Below, one piece after another: positions 1 through 26,708 of a DNA stretch of 26,708 nt. Position 1 is the stretch's first letter; every line of letters starts with the position of its first letter. The notes below the pieces were generated by a model, which saw only the letters and a program-made list of their open reading frames with translations, made no database searches and was not told the origin of the DNA. The translations under genes and the position numbers were made by a program. The stretch covers positions 1 through 26,708 of the forward strand of contig JAFVXO010000055.1 in assembly GCA_017501105.1 (NCBI GenBank), in the 5' to 3' direction. The DNA comes from Clostridia bacterium. GTDB taxonomy: Bacteria; Bacillota; Clostridia; RGIG7378.

Positions 1-495
1 AGTTAATATACAGTAGTCGCGAATGCTGTGTTTGCTGCCAATTTCCGGAACAGAGGAGAGTAATTTCTTGCTCTCGTCCAACTGCAGATATCTTGGCAAT
101 CTCTTGGGGATTTTGGGAGAATCCAACTCTGCTGAAACGTTGTTGTCTATAAGCTTGGCAGTCACTGCACAATACTTAAAAAAAGATTTAAGTGATGCAG
201 TTTTTCTGGCTCGTCCTGCGCTTTCAATATGTCTCTCACTGCGCAAATAAGCCATATATTCAAACAGATCAAAAAGAGTCACTTGATTTAAGTCAGCAGT
301 GGAATATGAGGTTATATTAAAATCGTCAGATATATTTAAACTATACTTTTTGGCATAGAGATAACGCAGGAACAACTTTAAATCATAATAGTATTCCTTC
401 ACCGTATTGGCAGATTTGCCCTTAACGGTATACATGTAGTTAAGGTATGATTCTGCAAATTGAGGTAATTGATTCCTAGGGAAAACTTCGGCCAT
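1..495 (-). CDS. tyrosine recombinase (phage-integrase family, XerC/XerD-like), N-terminal 165 codons; C-terminus lies outside the window
   Basis: Absent from the ORF track because it has no in-window stop. The reverse complement of 1-495 is an uninterrupted frame from ATG (complement of 493-495): MAEVFPRNQLPQFAESYLNYMYTVKGKSANTVKEYYYDLKLFLRYLYAKK...ARKTASLKSFFKYC...PKRLPRYLQLDESKKLL...IRDYCILT. This matches the SAM-like core-binding domain, running into the 'RD.aIL' segment that precedes the first catalytic Arg of integrase-family recombinases. A GAGGA Shine-Dalgarno lies 5 nt upstream, inside the end of the preceding gene. Confidence 0.7.
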   Translation of the reverse strand, partial: MAEVFPRNQLPQFAESYLNYMYTVKGKSANTVKEYYYDLKLFLRYLYAKKYSLNISDDFNITSYSTADLNQVTLFDLFEYMAYLRSERHIESAGRARKTASLKSFFKYCAVTAKLIDNNVSAELDSPKIPKRLPRYLQLDESKKLLSSVPEIGSKHSIRDYCILT

Positions 496-496
496 A

Positions 497-2245
497 TTAT
501 TCCTCAAGAGTTGTTGTAACGTCAACCTCAGCGGTAGACTCAGGATCCGGAGTAATATCGGGTTCTGTTGTAACTACCGGTTCCGGTGTGACTTCTGGCT
601 CTGGGGTAACTACTGGTTCCGGTGTAATCTCCGGTTCTGGGGTAGGAGTAGGTGTGGACTCAGGTGTAGGAGTTACCTGTGGAGGTGCTGTGGGTGTTGG
701 CGTAGGTGTAGGCGTAGGTGTGGGGGTAGTCAAAACACCGCCAACGTATGTGATTTTAAATCCAGATAGATAATTAAAACCTTTAATTTTCTGCCAATCA
801 AGGTCTGTTCCGGCGTATTCAATGGAAAGAGATGAGTCCAGACCATCAAAAGTTAATTCGCCAATTGAGGTTAAACTCTTCGGAAGGGAAATATTGCTGA
901 GCTTGCCACAACCTGAAAAACAGTTATCTCCAATAGTAGTCAATTTTGAATTAAAAGTTACAGAAGACAGCTCGCTGCATCCGGCAAATATATTTTTGCC
1001 CAAAGTGGTAATACCCTTTGCAGTAACAGTTTTTAGAGCAGTACAACCAAAAATACCATTTTCATTTATCAGATTGCATGAGGATGGCAATTCAATTGAT
1101 GTTAAATATGGATTGTTTGAAATGGCATATTTGTCAATAGTTGCTACACTGGAGGGCACAGTAAAAGTGGTGTCAGTTTTGCCATACGGGTAGAATAACA
1201 ATTTTGACTTCCATATGTTGTAGACCACGCCATTTTCAGAACAGATATTTGGGTTGTTTGAGCTGATTTCGATTTCTTCCAGATAAATTGGAAATGCAAA
1301 AGCAGCAGAATAAAAGATATCGCTCAATGATCCTGCTCCAAGTGATTTGCCAATAGTAACCTTAGTAAGTGCTGTACATCCGTCAAAAGCGTATGGTCCA
1401 ACAGATGTAACACCATTACCCAAATCGACAGTTTTCAGTGAGTAGCAATTTTGGAACATCAGAGTACCAAGAGTTGTTACCGAATCAGGAATAGTAATAT
1501 CAACCAGAGAAGAACATCCATAAAATGAACAGTTACCGATGGTTTTGAGGTTCTCAGACAGCTTGACATAGTACAGAGAAGTACACCCCTGGAAGGTATA
1601 CTGACGCATCTCGACAACAGTGTCAGGGACCACTATAGTCTTAAGCTCCGTATGGTGCTGAAAAACAGCTCTGGTTATGATGGTAATAGGCTTGCCAGCA
1701 ATGTGAGAAGGTATGGTTAGATTCTCGTCCTTGCCAAAATAGTATCCAATTGAATAACCGACACCGTTATCGTAAAGCTTGTAGGGATAAACTATAACCT
1801 TAATCTCATCAATAACATCGCCTGTAGAGGACACAGCAGAAACTGTTGTCTCGCCAACAGCAATTCCTTTAATTTGTCCATTTTCATCAACAGTCAAAAC
1901 CGATTCATCAGTGGAAACTAGGGAGATGTCGGGAAACAGAGACAGGTCAATTGGTGAATAGACCAAATCCGGCACCATGCCAAGCTCAGCATCTGCAAAA
2001 ATGTCATCATATGTAATCTCCACATCAGGCGTGGCCGTAGGATAAAACGGAGGATCTGTAGTAATGGGTTCAGGAGTATGAGTAGGCGCAGGTGTTGGGG
2101 TACCTATAGCCAAGTTATTGTCTGGTGTGGGTGTATTGATCTCATAGTCATTGCCACTGCCGCTGGAGTTAAGCTGATATGTAGTTACGGCAAATGAACA
2201 GACCACAAGCAATATGCCAATTATAAATGTAATACGTTTTTTCAA
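497..2245 (-). CDS. N-terminally anchored cell-surface protein: Pro/Thr linker, Big_2-like Ig domain, BspA-type leucine-rich repeats, Pro/Thr/Glu-rich tail
   Basis: 582-aa ORF. Hydrophobic N-terminal signal/anchor (ITFIIGILLVVCSFAVTTY) and a TPTPAPTHTPEP linker. Ig-like segment VSTDESVLTVDENGQIKGIAVGETTVSAVS. About 10 repeats of the pattern 'F.GC.sL..v.iP.svt.IG..aF..C..L' typical of BspA/LRR_5 surface proteins. No LPXTG or other C-terminal sorting motif seen. Confidence 0.75.
   Translation of the reverse strand: MKKRITFIIGILLVVCSFAVTTYQLNSSGSGNDYEINTPTPDNNLAIGTPTPAPTHTPEPITTDPPFYPTATPDVEITYDDIFADAELGMVPDLVYSPIDLSLFPDISLVSTDESVLTVDENGQIKGIAVGETTVSAVSSTGDVIDEIKVIVYPYKLYDNGVGYSIGYYFGKDENLTIPSHIAGKPITIITRAVFQHHTELKTIVVPDTVVEMRQYTFQGCTSLYYVKLSENLKTIGNCSFYGCSSLVDITIPDSVTTLGTLMFQNCYSLKTVDLGNGVTSVGPYAFDGCTALTKVTIGKSLGAGSLSDIFYSAAFAFPIYLEEIEISSNNPNICSENGVVYNIWKSKLLFYPYGKTDTTFTVPSSVATIDKYAISNNPYLTSIELPSSCNLINENGIFGCTALKTVTAKGITTLGKNIFAGCSELSSVTFNSKLTTIGDNCFSGCGKLSNISLPKSLTSIGELTFDGLDSSLSIEYAGTDLDWQKIKGFNYLSGFKITYVGGVLTTPTPTPTPTPTPTAPPQVTPTPESTPTPTPEPEITPEPVVTPEPEVTPEPVVTTEPDITPDPESTAEVDVTTTLEE
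500..730 (-). repeat. low-complexity tandem-repeat coding tract ((TP)n and TPEP(V/E)V units) forming the C-terminal 77 aa of the LRR protein
   Basis: The protein ends TTPTPTPTPTPTPTAPPQVTPTPESTPTPTPEPEITPEPVVTPEPEVTPEPVVTTEPDITPDPEST.... On the + strand this appears as reiterated ggtgtagg/ggttccgg units, which also create the spurious GVGVGV ORF at 588-773. Confidence 0.75.
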
Positions 2246-2360
2246 AATTCTACCTCAAAATTTAATACTGAGATTATACAAAATTCGCATATCTAAAGTA
2301 AATACTTTCTTGGTTGGTAAAAATATTATATAATCACCTTTATTTCCATTGAGGTAGTCC

Positions 2361-4580
2361 ATGACAGATATGAGAAACAACTTCGATCCACAGGAGCTTG
2401 CTGTCGAAAATGGCAGGCTTAGTCATGTAGTTGGCGTTATTTCACGCAAGCTATATGAGCAGGAGCATCTGTCTGAGATACTTCGCGGTGACAACGTTAA
2501 ACTTAATCAGTTAATGTGGGACGATACCGCCAAGGCAATTTATGACTTTGACGATGTAGCAGCTATGCCAATTTACTTGTCCGATATGCAGCAGATGGCA
2601 TACAGGAGAGAGCGCAACGCCAAAATGATTGATTTTCTTAATAGAATTATCGATTCTCCATGGTTTGCGCGTATTTCTTTCGTTGAAGACGGTGAAAGCA
2701 ATGTGGATAACTACTACATCGGTATTGGAAACCTTAACGATGACAAGGGCAACATCCTTGTTATAGACTGGCGTGCAGACATTAGCAGCCTATACTACGA
2801 CAGCGATATTGGCCCGTCATTTTATGAGACACGAGGCTATAAAATCACCGGCAATTTAACCGGCAAGCGTCAGTACAAGATTTCCGACAGACAGATCAAG
2901 TTTATGTTTGATTCAGATGTGGCTATTGAGGACCAGCTGTTGATTGAGCTGCTGGAGAATAACACATCTCCTCATATGAAAAATATTGTAAGCACCATTC
3001 AGAGAGAGCAGAATAGTGTTATCAAGTCAGCTCCCGGTGGAGTGCTTATTGTTTCAGGTCCTGCAGGCTCTGGTAAGACTTCTGTGGCTATGCACAGAAT
3101 TGCATATCTGATGTATCGTGAGCGCAAGACCTTCAATGCAAATTCTATTTTGATTTTATCTCCAAACAATATTTTTAACGACTATATATCTGATGTTTTG
3201 CCCAGTTTGGGTGAGGATTCTGTAAATAGTATGGTTTTTGCCGGGATAATTCCCGACACGCTTCCAATGCCCGAGGGTATTTCGGTTCAAACCGGAATTT
3301 CATTTATGAACAATGCTGCTGGCAATATTTCCAGGGCCAGAGCAAACTCTATTTCCATAAAATCTTCTCCTGAATTCACTGATACAATGGAGAAGTTCCT
3401 CAGCCCAGAATCTGTAGGACACAATCGGTTTAGAGATATTATGGATGGAGATACTGTTATCTTTTCAGCAAAGGATATGGAGGAGTTTTTCTTTAGTTCA
3501 TATCCTGGCCTGACCATTCAAATGCGCATGAACCGTATTCGCAACGCAGGAAATGCGGCAATTATGTCCTGGGCGGAGCAGGAGAGCCAACGGTTGTTTG
3601 AAATTGAGACAGAAAATACTACTGTTTTAGGCGACGGTTCTGAAATTATGTCCAAGTGCCGTGCAATGGTCCGTGGCAAGGTATCTCAACACCTAGGTGA
3701 ACTCTTCAATATCACAACTCTCAATGTCTACAATATATATCGAACTTTCCTGAGACGATTGGCCAGGGGACGCATTCGTACAAACATGGATACTGGCATG
3801 TTGACAGATGCCTATGAGACCTACATGGATGCTGCTGAGGCTGGTGTTATGCAGTACGAGGATTATTGCGCATATGCCTTGGCCAGCCTTATGCTGGGCA
3901 TTGTAGAGCCCAACAAAAACATTCTGCATGTGGTTATAGATGAGGCTCAGGATTATTCATTTTTACAATTCAGACTACTTAGGTTGATGTACCCTGTGGC
4001 ATCCTTTACATGCCTGGGCGATCCCAATCAGAGGGTAAATCCGTATACTGGATCTGATAATCTTTCTGCTATTCCCGGAGCATTTAAGGGGACTCAGATT
4101 ACCCGCATTAATTTGAACAAGAGTTTTCGATCCACCTCAGAGATTAGTAAATTCTGCTCAGACTTGTTGGGAGGCACGATTGGCGACAATGTGGACAGAC
4201 ATGGTCAGCCGGTTAAGTTAAACCAATGTGCTTCTACGGTGGATTTTGCCGATTATGTTTTTAACGTGATTGATGATATTGATGCCAGTTCAACCACAGC
4301 TGTTTTATGTAAAAATATCGAGCAATGCAACAGGTGCTATGATATATTAAAGTCCAAGGGCATCTATTCAAGAATCGTTTTGTCCGATGCTGCCGGCACT
4401 GTGGGTATTTCACCCGGCATTCTGACGATAATGCCTGTATTCATGGCTAAGGGTCTTGAGTTTGATAATGTCATTATCTATAACAGCAACAGCTACGCCC
4501 AGGACACCGCTGGCCGACAGTTACTATATACGGCCTGCACCAGAGCATTGCACAGGTTGTATGTAAATAGGTTTGTATAG
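2361..4580 (+). CDS. helD: HelD-type (helicase IV-like, UvrD/Rep superfamily 1) ATPase
   Basis: 739 aa. N-terminal segment YYIGIGNL...VIDWRADISSLYYD is characteristic of HelD. Walker A GPAGSGKTSVAMHRIAY, Walker B/DEAQ box VVIDEAQDY, and C-terminal motif LYTACTRALHRLYV. GAGG RBS 6 nt before the ATG. Confidence 0.8.
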   Translation: MTDMRNNFDPQELAVENGRLSHVVGVISRKLYEQEHLSEILRGDNVKLNQLMWDDTAKAIYDFDDVAAMPIYLSDMQQMAYRRERNAKMIDFLNRIIDSPWFARISFVEDGESNVDNYYIGIGNLNDDKGNILVIDWRADISSLYYDSDIGPSFYETRGYKITGNLTGKRQYKISDRQIKFMFDSDVAIEDQLLIELLENNTSPHMKNIVSTIQREQNSVIKSAPGGVLIVSGPAGSGKTSVAMHRIAYLMYRERKTFNANSILILSPNNIFNDYISDVLPSLGEDSVNSMVFAGIIPDTLPMPEGISVQTGISFMNNAAGNISRARANSISIKSSPEFTDTMEKFLSPESVGHNRFRDIMDGDTVIFSAKDMEEFFFSSYPGLTIQMRMNRIRNAGNAAIMSWAEQESQRLFEIETENTTVLGDGSEIMSKCRAMVRGKVSQHLGELFNITTLNVYNIYRTFLRRLARGRIRTNMDTGMLTDAYETYMDAAEAGVMQYEDYCAYALASLMLGIVEPNKNILHVVIDEAQDYSFLQFRLLRLMYPVASFTCLGDPNQRVNPYTGSDNLSAIPGAFKGTQITRINLNKSFRSTSEISKFCSDLLGGTIGDNVDRHGQPVKLNQCASTVDFADYVFNVIDDIDASSTTAVLCKNIEQCNRCYDILKSKGIYSRIVLSDAAGTVGISPGILTIMPVFMAKGLEFDNVIIYNSNSYAQDTAGRQLLYTACTRALHRLYVNRFV

Positions 4581-4583
4581 TTT

Positions 4584-6218
4584 GTGAGGACTACTTTGAG
4601 TAATAACGTCAACAAGAGAATAGGGTGGTCGGCTCTCATTGTAATGAGCTCATTAATTGTAAGCAGGATTACCGGATTCATTCGGGAAATGCTGGTTGTC
4701 AACTGTTTTTCGGACAGTTTACTTACTGACGGATACAATTATGCCTTTACAATTACAGACTTCTTCTACTATCTGTTGTTAGGCGGGTCCATTGCCTCAG
4801 CTCTAATACCTGTAATGACAAAACATATTTCCGCAGGTCCTGATCAGGAATCCGAGGGATGGAGAGGCACCAGCGCATTTATTAATGTATTTATGTGCAT
4901 TTTGTTGTTTGTGTGTGGACTGGGTATGATTTTCTCCAGACAGATTCTGGATTTGTGGTTTCCTCAATATGCTGTTGGTTCTGCTGATCCCGAGTTTTAC
5001 CGAAATACCGTTGCGTCACTGATACGCATACTTTTCCCGTCTGTTGTCTGCATGATGATAACAGGTTTTATGAACGGTATCCTCAATTCCTATAAGCGCT
5101 TTGCAGCAGCAGCCTATGGCCCCACCATATACAACATTTGCTGTTGTCTGGCTATATTTGTATTCAGAGGAAATATTATCCACGTTGCCCTTGGTGTACT
5201 AGCCAGTTCATTTACCTATATGTGCATACAGATTGCTTTTACATCCAGACATCTCAGAAACTATACATTCAATTTTGACGTTCGACACCCTGCATTCAAG
5301 AGCCTGGTGATACTCGCAATTCCAACGCTGCTATCATCGGCCCTTAATCAGCTTAATGTTGTTGTCACCAAGACATTTACACAGTTCTATGATGCAGGAG
5401 CTGTTACTGCCCTCAATAACGCAAACAGCTTGTGGCAGATGCCATACGGTATATTTGCTGCTGGAATCGGTACCGCTATGCTTCCATCAATCAGTGAATA
5501 CTTTGCCACACAGAAGAGGGACATGTTCAATGAGACAATGCGCTCCAGCATCAGATATGTTATGTATCTGGTCATTCCATCAGCTTTTGCATTTTATGTC
5601 CTCAGCGACCAACTTGCTGCCTCTGTATTCCTATGGTCCAATAATGTATCGAATACGCTGATTTCCGACATAGGAATTTTACTCAAATGTATGTCTTTTT
5701 GCATGGTATTTCAATCTGTGATTTACCTTTGCTACAGGGCCTTTTACGCCTCCCACAACACAAAAATACCTCTGTATTCGGCAGTTATTAACGTGCTGCT
5801 TACTACAGTTTTTGGTACACTAATAGTGCAATTGACTGACTGGAGTGTCGTGGCCATCGGATATATGTACACTGCTGCCTCACTGCTGACCTGTGTTATT
5901 ACATGTATAATGGCATACACCAAGTTGGGCAATTTTGGTATCAAGAACATTCTGGTAGGAACCGGGCTTATGTGTGTGTGTTCAGCTATTATGTCAATAG
6001 CACTGTACGGTTTAGGCAAGGTATTAACAGTGAATATTACACCTGCACTGTTTACCCTTTCATCAAAGGTTCATGACCTTTTTAACCTTGTACTGCTAGT
6101 AGTTGTAGGTGTTGTGGTCTACTTTACGTCGTCTGCATTGATGCATATAGAGGAGGCCACCAAGGTGCTGAGTACTATATGCAACAAGCTTGGTATTAAA
6201 ATTCACAGAAATTCTTGA
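4584..6218 (+). CDS. murJ: lipid II flippase, MurJ/MviN family
   Basis: 544 aa, polytopic (about 14 hydrophobic segments). N-terminus ...IVMSSLIVSRITGFIREMLVVNCFS matches the MurJ 'SR.lGf.Re' signature. Start is GTG 4584 or in-frame TTG 4596 (GAGGA at 4586-4590). Confidence 0.8.
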   Translation: MRTTLSNNVNKRIGWSALIVMSSLIVSRITGFIREMLVVNCFSDSLLTDGYNYAFTITDFFYYLLLGGSIASALIPVMTKHISAGPDQESEGWRGTSAFINVFMCILLFVCGLGMIFSRQILDLWFPQYAVGSADPEFYRNTVASLIRILFPSVVCMMITGFMNGILNSYKRFAAAAYGPTIYNICCCLAIFVFRGNIIHVALGVLASSFTYMCIQIAFTSRHLRNYTFNFDVRHPAFKSLVILAIPTLLSSALNQLNVVVTKTFTQFYDAGAVTALNNANSLWQMPYGIFAAGIGTAMLPSISEYFATQKRDMFNETMRSSIRYVMYLVIPSAFAFYVLSDQLAASVFLWSNNVSNTLISDIGILLKCMSFCMVFQSVIYLCYRAFYASHNTKIPLYSAVINVLLTTVFGTLIVQLTDWSVVAIGYMYTAASLLTCVITCIMAYTKLGNFGIKNILVGTGLMCVCSAIMSIALYGLGKVLTVNITPALFTLSSKVHDLFNLVLLVVVGVVVYFTSSALMHIEEATKVLSTICNKLGIKIHRNS

Positions 6219-6243
6219 CATAGTAAATAACAGGGATTATATT
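6215..6243 (+). promoter_or_regulatory. sigma-A-type promoter for recA (TTGACA - 17 nt - TATATT)
   Basis: Perfect -35 TTGACA at 6215-6220 (overlapping the murJ stop), 17-nt spacer, and -10 TATATT at 6238-6243, about 45 nt upstream of the recA ATG. Confidence 0.55.
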
Positions 6244-6247
6244 AAAA

Positions 6248-6263
6248 ACAAACAAATGTTTGT
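6248..6263. promoter_or_regulatory. LexA operator candidate (Cheo/DinR-box geometry): ACAAAC-AAAT-GTTTGT
   Basis: Perfect palindrome with 6-bp arms and a 4-bp spacer, immediately downstream of the -10 and upstream of recA. It has the same geometry as the Gram-positive SOS box GAAC-N4-GTTC, but with AAAC/GTTT cores. Confidence 0.5.
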
Positions 6264-6286
6264 GCAGGATTGTTAGGAGGACAGAT

Positions 6287-7351
6287 ATGGTAAATGATAG
6301 ACAAAAGGCGATTGAAGCCGCTATGTCACAGATAGAGAAGCAGTTTGGCAAGGGATCCGTTATGAGACTGGGAGACCACAGCCATATGAATATTGAAGCT
6401 ATTCCCACCGGATCTATGATATTGGATATTGCTCTTGGTGTAGGAGGCATTCCCAAGGGACGTATTATTGAGATATACGGACCTGAATCTTCAGGTAAGA
6501 CAACAGTTTGCCTGCATGTAATTGCTGAGGCACAGAAGCAGGGTGGAGTTGCTGCATTTATTGATGCTGAGCACGCACTTGATCCTGTTTATGCAAAGAA
6601 GCTTGGTGTCGATATCAACAACCTGCTTGTCTCACAGCCTGATTTTGGCGAACAGGCCTTGGAAATAGCAGAGGCTCTTGTACGCAGCGGTGCTGTAGAT
6701 ATTATTGTTGTTGACTCTGTTGCAGCATTGGTGCCCAAGGTTGAGATTGATGGCGAGATGGGTGATTCCCATGTTGGTTTGCAGGCCAGGCTTATGTCTC
6801 AGGCCCTGCGCAAGCTTGCTGGTATTGTCAGCAAATCCAACTGTATTGTTATGTTCACCAACCAGCTGAGAGAGAAGGTTGGCGTTATGTATGGCAACCC
6901 TGAGACAACCACAGGAGGCAGAGCCCTTAAGTTCTACGCCTCGGTTCGTATGGATATCCGCAGGATTGATTCTATTAAAAATGGCAGCGAGATTGTGGGT
7001 AATAGGACCAGAATTAAGGTTGTCAAGAACAAGGTAGCTCCTCCGTTCAAAGAGGCCGAGTTTGATATTATCTATGGTGAAGGTATTTCAAGAGAAGGTG
7101 GCATCTTAGATGTTGCTGTTCTAAACAATATTATTGTCAAGAGCGGTTCATGGTTCTCCTACAATGACAATCGCATAGGACAGGGCAGAGAGAATGCCAA
7201 GCTTTTCCTGCGCAACAATCCTTCTATCCTCGATGAGATTGAGGCCAAGATTCGCTCCATCTATTTTTCTGATAAGACAGCAGCATTAGATGAGGATATT
7301 CCCGAAATCTATATTGATGACCTTGATGACGACGACTCTGACGAGATCTAA
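6287..7351 (+). CDS. recA: recombinase RecA
   Basis: [29 protein letters not shown]..., Walker [19 protein letters not shown], and an acidic tail [12 protein letters not shown] place the start at ATG 6287 (AGGAGG 6275-6280) rather than the track's TTG 6260. Confidence 0.97.
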
Positions 7352-7356
7352 ATTTT

Positions 7357-8244
7357 ATGTTTAAGAGAGCTACAGACAGCATTGTATTTCGAAAAGTATG
7401 CATTTTTAGCATGGTGCTGAATGTAGCTTCTCTTTTTTCTGTTTTTATCGCAATTACATATGAGTTTGTTCGTAACTACCAGCATATTGACTCGCTATTC
7501 GAGAGTAACATAGAGACTTTCGTCTTTATATTTATAGTTCTACTTGTTGTAATTGATGCGATTTCCAATGTTTTGCTTTGCAGGTCAGCAATGAGAATGT
7601 CACAAATTTCTGATTCTATTAAATCATCCCACAACAATCTTGATAAGCTCAACAATGACATGCGTAAGCAGAGACATGACTTCATGAACAACCTCCAGGT
7701 CATCCACGGCCTGATTAGTATGGATTGCTATCAGGAGGCTAAGATATACATCGACAGTGTATATACTGATATTCGCAGCATAAGCCGTATTCTTAAAACC
7801 GATAGCCCTGCCATTAACGCTCTGTTACAGGCCAAGGTGGCACGTTGTGACGAGCTGAATATTCCAGTAAATCTTGAAATTATGTCTACTTTTAAGGACG
7901 ACATGCCTATGCCTGAGTGGTTAGTTTGCAGAATACTAGGCAATCTAATTGATAATGCCATTTATGCCATATTAGATAAGGGGCAAGGGCATCTCCACAT
8001 AGTTTTGACAGAGGATGTTAATGCTCACTCACTTTCTGTATCTGATGACGGTACATCCATATCCTCTAATTTTATTGACAAATTATTTATTCCGGGATTC
8101 TCAACCAAGGGTGACAAGGGTACGGGCATGGGCTTGGCTATATGTAATGATTTAGTCAGGGAATACAGTGGTTCTATTAATCTTAAAATAGAGGACCAGT
8201 ACAAGACATTTACCGTTATTATTCCAAAGTCCATATCCATCTGA
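7357..8244 (+). CDS. sensor histidine kinase, intramembrane-sensing type (2 TM, SpoOB/CitA-like DHp, GHKL ATPase)
   Basis: 295 aa. Two TM helices (IFSMVLNVASLFSVFIAI; FVFIFIVLLVVIDAISNVLL) are separated by only about 19 residues. H-box is RKQRHDFMNNLQVIHGLI, N-box GNLIDNAIYA, G-boxes GFSTKGDKGTGMGLAI. The ATG lies 5 nt after the recA stop with no clear Shine-Dalgarno; an alternative ATG at 7411 is possible. Confidence 0.8.
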   Translation: MFKRATDSIVFRKVCIFSMVLNVASLFSVFIAITYEFVRNYQHIDSLFESNIETFVFIFIVLLVVIDAISNVLLCRSAMRMSQISDSIKSSHNNLDKLNNDMRKQRHDFMNNLQVIHGLISMDCYQEAKIYIDSVYTDIRSISRILKTDSPAINALLQAKVARCDELNIPVNLEIMSTFKDDMPMPEWLVCRILGNLIDNAIYAILDKGQGHLHIVLTEDVNAHSLSVSDDGTSISSNFIDKLFIPGFSTKGDKGTGMGLAICNDLVREYSGSINLKIEDQYKTFTVIIPKSISI

Positions 8245-8341
8245 CATTTCAAACATTCAACTGTATAGTTTGGCAAAAAATCCCCTATCATCAGCATAGT
8301 ATGATATACTTAATTCAAATACTGATGACAGGAGGTTATAT

Positions 8342-8860
8342 ATGCTATTTTTAGCCGACGGATTTTTTTCATTTGCAGATAACATTACGCTGATTCCTGC
8401 TATTCTGTTAATTCTGGGCACTTCTCTATTTGTGGTAGAGATGTTTATCCCGGGATTCGGATTCTTTGGAGTATCAGGTATTGTGTGTTATCTGATATCA
8501 ATCCTGTTGACCGCTAAGACATTAGTTGAATTCCTCTCTATGCTGGTTGTTCTGCTGGCTGTGTTGGCAATCTTAACAACAATTATGCTGATACTTCTAG
8601 GCAACGGAAAGTTACCCAGCAAGATTGTGCTCAAGGACAGTATCGACGGAGTATCAACTTCTGTCCCGAATACTGATGATATCAACTATTATATTGGCAT
8701 GACAGGAACAGCTGTTTCAACATTAAGACCCTCCGGCACATGCGAGATCAATGGCGTAAAGTTGGACGTTATGACTGACGGAGAATTTATTGAACTTGGT
8801 ACACCTATTGTTGTATCAAAAGTAGTTGAGGGACACATCATTGTTAAATCAGACAAATGA
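8342..8860 (+). CDS. nfeD: NfeD-family membrane protein (short form: TM region plus C-terminal OB-fold)
   Basis: 172 aa. N-terminal hydrophobic helices, then the C-terminal motif GMTGTAVSTLRPSGTCEINGVKLDVMTDGEFIELGTPIVVSKVVEGHIIVK typical of the NfeD OB-fold domain. AGGAGG RBS at 8330-8335. Lies in the same gene cluster as floA. Confidence 0.8.
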   Translation: MLFLADGFFSFADNITLIPAILLILGTSLFVVEMFIPGFGFFGVSGIVCYLISILLTAKTLVEFLSMLVVLLAVLAILTTIMLILLGNGKLPSKIVLKDSIDGVSTSVPNTDDINYYIGMTGTAVSTLRPSGTCEINGVKLDVMTDGEFIELGTPIVVSKVVEGHIIVKSDK

Positions 8861-9608
8861 CAAAATAACGGTATTAATCCTGGACGATGATGCCGGCATG
8901 AGATTGTTGTTGCGTAAGATCGTTGAACAGGATGACAGATTTGAATGTGTTGCAGAGGCTTCTTGTGCAGAGGCTGCAATTGAACAATTCAGAGTTTATC
9001 ATCCTCACTTGGTTTTTTCGGATATTGATCTGCCCGACGGAAATGGAGTAGACAGTGCACGCAAAATCCACGAAATTGATCCTATGACCAAGATTGTGTT
9101 TGTTACGGCGTATGAACAATATATGGCAGATGCCTTCAGTGTTTATGCCTTTGACTACATTGTCAAACCTTTTGACATTGATCGTGTTAAGGCAACGCTA
9201 AATGCCATATATGACATATTGAACGTAACGCATATTAAACCAATTCTCACTGTCTCGGATAAAAATATTGCTCCGGATAAGCTCGTAGTAAAGACAAAAG
9301 AAAGCTACAGCTTCATCAATATGGAGGACATAATTCTTATACAGCGAGAGGATAGGTCTACAGTTATTTACACCATCAATAACGGACGATATGTGACTAA
9401 GGATACGCTATCCGATATTATGGGAAGACTAGACAAGAGTTATTTGATACGTTCACACAAATCATACATCATCAATGTTAATAAGATTACTGACATTTAC
9501 GTGTATGGCAGATGGACATACTTGGCAAGATTTTCTGGAACCACAGTTGATGCATTGATAACATCAGAGAGTTTCGAGATTATCAAACAGAAGTACAATA
9601 TTAATTAA
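8826..9608 (+). CDS. LytTR-family (LytR/AlgR) response regulator
   Basis: Receiver domain: VLILDDD..., phospho-acceptor VFSDIDLPDGNG, VFVTAY, YIVKPF. C-terminal LytTR domain: ...SYLIRSHKSYIINVNKI.... The only plausible starts are TTG 8826 or TTG 8838 (GAGGGA at 8828-8833 sits 4 nt before 8838), both inside the 3' end of nfeD. The next in-frame ATG (8898) lies downstream of the receiver's acidic DDD motif. Confidence 0.85.
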   Translation: MRDTSLLNQTNDKITVLILDDDAGMRLLLRKIVEQDDRFECVAEASCAEAAIEQFRVYHPHLVFSDIDLPDGNGVDSARKIHEIDPMTKIVFVTAYEQYMADAFSVYAFDYIVKPFDIDRVKATLNAIYDILNVTHIKPILTVSDKNIAPDKLVVKTKESYSFINMEDIILIQREDRSTVIYTINNGRYVTKDTLSDIMGRLDKSYLIRSHKSYIINVNKITDIYVYGRWTYLARFSGTTVDALITSESFEIIKQKYNIN

Positions 9609-9638
9609 CCGTAAGGTAGAAAGATAAGGAGAAACATT

Positions 9639-10625
9639 ATGACAAACTTAAACGCAGTAAACATCGCTCTTGCCACATATGGTGGCCTGCCAATACTTGT
9701 TATTGTAGCAGCAATATTCCTGTTCCTGGCCATCTTGTGCAGCCTCTTCCCAGTAGGCCTCTGGATTTCAGCAATTGCTGCAAATGTTAAGGTCAGTATC
9801 AGCACACTGATTGGTATGAGATTCAGAAGAGTTGTTCCTTCCAGAATCGTCAATCCTCTGATTAAGGCAACCAAGGCTGGAATTAATGTCAATATCAATA
9901 AACTTGAAGCTCACCTGCTGGCCGGCGGTAACGTTGATAGAGTTGTAGATGCACTCATCGCTGCACAGAGAGCAAATATTACGTTGGAGTTTGAGAAGGC
10001 GGCAGCTATTGACCTGGCTGGTCGTAACGTACTTGAGGCAGTTCAGATGAGTGTTAACCCCAAGGTTATTGAGACACCCGTCATTGCTGCAATTGCCAAA
10101 AACGGTATTGAGCTCAGAGTTAAGGCAAAGGTTACAGTCAGAGCTAATATTGAAAGACTTGTCGGCGGCGCCGGTGAACAGACAATTATCGCTAGAGTTG
10201 GTGAGGGCATTGTTACCACGATCGGCTCCTCTGAGACACATAAGGACGTTCTGGAAAATCCCGATTCTATCTCTAAGACTGTTTTGATTAAGGGACTAGA
10301 CGCAGGTACTGCCTTTGAGATTCTCTCTATTGATATTGCTGACATTGACGTAGGCAAGAATATCGGCGCACAGCTTATAACTGACCAGGCAGAGGCTGAC
10401 AAGAAAATTGCACAGGCCAAAGCAGAGGAGAGACGTGCAATGGCTATCGCCCTTGAGCAGGAGATGAAGGCAGAAGTAATTAAGGCAGAGGCTGAAATTC
10501 CTAGAGCTATGGCTAAGGCATTGTCCGAGGGTACGCTGGGTGTTATGGATTACTACAACATGCAAAATGTAATTGCTGACACAAAGATGAGAGAGAATAT
10601 TGCTAAGGACGACAATCAGAAATAA
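9639..10625 (+). CDS. floA: flotillin-like protein FloA (SPFH/band-7, YqfA/UPF0365 family)
   Basis: 328 aa, with long near-identical stretches to my recollection of B. subtilis FloA: [26 protein letters not shown]..., [113 protein letters not shown]. Confidence 0.93.
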
Positions 10626-10636
10626 GAGGTGATACT

Positions 10637-10933
10637 ATGTCACTAAAGTTTAATCCTCAAGCAGGTGTACAACCAACTCCTAAACCCAGAGTAAATGTTC
10701 CAGAGGGGCAATCAACAGAGGGTAAGGCAAACCCAGGCAAAATACCTCAGTTTACGCCAGATCCGGAACACTGTGTTATCGATCATGTTGATGACGGTGT
10801 CTATGATAAAATTTCTCAAGGTGGCAATACTCTTGAAAATCTTGATGAATTAAGATATTCTCAAGTTGCTAAAAGGGCCTTTTTGTATAGTGAAATTTTA
10901 GGGAGACCCTTATCACAAAGGCACAGGAAATAG
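10637..10933 (+). CDS. hypothetical small protein (Pro/Gly-rich, probably disordered N-half; basic C-terminus)
   Basis: 98-aa ORF with a good RBS (AGAGGTGA, 5 nt before the ATG), 11 nt after floA and 5 nt before murI. It occupies the position of yqfB in the B. subtilis yqeZ-yqfA-yqfB operon. I recognise no motif. Confidence 0.55.
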   Translation: MSLKFNPQAGVQPTPKPRVNVPEGQSTEGKANPGKIPQFTPDPEHCVIDHVDDGVYDKISQGGNTLENLDELRYSQVAKRAFLYSEILGRPLSQRHRK

Positions 10934-10938
10934 GGTTA

Positions 10939-11730
10939 ATGAAAATCGGTTTTTTTGATTCTGGTATCGGCGGGTTAACAGTACTCGCCGATGCCGCAAC
11001 TTTATACAAAGATTGCGAGTTTATATATTTTGGGGATGTAATACATGCTCCATATGGTACCAAGGATAGAGAACAAGTTTTATGTTTAACCTTGGACGCT
11101 GTCGAAACTCTTGCAAAGGAAAATCTCGATGCACTGGTTGTAGCCTGTAATACTGCAACCAGTGTTGCTGTACGTGCCCTTAGAGAAAAGTACTCTTTTC
11201 CCATCATTGGCATGGAGCCTGCATTAAAGCCGGCTCTTTCCGCTTCTGAGGGAAACATTTTAGTTTTAGCTACTGAATTAACACTGAGGGAGTCAAAATT
11301 CAAATACTTGGTTGACACATTTAATGCAACAGACAGAGTCTTAAAGCTTCCCATGGGAAATCTGGTTAAGTTTGCTGAGGCTGGAGATTTTGATTCACCG
11401 CAGTTAGTTGAGTATATTAAAAAGCAACTAAGTACCATTGATTTAAAGAACATTGATTCAGTTGTTTTAGGATGCACACACTTCCTGTACTTCAGAAATA
11501 TTATTGAAAAATTACTCCCCGGGCATATTCGTATTTTTGATGGCAACTCAGGAACAATTCGTCACACCGCTAAGTTAACCGGAGTTGATATGAGAGCTAC
11601 ATCTGCTGATCCCGATTTTGGCAGGATTAAGTTTTACATGTCGGGTTTGCTTCTGGATGACCATTGTCTGAAATACCATCAGTTTATAGATTCGATAAAT
11701 AATTATCTTGGAGGTAGAAAAAATGGGTAG
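10939..11730 (+). CDS. murI: glutamate racemase
   Basis: MKIGFFDSGIGGLTVL, the two catalytic-Cys motifs VVACNTATS and VLGCTHF, and a length of 263 aa. Confidence 0.93.
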   Translation: MKIGFFDSGIGGLTVLADAATLYKDCEFIYFGDVIHAPYGTKDREQVLCLTLDAVETLAKENLDALVVACNTATSVAVRALREKYSFPIIGMEPALKPALSASEGNILVLATELTLRESKFKYLVDTFNATDRVLKLPMGNLVKFAEAGDFDSPQLVEYIKKQLSTIDLKNIDSVVLGCTHFLYFRNIIEKLLPGHIRIFDGNSGTIRHTAKLTGVDMRATSADPDFGRIKFYMSGLLLDDHCLKYHQFIDSINNYLGGRKNG

Positions 11731-12814
11731 CGAAAGAGATATGATTATTGATCGTTGTGAAAAATTGCATGCCGCAATTAACAGAAGCGAATCTTATGCT
11801 GTTTTGTTGACCAACGACTATAATGTCAGGTATTTTTCCGGTTTTACCGGAGACTCTACATATTGTCTGATTATTGGGGATGACAAATACGTTATAACTG
11901 ACTCCAGATATACACTCCAATGTTCTCAACAGTGTCCCGGATATACTGTTGTAGATTCTAAAAACAACTTGATGCTATGTACCTCCGAACTGGTAAAAGC
12001 ATCAGGCGTATCTACTCTATATGTTGAAAGCGATATTTCAGCAGCAGCATGGTTACAGATAAACAGTATAATGGGTTGCAAAGAGTACCCATTTGTGGAC
12101 CAGTACACCGCTGAGATTCGAACAGTTAAGGACAAATTCGAGCAGGAATACTCTGCGATTGCTGCATCCATTGCAACAGAATCCCTTGAGGTGATTTGCA
12201 AGTTGCTCCGTCCAGGTGTCTCCGAGCATACAATTGCTCTGGAACTTGAGTATGAAATGAAAAAGAGAGGCGCATCAGGCACTTCTTTTGATACTATTGT
12301 TGCCTCCGGTGCCAGATCCGCATTGCCCCACGGGGTTGCATCATCCAAAATAATCGAGGCAGGAGACCCTGTAACAATTGACTTTGGCTGCATTTACAAT
12401 GGATATTGTTCCGATTGTACCCGTACTTTGTTTGTTGGCACACCTGACCAACGCATGGTTGAAATTTATAACATTGTCCTCAAGGCACAGACAGAGGCTC
12501 AGGCTGCAATTAAATCAGGAGTTACCGGCAAGTACGTTGATAGCATTGCAAGAGGTATTATTGCAGATGCTGGCTACGGCGAAAGATTTGGCCACGGTAC
12601 AGGTCATGGAACCGGCCTTGAGATCCACGAAGCACCCAGACTAAGCCCATCTGCAGTTGCGGACAAGATTTTAACTCCTGGTATGATCGTTACTTGTGAG
12701 CCAGGCATTTACATTGATGGCTTTGGGGGCGTTCGTATTGAAGATCAGAGCATAGTAGAGGATAAAGGCAGTAGAATATTGAGCTCTTTCCCCAAGGAAC
12801 TCATTATTTTATAA
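11723..12814 (+). CDS. M24B-family Xaa-Pro aminopeptidase/dipeptidase (YqhT-like)
   Basis: Creatinase-like N-domain plus pita-bread fold. Metal ligands in DFGCIYNGYCSDCTRT, GHGTGHGTGLEIHEAP and CEPGIY...GGVRIED. Start placed at ATG 11723 (GGAGG at 11710-11714), overlapping murI by 8 nt. Sits upstream of efp, as in Bacillus. Confidence 0.88.
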   Translation: MGSERDMIIDRCEKLHAAINRSESYAVLLTNDYNVRYFSGFTGDSTYCLIIGDDKYVITDSRYTLQCSQQCPGYTVVDSKNNLMLCTSELVKASGVSTLYVESDISAAAWLQINSIMGCKEYPFVDQYTAEIRTVKDKFEQEYSAIAASIATESLEVICKLLRPGVSEHTIALELEYEMKKRGASGTSFDTIVASGARSALPHGVASSKIIEAGDPVTIDFGCIYNGYCSDCTRTLFVGTPDQRMVEIYNIVLKAQTEAQAAIKSGVTGKYVDSIARGIIADAGYGERFGHGTGHGTGLEIHEAPRLSPSAVADKILTPGMIVTCEPGIYIDGFGGVRIEDQSIVEDKGSRILSSFPKELIIL

Positions 12815-12821
12815 GGTAAAC

Positions 12822-12850
12822 TTGATTATTGACAGAATATAAAGTATTAT
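12822..12850 (+). promoter_or_regulatory. candidate sigma-A promoter for efp (TTGATT - 17 nt - TATTAT)
   Basis: -35-like TTGATT at 12822-12827 and -10-like TATTAT at 12845-12850 in the 68-nt gap before efp. Sequence match only. Confidence 0.35.
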
Positions 12851-12882
12851 GATTCAGTTAATTCAATTATTATGGAGGTAAT

Positions 12883-13443
12883 ATGATTACAGCAGGCGAT
12901 TTTAGAAACGGCGTTACATTTGAGCTTGAGGGCAATGTATTTAAGATTATAGAGTTCCAGCACGTTAAGCCCGGCAAGGGATCTGCTTTTGTTAGAACAA
13001 AGCTTAGAAACGTTATTACAGGTGCTACTGTAGACAGAACATTCAATCCTACAGACAAGATGGAGCTTGCTCGTATCGACCGTAGAGAGATGCAGTATCT
13101 TTACAACGACGGCGAGTCTGATATCTTCATGGATATGGAGACATATGATCAGATTCCGATTTTGCCCGACCTTCTTGGCGATTCTCTCAAGTTTGTTAAG
13201 GAGAACGATGTTGTTACAGTTCTTTCTTACAAAGGCAAGATTTTCGGCGTTGAGCCTCCTACATTTGTAGAGCTCATGGTTACCAAGGCTGATCCCGGTG
13301 TTAGAGGTGATACAGCAACTAACGTTACCAAGAATGCAGTTCTTGAGACAGGTGCTGAGGTCAGAGTGCCTCTGTTCATCAACGAGGGCGAGATGATTCG
13401 CGTTGATACAAGAACAGGCGAATATCTTGAGCGCGTTAAGTAA
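12883..13443 (+). CDS. efp: translation elongation factor P
   Basis: [47 protein letters not shown]... 186 aa, including the conserved KPGKG loop. GGAGG RBS. Confidence 0.97.
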
Positions 13444-13475
13444 ACAATATTGATAGTATTTTTTCGGAGGTCCAC

Positions 13476-14102
13476 ATGGATAACAGAAAATTGACTTCTA
13501 TTCTTAAGAAGATTAATAACATTGAGTCAACCAATCCCGATATTGCCGATGTTTTGAAGACAATTCTGGATTGCATTGAGGAGCTCGATGATAACGTGGA
13601 CGAGCTGTTTGACACAGTCGATGAGATTAACTCCGACATGGACGAGGTGTTTGAATCTCTGGACGATATCGACGAGACTCTCGATGAGATTTTTGATTTC
13701 GAGTCCCTCGAGGACATTGATGATCTCGAAGATGAGGATGAATGCTGTTGTTGTGGCGACGACTGTGATTGCGACTGCGATGACGACTGTGATGACGATG
13801 AGTGCCATTGCGGATGCCATTGTCACGATGATGATGACTGCGATTGTCTCGATTGTGATTATAACGAGGAGGATGACACACTCTCTCTTTCATGTCCCTA
13901 TTGTGAGCATGAGATATTTTTCCAGATTGAGGATGAGGACATCAAGGCCGGTGGTATGGAGCTTCATTGCAACAACTGTGACAAAGATTTTGCCGTAAGC
14001 TTCCAAATGGCTGATGATTGTGGTTGTGACTGCGATTGCGACTGTGATTGCGAGGATGAGTGCGATGATGACTGCGATTGTGGTTGCCATCATCACGAAT
14101 AA
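13476..14102 (+). CDS. hyper-acidic Cys/Asp-repeat protein with central zinc ribbon (uncharacterised)
   Basis: 208-aa ORF with a GGAGG RBS 6 nt before the ATG. It lies 32 nt after efp with no intervening terminator and is followed by a strong terminator. Residues 1-89 are acidic and helical-looking, with reiterated [VIM]DE[LVI]F-like units. Residues 90-128 read CCCCGDDCDCDCDDDCDDDECHCGCHCHDDDDCDCLDCD. Residues 140-168 read CPYC-x21-CNNC. Residues 182-208 read CGCDCDCDCDCEDECDDDCDCGCHHHE. The Cys/Asp codons alternate (tgt/tgc, gat/gac), so this is not a simple DNA microsatellite. Confidence 0.8.
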   Translation: MDNRKLTSILKKINNIESTNPDIADVLKTILDCIEELDDNVDELFDTVDEINSDMDEVFESLDDIDETLDEIFDFESLEDIDDLEDEDECCCCGDDCDCDCDDDCDDDECHCGCHCHDDDDCDCLDCDYNEEDDTLSLSCPYCEHEIFFQIEDEDIKAGGMELHCNNCDKDFAVSFQMADDCGCDCDCDCDCEDECDDDCDCGCHHHE

Positions 14103-14125
14103 TTCAATTTTATTCTAGTTAATTT

Positions 14126-14156
14126 ACCGTAGGCCCGTGGTCTACGGTATTTTTTT
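14126..14156 (+). terminator. rho-independent terminator
   Basis: Stem ACCGTAG (14126-14132) pairs with CTACGGT (14142-14148), with a 9-nt loop, followed by ATTTTTTT. Confidence 0.8.
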
Positions 14157-14181
14157 GTCAAATTTAAATTAAGGCTTGTAC

Positions 14182-14210
14182 TCATATTAAGAATTCTTGT
14201 CCAATATAAT
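14182..14210 (+). promoter_or_regulatory. candidate sigma-E-type (mother-cell) promoter for the spoIIIA genes
   Basis: TCATATT (14182-14188) fits my recollection of the sigma-E -35 consensus (kmATATT). Fourteen nt later, aATATAAT (14203-14210) resembles the -10 CATACAmT (6/8). There is no good sigma-A -35. Consensus recalled from the B. subtilis literature; weak evidence. Confidence 0.3.
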
Positions 14211-14231
14211 GTCCCGAATGGAGGATATTAT

Positions 14232-14414
14232 ATGAAACTGATCTTTGAAATAGCTGCCATCGGCATAGTCACATCCCTACTATCCATAATGTTGGATTCT
14301 GCAGGAAAGAAAGATATTTCAATTCTATTGTGTATAGCTGGCACCATTGCTTCAGTTTTATTGATTGCAAACGAGGCATCAAACTTGATGTCTGTGCTTA
14401 AGGAGTTGTCATGA
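14232..14414 (+). CDS. spoIIIAC: stage III sporulation protein AC
   Basis: 60 aa with two TM helices. The pattern IFEIAAIGIVTSLLSIML..SGKKD...L...AGTI..VLL......NLMSVLKEL matches SpoIIIAC. GGAGGA RBS. Position precedes the AD-like gene. Confidence 0.75.
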   Translation: MKLIFEIAAIGIVTSLLSIMLDSAGKKDISILLCIAGTIASVLLIANEASNLMSVLKELS

Positions 14415-14773
14415 TAGCCTGTATATCCATTGTTTTAGTTGCAATAATTGCCAAAGTTATACTCGAACAATGCAATTCAAAACTGGCTATTCTGCCAATA
14501 ATTGCTGCAGCCATTATTTTATCTTTGATATTTGCAAACAAATATCTGGAATCCATGGACTATATCAGTCAATTTGCATCACTGGGCGACAACGTCAAAT
14601 CAATAATGCACCTTATTCTAATTGGCACTATAGGTGAAAAGTTGTCTGAGGCAGCTGGAGAAAGAGGGCTTTCAACCCTGATTAAATGCGTTTCATACAG
14701 TTTCCTCTGCATCAATGCAATAAATATGTTCAGGGAAATGGCAGAAACCATAAAATTAGGTGGATTTATATGA
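14411..14773 (+). CDS. spoIIIAD: stage III sporulation protein AD
   Basis: 120 aa, multi-TM, with the central motif ...LILIGTIGEKLSEAAGERGLSTLIKCV... resembling the SpoIIIAD 'iaeia..ic.DaGe.aia' segment. ATGA overlap with spoIIIAC. Confidence 0.72.
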   Translation: MIACISIVLVAIIAKVILEQCNSKLAILPIIAAAIILSLIFANKYLESMDYISQFASLGDNVKSIMHLILIGTIGEKLSEAAGERGLSTLIKCVSYSFLCINAINMFREMAETIKLGGFI

Positions 14774-15702
14774 GTTACGAGGAATTTTTTGAATCCTTCA
14801 ACATATCTCAACTGGAAATCCAAGGAAATCCGATATCTGTACCTGACTTAACTATATTAGCTGGTAATGTAATATTTGTTGTAATTTTTGTTTTATTATC
14901 CAAAACTCTGAATTCAAACATATCCAACAAATATACAGGTTTGATATGCATGATGACAGGTATAGGTCTGCTGGTTCAGCTGTACGATGTGGTTTTCGAT
15001 GCACTTGCATCCTGCACTTCGTACATGATGTTGTGTGTATCCACAATATTTGGAATTGTTACCTATGCCCAGGGGTTAGGACTGGACATGTCGGGATTGT
15101 CTCTTGCCGGGTCAGTTGGAATACCGATAATTTGCAGTACATATACCAACATGGGTATAAACGTATTTAAAGCATCTTGTTGCCTTGGGTTGTGCGGCAC
15201 TATATCAGGCTCTGGTCGATTTAGAAGTTTATCCGAAATTACATCCGGGACCTGTAAATTTTTAATGTGGTTCTTTGGAATAGTTACATCATTTCTTGTT
15301 GTATACATATCGACCACATGTAAAGTAGTCGGTTCATACAGCATGATGACATTGCGAACGGCCAAACTATCTGCCGGCACACTATCGCCATTGTTGGGCA
15401 AAGACTTGGGCGAAATATCCGAGGTTGTGTTTGATTCGTTGGCTGTAATATCGGCGACAGCTGGCAAATATATAACTTCCTCTATAGTTGCTCTCTGTGT
15501 ATTTCCGCTAATAAAGGCAGAATTAATATTTATTGAACTAAAACTCCTGGGTAGTATAACAGAAAACATCAGCGACTCAAGATGTTTATCAAATGCAGCC
15601 ACAGGCGGTATGGTTGCTATATCAATTTTATTTTCTGTATGTGTCTGTTTGTTGCTGGTAACGTCGGCTCTATGTGGTGTATGTGAGAAATTTCAAGTAT
15701 GA
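14770..15702 (+). CDS. spoIIIAE: stage III sporulation protein AE (polytopic membrane protein)
   Basis: 310 aa from ATG 14770 (AGGTGGA RBS; ATGA overlap with spoIIIAD). The track's 14686 start lies inside spoIIIAD. Multiple TM helices, in the operon position between AD and the AF-like gene. Shorter than my recollection of the Bacillus protein (about 400 aa). Confidence 0.72.
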   Translation: MSYEEFFESFNISQLEIQGNPISVPDLTILAGNVIFVVIFVLLSKTLNSNISNKYTGLICMMTGIGLLVQLYDVVFDALASCTSYMMLCVSTIFGIVTYAQGLGLDMSGLSLAGSVGIPIICSTYTNMGINVFKASCCLGLCGTISGSGRFRSLSEITSGTCKFLMWFFGIVTSFLVVYISTTCKVVGSYSMMTLRTAKLSAGTLSPLLGKDLGEISEVVFDSLAVISATAGKYITSSIVALCVFPLIKAELIFIELKLLGSITENISDSRCLSNAATGGMVAISILFSVCVCLLLVTSALCGVCEKFQV

Positions 15703-15875
15703 AAATTATTTTAACAGTATTTGTAGCAGCTGCTGTGGAAATTCTAATTGACGACGAAAACTATATCAGATTATTGGATGTAATCATGGCTATTACTGTT
15801 TTGTTAATGATATTGGAAACATACAGTCCCATGATAAGTGAAGTAATCGCCAATTTCATAAAGGAGGGTATATGA
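15699..15875 (+). CDS. SpoIIIAF-like membrane peptide (58 aa; TM region only, no ring-building domain)
   Basis: Below the ORF-track size cutoff. ATG 15699 overlaps the spoIIIAE stop (ATGA) and its stop overlaps the next ATG (ATGA). Translation: MKIILTVFVAAAVEILIDDENYIRLLDVIMAITVLLMILETYSPMISEVIANFIKEGI. The pattern 'v..iLi.....y..ll.v.....vllmil.p' resembles the two-TM N-terminus of B. subtilis SpoIIIAF as I recall it (IVIDMLLPSSSMQKYAKMVVSLLLIVVMLTPI). Confidence 0.5.
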   Translation: MKIILTVFVAAAVEILIDDENYIRLLDVIMAITVLLMILETYSPMISEVIANFIKEGI

Positions 15876-16234
15876 TTAACATAAAAGACAAGTTAAATAA
15901 CAGCAAAATTGTTGTAATCATCAGTATAGTTGCCCTATGTGCTATGTTGATTATTACTTTTACGGAAATTTTTGCAGACGACAAATCGGATATTATTAAC
16001 TCCGAATTCAACGAAACAAGTAATTCGGATCTGAATTATTATCTCAGTGCCATAGAAGGTGTAGGTAATGCTCAATCATTAATTAGCTATGATAGAGACG
16101 GTTATCCAATGGGAGCCGTAGTCATTTGTGATAACCTAAACAAGGAGACCGAATATAAGGTTAAAAATGCCGTCCATGTAATTACAGGAATTCCCCTAAG
16201 CGATATCTGTGTATATTCTGGCAGTAATAATTAG
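15872..16234 (+). CDS. SpoIIIAG-like protein (one TM plus minimal ring-building motif)
   Basis: 120 aa. TM helix IVVIISIVALCAMLIITF, then LSAIEGVGNAQSLISY-DRDGYPM-GAVVICDNLNKETEYKVKNAVHVITGIPLSDICVY. This matches the SpoIIIAG C-terminal pattern 'L..IeGVg.v.V.i......GV.VVaeGa....k..i..Av..l..v....I.V', but only about 7 residues sit where the Bacillus protein has a long insertion. Confidence 0.6.
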   Translation: MINIKDKLNNSKIVVIISIVALCAMLIITFTEIFADDKSDIINSEFNETSNSDLNYYLSAIEGVGNAQSLISYDRDGYPMGAVVICDNLNKETEYKVKNAVHVITGIPLSDICVYSGSNN

Positions 16235-16282
16235 GTAATGGTCATCATAATATCAACTAAAGACAAATAAGTGAGGATTATT

Positions 16283-16885
16283 ATGATGATTATTAAGAGA
16301 AAACAGATAATTGTTGTTGCCGTTGCATTGCTACTATTGTTGGCGGGAGTTGTACAGATTGTATTTGGTGGACGCAATACAGATATACCCAGCCAAGGCG
16401 ACAACACCGAAGTAGTGGACAAAGACTCTAATAACAGTAGTAGCGTTATATTTGACGACGTTGTTTCTGATTCAAATTCCAACTCGGACGTAAATGTAGA
16501 TGCAGATATTTCTACACCATCAGATAAGGATTTTAACAACTTTTTTGCATACGAAAAGACTGAACGTAAATCATTGAGAGAAAACCGCCAGGAAGCCCTG
16601 AACAGCATTACTGAGAGTCAGACTGCGGATGAAGCCTCCAAATCTCAGGCATATACGTCTCTTATGGAGTTGGTGGCTCTTACTGAGAAGGAACAATCCC
16701 TTGAAAACATGATTATTGGCTGTGGATATGATGACTGCATTGTATATTTCTTTGAAGATGGAACAATTGATGTATGCGTTGCCGCAACTGAGATGTCGGG
16801 AGTAGAGGCAACTAAAATAGCTGACATTGTTGCCAGGAATACAGCCACCACTTTAGACAACGTCTACGTTAAGACTAAGTTCTAG
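16283..16885 (+). CDS. spoIIIAH: stage III sporulation protein AH
   Basis: N-terminal TM helix (IIVVAVALLLLLAGVV), a polar acidic linker, and the C-terminal pattern SLENMIIGCGYDDCIVYFFEDGTIDVCVAATEMSGVEATKIADIVARNT typical of SpoIIIAH. Start is ATG 16283 or 16286 (GAGGA at 16273-16277); the track uses GTG 16271. Confidence 0.75.
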   Translation: MMIIKRKQIIVVAVALLLLLAGVVQIVFGGRNTDIPSQGDNTEVVDKDSNNSSSVIFDDVVSDSNSNSDVNVDADISTPSDKDFNNFFAYEKTERKSLRENRQEALNSITESQTADEASKSQAYTSLMELVALTEKEQSLENMIIGCGYDDCIVYFFEDGTIDVCVAATEMSGVEATKIADIVARNTATTLDNVYVKTKF

Positions 16886-16889
16886 TCAC

Positions 16890-16918
16890 TTGTATTGCTT
16901 TCTTTGATTTGGTATAAT
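16890..16918 (+). promoter_or_regulatory. sigma-A promoter with extended -10 (TTGTAT - 17 nt incl. TG - TATAAT) for the nusB-xseAB-ispA-dxs gene string
   Basis: TTGTAT at 16890-16895, TGg at 16910-16912 and TATAAT at 16913-16918, 33 nt upstream of the nusB ATG. Confidence 0.5.
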
Positions 16919-16950
16919 TCTCGAGTATTTTATACTTAATTGGAGAATGT

Positions 16951-17370
16951 ATGAGCAGGAGAGACGCCAGAATTGCAGCCATGCAAATGATGTACAGAAA
17001 CAGGTTACAGGATGTACCCGGTGACACGGCCGTAGAGTCAATTCTTAACCAGTTCGACATGATGAGCAGTGACAGTCTTACAATCGATGATCTTAGATTT
17101 TCCAAGTCCATTATTGCTGGCGTGGAGAACAATATTGACGCTATTGATTCCATCATTTCCGACAGCACTGTCAATTGGAAGATCGAACGACTGCCCATAG
17201 TGGATTTGTGCATACTCCGTATGGCTATTTACGAAATTCTCTACTGCCAGGATATACCTGATTCAGTTGCTGCCAGCGAGGCCATTGCTATTGCTGCTAA
17301 GTACAGTACGGATGATGCATCCACATATATCAATGGCATTCTGCGTAGCGTTATTGACAGCAAATCATGA
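16951..17370 (+). CDS. nusB: transcription antitermination factor NusB
   Basis: MSRRDARIAAMQMMY..., RLPIVDLCILRMAIYEILY...IPDSVAASEAIAIAAKYSTDDASTYINGILRSV. 139 aa. Confidence 0.93.
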   Translation: MSRRDARIAAMQMMYRNRLQDVPGDTAVESILNQFDMMSSDSLTIDDLRFSKSIIAGVENNIDAIDSIISDSTVNWKIERLPIVDLCILRMAIYEILYCQDIPDSVAASEAIAIAAKYSTDDASTYINGILRSVIDSKS

Positions 17371-18587
17371 GTACAAACGGCACAGACATCAGATATTCTG
17401 TATCAGATGTTAACAAGTACATTAAGTCCGTTATTTCAGGTGATGTTGTTTTACAAAACCTCACTGTTGTTGGAGAGATTTCCAATTTTAAGGCCCATTA
17501 TACGGGCCATCTTTATTTTTCTTTAAAAGATAGCTCAGCACTCATTAAGTGCGTTATGTTCAAGAGCAATGTTTCCTCCTTAATGTTCCGACCTGCAGAT
17601 GGGATGAAGGTTATGGTTACCGGTTCAGTTTCTGTTTTTGAGCGTGATGGCACATACCAGATATATGTTAGGTCCATGAGTGAGGATGGTGTTGGATCTT
17701 TAGCACAGCAGTTTGAGGAACTCAAGCGCAAACTCAGCGATATGGGTTATTTTAATCCTGAGCACAAGATCCCTATTCCCGTATTTCCCAGGACCATTGC
17801 AGTTATTACTTCCTCTACCGGAGCTGTTATCAGGGATATTATCAACGTATCCACCCGCCGGTTCCCTGGAGTTCACATCAGATTGCTGCCTGTAGCAGTA
17901 CAGGGCCCCTCTGCGGCAAAGCAGATTGCCTATGCCATTGACTGTGCAAACAAATACTCTCTTGGAGAGGTTATTATCGTTGGCAGAGGAGGAGGTTCGT
18001 TGGAGGACTTGTGGCCATTTAATGAAGAAATTGTGGCTCACGCTGTATACAATTCAAAGCTCCCCATCATATCTGCAGTTGGCCATGAAACGGACTTTAC
18101 TATTTGTGATTTTGTTGCAGATCTTAGGGCACCAACACCATCTGCAGCAGCAGAGCTTGCTCTGCCAAATGTATCGGAGGAATCCCTTAAAATTCGTGAT
18201 TTCAGTAATCAGATAGATAAGGGGTTGCTCAACATTCTTGCTTATGAGAAACTATATTTAGACAATCTCTGCCGAAATCGATTTCTGTCTGATCCGTATG
18301 AATATATCAATCACCAGAGAATGGAAATCGATTCGTCGCATATGTCTTTAAATCACATAGCTGAATCGATAATCTCAGGTGAAAAGTTAGTTCTTCACCG
18401 TTTGATTACGGCTTTGGATGCATTGGATCCCTATTCAGTCCTCGAACGAGGATATACTACAGTTACAGACAGTAGTGAACGACCAGTAACCGATGTTTCA
18501 GGTATAAGCGCAGGGGACAATATTAACATAATCTTTCGCGACGGTACCGCACTTTGCAAAGTAATGGAGGTAAAGAAACATGATTGA
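17367..18587 (+). CDS. xseA: exodeoxyribonuclease VII large subunit
   Basis: 406 aa. N-terminal OB fold (VVGEISNFKAHYTGHLYFSLKD), then IAVITSSTGAVIRDI, VGRGGGSLEDLWPFNEE and SAVGHETDFTICDFVADLRAPTPSAAAE. ATGA overlap with nusB. Confidence 0.93.
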   Translation: MSTNGTDIRYSVSDVNKYIKSVISGDVVLQNLTVVGEISNFKAHYTGHLYFSLKDSSALIKCVMFKSNVSSLMFRPADGMKVMVTGSVSVFERDGTYQIYVRSMSEDGVGSLAQQFEELKRKLSDMGYFNPEHKIPIPVFPRTIAVITSSTGAVIRDIINVSTRRFPGVHIRLLPVAVQGPSAAKQIAYAIDCANKYSLGEVIIVGRGGGSLEDLWPFNEEIVAHAVYNSKLPIISAVGHETDFTICDFVADLRAPTPSAAAELALPNVSEESLKIRDFSNQIDKGLLNILAYEKLYLDNLCRNRFLSDPYEYINHQRMEIDSSHMSLNHIAESIISGEKLVLHRLITALDALDPYSVLERGYTTVTDSSERPVTDVSGISAGDNINIIFRDGTALCKVMEVKKHD

Positions 18588-18816
18588 CCAACAGATGACT
18601 TATGAAGCTGCTAAGCAGGAGCTAAGTTCAATTGTATCTAGGCTGCAGGCCGGCAATCTGACCCTTGATGAGTCTATTACTCTGTTTACTCGTGGTAAGC
18701 AGCTGTCCAAGTTCTGCCTGGATAAACTCAACGAGACAGAGGCCAAGATTACTAAGGTAATCTCTTTATCTGAAGATAATATTGCAGAGGAGAACTTTAT
18801 CCCCAATGAACAATAA
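18580..18816 (+). CDS. xseB: exodeoxyribonuclease VII small subunit
   Basis: 78 aa. YEAAKQELSSIVSRLQAGNLTLDESITLFTRGKQLSKFCLDKLNETEAKI. Overlaps xseA by 8 nt. Confidence 0.9.
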   Translation: MIDQQMTYEAAKQELSSIVSRLQAGNLTLDESITLFTRGKQLSKFCLDKLNETEAKITKVISLSEDNIAEENFIPNEQ

Positions 18817-19690
18817 CTATTCAATTCAGTATTCCAGATATCTTGAGGAAATCAACACCTATCTTGAGGAGTTTTCTTCTCAGGGCAAATATTCTAATTC
18901 CTCCAGTGTTTTTGAGTCAGTCAGATATTCTCTTCTTGGAGGCGGCAAGCGAATCAGACCGGTGCTGGCTCTGGCTGTTGGTACCATTCTTGGACTAAGT
19001 ACCCAGGATGTTTTGCCATTTGCTGCTGCAGTAGAGATGATTCATACCTATTCACTAATTCACGACGATTTGCCGGATATGGACGATGACGATCTGCGTC
19101 GCGGCAGGCCCTCAAACCATATTGTATTTGGCAACGCTACAGCTATTTTGGCCGGTGACGCTCTGCAGGCCATGGCTTTTGAATCTGTTTTGTCGGGTTC
19201 CGGCGATTTAAATTATACAAACGCAGCCCTATTCCTAGCCGAATCTGCTGGACTATCCGGAATGGTTGGCGGTCAAGGTATAGATGTGGAGTTTTCATCC
19301 GGCACATTGGAACTTGACCAACTTATTGATATGCACATGCTTAAAACCGGAGCCATTATGGAGGCTGCTATAGTTGGACCGATGCACCTTTGCAGAACAT
19401 CAGGAGATTTGTATGCCAAGTTGGAAAATTACGCTCGCTATGTGGGATTGGCATTCCAGATCAGAGACGACATTTTGGATGTAGAGGGTGATGTTTCGGT
19501 ATTGGGCAAGGAGACCAATCGGGACGTCGATTTGTCCAAAAATACATTTGTCAGCTTGTTGGGTCTTGAGGAATCCAAGAGATATCTGGCAGAATGTACT
19601 GAAAACGCCGTTAAAATAGCAAAGTCCATTGGGGATGAGGGATGGTTCCTGGCAGAGTTTGCTAAGGAAGGTCAAACGCGCGTAAAGTAA
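18806..19690 (+). CDS. ispA: (2E,6E)-farnesyl diphosphate synthase / short-chain polyprenyl synthase
   Basis: First Asp-rich motif LIHDDLPDMDDDDLRRGRP and second motif FQIRDDILD. GGGKRIRP near the N-terminus. Start placed at ATG 18806; the track's TTG 18782 is also possible. Confidence 0.9.
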   Translation: MNNNYSIQYSRYLEEINTYLEEFSSQGKYSNSSSVFESVRYSLLGGGKRIRPVLALAVGTILGLSTQDVLPFAAAVEMIHTYSLIHDDLPDMDDDDLRRGRPSNHIVFGNATAILAGDALQAMAFESVLSGSGDLNYTNAALFLAESAGLSGMVGGQGIDVEFSSGTLELDQLIDMHMLKTGAIMEAAIVGPMHLCRTSGDLYAKLENYARYVGLAFQIRDDILDVEGDVSVLGKETNRDVDLSKNTFVSLLGLEESKRYLAECTENAVKIAKSIGDEGWFLAEFAKEGQTRVK

Positions 19691-19691
19691 G

Positions 19692-21551
19692 ATGAATCCA
19701 TTATTAGCTAGGATCAAATCCAGAGAAGATCTGGTCAATATGAATCTATCTGAGCAATCAGAACTCTGCGATGCAATCCGATTGTTTCTTGTAGACAGTG
19801 TTTCCAAAACAGGAGGCCACTTGGCATCTAACCTGGGAGTAGTAGAGTTGGCCGTTGCCCTGGAGAGAAACCTGGATACTTCCGTAGACAGACTTGTCTG
19901 GGATGTAGGACACCAGGCATATGTACACAAGATTTTGACGGGCAGGGGAGATGCCTTTGACAAGTTGCGCTCAATGGGAGGCTTGTCAGGTTTTCCCAAG
20001 ACATCAGAGAGCGTTTCCGATGCATTTAATACTGGACATAGTAGCACATCTATCTCTGCCGCCTATGGTATGGCCTGTAGTAGAGATTTACTCGGTCAAA
20101 GCCACAAGGTTGTTGCTGTAATTGGTGATGGTGCTCTGACCGGCGGTATGGCATATGAGGCATTAAACGATATCAGCGATTACAAAAACCAACTTCTGAT
20201 AATTGTCAACGATAACGGCATGTCTATTTCAAATAACAAGGGTGGACTGTCTAAATCTCTTGACAAGGTCCGTGTCAGTGCCGGATACCAGCGAACCAAG
20301 ATTCGTGTCAAAAACAGACTCAGTAGAAATGCTTTTGGCAGATTTGTCAGCAGAGTTATTAGCTTGACCTTGACGGCAATTAAGAGGCTTTTTATCAAAA
20401 ATCAGTTCTTTGAATCTCTTGGTATCAAGTATGTCGGCCCTATTGATGGACACGATTTGGATACGCTTAATTACTACATCAAAAATGCCCTCAATATTCA
20501 AGGGCCGGTGGTTCTGCATATAAATACAATCAAGGGATTAGGTTATCAGTTCGCATCTGAGCATCCGGATAAATTCCATGGAATCGGCCCCTTTGATCCA
20601 GAATCAGGTGAATTAATCAGGCAATCCAGTGAATCCTGGTCCCATGCGGCCATAGATTGTCTCTGCATGCAGGCAGAGCACGATCCTCGTATTGTATCAA
20701 TCGTTGCTGCTATGGCCTCAGGTACTGGTATGAATCTGTTTGCAGACAAGTATCCCAACCGTTTCTTTGATGCAGCTATTGCTGAACAGCACGCGGTTAC
20801 CCTTGCTGCAGGTATGGCGATATCCGGCCTGATCCCCTTTGTAGATATTTATTCGACTTTTTTACAGAGGGCCTACGATCAGATACTTCACGATGTTTGT
20901 CTGCAGAACCTTCACGTGGTTTTCCTTGTGGACAGATGTGGTGTGGTTGGCGAGGATGGCGAAACGCACCAGGGTTTGTTTGACTATTCATTTATGCGAT
21001 CCATGCCAAACATGACTATATTGGAACCATTTAATAGAGAAACTCTGGAGGAATGTATCCGATATGCAGCCTGTGATGCTTCAGGTCCTGTCGCTATCAG
21101 ATTTTCCAGGGGGGCTGTACCTACGATTGAGGGTACATGTTCTTCTATCAATGAGTCTCTATGCCTTCGTAACGGTAGTGATGTTGCAATATGCGCTACA
21201 GGTTCCACGGTAATAAAGGCACTGAATGTAGCTGACTTGCTCAGTGAGCAGGGAATATCTGCTGCTGTGATTTGTCCAATCACAATTTGTCCTGTAATAA
21301 CGGATGGATTACTCGGTAGGCTAAATGGCTTTAGGAATATTGCTACTATCGAAGCCTCATGCTATGACACAGGCTTCGGCCAGGCTCTTAAAGCATATAT
21401 GGCCGATGTTGATTCGTCTGTCAATGTTATACCCTTTGCATATCCCAATGAACCTATCACCCATGGAAAAGTTTCAGATGTAGACAAGATGTACGGAATG
21501 TCTCCTGAAGCAATTAGCCAGCGTATTCTAAAGGAAATCAATGCGTCTTGA
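19692..21551 (+). CDS. dxs: 1-deoxy-D-xylulose-5-phosphate synthase
   Basis: 619 aa. GGHLASNLGVVEL, WDVGHQAYVHKILTGR, GHSSTSISAAYGMA, GDGALTGGMAYEALN, AIAEQHAVTLAAGMA, GEDGETHQG. Confidence 0.95.
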   Translation: MNPLLARIKSREDLVNMNLSEQSELCDAIRLFLVDSVSKTGGHLASNLGVVELAVALERNLDTSVDRLVWDVGHQAYVHKILTGRGDAFDKLRSMGGLSGFPKTSESVSDAFNTGHSSTSISAAYGMACSRDLLGQSHKVVAVIGDGALTGGMAYEALNDISDYKNQLLIIVNDNGMSISNNKGGLSKSLDKVRVSAGYQRTKIRVKNRLSRNAFGRFVSRVISLTLTAIKRLFIKNQFFESLGIKYVGPIDGHDLDTLNYYIKNALNIQGPVVLHINTIKGLGYQFASEHPDKFHGIGPFDPESGELIRQSSESWSHAAIDCLCMQAEHDPRIVSIVAAMASGTGMNLFADKYPNRFFDAAIAEQHAVTLAAGMAISGLIPFVDIYSTFLQRAYDQILHDVCLQNLHVVFLVDRCGVVGEDGETHQGLFDYSFMRSMPNMTILEPFNRETLEECIRYAACDASGPVAIRFSRGAVPTIEGTCSSINESLCLRNGSDVAICATGSTVIKALNVADLLSEQGISAAVICPITICPVITDGLLGRLNGFRNIATIEASCYDTGFGQALKAYMADVDSSVNVIPFAYPNEPITHGKVSDVDKMYGMSPEAISQRILKEINAS

Positions 21552-22347
21552 TATTTATTTAGTTGACTACATGGACTTTGAAAGTCGCTCCAAGGCAAAA
21601 TATGCCATCGAGAAGGGTTCCATAACCGTTAATGGGGTAGTTTGTACAAAAACATCTACTCAGGTTTCAGGTTCAGATAATGTATCTGTTGTTAAATCAC
21701 TAATGCCCTATGTTGGTAGAGGAGGCTTAAAGCTCGATGGGGCCATAAAGTCTTTTGGCCTGGATGTAACAGGCAAAACTGCCTTGGATATTGGCTCCTC
21801 CACAGGTGGATTTACAGATTGCCTGCTGCAGCATGGAGCATCCAAGGTATTGGCTGTGGACATAGGACACGATCAATTGCATAACAATCTGAGAGAAGAT
21901 AGTCGTGTGATATGTATGGAGGGGACGGACATCCGCAACCTTACCCATGAACAAGTGCTTGATGCATTGGAAAAACTCCCGGAAATCATAGTGTCCGATG
22001 TTTCATTTATATCGGTTTTAAAGATTATCCAAGCAGTATATACACTTTCGGACAATAATACACAAATTGTTTTACTGCTGAAACCTCAATTTGAAACCGA
22101 AGGGATTGGACTTGGGAAAAATGGTATTGTTAGGGACCCAAAAAAACACAAATCCATTGCAACCCGCGTTGTTTCAAAGCTTGAGGAGTCAGGCATCCAC
22201 ATTTGCAACATTATTCCGTCTCCAATAAAAGGAGGAGACGGCAACATTGAATACCTTTTGCTGTGTAAAAAGAAGGTTGACTTCTCTGAAAATATAGTTG
22301 AAAATTACAACATAGATGCAATAATCAAAGAAGCTTTCAGTTCTTAG
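21541..22347 (+). CDS. tlyA: TlyA-family 16S/23S rRNA (cytidine-2'-O)-methyltransferase (YqxC-like)
   Basis: S4 domain (RLDIYLV...SRSKAKYAIEKGSITVNG), YVGRGGLKLDGAI, and SAM motif ALDIGSSTGGFTDCLLQHGA..VLAVDIG. Overlaps dxs by 11 nt. Confidence 0.88.
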   Translation: MRLDIYLVDYMDFESRSKAKYAIEKGSITVNGVVCTKTSTQVSGSDNVSVVKSLMPYVGRGGLKLDGAIKSFGLDVTGKTALDIGSSTGGFTDCLLQHGASKVLAVDIGHDQLHNNLREDSRVICMEGTDIRNLTHEQVLDALEKLPEIIVSDVSFISVLKIIQAVYTLSDNNTQIVLLLKPQFETEGIGLGKNGIVRDPKKHKSIATRVVSKLEESGIHICNIIPSPIKGGDGNIEYLLLCKKKVDFSENIVENYNIDAIIKEAFSS

Positions 22348-22355
22348 GAGGGACA

Positions 22356-22826
22356 ATGTCTACTGTAAAAGACAGGCGTCAGCAGAAGATTTTAGAGATT
22401 ATCAGGGGAAGTGTCATCAGGACCCAGGATGAGCTGGCTACGGCTTTGCTTCGCTATGATATTTCTGCAACCCAGGCCACACTTTCGAGGGATCTTAGAG
22501 AACTTAATGTACACAAGATTGCCGATGCTTCTGGAGTGGTGCGACTCACATCTCCTAACAATTATAACAACATCTCCTTTAATGATAAGTTTATTTCAAT
22601 AATCAGCAATTCCTATGTTTCAGTGGATTACGCTAATAATCTGGTTGTACTTCGCACATTATCCGGTATGGCACAGGCTGCCGCGGCTGTTTTTGATTCT
22701 CGTCAATATGACGGCATACTTGGCACAGTTGCAGGTGATGACACTATCCTGATCATTTGTCGAAGTAGTGAGGCTGCAGAGCAAATTGTAAATACTCTCA
22801 GGCCTTTTGGTGAAGATAATGCTTGA
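22356..22826 (+). CDS. argR: arginine repressor
   Basis: KDRRQQKILEIIRGSVIRTQDELATALLRYDISATQATLSRDLRELNV, and C-terminal GTVAGDDTILIICRS. 156 aa. GGAGGGA RBS. Confidence 0.92.
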   Translation: MSTVKDRRQQKILEIIRGSVIRTQDELATALLRYDISATQATLSRDLRELNVHKIADASGVVRLTSPNNYNNISFNDKFISIISNSYVSVDYANNLVVLRTLSGMAQAAAAVFDSRQYDGILGTVAGDDTILIICRSSEAAEQIVNTLRPFGEDNA

Positions 22827-24512
22827 TAGGCTTACTGTAAATAATATTGCATTAATCGAAGAATCCTGTGTCACTCTTGACAGAGGGTTTAATGTTGTTA
22901 CTGGCGAAACAGGAAGCGGCAAAACTATCTGGCTTGAGTCCCTTAAGTTAATCTGTGGTTCCAGAATGAACAAGGACTACATTCGCACAGGATGTCAGAC
23001 CGCATCTGTGGAGGCTGTATTTTCATCCAAGGCCACTTCAGTTTGTAGCTCACTGGAATCTGCTGGAGTTCCCATCAATCCTACTGGCAAGATAACTTTA
23101 TATCGCGAAATTAATACAAATGGCCAGAGCAGTGCAGGGTTAACAACATATCGGTCTCTGTCCAGACGCTGAGAGACATTGCTTCCGGTTTGATCGATAT
23201 CCATGGACAGTATGACAATCAGTCCTTGTTTGTTTCATCCAAGCACCTGGATCTATTGGACGATTTCGGCTTTGAGACAATATCCATGCACAAGGCTGAA
23301 TATTTGAATATTTATACCGAGTGCCTTGGTATAAAGGACAAGCTTAAGTCCGTGCGAGGCTCTGACCAGGAGAGACAAAAGGTCAGGGATTTGCTGGAGT
23401 ATCAGATTAACGAGTTAGAAACAGCCAAATTGTCTCACGAGGAGTTTAATAAACTCTCTTCCTTAAAGAAGAAGTTGCTCTATGCAGAAAAAATTAAGAA
23501 TCATTCATCCAATGCGATTACTCAGCTGGTATCATCCTACGGCGACCAGGACTCTACCATTACCAGGCTTCAAGAGGCAGGCAGGGAGCTGTCCAAGGCC
23601 GCAGCACTGGACAATAGTTTTGCTATTATCTCAGACAGATTGCTTACAGCCGGCATCGAGCTCAAGGACATTAGCGATGAACTTATTTCATTGGTAGATA
23701 ACCTGGGTTTTGATTCTACAGATATTGAAAATGTAGAATCAAGACTGGGCATTTACGATAAGTTGATACGCAAATACGGCGGCTCTTTAGATTCAGCAAT
23801 TGAGCATCTTAGTCGATCCAGGACTGAGTTGGCCGACATAGATAACACCAGTCAACTTGCAGCAAAATACACTTCCGATTTGGCCAATGCACGGGAAAGG
23901 CTAAAGGCACAGGCTTTAATATTGACTAAAGATCGCAGGCAGGTTGCCAAGTTTATGGAGGAAAAGATTACCTCCGAACTTAAGGACCTGGAGATGAACA
24001 ACGTTACATTTAGGGTTGTATTTAACGAATACGATCCCGATACGGCAAAACTGGGTCGTAATGGATTTGATGTGCTCGAATTTTGCATTTCTGTAAATCC
24101 GGGCGAACCACTTAAGCCTCTGGCCAAAATCGGCTCAGGTGGCGAAATTTCTCGTATAATGCTGGCAATTAAAACCATTATTTCAGAGATAGATAATATT
24201 GAGACCGTTGTGTTTGACGAAATTGACACAGGTATTTCCGGCGTTGCTGCCCAACAGGTCGGACTAAAATTAAAGCACATTAGCAAAGACCATCAGGTTA
24301 TTTGTGTAACCCATCACGGAATTGTCGCGGCAATGTCCGATAATCACTACTGCATTGAAAAAACAATTTTCGATGGACGTACATATTCAAAAATTGGCAA
24401 ATTGGACTACGAATCAAAGGTTCGTGAGATTTCAAGAATCATCGGCGGCAGCAATATAACAGAATCTGACATTGCACATTCCAGGGAACTAATCAAAAAG
24501 TTTACAGAATAA
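22819..24512 (+). pseudogene. recN: DNA repair protein RecN, reading frame interrupted by an apparent 1-nt deletion near 23131-23133
   Basis: Two ORFs (track 22807-23172 and 23190-24512) together make a normal RecN. The N-fragment reads MLDRLTVNNIALIEE...GFNVVTGETGSGKT...ITLYREINTNGQSS, then goes out of frame (AGLTTYRSLSRR*). The other frame is open from 23115 and reads CRVNNISVSVQTLRDIASGLIDIHGQYDNQSLF..., a coiled coil, ...GGEISRIMLAIK...VVFDEIDTGISG. The span 22819-24512 is 1694 nt (3n+2), so restoring one base gives a 564-aa protein. The downstream fragment has only a TTG and no RBS. Confidence 0.85.
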
Positions 24513-24581
24513 ATCATTTTCATTTGCTAATACTTTTCCTAGAGAAAAACGCCGAAAGCAAATAGGAAAACAATAAAACGT

Positions 24582-25586
24582 TTGCGATTTGCAGCAATTG
24601 TTGCAATGACGATTATGCTGTCTGTTGTCAGCATTTCAATCTGCACAGATGCTGTTTCAGCTGAGATACGGCAGGTCTATGTATCAGGAGAATTAGCCGG
24701 CTTTGACCTAAGTGATCAAGGTCCTATAGTAGTAGGTTTTGACCAGGTATCTACAAATGACGGCGTATCTCCGGCACAACACTCCGGAATAAATATTGGC
24801 GATGTAATTTATTCTATTGATGGCATTAGGACTGAGGATATAGATGCAGTAAAAACCAGGCTTATGTGCAGCGGAGAAACCATTACGGTAACATGCCTGA
24901 GAGGCGGTGAATCAATGGATTTCGATGTTACACCCATAGTTTCTGACGAGGGAGATAAGGCAATAGGTTGCTGGCTCAAAAACAAGTTTACGGGCATTGG
25001 AACCATTACATGCTATATTCCTGAAGAGAATCAAATTGTAATGCTTGGTCATTCCGTATCTAACTCGGGGTCAATTGTTCCCACCGTTTACAGTGGAGCA
25101 ATGTACAAGGCGCACTTTATGTCAGTCAAGAAGGGAGAAGTTAATTCGCCGGGAGAAATCAGAGCATGTTTTGACTATTCAGCGCCAGTTATTGCCAAGT
25201 TAGAAACTAACTCCAACAGCGGACTATATGGAAGTATTAATCCATGGGCAGCCTCTTGGTTAAATGGTTTCTCATGTACGATTTCGGACAAATACAGCAT
25301 AAAAAGTGGACACGCCGAAATTATATGCGATGTAGATGGAAATGGTCCACAAAGCTATGACATTGAAATCGAATCGATAAACCTGAACAGGGGAGAGAAA
25401 AACCTGATAATTAAAGTGGTTGATCATGAGCTCTTGGATTTGACAGGTGGTATTATTCAAGGCATGTCCGGTAGTCCCATTCTTCAGGACGGATGTCTCA
25501 TAGGCGCAGTTACACATGTGCTGGTTAACGATCCAACTAGAGGATATGGAATATTCATTGAAAATATGCTGGAAGTTGCTAATTGA
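24582..25586 (+). CDS. spoIVB: SpoIVB peptidase (S55 family, PDZ + serine protease)
   Basis: Signal/anchor helix, PDZ segment AQHSGINIGDVIYSIDGIRTEDIDAV, GIGTITCYIP...MLGHSV (His), and GGIIQGMSGSPILQDGCLIGAVTHVLVNDPTRGYGIFIENML (Ser). Start is TTG 24582 or ATG 24606. At 334 aa it is shorter than my recollection of the Bacillus enzyme (about 425 aa). Confidence 0.88.
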   Translation: MRFAAIVAMTIMLSVVSISICTDAVSAEIRQVYVSGELAGFDLSDQGPIVVGFDQVSTNDGVSPAQHSGINIGDVIYSIDGIRTEDIDAVKTRLMCSGETITVTCLRGGESMDFDVTPIVSDEGDKAIGCWLKNKFTGIGTITCYIPEENQIVMLGHSVSNSGSIVPTVYSGAMYKAHFMSVKKGEVNSPGEIRACFDYSAPVIAKLETNSNSGLYGSINPWAASWLNGFSCTISDKYSIKSGHAEIICDVDGNGPQSYDIEIESINLNRGEKNLIIKVVDHELLDLTGGIIQGMSGSPILQDGCLIGAVTHVLVNDPTRGYGIFIENMLEVAN

Positions 25587-25592
25587 TTTTTG

Positions 25593-25620
25593 AAGGGGGT
25601 GTATAAAACACTCCCTTTTT
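25593..25620 (+). terminator. rho-independent terminator after spoIVB
   Basis: Stem AAGGGGGTG (25593-25601) pairs with CACTCCCTT (25609-25617) with one G-U pair, a 7-nt loop, and a run of Ts to 25620. Confidence 0.7.
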
Positions 25621-25700
25621 CAATCATTGTTACCAGCATGTTATAAGGATAAAATTTTAAAAATTTATTGAAATACCCCCTTTCTGTGTTTTAGGATTCG

Positions 25701-25729
25701 TGCTAAAATAGCATTGGTGCTAATTAGCA
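25701..25729. promoter_or_regulatory. two adjacent palindromes, candidate TetR operators: TGCTA-AAA-TAGCA and TGCTAATTAGCA
   Basis: TGCTAAAATAGCA at 25701-25713 has perfect 5-bp arms. TGCTAATTAGCA at 25718-25729 is a perfect 12-bp palindrome. A third half-copy, TGCTAATTAT, lies at 25751-25760. All sit 60-90 nt upstream of the TetR ATG and just downstream of a possible TTGAAA(25668)-18-TAGGAT promoter. Confidence 0.45.
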
Positions 25730-25788
25730 TTCATCCAAGTCTAGCAACAATGCTAATTATGAGATTATTACAAGGGGGGGTAGAAAGT

Positions 25789-26484
25789 ATGGCTCGTAGA
25801 CGCGTAAATACCACCAAATACGAGATCATCCAACAGGCGACCAAACTGTTTCTGGAAAAGGGGTATTCAGCCACAACTCCAAAGGATGTTTGCGATGACC
25901 TAAATATAAGCACCGGCAATCTGACATATTATTTTCCTGCCAAGGAACATCTGCTTGCTGTACTTATTGAGATGCTTTGTCAGTTCCAAGGTAAAGCGCT
26001 GCATTATATGGTAGAAGAGGAAGGAACAACTTCTCTTTTTGCAGTATGTCTGGAACTGGCAACTATGGCCTCAATGAGCGAGGAGAGCGAGATAGCCAAG
26101 GATTTATTTATATCCGCTTATTCCAGTCCTGTTTGTCTTGATATCATTCGCAAAAACGATACTCGCCGTTCAAAGCAAATATACGGTTCCTACTGTCCCG
26201 ATTGGAATGAACAACAGTTTATCGAGGCAGAAATCCTGGTGTCTGGCATCGAATATGCAACACTGATGACCACTAATTACTCACTGCCACTGGAGACCCG
26301 TATCATCGGAGCAATTAACAATATCATGAAGATATATAACGTTCCGGAGGAAATTCGTAGAGTCAAAATTGAAAAGGTTCTTGCGATTGACTTCCGCGAT
26401 ATAGGTAGAAATGTATTTAATAAATTTAAGGAATACGTTGATCATACTAACGAACTTATATTCGATACACTAAATAACAACTAA
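25789..26484 (+). CDS. TetR/AcrR-family transcriptional regulator
   Basis: From ATG 25789 (G-rich RBS at 25774-25780): MARRRVNTTKYEIIQQATKLFLEKGYSATTPKDVCDDLNISTGNLTYYFPAKEHLL is the canonical TetR N-terminal HTH. The track's upstream extension (25714) has no homology logic. Confidence 0.85.
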   Translation: MARRRVNTTKYEIIQQATKLFLEKGYSATTPKDVCDDLNISTGNLTYYFPAKEHLLAVLIEMLCQFQGKALHYMVEEEGTTSLFAVCLELATMASMSEESEIAKDLFISAYSSPVCLDIIRKNDTRRSKQIYGSYCPDWNEQQFIEAEILVSGIEYATLMTTNYSLPLETRIIGAINNIMKIYNVPEEIRRVKIEKVLAIDFRDIGRNVFNKFKEYVDHTNELIFDTLNNN

Positions 26485-26549
26485 ATCATATATATGTGAA
26501 TATTCAAAACATAATCAACTATTTCATATTTTGTATCATGGAGGAGCAA

Positions 26550-26708
26550 ATGACTAACAATATCTTTCTTAAAAAGGCAATAAGTTTACTTCTGTGTATG
26601 GCAATGATACTTACATACCTGCCCTTAAGCATGCTTACTGTTGCTGGTGCCAGCCAACCTCTGAATATTGTTTCAGGCAGCAAGAAGGTTGACGTCAGCA
26701 CTATTAAC
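26550..26708 (+). CDS. secreted/exported protein, N-terminal fragment (continues beyond window)
   Basis: Open frame to the window end: MTNNIFLKKAISLLLCMAMILTYLPLSMLTVAGASQPLNIVSGSKKVDVSTIN. It has a signal-peptide-like n-h-c organisation with an AGA|S cleavage-type site. GGAGGAG at 26540-26546; an in-frame ATG at 26538 is an alternative start. Confidence 0.5.
   Translation, partial: MTNNIFLKKAISLLLCMAMILTYLPLSMLTVAGASQPLNIVSGSKKVDVSTIN

Follow-up and report, generated by a model that had tools for sequence, protein, structure and literature searches.

Why should a two-component system lie among the genes for NfeD and a flotillin, and do these genes form one regulated unit? We addressed this question in a stretch of clostridial DNA of 26,708 nucleotides (26.7 kb, hereafter the window), in which the genes follow each other on the forward strand in the order histidine kinase (HK), nfeD, response regulator (RR), floA and a small ORF of the yqfB family.

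Genes of the locus

The gene order, coordinates and domain calls given in an earlier note on this DNA were confirmed by ORF, Pfam/NCBIfam and terminator scans, as were the gaps of 97 nt between HK and nfeD, 30 nt between RR and floA and 11 nt between floA and the 98-aa ORF. No terminator-like site was found by the scan at 7357-10933.

The kinase (7357..8244, 295 aa; SPOB_a 1.1e-16, HATPase_c 3.8e-16, HATPase_c_5) consists of two TM helices, a DHp domain with H107 and a GHKL ATPase domain. Hydropathy places the hydrophobic segments at ~14-36 and ~54-76, with a linker of ~17 residues that is variable and gapped across 38 homologues, and there is neither an extracytoplasmic nor a cytoplasmic input domain. 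Judged from its sequence, the architecture is of the intramembrane-sensing type, as had been proposed. The H-box RKQRHDFMNNLQVIHGL, containing H107, is present; H107, N196/D199/N200 and the G-boxes are invariant in the 38 homologues, and the catalytic residues are intact in both kinase and regulator. The mismatch that the note had seen between a CitA-like H-box and a LytTR regulator was overstated, because AgrC, the closest solved DHp+CA module (6e52, E 2.4e-11), partners a LytTR regulator; the NCBIfam AgrC model also matches the window kinase.

The product of nfeD (8342..8860, 172 aa; NfeD_membrane plus NfeD C-terminal domain) is a short form, with a multi-TM N-terminal half and a C-terminal partner-binding domain and without the ClpP-like protease domain. 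The regulator gene (8841..9608, 255 aa; Response_reg 1.1e-22, LytTR 3.2e-16) overlaps nfeD by 20 nt. A TTG inside the end of nfeD had been taken as its start; the overlap stands, but the true start is the TTG at 8841 and not that at 8826, because two related loci (L001 and L085) carry an in-frame TAA immediately 5' of the conserved TTG and a ribosome-binding site, GAGGGA (8828-8833), lies 8 nt upstream of 8841. The receiver residues are D15/D16, the phospho-acceptor D61, T89 and K109, and the closest solved LytTR domain is 3d6w (E 8e-4).

The flotillin-like FloA/YqfA protein of the SPFH5 type (9639..10625, 328 aa; PF12127 1.7e-153, NCBIfam FloA equivalog 1.3e-157) shows 71-90% identity to 80 fetched homologues. 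The 98-aa ORF that follows (10637..10933), previously left unassigned, gave no match when the Pfam copy was searched directly, and precomputed PF27722 YqfB matches, weak or faint, fall on its counterparts in L081 and L084. An iterated YqfB profile unites 92 of the 99 ORFs directly after floA, the window ORF included (E 1.6e-12). By this profile the ORF belongs to the YqfB family, as a short version that lacks the N-terminal TM and has the conserved C-terminal motif AFLYSEILGRPLSQRHR.

Upstream, the stop codon of recA (6260..7351, + strand; Pfam RecA 1.6e-145) is separated from the kinase ATG by 5 nt only (ATTTT), so that the kinase is probably co-transcribed with recA in the window's lineage. 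In L001, L085 and L086, too, recA lies directly 5' of HK, and in L085 the two genes overlap by 4 nt. Downstream, murI (10939..11730, + strand; Pfam Asp_Glu_race) starts 5 nt past the yqfB-family ORF with no terminator between them, and read-through from the flotillin operon into murI is therefore possible. The yqfB-murI order is common to the window and the same three relatives.

Conservation and distribution of the module

The module HK-nfeD-floA-yqfB-RR recurs in several clostridial lineages, including Acetivibrio clariflavus, Ruminiclostridium hungatei, Clostridium omnivorum and Christensenella, and all kinase homologues from named genomes (3/3) sit in HK-nfeD-floA-small ORF-RR clusters. 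TCS genes were found at 16 of 55 evaluable floA loci, and nfeD is directly downstream of the kinase in 29 of 39 evaluable kinase clusters (90% identity clustering). The arrangement is found in many independent genomes, far more often than chance would allow, and an insertion confined to one strain, which the note had considered, does not account for it.

In the usual order, HK-box-nfeD-floA-yqfB-RR, the TCS brackets the core and the regulator comes last. The window order, with RR between nfeD and floA, is kept in at least four related genomes (the window, L001, L085 and L086), and together with the wider context it is conserved down to 55% kinase identity. Thus, the notion of a TCS embedded inside nfeD-floA holds for these genomes and not in general: on gene order, the window is a lineage-specific permutation of a widespread clostridial module. 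With an HMM of the RR family, the window regulator scores 354, the regulators after yqfB in full canonical loci 311-416 and unrelated regulators 92 or less, a separation by which the window RR is orthologous to those regulators.

Moreover, loci with a TCS group together on the FloA tree: their distribution takes 9 Fitch changes, compared with a mean of 17.1 and a minimum of 13 under permutation. Pairwise distances correlate between HK and NfeD (0.90), HK and RR (0.89) and NfeD and RR (0.87). NfeD measures 165-227 aa in all TCS-linked loci; the long form (330-503 aa) was seen at 18 plain loci but never at a TCS locus. HK, short-form NfeD, FloA, the YqfB-family protein and the REC-LytTR regulator are therefore co-located and co-diverging across many Clostridia as a co-inherited unit, in agreement with the hard-wired unit that had been suggested. 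As the note had stated of a TCS within an nfeD-floA operon, no published description of the module was found in the searchable literature.

In one lineage (L087) the order HK-box-nfeD-RR is retained, but the 6 kb fetched on each side contain no floA; this suggests that the TCS is tied more closely to NfeD than to FloA. Physical linkage is not obligatory, since some of the kinases form an orphan clade and some clusters have the regulator without the kinase.

A LytTR-type box upstream of nfeD

The spacer between HK and nfeD, given in the note as a gap of 97 nt, is not featureless: both a LytTR-type box and a -10 element are conserved in it. The box (8244..8273, + strand) comprises DR1 ACATTTCAA (8244-8252), a 12-nt spacer and DR2 ATAGTTTGG (8265-8273), repeated at a phase of 21 bp; an extended -10 element, TGaTATACT (8302..8310, + strand), follows 31 nt 3' of DR2, and the full element reads ACATTTCAA-12-ATAGTTTGG-31-TGaTATACT (8244-8310). 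The upstream flank GACA (from 8243) overlaps the TGA stop codon of the kinase (8242-8244). All 39 non-identical instances keep the spacing GACA-N15-TGTAT, although the spacers of these genomes are otherwise unalignable, and conservation extends beyond the positions used to find the element. TGnTATACT is invariant in the window, L085, L001 and L086; family-wide, a -10-like hexamer recurs at a constant offset (+61 to +64 in 22/39 instances).

The ComE box was published as aCAnTTcaG-12-aCAgTTgaG, with 31-32 nt from DR2 to the -10 in ComE-dependent promoters (PMC6001120), and the same direct-repeat promoter architecture has been described elsewhere (PMC4005675), also for AgrA (PMC4227749). In its sequence layout the element has this ComE/AgrA-type LytTR-activated promoter architecture: two 9-bp direct repeats, a 12-nt spacer, ~31-33 nt and a -10. 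We predict an RR-dependent nfeD promoter with a transcription start near 8317.

A PWM scan of the 26.7-kb window gave a single match of 25.2 bits (next-best 4.3; shuffle maximum 14.3), with no second box near murI, recA or elsewhere in the window. The box is conserved in the window's close relatives and was found in most TCS-linked loci, searched over ~5-6 kb on either side of each cluster; such a locus never has more than one, and it invariably lies in the interval from the kinase stop to nfeD. For the loci from which the matrix was built the scan is partly circular, but three regulator-only loci outside this set (L045, L056 and L072) also have a box upstream of nfeD. The scan detected none in orphan-kinase loci or upstream of nfeD in plain nfeD-floA loci. 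Six linked loci (L006, L009, L025, L049, L086 and L101) and four regulator-only loci (L012, L022, L026 and L080) fell below the scan threshold; L086 still fits the strict pattern, and in some of the others inspection by eye shows divergent repeats. This strict pattern occurs in 28 loci, in 27 of them at this position upstream of nfeD. The box thus tracks the regulator gene, kinase-less loci included, and every locus in which it was detected encodes the regulator or its kinase.

An inverted repeat (8279..8337, + strand; 19-nt arms at 8279-8297 and 8319-8337, 79% complementary) folds with -17.8 kcal/mol (z = -2.65) and covers the nfeD ribosome-binding site AGGAGG (8330-8335). Similar masking is seen in L085 (z -2.75) and, with a different left arm, in L001 (z -2.16); it is absent from L086 and canonical loci, and no consensus structure was found. 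The repeat is lineage-specific and may mask the site only in read-through transcripts from recA-HK.

A predicted circuit and its relation to known systems

We propose, with a probability of about 0.7, that a dedicated, positively autoregulated envelope-stress TCS drives the flotillin operon, as sigma-W does in B. subtilis, where yqeZ-yqfA-yqfB belongs to the core sigma-W regulon (PMC3498285). As it has no extracytoplasmic or cytoplasmic input domain, the kinase would read a signal in or at the membrane and phosphorylate RR at D61; phosphorylated RR would bind DR1 and DR2 as a tandem dimer and activate the promoter at ~8305-8317. This would transcribe nfeD, the RR gene, floA and yqfB, possibly with read-through into murI, and close a positive feedback loop; the conserved box fits the earlier suggestion of regulator feedback on the operon. 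The kinase gene sits upstream of the predicted promoter and is therefore probably outside the inducible unit; it would be expressed separately, here probably with recA. The TCS would thereby replace sigma-W control of yqeZ-floA-yqfB in a circuit that would answer envelope or membrane stress by making more flotillin/NfeD complex. Like the start site, the pairing of kinase with regulator and a positive rather than negative mode of control are predictions, and such stress is the putative stimulus. More speculatively, an NfeD/FloA/YqfB complex could in turn modulate the kinase, in the manner of LiaF and LiaS. The module offers an undescribed, testable handle on the control of bacterial "lipid-raft" proteins, the products of nfeD-floA-yqfB.

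It is unlikely, though compatible with this circuit, that co-location chiefly reflects co-expression of scaffold and client, FloA and NfeD assembling or activating the kinase in a membrane microdomain (as reported for KinC) while the main RR regulon lies elsewhere, among envelope genes such as murI. The kinase is indeed tightly co-located and co-diverging with NfeD and FloA, its lack of an input domain calls for a partner or a membrane cue, and murI lies 5 nt past the operon, without a terminator, in four related genomes. However, the sole box in the window, and within ~5-6 kb of every cluster, is upstream of nfeD, with none by murI or recA, which leaves the proposed control of other envelope genes unsupported; murI is the neighbour only in the lineage of the window, canonical loci having unrelated ones (LytR_cpsA_psr, SurE, PMT), and L087 has its box and TCS but no floA in the 6 kb fetched on each side.

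Rather improbable is a reading of the element as a sigma-A promoter of nfeD (-35 TGACA, 17 nt, -10 TATnnT), constitutive or RR-repressed, with the downstream -10 as a second promoter and the TCS repressing the operon. The window reads CTGACA-17-TATAGT (10/12) and L081 ATGACA-17-TATAAT (11/12), 37 of the 39 box instances score at least 8/12, and AgrA is also able to repress (PMC4227749). Against this, ~20 bits are conserved outside both hexamers, including TTCAG repeated at the 21-bp phase; the G directly before TAT is invariant, although sigma-A does not need it; a further -10 lies at a fixed distance ~33 nt downstream, matching ComE-type activated promoters; and plain nfeD-floA loci lack the element upstream of nfeD. 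Moreover, the first T of TTGACA, among the best-conserved positions of sigma-A -35 elements, is T in 2/39 instances (the second in 22/39).

That the element is an ECF promoter (GAC-N16-(T/C)GTA, resembling TGAAAC-N16-CGTA of sigma-W) beside an unrelated, hitch-hiking TCS is very improbable: its spacing equals that of ECF promoters and the orthologous B. subtilis operon is sigma-W-dependent (PMC3498285), but most instances have GAC and TGT rather than AAC and CGT, a strict sigma-W-type site occurs only in Brevibacillus (L041, the sole Bacilli locus) and in no TCS-linked locus, clusters with annotated genes lack sigma/anti-sigma genes, the element tracks the regulator gene even in kinase-less loci, the internal 21-bp repeat and fixed distance to a sigma-A -10 are left unexplained, and conservation across distant lineages with co-divergence argues against a chance neighbourhood.

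The TCS-driven operon that we favour shares the core and order nfeD, floA, yqfB-family with B. subtilis yqeZ(nfeD)-yqfA(floA)-yqfB, likewise tied to an envelope-stress regulator (SPFH5/NfeD operons are treated in PMC2636767). It differs in its short NfeD without the protease domain, in the RR gene between nfeD and floA, and in its apparent control by a flanking TCS and LytTR box instead of an ECF sigma promoter.

ComDE (S. pneumoniae) and AgrCA (S. aureus) combine HPK10-type kinases with LytTR regulators and have autoregulated direct-repeat promoters. The window shares with them a REC-LytTR regulator, a kinase module whose closest solved relative is AgrC and a regulator gene inside the predicted regulated unit, implying positive autoregulation; it also shares with them 9-bp direct repeats, a 12-nt spacer and ~31-33 nt to the -10, the DR1 consensus being identical to the ComE box. 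In contrast, their kinases are 6-7-TM peptide receptors, whereas the window kinase has 2 TM helices with a short variable loop and a DHp that Pfam assigns to the SPOB_a (CitA/DcuS/Spo0B-like) family; pheromone precursor and exporter genes are absent at the window cluster, and the predicted output is a flotillin operon rather than competence or virulence genes.

LiaFSR and BceRS-BceAB resemble the window in their minimal 2-TM kinase without input domain, encoded beside membrane proteins that would also be its target, and by analogy in envelope-stress circuit logic with probable autoregulation. Their regulators are of the NarL or OmpR type, not LytTR, their kinase families differ, and the candidate accessory proteins here are NfeD, FloA and YqfB instead of LiaF or an ABC transporter.

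A flotillin is also linked with a histidine kinase in B. subtilis, where flotillins are reported to scaffold KinC (KinC-FloT/FloA; PMC4409396). KinC, however, carries a PAS domain, feeds the Spo0A phosphorelay and is not genetically linked to flotillin genes, whereas here flotillin and kinase are linked in the genome, with the flotillin operon as an apparent output and not only a platform. Finally, LytTR Regulatory Systems (HdrRM/BrsRM) include Bacteroides variants with an NfeD-like domain in the membrane partner (PMC6193735). As in the window, where nfeD and RR overlap, the LytTR regulator gene lies beside one for an NfeD-type-domain membrane protein, but those regulators, which have no receiver domain, are governed by sequestration and not by phosphorylation, while the window has a full REC domain and a kinase.

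The sensor kinase, the regulator and the nfeD-floA-yqfB core

The sensor kinase gene (HK, 7357-8244, forward strand, from the ORF list) encodes a protein with the Pfam domains SPOB_a, HATPase_c and HATPase_c_5. Two hydrophobic segments (residues ~14-36 and ~54-76) are joined by a loop of ~17 residues by hydropathy, and the 38 homologues aligned differ in the length and sequence of this loop, while the phospho-accepting histidine (H107), the N box (N196/D199/N200), G232 and the GxGMGL motif are invariant among them. The second transmembrane (TM) segment ends at ~76-79, SPOB_a covers residues 91-148 and is followed by the HATPase domains, and Pfam detected no PAS, HAMP, GAF or other input domain between the second TM segment and the DHp domain. 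With two TM segments, a linker shorter than ~25 residues and no input domain, HK has the intramembrane-sensing architecture that the earlier note had attributed to it. The DHp domain, whose H-box that note had called SpoOB/CitA-like, is of the SPOB_a/DcuS type favoured by Pfam and NCBIfam; the supposed mismatch between such a kinase and a LytTR regulator is weaker than it seemed, since the best solved match of the DHp and ATPase region is the AgrC module (6e52, E = 2.4e-11). The NCBIfam AgrC model matches HK as well (1.8e-15).

In the window, recA ends just 5 nt before the ATG of HK (7349-7359), which has no strong ribosome binding site (RBS) ahead of it, and in L085, a homologous locus with 86% HK identity, recA and HK overlap by 4 nt (6001-6004). 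For these reasons, HK is probably co-transcribed with recA in the window's lineage, and perhaps also translationally coupled to it.

The LytTR response regulator gene (RR, TTG 8841 to 9608, forward strand) encodes 255 residues with the Pfam domains Response_reg (1.1e-22) and LytTR, the receiver residues D15/D16, D61, T89 and K109 being in place. It had been proposed to start at a TTG within the 3' end of nfeD, which is indeed the case; the true start is, however, the TTG at 8841 and not that at 8826, because an in-frame TAA directly precedes the conserved TTG in L001 and L085, and a GAGGGA is conserved 8 nt upstream. RR thus overlaps nfeD by 20 nt. By their conserved residues and domains, HK and RR read as a classical two-component pair (TCS).

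The nfeD gene (8342-8860, forward strand) encodes the NfeD_membrane and NfeD C-terminal domains (Pfam), and floA (9639-10625, forward strand) matches PF12127 (1.7e-153) and the NCBIfam FloA equivalog (524 bits, cutoff 393). Searches of PDB sequences with NfeD and FloA gave no match. The 98-residue ORF directly 3' of floA (ORF98, 10637-10933, forward strand) was assigned to the YqfB family with a local profile, seeded with ORF98 and iterated over the ORFs directly 3' of floA (E = 1.6e-12), which converged on 92 of 99 post-floA ORFs. The set shares a C-terminal motif, (G/A)-hydrophobic-hydrophobic-[WY]-SEILGxPxxxRR, which is found in a Brevibacillus (Bacilli) locus too, and precomputed Pfam YqfB matches, faint or weak, fall on the Acetivibrio clariflavus and Ruminiclostridium hungatei counterparts. 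Since ORF98 belongs to this family, the ancestral nfeD-floA-yqfB core, called yqeZ-yqfA-yqfB in B. subtilis, is complete in the window.

The ORF list reproduced all gene limits previously read for HK, nfeD, RR (end at 9608), floA, ORF98 and murI (from 10939), and Pfam and NCBIfam bore out the domains of HK, nfeD, RR and floA. The gaps of 97 nt (HK-nfeD), 30 nt (RR-floA) and 11 nt (floA-ORF98) were exact, and 7357-10933 holds no terminator-like hairpin, again as had been described. Elsewhere in the window, a spoIIIA operon is indicated by ORFs bearing SpoIIIAE (14686-15702) and SpoIIIAH (16271-16885) domains, which makes the source organism a probable endospore former, and a BspA-type LRR protein is encoded on the reverse strand (497-2245). 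The window also encodes a UvrD-like helicase, the exonuclease VII large subunit, a polyprenyl synthetase, DXP synthase and an FtsJ-like methyltransferase. Scanning the whole stretch for Rfam families and tRNAs gave no match.

Spread, inheritance and gene-order variants of the module

A FloA-seeded scan with one genome per GTDB species yielded 80 loci, onto which the window proteins were mapped by tblastn and locally built HMMs. HMM-labelled maps were used for the loci, because spurious long ORFs on the opposite strand confounded greedy ORF maps at high-GC loci. A same-strand cluster of HK, nfeD, floA, the small ORF and a LytTR regulator recurred among these loci: the 55 fully evaluable ones comprised 10 with HK and RR, 6 with RR only and 39 with neither. 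A kinase-seeded metagenome scan gave 86 loci, which fell into 46 HK clusters at 90% identity; nfeD lies directly 3' of HK in 29 of the 39 evaluable clusters, and HK is an orphan in the other 10. In the reverse direction, the HK homologues of A. clariflavus, Clostridium omnivorum and R. hungatei, located with independent gene calls and precomputed Pfam matches, were all found inside the canonical cluster. TCS-linked genomes include Acetivibrio, Ruminiclostridium, Clostridium sensu stricto, Christensenella and Oscillospiraceae MAGs.

TCS presence is strongly clustered on the FloA tree, where it requires 9 parsimony changes (permutation gave a mean of 17.1 and a minimum of 13), and the pairwise distances of HK, NfeD and RR correlate at 0.87-0.90 (HK-RR, r = 0.89). 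The module is therefore an old unit inherited as a block. The neighbourhood survey suggested by the earlier note thus finds HK and/or RR at 16 of 55 floA loci, with HK, NfeD and RR co-diverging, and the recurrence in many lineages, clustered on the tree and with correlated distances, speaks against the strain-specific insertion that the same note had considered. Moreover, NfeD occurs in two forms in the FloA-seeded loci (L001-L080), a short one of ~150-250 residues and a long one of 330-503 residues. The TCS-linked NfeDs are all of the short form (165-227 residues), and the long, ClpP-fused form is found at 18 plain nfeD-floA loci, the TCS being present at 0 of 18 long-form loci (raw counts, kinship ignored).

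In the canonical order, the TCS brackets the core: HK lies 5' of nfeD, nfeD directly 5' of floA, and RR 3' of the small ORF, which it often overlaps by 1-7 nt. RR is instead found between nfeD and floA in the window and in L085, L001 (66% HK identity) and L086 (55%), where the 768-nt RR gene separates the two core genes and the order MurJ-RecA-HK-NfeD-RR-FloA-small ORF-MurI-PepP-EF-P is kept throughout. The family HMM score of the window RR (354) lies inside the range of the post-yqfB regulators in full canonical loci (311-416; unrelated regulators score at most 92), which makes it the same orthologue, relocated rather than replaced. The window arrangement is a lineage-specific gene-order variant of the module.

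Other loci retain parts of the module. L087 (6001-8272) has HK, box, nfeD and RR followed by an MFS transporter gene, with a LytTR box of 43.8 bits, and neither floA nor yqfB within 6 kb on either side. As this locus keeps the TCS with nfeD and no nearby floA, it suggests that NfeD, and not FloA, is the component tied most tightly to the TCS. L120, on a short contig, has the order RR-HK. The orphan HKs (L121-L159, from one human-gut species, and L100, L104, L107, L116, L146, L151 and L163-L167) form a monophyletic high-GC clade (0.56-0.66) with the same kinase architecture, and lack a neighbouring nfeD, floA or regulator gene; the orphan HK of the human-gut species overlaps the 3' end of an upstream 431-aa gene. 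The high-GC RR-only clusters (L012, L022, L045, L056, L072 and L080) constitute one FloA subclade and often carry, upstream of nfeD, a gene for 194-209 residues whose N-terminal region is conserved (L012, L022, L045). Together, the orphan-HK clade and the RR-only clusters fit a single relocation of the HK gene elsewhere, and they may represent one system that has been split in two.

A conserved element upstream of nfeD

The HK-nfeD spacer, which persists in all lineages, was extracted. These spacers are otherwise unalignable, and almost all of them carry a single motif, aAAAa[T/C]GACAnTTcagnc-N7-TGTATwwTTcaGc...tTatgTATT, in which the GACA-N15-TGTAT spacing is invariant (39 non-identical instances) and whose conservation extends to positions not used in motif finding. 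Only a few nucleotides lie between the HK stop and the beginning of the element. The TGA stop of HK is itself part of the element in the window, and the box starts at a median of ~13 nt after the HK stop in canonical loci. A PWM scan of the 26.7-kb window gave one match, at 8243 (25.2 bits), the next best reaching 4.3 and the maximum over 50 shuffles 14.3. Every TCS-linked locus with an above-threshold match has exactly one, always between the HK stop and nfeD. No match was obtained in the orphan-HK loci, nor upstream of nfeD in plain nfeD-floA loci, one of which (L077) has one marginal antisense match, not upstream of nfeD. RR-only loci L045, L056 and L072, which were outside the matrix-building set, have a match upstream of nfeD. 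Thus, across the scanned loci, the element tracks the RR gene. In an independent search, the strict pattern had a single occurrence in the window; it was present in 28 loci, in 27 of which it lies at the HK-nfeD position, and no box was found upstream of HK or elsewhere within the sequence searched around the clusters. The heptamer GACATTT occurs twice in the window, 38 nt apart (8205-8211 and 8243-8249), its first copy being inside the 3' end of HK and outside the family-wide element.

The element contains two imperfect 9-bp direct repeats, DR1 and DR2, and reads ACATTTCAA-12-ATAGTTTGG-31-TATACT in the window; the family consensus has aCAnTTcaG at +1 to +9, 12 nt, a second repeat at +22 to +30, and ~31-33 nt to a -10. 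For ComE, the published box is aCAnTTcaG-12-aCAgTTgaG, with the -10 another 31-32 nt on (PMC6001120; PMC4005675), and AgrA binds direct repeats just upstream of the promoters that it controls (PMC4227749). In the window, TATACT lies 31 nt 3' of DR2, and its TGn extension (8302-8310) is invariant in all four close relatives. Across the family, 22 of 39 instances have a -10-like hexamer at +61 to +64, and 7 have it at +69/+70.

We adopted the reading of the element as a predicted ComE/AgrA-type LytTR box, because, of the three considered, it explains all of its features. One rival, which we keep as such, takes the conserved blocks for a sigma-A promoter: a promoter scan calls CTGACA-17-TATAGT in the window and ATGACA-17-TATAAT in L081, yet only 2 of 39 instances have a T at the first position of the putative -35, whose TT is poorly conserved. 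Moreover, a sigma-A promoter leaves aside ~20 bits conserved outside the two hexamers, the repetition of TTCAG with a period of 21 bp (r = 0.53, against at most 0.23 at other offsets) and the further downstream -10 at a fixed offset. An ECF/sigma-W promoter would have the same spacing but AAC/CGT where the element has GAC/TGT, and the strict sigma-W type, TGAAAC-N16-CGTA, precedes nfeD neither in the window nor in any TCS-linked locus. Such a promoter was found ahead of nfeD in a single locus, L041 from Brevibacillus (TGAAACAATTTTCTTCCACCTTCGTA, ~5990 nt region), in keeping with its place among the Bacilli; in the remaining plain clostridial loci, nfeD is preceded by neither a sigma-W-type site nor a LytTR box.

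Downstream of the LytTR box, an inverted repeat (8279-8337; -17.8 kcal/mol, z = -2.65) pairs a CCCCT-containing segment 5' of the predicted -10 with the nfeD RBS. According to this fold, the RBS would be masked in read-through recA-HK transcripts, and transcripts from the predicted start at ~8317 would be devoid of the left arm. L085 shows similar masking, as does L001, where the left arm has another sequence (significant in the window, L085 and L001). It is absent in L086 and canonical loci, with no consensus fold, and the idea that the nfeD leader folds into a conserved RNA structure was rejected.

Proposed circuit and relation to known systems

We propose that HK phosphorylates RR, and that phosphorylated RR would bind DR1 and DR2 and activate a promoter with a start near 8317, from which nfeD, RR, floA and yqfB would be transcribed. 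As the RR gene lies inside the unit that RR is predicted to activate, the circuit would be subject to positive autoregulation. The HK gene would remain outside the induced unit, being expressed probably with recA in the window's lineage, and basal read-through from HK to nfeD is likely because no terminator separates them. Downstream, yqfB, murI (from 10939, forward strand) and the Xaa-Pro peptidase gene are tightly packed (10933-12814; 5-nt gap and 23-nt overlap, respectively), and the sole terminator-like site in this interval is weak and inside murI (11602-11625); RR-driven transcripts could therefore reach murI and pepP in this lineage.

The cue perceived by HK probably lies in or at the membrane, given its intramembrane-sensing architecture. 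A more tentative idea, which we consider rather unlikely, is that the NfeD/FloA/YqfB complex is the sensory input of HK as well as its output, in a homeostatic 'flotillin-occupancy' circuit. Free NfeD (or the flotillin assembly) would keep HK inactive via TM-TM contacts, and HK would be released once clients such as damaged or unfolded membrane proteins, or altered fluidity, titrate the complex, in a manner reminiscent of LiaF-LiaS and PspA-PspBC. NfeD is indicated as the coupling protein by L087, by the association of the TCS with the short form only, and by some Bacteroides LytTR systems, whose membrane partner has an NfeD-like domain and which are the nearest published hint (PMC6193735). 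If true, this circuit would be the first signal transduction dedicated to bacterial membrane microdomains.

Both the cues that bacterial flotillins answer to and their role are debated, with scaffolding, fluidity control and stabilisation of unfolded membrane proteins among the proposed roles. To our knowledge, almost nothing has been established on flotillin regulation outside the Bacillus sigma-W regulon, and we know of no function for NfeD or YqfB. With a dedicated HK-RR pair and a recognisable predicted site, the nature of the flotillin-inducing signal becomes a question that reporters can address, all the more as the module is present in the cultivable species A. clariflavus, R. hungatei and C. 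omnivorum. It also offers a genetic way in to NfeD and YqfB, and is of moderate to high interest for the bacterial flotillin field.

The earlier note was aware of no described TCS embedded in an nfeD-floA operon, and we likewise found no account of the module in the literature searched, including papers on the SPFH/NfeD operon (PMC2636767), LytTR systems (PMC6193735) and PSP neighbourhoods (PMC9239133, PMC11237479). The arrangement described in that note stands, and its interpretation in part: the module reads as a conserved, apparently undescribed TCS dedicated to the nfeD-floA-yqfB operon and accompanied by a recognisable LytTR box. Given that the orthologous operon of B. subtilis is part of the core sigma-W regulon and has a share in resistance to sublancin (PMC3498285), the clostridial TCS looks like another way of wiring this envelope-stress output, which would place one operon under different envelope-stress regulators in different lineages.

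In LRS of the HdrRM type, a regulator without a receiver is inhibited by an adjacent membrane protein, whereas the window RR has a full receiver and a cognate-looking HK. The module resembles ComDE and AgrCA in the way its promoter is predicted to work, and LiaFSR and BceRS in its sensor architecture and in adjoining its own target gene; it belongs to none of ComDE, AgrCA, LiaFSR and BceRS.

Follow-up and report, generated by a model that had tools for sequence, protein, structure and literature searches.

An extremely acidic, cysteine-rich protein is encoded directly downstream of efp in a stretch of 26,708 nucleotides of DNA from Clostridia bacterium (GenBank assembly GCA_017501105.1, contig JAFVXO010000055.1), which was analysed as a whole and is referred to here as the window. 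Its gene, denoted X where gene orders are compared, is an ATG-initiated open reading frame (ORF) of 208 codons plus stop. The features of the locus are the following, with the basis of each assignment in brackets:

12822..12850, forward strand: candidate sigma-70-like promoter TTGATT-17-TATTAT, 5' of efp (consensus scan, 9/12 matches)
12883..13443, forward strand: efp, elongation factor P, 186 aa, the upstream partner (Pfam EFP_N, EFP and Elong-fact-P_C)
13466..13470, forward strand: Shine-Dalgarno sequence GGAGG, 5 nt 5' of the ATG (direct sequence reading)
13476..14102, forward strand: whole gene of a divergent CD1247-like member, a hyper-acidic, Cys-rich zinc-ribbon protein (ORF and composition check, hhalign)
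13476..13742, forward strand: N-terminal acidic helical domain, aa 1-89, predicted helices 3-19 and 21-75 (AlphaFold2)
13743..13859, forward strand: Cys/Asp/His tract 1, aa 90-128, predicted disordered, at the position of the family's acidic linker (sequence, AlphaFold2)
13854..13997, forward strand: predicted zinc-ribbon domain, aa 127-174, knuckles CPYC (140-143) and CNNC (165-168) (AlphaFold2, family profile)
14019..14099, forward strand: Cys/Asp/His tract 2, aa 182-208, predicted disordered, in place of the family's acidic tail (sequence, AlphaFold2)
14125..14156, forward strand: intrinsic terminator closing the efp-X unit, 5' of spoIIIAC, which starts at 14232 (terminator scan)

The gap between the efp stop and the ORF start is 32 nt, and the scan gave no terminator-like site between the two genes, whereas the site downstream of X has a stem of 11 pairs (6 G-C; 14125-14149) with a 3-nt loop, followed by TTTTTTT. 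Tight spacing, the ribosome binding site and the uninterrupted intergenic region fit co-transcription, and we conclude that efp and X are probably transcribed together. A preliminary description of this DNA, made from its letters alone, had proposed the same, and the 208-aa ORF, strong ribosome binding site, 32-nt gap and closing terminator that it reported were all found again. The promoter candidate is to be taken as weak evidence, since such sites in the region do not exceed shuffle expectation. Downstream of the terminator lie spoIIIAC-AH, at 14232-16885, and an M24 Xaa-Pro peptidase is encoded on the upstream side. Neither Rfam families nor tRNAs were found in the window, and near the gene there are no hydrogenase, urease or CO-dehydrogenase genes, nor any recognised metal-responsive regulator or efflux pump.

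Composition and predicted structure

A scripted recount gives D55, E25, C30, H8, K6 and R1 for the 208-aa protein, with five of the seven basic residues within the first 28 aa, a calculated pI of ~4.05 and a mass of 23.7 kDa. This confirms the Asp, Glu, Cys and basic counts of the preliminary description and corrects its His count from 7 to 8; the sequences and nucleotide coordinates of the four segments it had distinguished match exactly. Cys makes up 14.4% of the protein versus 1.8% in the 24 other ORFs of the window taken as genes, and Asp plus Glu 38.5% versus 11.7%, both far above chance. Codon usage is mixed for the dominant residues (TGT 15, TGC 15; GAT 35, GAC 20). Frame 1 is taken as coding because non-synonymous change is well under synonymous change outside the tracts. 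The identical protein is present on 9 metagenomic contigs, and the four contigs besides the window's own that were retrieved with it are identical in the gene DNA too. The ORF is a genuine gene, and its product an extremely acidic protein with a zinc ribbon; overlapping ORFs in alternative frames (e.g. 13576..13998 on the forward and 13527..13826 on the reverse strand) look like by-products of the repeats and were discarded.

AlphaFold2 predicts the N-terminal domain with a pLDDT of ~90 over aa 11-70, whereas tract 1 falls below 50 across aa 85-122 and tract 2 is also low. Between the tracts, predicted strands 135-139, 146-150, 161-164 and 171-174 surround CPYC and CNNC, with mean pLDDT values of 87, 91, 71 and 93 for successive 10-residue blocks over aa 131-170. 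The model thus confidently describes aa 127-174 as a beta zinc ribbon with two CxxC knuckles on beta hairpins, in agreement with the central zinc ribbon proposed earlier. The rubredoxin-like option offered alongside it has to be dropped, as Pfam/NCBIfam scans contain no rubredoxin match at E <= 10 and nothing but generic zinc ribbons came out of Foldseek and the search of PDB sequences. In the same family scans the window protein gave only sub-threshold helical or coiled-coil matches, located on the N-terminal helices. The Foldseek comparison that the preliminary description had suggested yielded no specific structural relative: the window protein model matches best to the zinc finger of ZitP (E 0.12; TM 0.50, taken on the target), and neither structure comparison of two models with the PDB nor a PDB sequence profile search gave anything significant beyond such ribbons. 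A DksA/TraR-type factor was also considered and rejected, zf-dskA_traR being absent from the Pfam matches at E <= 10 and no DksA-like structure appearing in Foldseek.

The two CxxC knuckles on beta hairpins are shared with FmdB/CxxC_CxxC_SSSS proteins, archaeal HVO_2753-type proteins and ribosome-bound zinc ribbons. Precomputed Pfam matches in members of the family described below include PF09723, PF07754 and PF08274, one classical member (P0003) scores 22.4 bits on TIGR02605, under its cut-off of 31.3, and zinc ribbons associated with archaeal ribosomes are matched weakly in both sequence and fold. Since all these matches lie below significance (E from 0.1 to 4) and short ribbons match each other generically, they are not taken as evidence of shared function.

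Relationship to the CD1247-type family and to efp

The preliminary description had recognised no characterised family. Profile-profile comparison, together with a shared predicted architecture and location in the genome, shows that the 208-aa protein is a divergent relative, i.e. a positional and remote sequence homologue, of the CD1247-type family (NCBIfam NF045650), which is large and named, and itself uncharacterised. Aligning the window clade with 30 CD1247-type proteins, hhalign gives a probability of 97.8% and an E-value of 1.3e-12 over 121 collinear columns spanning N-domain, linker and ribbon, values that shared acidic composition can inflate. The MAFFT alignment of the window protein with the family is likewise collinear, and the AlphaFold2 model of P0003 shows helices 3-18 and 22-73 plus a ribbon, in the layout found here. 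The ribbon was scored separately against a profile built from 30 classical members only (CPxC[G/E]HEIxF ... CxxC.K): the window protein reaches 21.8 bits, and the maximum in 2000 composition-preserving shuffles is 8.9. The N-domain gives a weak 3.4 bits on a family-only profile, reached by 15 of 2000 shuffles (p about 0.008).

Concerning the family model itself, no NF045650 match to the window protein is listed at E <= 10, and the cut-off of 30 bits is not attained; P0001, from the window's clade, reaches 13.8 bits (E 0.07), and P0003 71.8 bits. Word-indexed homologue searches were hampered by low complexity, returning P0001, P0002 and P0003 only and missing the query itself; it was the weak P0003 match that linked the window protein to the family. 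A scan of genome contigs confirmed 3 of 260 pattern matches, a low yield because confirmation relied on the divergent window protein. The family comprises 2193 clusters when grouped at 90% identity and 978 when grouped at 50% (E <= 1e-10), and our search found no functional literature on it.

The features shared with the family are the two-helix N-domain, the disordered acidic linker, the C4 zinc ribbon followed by an acidic tail, the location directly 3' of efp, and a Cys/His-rich linker, present in many members (e.g. DDDDCDCHCGDDCDCDCDDDDCDCGCHCHDD in P0003). The window protein differs in an N-domain diverged below the cut-off of the family model, in a 3-residue insertion in the ribbon with CNNC instead of CPxC as second knuckle, in a tail replaced by a second Cys/Asp/His tract (tail Cys, in any number, occurs in only 8 of 80 family representatives), and in its 30 Cys, more than in any family sequence inspected individually.

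Linkage to efp is nearly invariant. A metagenome scan with the classical-family alignment gave 57 family loci in which the upstream DNA extends for 650 nt or more. In 56 of them the gene immediately preceding, in the same orientation, is efp, and the two are typically 15-40 nt apart. The homologous gene likewise directly follows efp in loci L005, L008-L011 and L014 and in all loci of the window clade; in L013 the contig breaks off within efp and retains just its 3' end. The locus number of the namesake, CD1247, adjoins CD1246, which is efp in C. difficile 630 (PMC3933415).

Sequence and conservation of the Cys/Asp tracts

Tract 1 contains 15 Cys in 39 aa and tract 2 10 Cys in 27 aa, aromatic residues being absent, so that 25 thiols sit in segments predicted to be disordered. 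CxC motifs number 7 in tract 2, versus 2.2 expected by shuffling (p = 0.001). At the DNA level, Tandem Repeats Finder picks up weak repeat periods of 6 and 12 nt in each tract (71-79% matches), as well as a duplication of 27 nt at 13673-13729; duplication of the DNA has therefore contributed to the tracts.

The window protein was compared with three relatives of its clade, whose efp genes are separated from that of the window by dS values of 0.39, 0.65 and 1.5. The tract-1 region, counted from the first Cys after residue 60 to the ribbon, holds 15, 15, 17 and 9 Cys in the four members, and tract 2 holds 10, 9, 10 and 8, while tract lengths and indels vary. The 30 Cys positions of the window protein align to Cys at 26, 25 and 16 positions in the three relatives, counts that lean high because alignment within low-complexity tracts is ambiguous, and 9-11 of the aligned Cys per relative (roughly 35-70%) use the alternative codon. 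Codon switches are given in place of Nei-Gojobori pS, because saturation at two-fold degenerate codons artificially pushes that value above 1 in the tracts. For L008, the nearest of the three relatives, the non-synonymous change per site is 0.17 in tract 1 and 0.03 in tract 2, with synonymous change saturated; the tract values in L009 and L005 are 0.15-0.31, at least as high as those of the remaining protein. Judged from these codon comparisons, the Cys of both tracts are shown to be under selection within the window's clade. The earlier suggestion that the repeat is maintained at the protein level therefore stands as regards Cys, kept past synonymous saturation with codon switching, and has to be qualified in that duplication at the DNA level also contributed.

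Across the wider family the picture is more variable. Linkers are without Cys in 46 of 80 representatives, and a difference of 3-7 linker Cys can separate proteins whose two folded domains are each at least 90% identical (7 in P0006 versus 0 in P0033; 3 in P0034 versus 0 in P0114). The tracts are dispensable family-wide, which counts against the metal-binding reading set out below. The preliminary description had held that absent or hypervariable tracts in orthologues would imply unconstrained low complexity; such variability is found in part across the family and is not seen in the window's clade. Where Cys does occur it follows a pattern: His makes up 4.6% of linkers with at least 2 Cys versus 0.6% of Cys-free ones (family representatives, Fisher p = 0.0018), 56 of 130 Cys spacings are CxC, more than of any other kind, and Tyr and Gly, the one-step codon intermediates between Asp and Cys, are not enriched. 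Other sub-lineages, whose N-domains are classical (P0215, P0196, P0143, the L067 protein), also carry Cys tracts in both linker and tail, a recurrent gain.

Possible role of the protein

Our preferred reading, to which we assign a probability of about one half, is that disordered, metallothionein-like, multi-metal-binding tracts have been grafted onto a conserved protein of the efp operon, a cytoplasmic CD1247-type homologue. In the conserved family layout, encoded immediately 3' of efp, the N-domain with its two helices leads via a disordered poly-Asp/Glu linker to the C4 zinc ribbon and then to an acidic tail; in the present lineage linker and tail have both turned into CxC-dominated Cys/Asp(/His) tracts, probably through short in-frame duplications followed by retention by selection. 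Free of metal, the tracts would be unstructured, and they would fold around a number of metal ions, soft or borderline, bound in thiolate/carboxylate/imidazole clusters; in an anaerobe the likeliest metals would be Zn2+ or Fe2+, with Ni, Co, Cu(I) and Cd possible too. By metallothionein stoichiometry, the 25 tract Cys might hold ~8-9 divalent ions. The tracts could then act as a metal buffer or store fixed to the family's conserved core, the helical domain and ribbon, which would most likely dock on a basic partner that we infer to be linked to translation. Both metal binding and its stoichiometry are read from the sequence: the two tracts probably bind many metal ions, and the co-enrichment of His with Cys and the CxC spacing lend this indirect support and make it plausible.

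The same tracts can be explained otherwise. They might be unconstrained low complexity, GAY/TGY repeats made by slippage, with the helical domain and the ribbon alone being of importance; the weak periodicity, the 27-nt duplication, the length and indel differences among the four clade members, the many Cys-free linkers and the shifts in Cys number between nearly identical proteins are what such an origin would leave. It accounts poorly for two tracts that stay Cys-rich past synonymous saturation while their codons are switched, or for repeated gains in separate sub-lineages, and it would have His accompany Cys and CxC become over-represented by accident; furthermore, going from Asp to Cys takes two nucleotide steps, yet the Tyr and Gly intermediates are not enriched. 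We regard this explanation as unlikely. About equally doubtful is a role in thiol chemistry, as a redox buffer, a sink for oxygen or ROS, a redox switch, or a carrier of labile Fe-S or (poly)sulfide. Made at EF-P-like levels, 25 thiols in disordered tracts would be a large pool, and CxC and CC motifs may be compatible with Fe-S or persulfide chemistry, but there is no canonical Fe-S motif (CxxCxxC...C), the Pfam/NCBIfam scans contain no ferredoxin, rubredoxin or thioredoxin match, genes for redox functions or Fe-S assembly are absent nearby, and the co-enrichment of His suits metal ligation better than pure thiol redox.

Genomic context bears on two further alternatives. The preliminary description had suggested Ca2+ binding relevant to spore biology, i.e. 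a sporulation-related Ca2+ or metal handler working with the adjacent spoIIIA genes in the slot held by yqhV in B. subtilis. The very high Asp content could bind Ca2+, spoIIIAC-AH do lie downstream in the window, and the order efp-X-spoIIIAA-AB-AC recurs in some other Clostridia (e.g. L067). However, X and spoIIIAC are set apart by a strong terminator, and in the closest sister lineage the order is efp-X-nusB, spoIIIA genes being absent in between; in L008 X is followed by a predicted GGDEF-type (diguanylate cyclase-like) sensor gene, named from ORF reading, and in L010, L011, L013 and L014 by unrelated genes. Among loci of at least 5 kb, efp is upstream in 31 of 31 and spoIIIAC detectable downstream in 4 of 31. 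The near-constant efp, the variable downstream genes and the sister lineage without spoIIIA indicate that the link is to efp and not to sporulation, and this gene-order comparison largely refutes the sporulation reading, to which we leave a very small probability. Even less credible is a RiPP precursor of the ranthipeptide/SCIFF type. Cys-Asp thioether links occur in some Bacillota ranthipeptides, and alternating Cys/Asp would supply sites for such cross-links; against this, radical-SAM or other RiPP genes are absent from the window, no radical-SAM/SPASM maturase, protease or exporter was seen there or in those related loci that were examined, the protein has two predicted folded domains within its 208 aa, and its place after efp in a housekeeping operon is conserved.

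Returning to the metal-binding tracts, the comparison with metallothioneins (SmtA/BmtA, MymT) is one of working principle only. The tracts resemble them in a high Cys content (37-40%, with about 15-35% taken as the mark of Cys-rich metallothionein segments), in CxC and CC motifs, in predicted disorder and in the lack of aromatics, and would be expected to fold around metal-thiolate clusters; no sequence homology (e.g. to Metallothio_Pro) is found in the Pfam/NCBIfam scans at E <= 10. In contrast to metallothioneins, the window protein has a mass of 23.7 kDa with two folded non-metallothionein domains, it is encoded in a translation-factor operon, and its Cys are spaced mostly by Asp and not by Lys, Ser or Gly. 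This dense Asp, unlike classical metallothioneins, counts against the metallothionein-like reading. To our knowledge, few metallothionein-like proteins have been described from anaerobic Bacillota, and the window protein would represent a new type for them if metal binding were demonstrated.

The family is of interest beyond this locus, with ~1,000 clusters at 50% identity located almost always right after efp in Clostridia, including C. difficile. Such tight gene pairing often points to shared function, hence a conserved hyper-acidic zinc-ribbon partner of EF-P should interest translation researchers, while the repeated gain and loss of Cys/His tracts offers a natural experiment in adding metal-buffering capacity to a housekeeping protein, of which the window protein is an extreme, well-conserved case and a good candidate for biochemistry. 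A bolder version, which we put forward as speculation with the odds well against it, is that CD1247-type proteins are dedicated partners of EF-P or the ribosome and that their Cys/His tracts form a new Asp-Cys metallothionein-like class coupling translation to Zn/Fe status. If this were true, they could buffer or deliver Zn for zinc-ribbon ribosomal proteins, the window protein being the highest-capacity example, with roughly 8-9 divalent ions in the tracts and one in the ribbon.

A second likeness is to the metallochaperones SlyD, HypB, UreE and CooJ and to Helicobacter Hpn, which carry variable His/Cys-rich metal-storage tails. As in these, some lineages carry a ligand-rich low-complexity segment fused to a conserved folded core, while close relatives are without it; there is no homology, and the window tracts are dominated by Cys and Asp, not by His. 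Pure His runs are found in some family members, and the linker of P0140 contains 13 His.

Composition and transcription unit of X

The gene located directly 3' of efp, here termed X, encodes the 208-residue window protein, with Cys/Asp/His stretches at residues 90-128 (tract 1, linker position) and 182-208 (tract 2, tail position). The relevant features are the following:

12883..13443, forward strand: efp, all three EF-P domains present
5 nt ahead of the X ATG, forward strand: Shine-Dalgarno GGAGG, read from the sequence
13476..14102, forward strand: X ORF, ATG start, 208 aa
13673-13729: 27-nt tandem duplication within the N-domain end (Tandem Repeats Finder, 2.1 copies, 76% matches)
14125-14156, forward strand: terminator 3' of X, 11-pair stem and T-run

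The preliminary description is confirmed as regards the ORF, its strong RBS, the 32-nt intergenic gap after efp and the terminator that follows. Spacing, RBS and the lack of any terminator-like site in the scanned efp-X gap fit co-transcription of both genes, as judged from sequence. The four quoted protein segments were exact, and script-based residue counts (D55, E25, C30, H8, K6, R1) reproduce the earlier ones for Asp, Glu, Cys and basic residues, the sole slip being His, given as 7. Five of the seven basic residues lie within the first 28, and the pI is ~4.05 (script). With 14.4% Cys and 38.5% Asp+Glu, versus 1.8% and 11.7% in the 24 other window ORFs accepted as genes, which served as baseline, the composition is far beyond the local norm.

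Codon usage in X is mixed (TGT 15/TGC 15; GAT 35/GAC 20). Tandem Repeats Finder reports weak periodicity of 6 and 12 nt in each tract; together with the 27-nt duplication, this shows that short in-frame duplications have contributed. The 27-nt duplication specifies the reiterated ETLDEIFDF / ESLEDIDDL units spotted previously. Alternative-frame ORFs overlapping X (13527-14096, both strands; 140 aa at 13576..13998 on the forward strand; minus-strand ORFs of 99, 88 and 68 aa) seem to be a side effect of the GAY/TGY repeat composition, and the substitution pattern among relatives is consistent with frame 1 coding.

A remote member of the CD1247-type family

Pfam and NCBIfam scans of the window protein yielded nothing above cut-off, and by sequence it belongs to no metallothionein, rubredoxin or DksA family. 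The first homologue search retrieved P0001 and P0002 at ~50% identity and weakly matched P0003, a clear member of NF045650, 'CD1247 N-terminal domain-containing protein' (71.8 bits, cut-off 30), which shares the layout of the window protein: helical N-terminus, tract DDDDCDCHCGDDCDCDCDDDDCDCGCHCHDD, CPSC...CPAC ribbon and acidic tail. P0003 as query gave 2193 clusters at 90% identity; among 1.84 billion representatives, a profile search gave 978 clusters at 50% identity (E <= 1e-10).

Profile-profile comparison of the window clade with 30 classical members aligned 121 collinear columns at 97.8% probability (E 1.3e-12). To guard against inflation of this score by shared acidity, window segments were compared with 2000 shuffles on classical-only profiles: the ribbon scores 21.8 bits (shuffle maximum 8.9), and the N-domain 3.4 bits, equalled by 15 shuffles. 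The AlphaFold2 models of the window protein (helices 3-19 and 21-75, disorder 85-122, beta ribbon 127-174, disordered tail) and of P0003 (helices 3-18 and 22-73, disordered linker, ribbon, disordered tail) agree in architecture. Ribbon score, predicted architecture and profile match therefore identify the window protein as a remote CD1247-type homologue, sharing ribbon, architecture and genomic position and missing the curated N-domain threshold. The previous remark that it was not recognised as a characterised family is thus corrected: it is a divergent relative of this family, its closest known entity, named in NCBIfam, for which no functional literature was found. It differs from the family in an N-domain under the model cut-off, a ribbon that has 3 inserted residues and CNNC as its second knuckle, an additional Cys/Asp/His tract at the C-terminus, and a Cys count that tops all family sequences individually inspected.

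Some entries look like gene-call or assembly artefacts, which inflate the apparent family diversity: P0126 and P0191 join unrelated N-terminal extensions to the ribbon half, and P0210 and P0203 show an apparent frameshift 3' of the Cys tract.

Linkage to efp and the spoIIIA remnant

Nine metagenomic contigs encode a protein identical to that of the window, with unchanged neighbours. The closest sister locus, that of P0001 (GCA_018396375.1), reads murI - M24 peptidase - efp - X - nusB - xseA, spoIIIA genes being absent from the X-nusB interval. Of two further window-clade loci, L008 (X protein with 86% global identity to the window protein, 176/204 aligned residues) has after efp - X a sensor gene predicted, from reading its ORF, to be GGDEF-type (diguanylate cyclase-like), and L009 has spoIIIAC there. 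Classical members in L010, L011 and L014 have efp directly 5' and unrelated genes downstream, as does that of L013, whose contig ends inside efp.

The synteny statistics draw on 80 metagenomic loci, 57 of which have at least 650 nt of upstream DNA. In 56 of these 57, the immediate 5' neighbour on the same strand is efp (54 within the script's gap window, plus L046 and L064, missed only through start codons set too far upstream); L095 is the sole exception. Gaps of 15-40 nt are typical. All 31 loci spanning 5 kb or more have efp upstream, and in only 4 of them is spoIIIAC detectable downstream. The partner of X is efp, not spoIIIA. In C. difficile 630, CD1246 is efp (PMC3933415), and therefore the family namesake CD1247 has the neighbouring locus number. 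An M24 Xaa-Pro aminopeptidase gene stands 5' of efp in 18 of the 31 long loci; M24 peptidase, efp and acidic zinc-ribbon gene thus form a recurrent three-gene unit, its theme maybe proline-containing peptides. The window itself carries the M24 gene followed by efp (11708-13443).

The window spoIIIA cluster (within 14103-16885) begins with spoIIIAC at 14232, 130 nt past X; spoIIIAA (ATPase) and spoIIIAB are absent at this site and elsewhere in the window. Where spoIIIA genes do follow, the order is efp - X - spoIIIAA - AB - AC, as in locus L067 (compared at 3548-5320), its spoIIIAA (a 352-aa ORF with a GKTT Walker A motif) being called from position and motif; the previous remark that X occupies the yqhV slot agrees with this in position only. 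The spoIIIAC-first cluster, the L067 order and the lack of spoIIIA genes between X and nusB in the sister lineage L005 suggest stepwise loss of sporulation channel genes in the window clade.

In contig L003 (1533-1877, versus window 14411-14773) spoIIIAD is called as 114 instead of 120 aa, the gene DNA being that of the window. Compared position by position, its downstream DNA differs at 670 of 1500 nt, so that an indel or rearrangement seems to affect the spoIIIA remnant within one strain group. A 582-aa ORF (497-2245) with BspA-type leucine-rich repeats (LRR_5, 180 bits) is the sole large gene noted on the minus strand, in a housekeeping block that is otherwise co-directional.

Constraint on the tracts and proposed function

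Of 80 family representatives with full architecture, 46 have a Cys-free linker and 34 have linker Cys, 10 of them six or more; 8 have Cys in the tail. Linker-Cys counts are equal in 491 of the 524 pairs whose two folded domains are each at least 90% identical, and unequal in 33 (7 in P0006 versus 0 in P0033; 3 in P0034 versus 0 in P0114). Cys tracts are hence optional across the family. The N-domain of P0033 is 99-100% and its ribbon 92-97% identical to those of P0006 and P0010, and its Cys-free linker (GDEDEDAVYDEDD...) instead resembles the linker of P0048, a more distant protein, as if by a recombinational linker swap or by chimeric assembly of a 1.3-kb contig.

The window clade comprises four lineages, the window, L008, L009 and L005, with EF-P identity of 94-97%. 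Relative to the window, L008, L009 and L005 show efp dS of 0.39, 0.65 and 1.5 and X protein identity of 86%, 73% and 66%. Cys from the first past residue 60 up to the ribbon number 15, 15, 17 and 9 (window, L008, L009, L005), and those of tract 2 number 10, 9, 10 and 8. The 30 Cys of the window protein are matched by Cys at 26, 25 and 16 positions in L008, L009 and L005, and 11, 9 and 11 of these use the other codon. Non-synonymous divergence from L008 is 0.17 in tract 1 and 0.03 in tract 2, with synonymous sites saturated; tract pN in L009 and L005 is 0.15-0.31, not below the rest of the protein. Judged from these alignments, both tracts are conserved in the clade, indicating protein-level selection for Cys, with segment length shifting by in-frame indels. 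Absence or hypervariability of the tracts in relatives, which the preliminary description had named as counting against it, is thus found in part at the family level, and not in the window clade.

His makes up 4.6% of linkers with at least 2 Cys versus 0.6% of Cys-free ones (Fisher p = 0.0018), and CxC is the commonest Cys spacing (56/130) among family representatives; Tyr and Gly, the single-step Asp-Cys codon intermediates, are not enriched. In window tract 2, 7 CxC are observed versus 2.2 expected (p = 0.001). Some members carry pure His runs, and the P0140 linker has 13 His. The tail tracts of P0215, P0196, P0143 and L067, all from lineages whose N-domains are classical, are of separate origin. 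The main value is at family level, that of a near-obligate efp partner repeatedly acquiring Cys/His tracts, with the window protein as an extreme, well-conserved example.

The metal binding proposed earlier is plausible and gains indirect support from the evolutionary pattern; the spore link proposed with it is rejected. Neutral low complexity, possible for part of the tract length, is contradicted by Cys retention past synonymous saturation, His co-enrichment and CxC bias and is unlikely; a thiol-redox or Fe-S role of the tracts is about equally unlikely. A sporulation/Ca2+ role is opposed by synteny and the terminator and is rejected as very improbable, and a RiPP precursor, for which no maturase was found within the window or related loci, is more improbable still.

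The protein is cytoplasmic, has no hydrophobic N-terminus and combines two folded modules, both predicted with confidence, with two disordered Cys/Asp/His-rich tracts. On the metal-binding reading, which is the favoured one, the tracts would act like metallothionein segments or variable ligand-rich metallochaperone tails, disordered in the metal-free state and folding as their thiolate, imidazole and carboxylate groups coordinate clusters of soft or borderline metal ions. Mammalian metallothionein binds 7 divalent ions per 20 Cys; applying this ratio, the 25 tract Cys could bind roughly 8-9. Such gains and losses of tracts suit an accessory module that adds capacity rather than the core function of the family.

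Sequence and fold searches returned only non-significant likeness to small zinc ribbons, archaeal ribosome-bound ones included. The strongly conserved acidic core motifs of classical members (YVESIDDDLADLEE and the ribbon) suggest docking on a specific basic partner, for which, from the efp linkage, a translation-related one is the obvious candidate.
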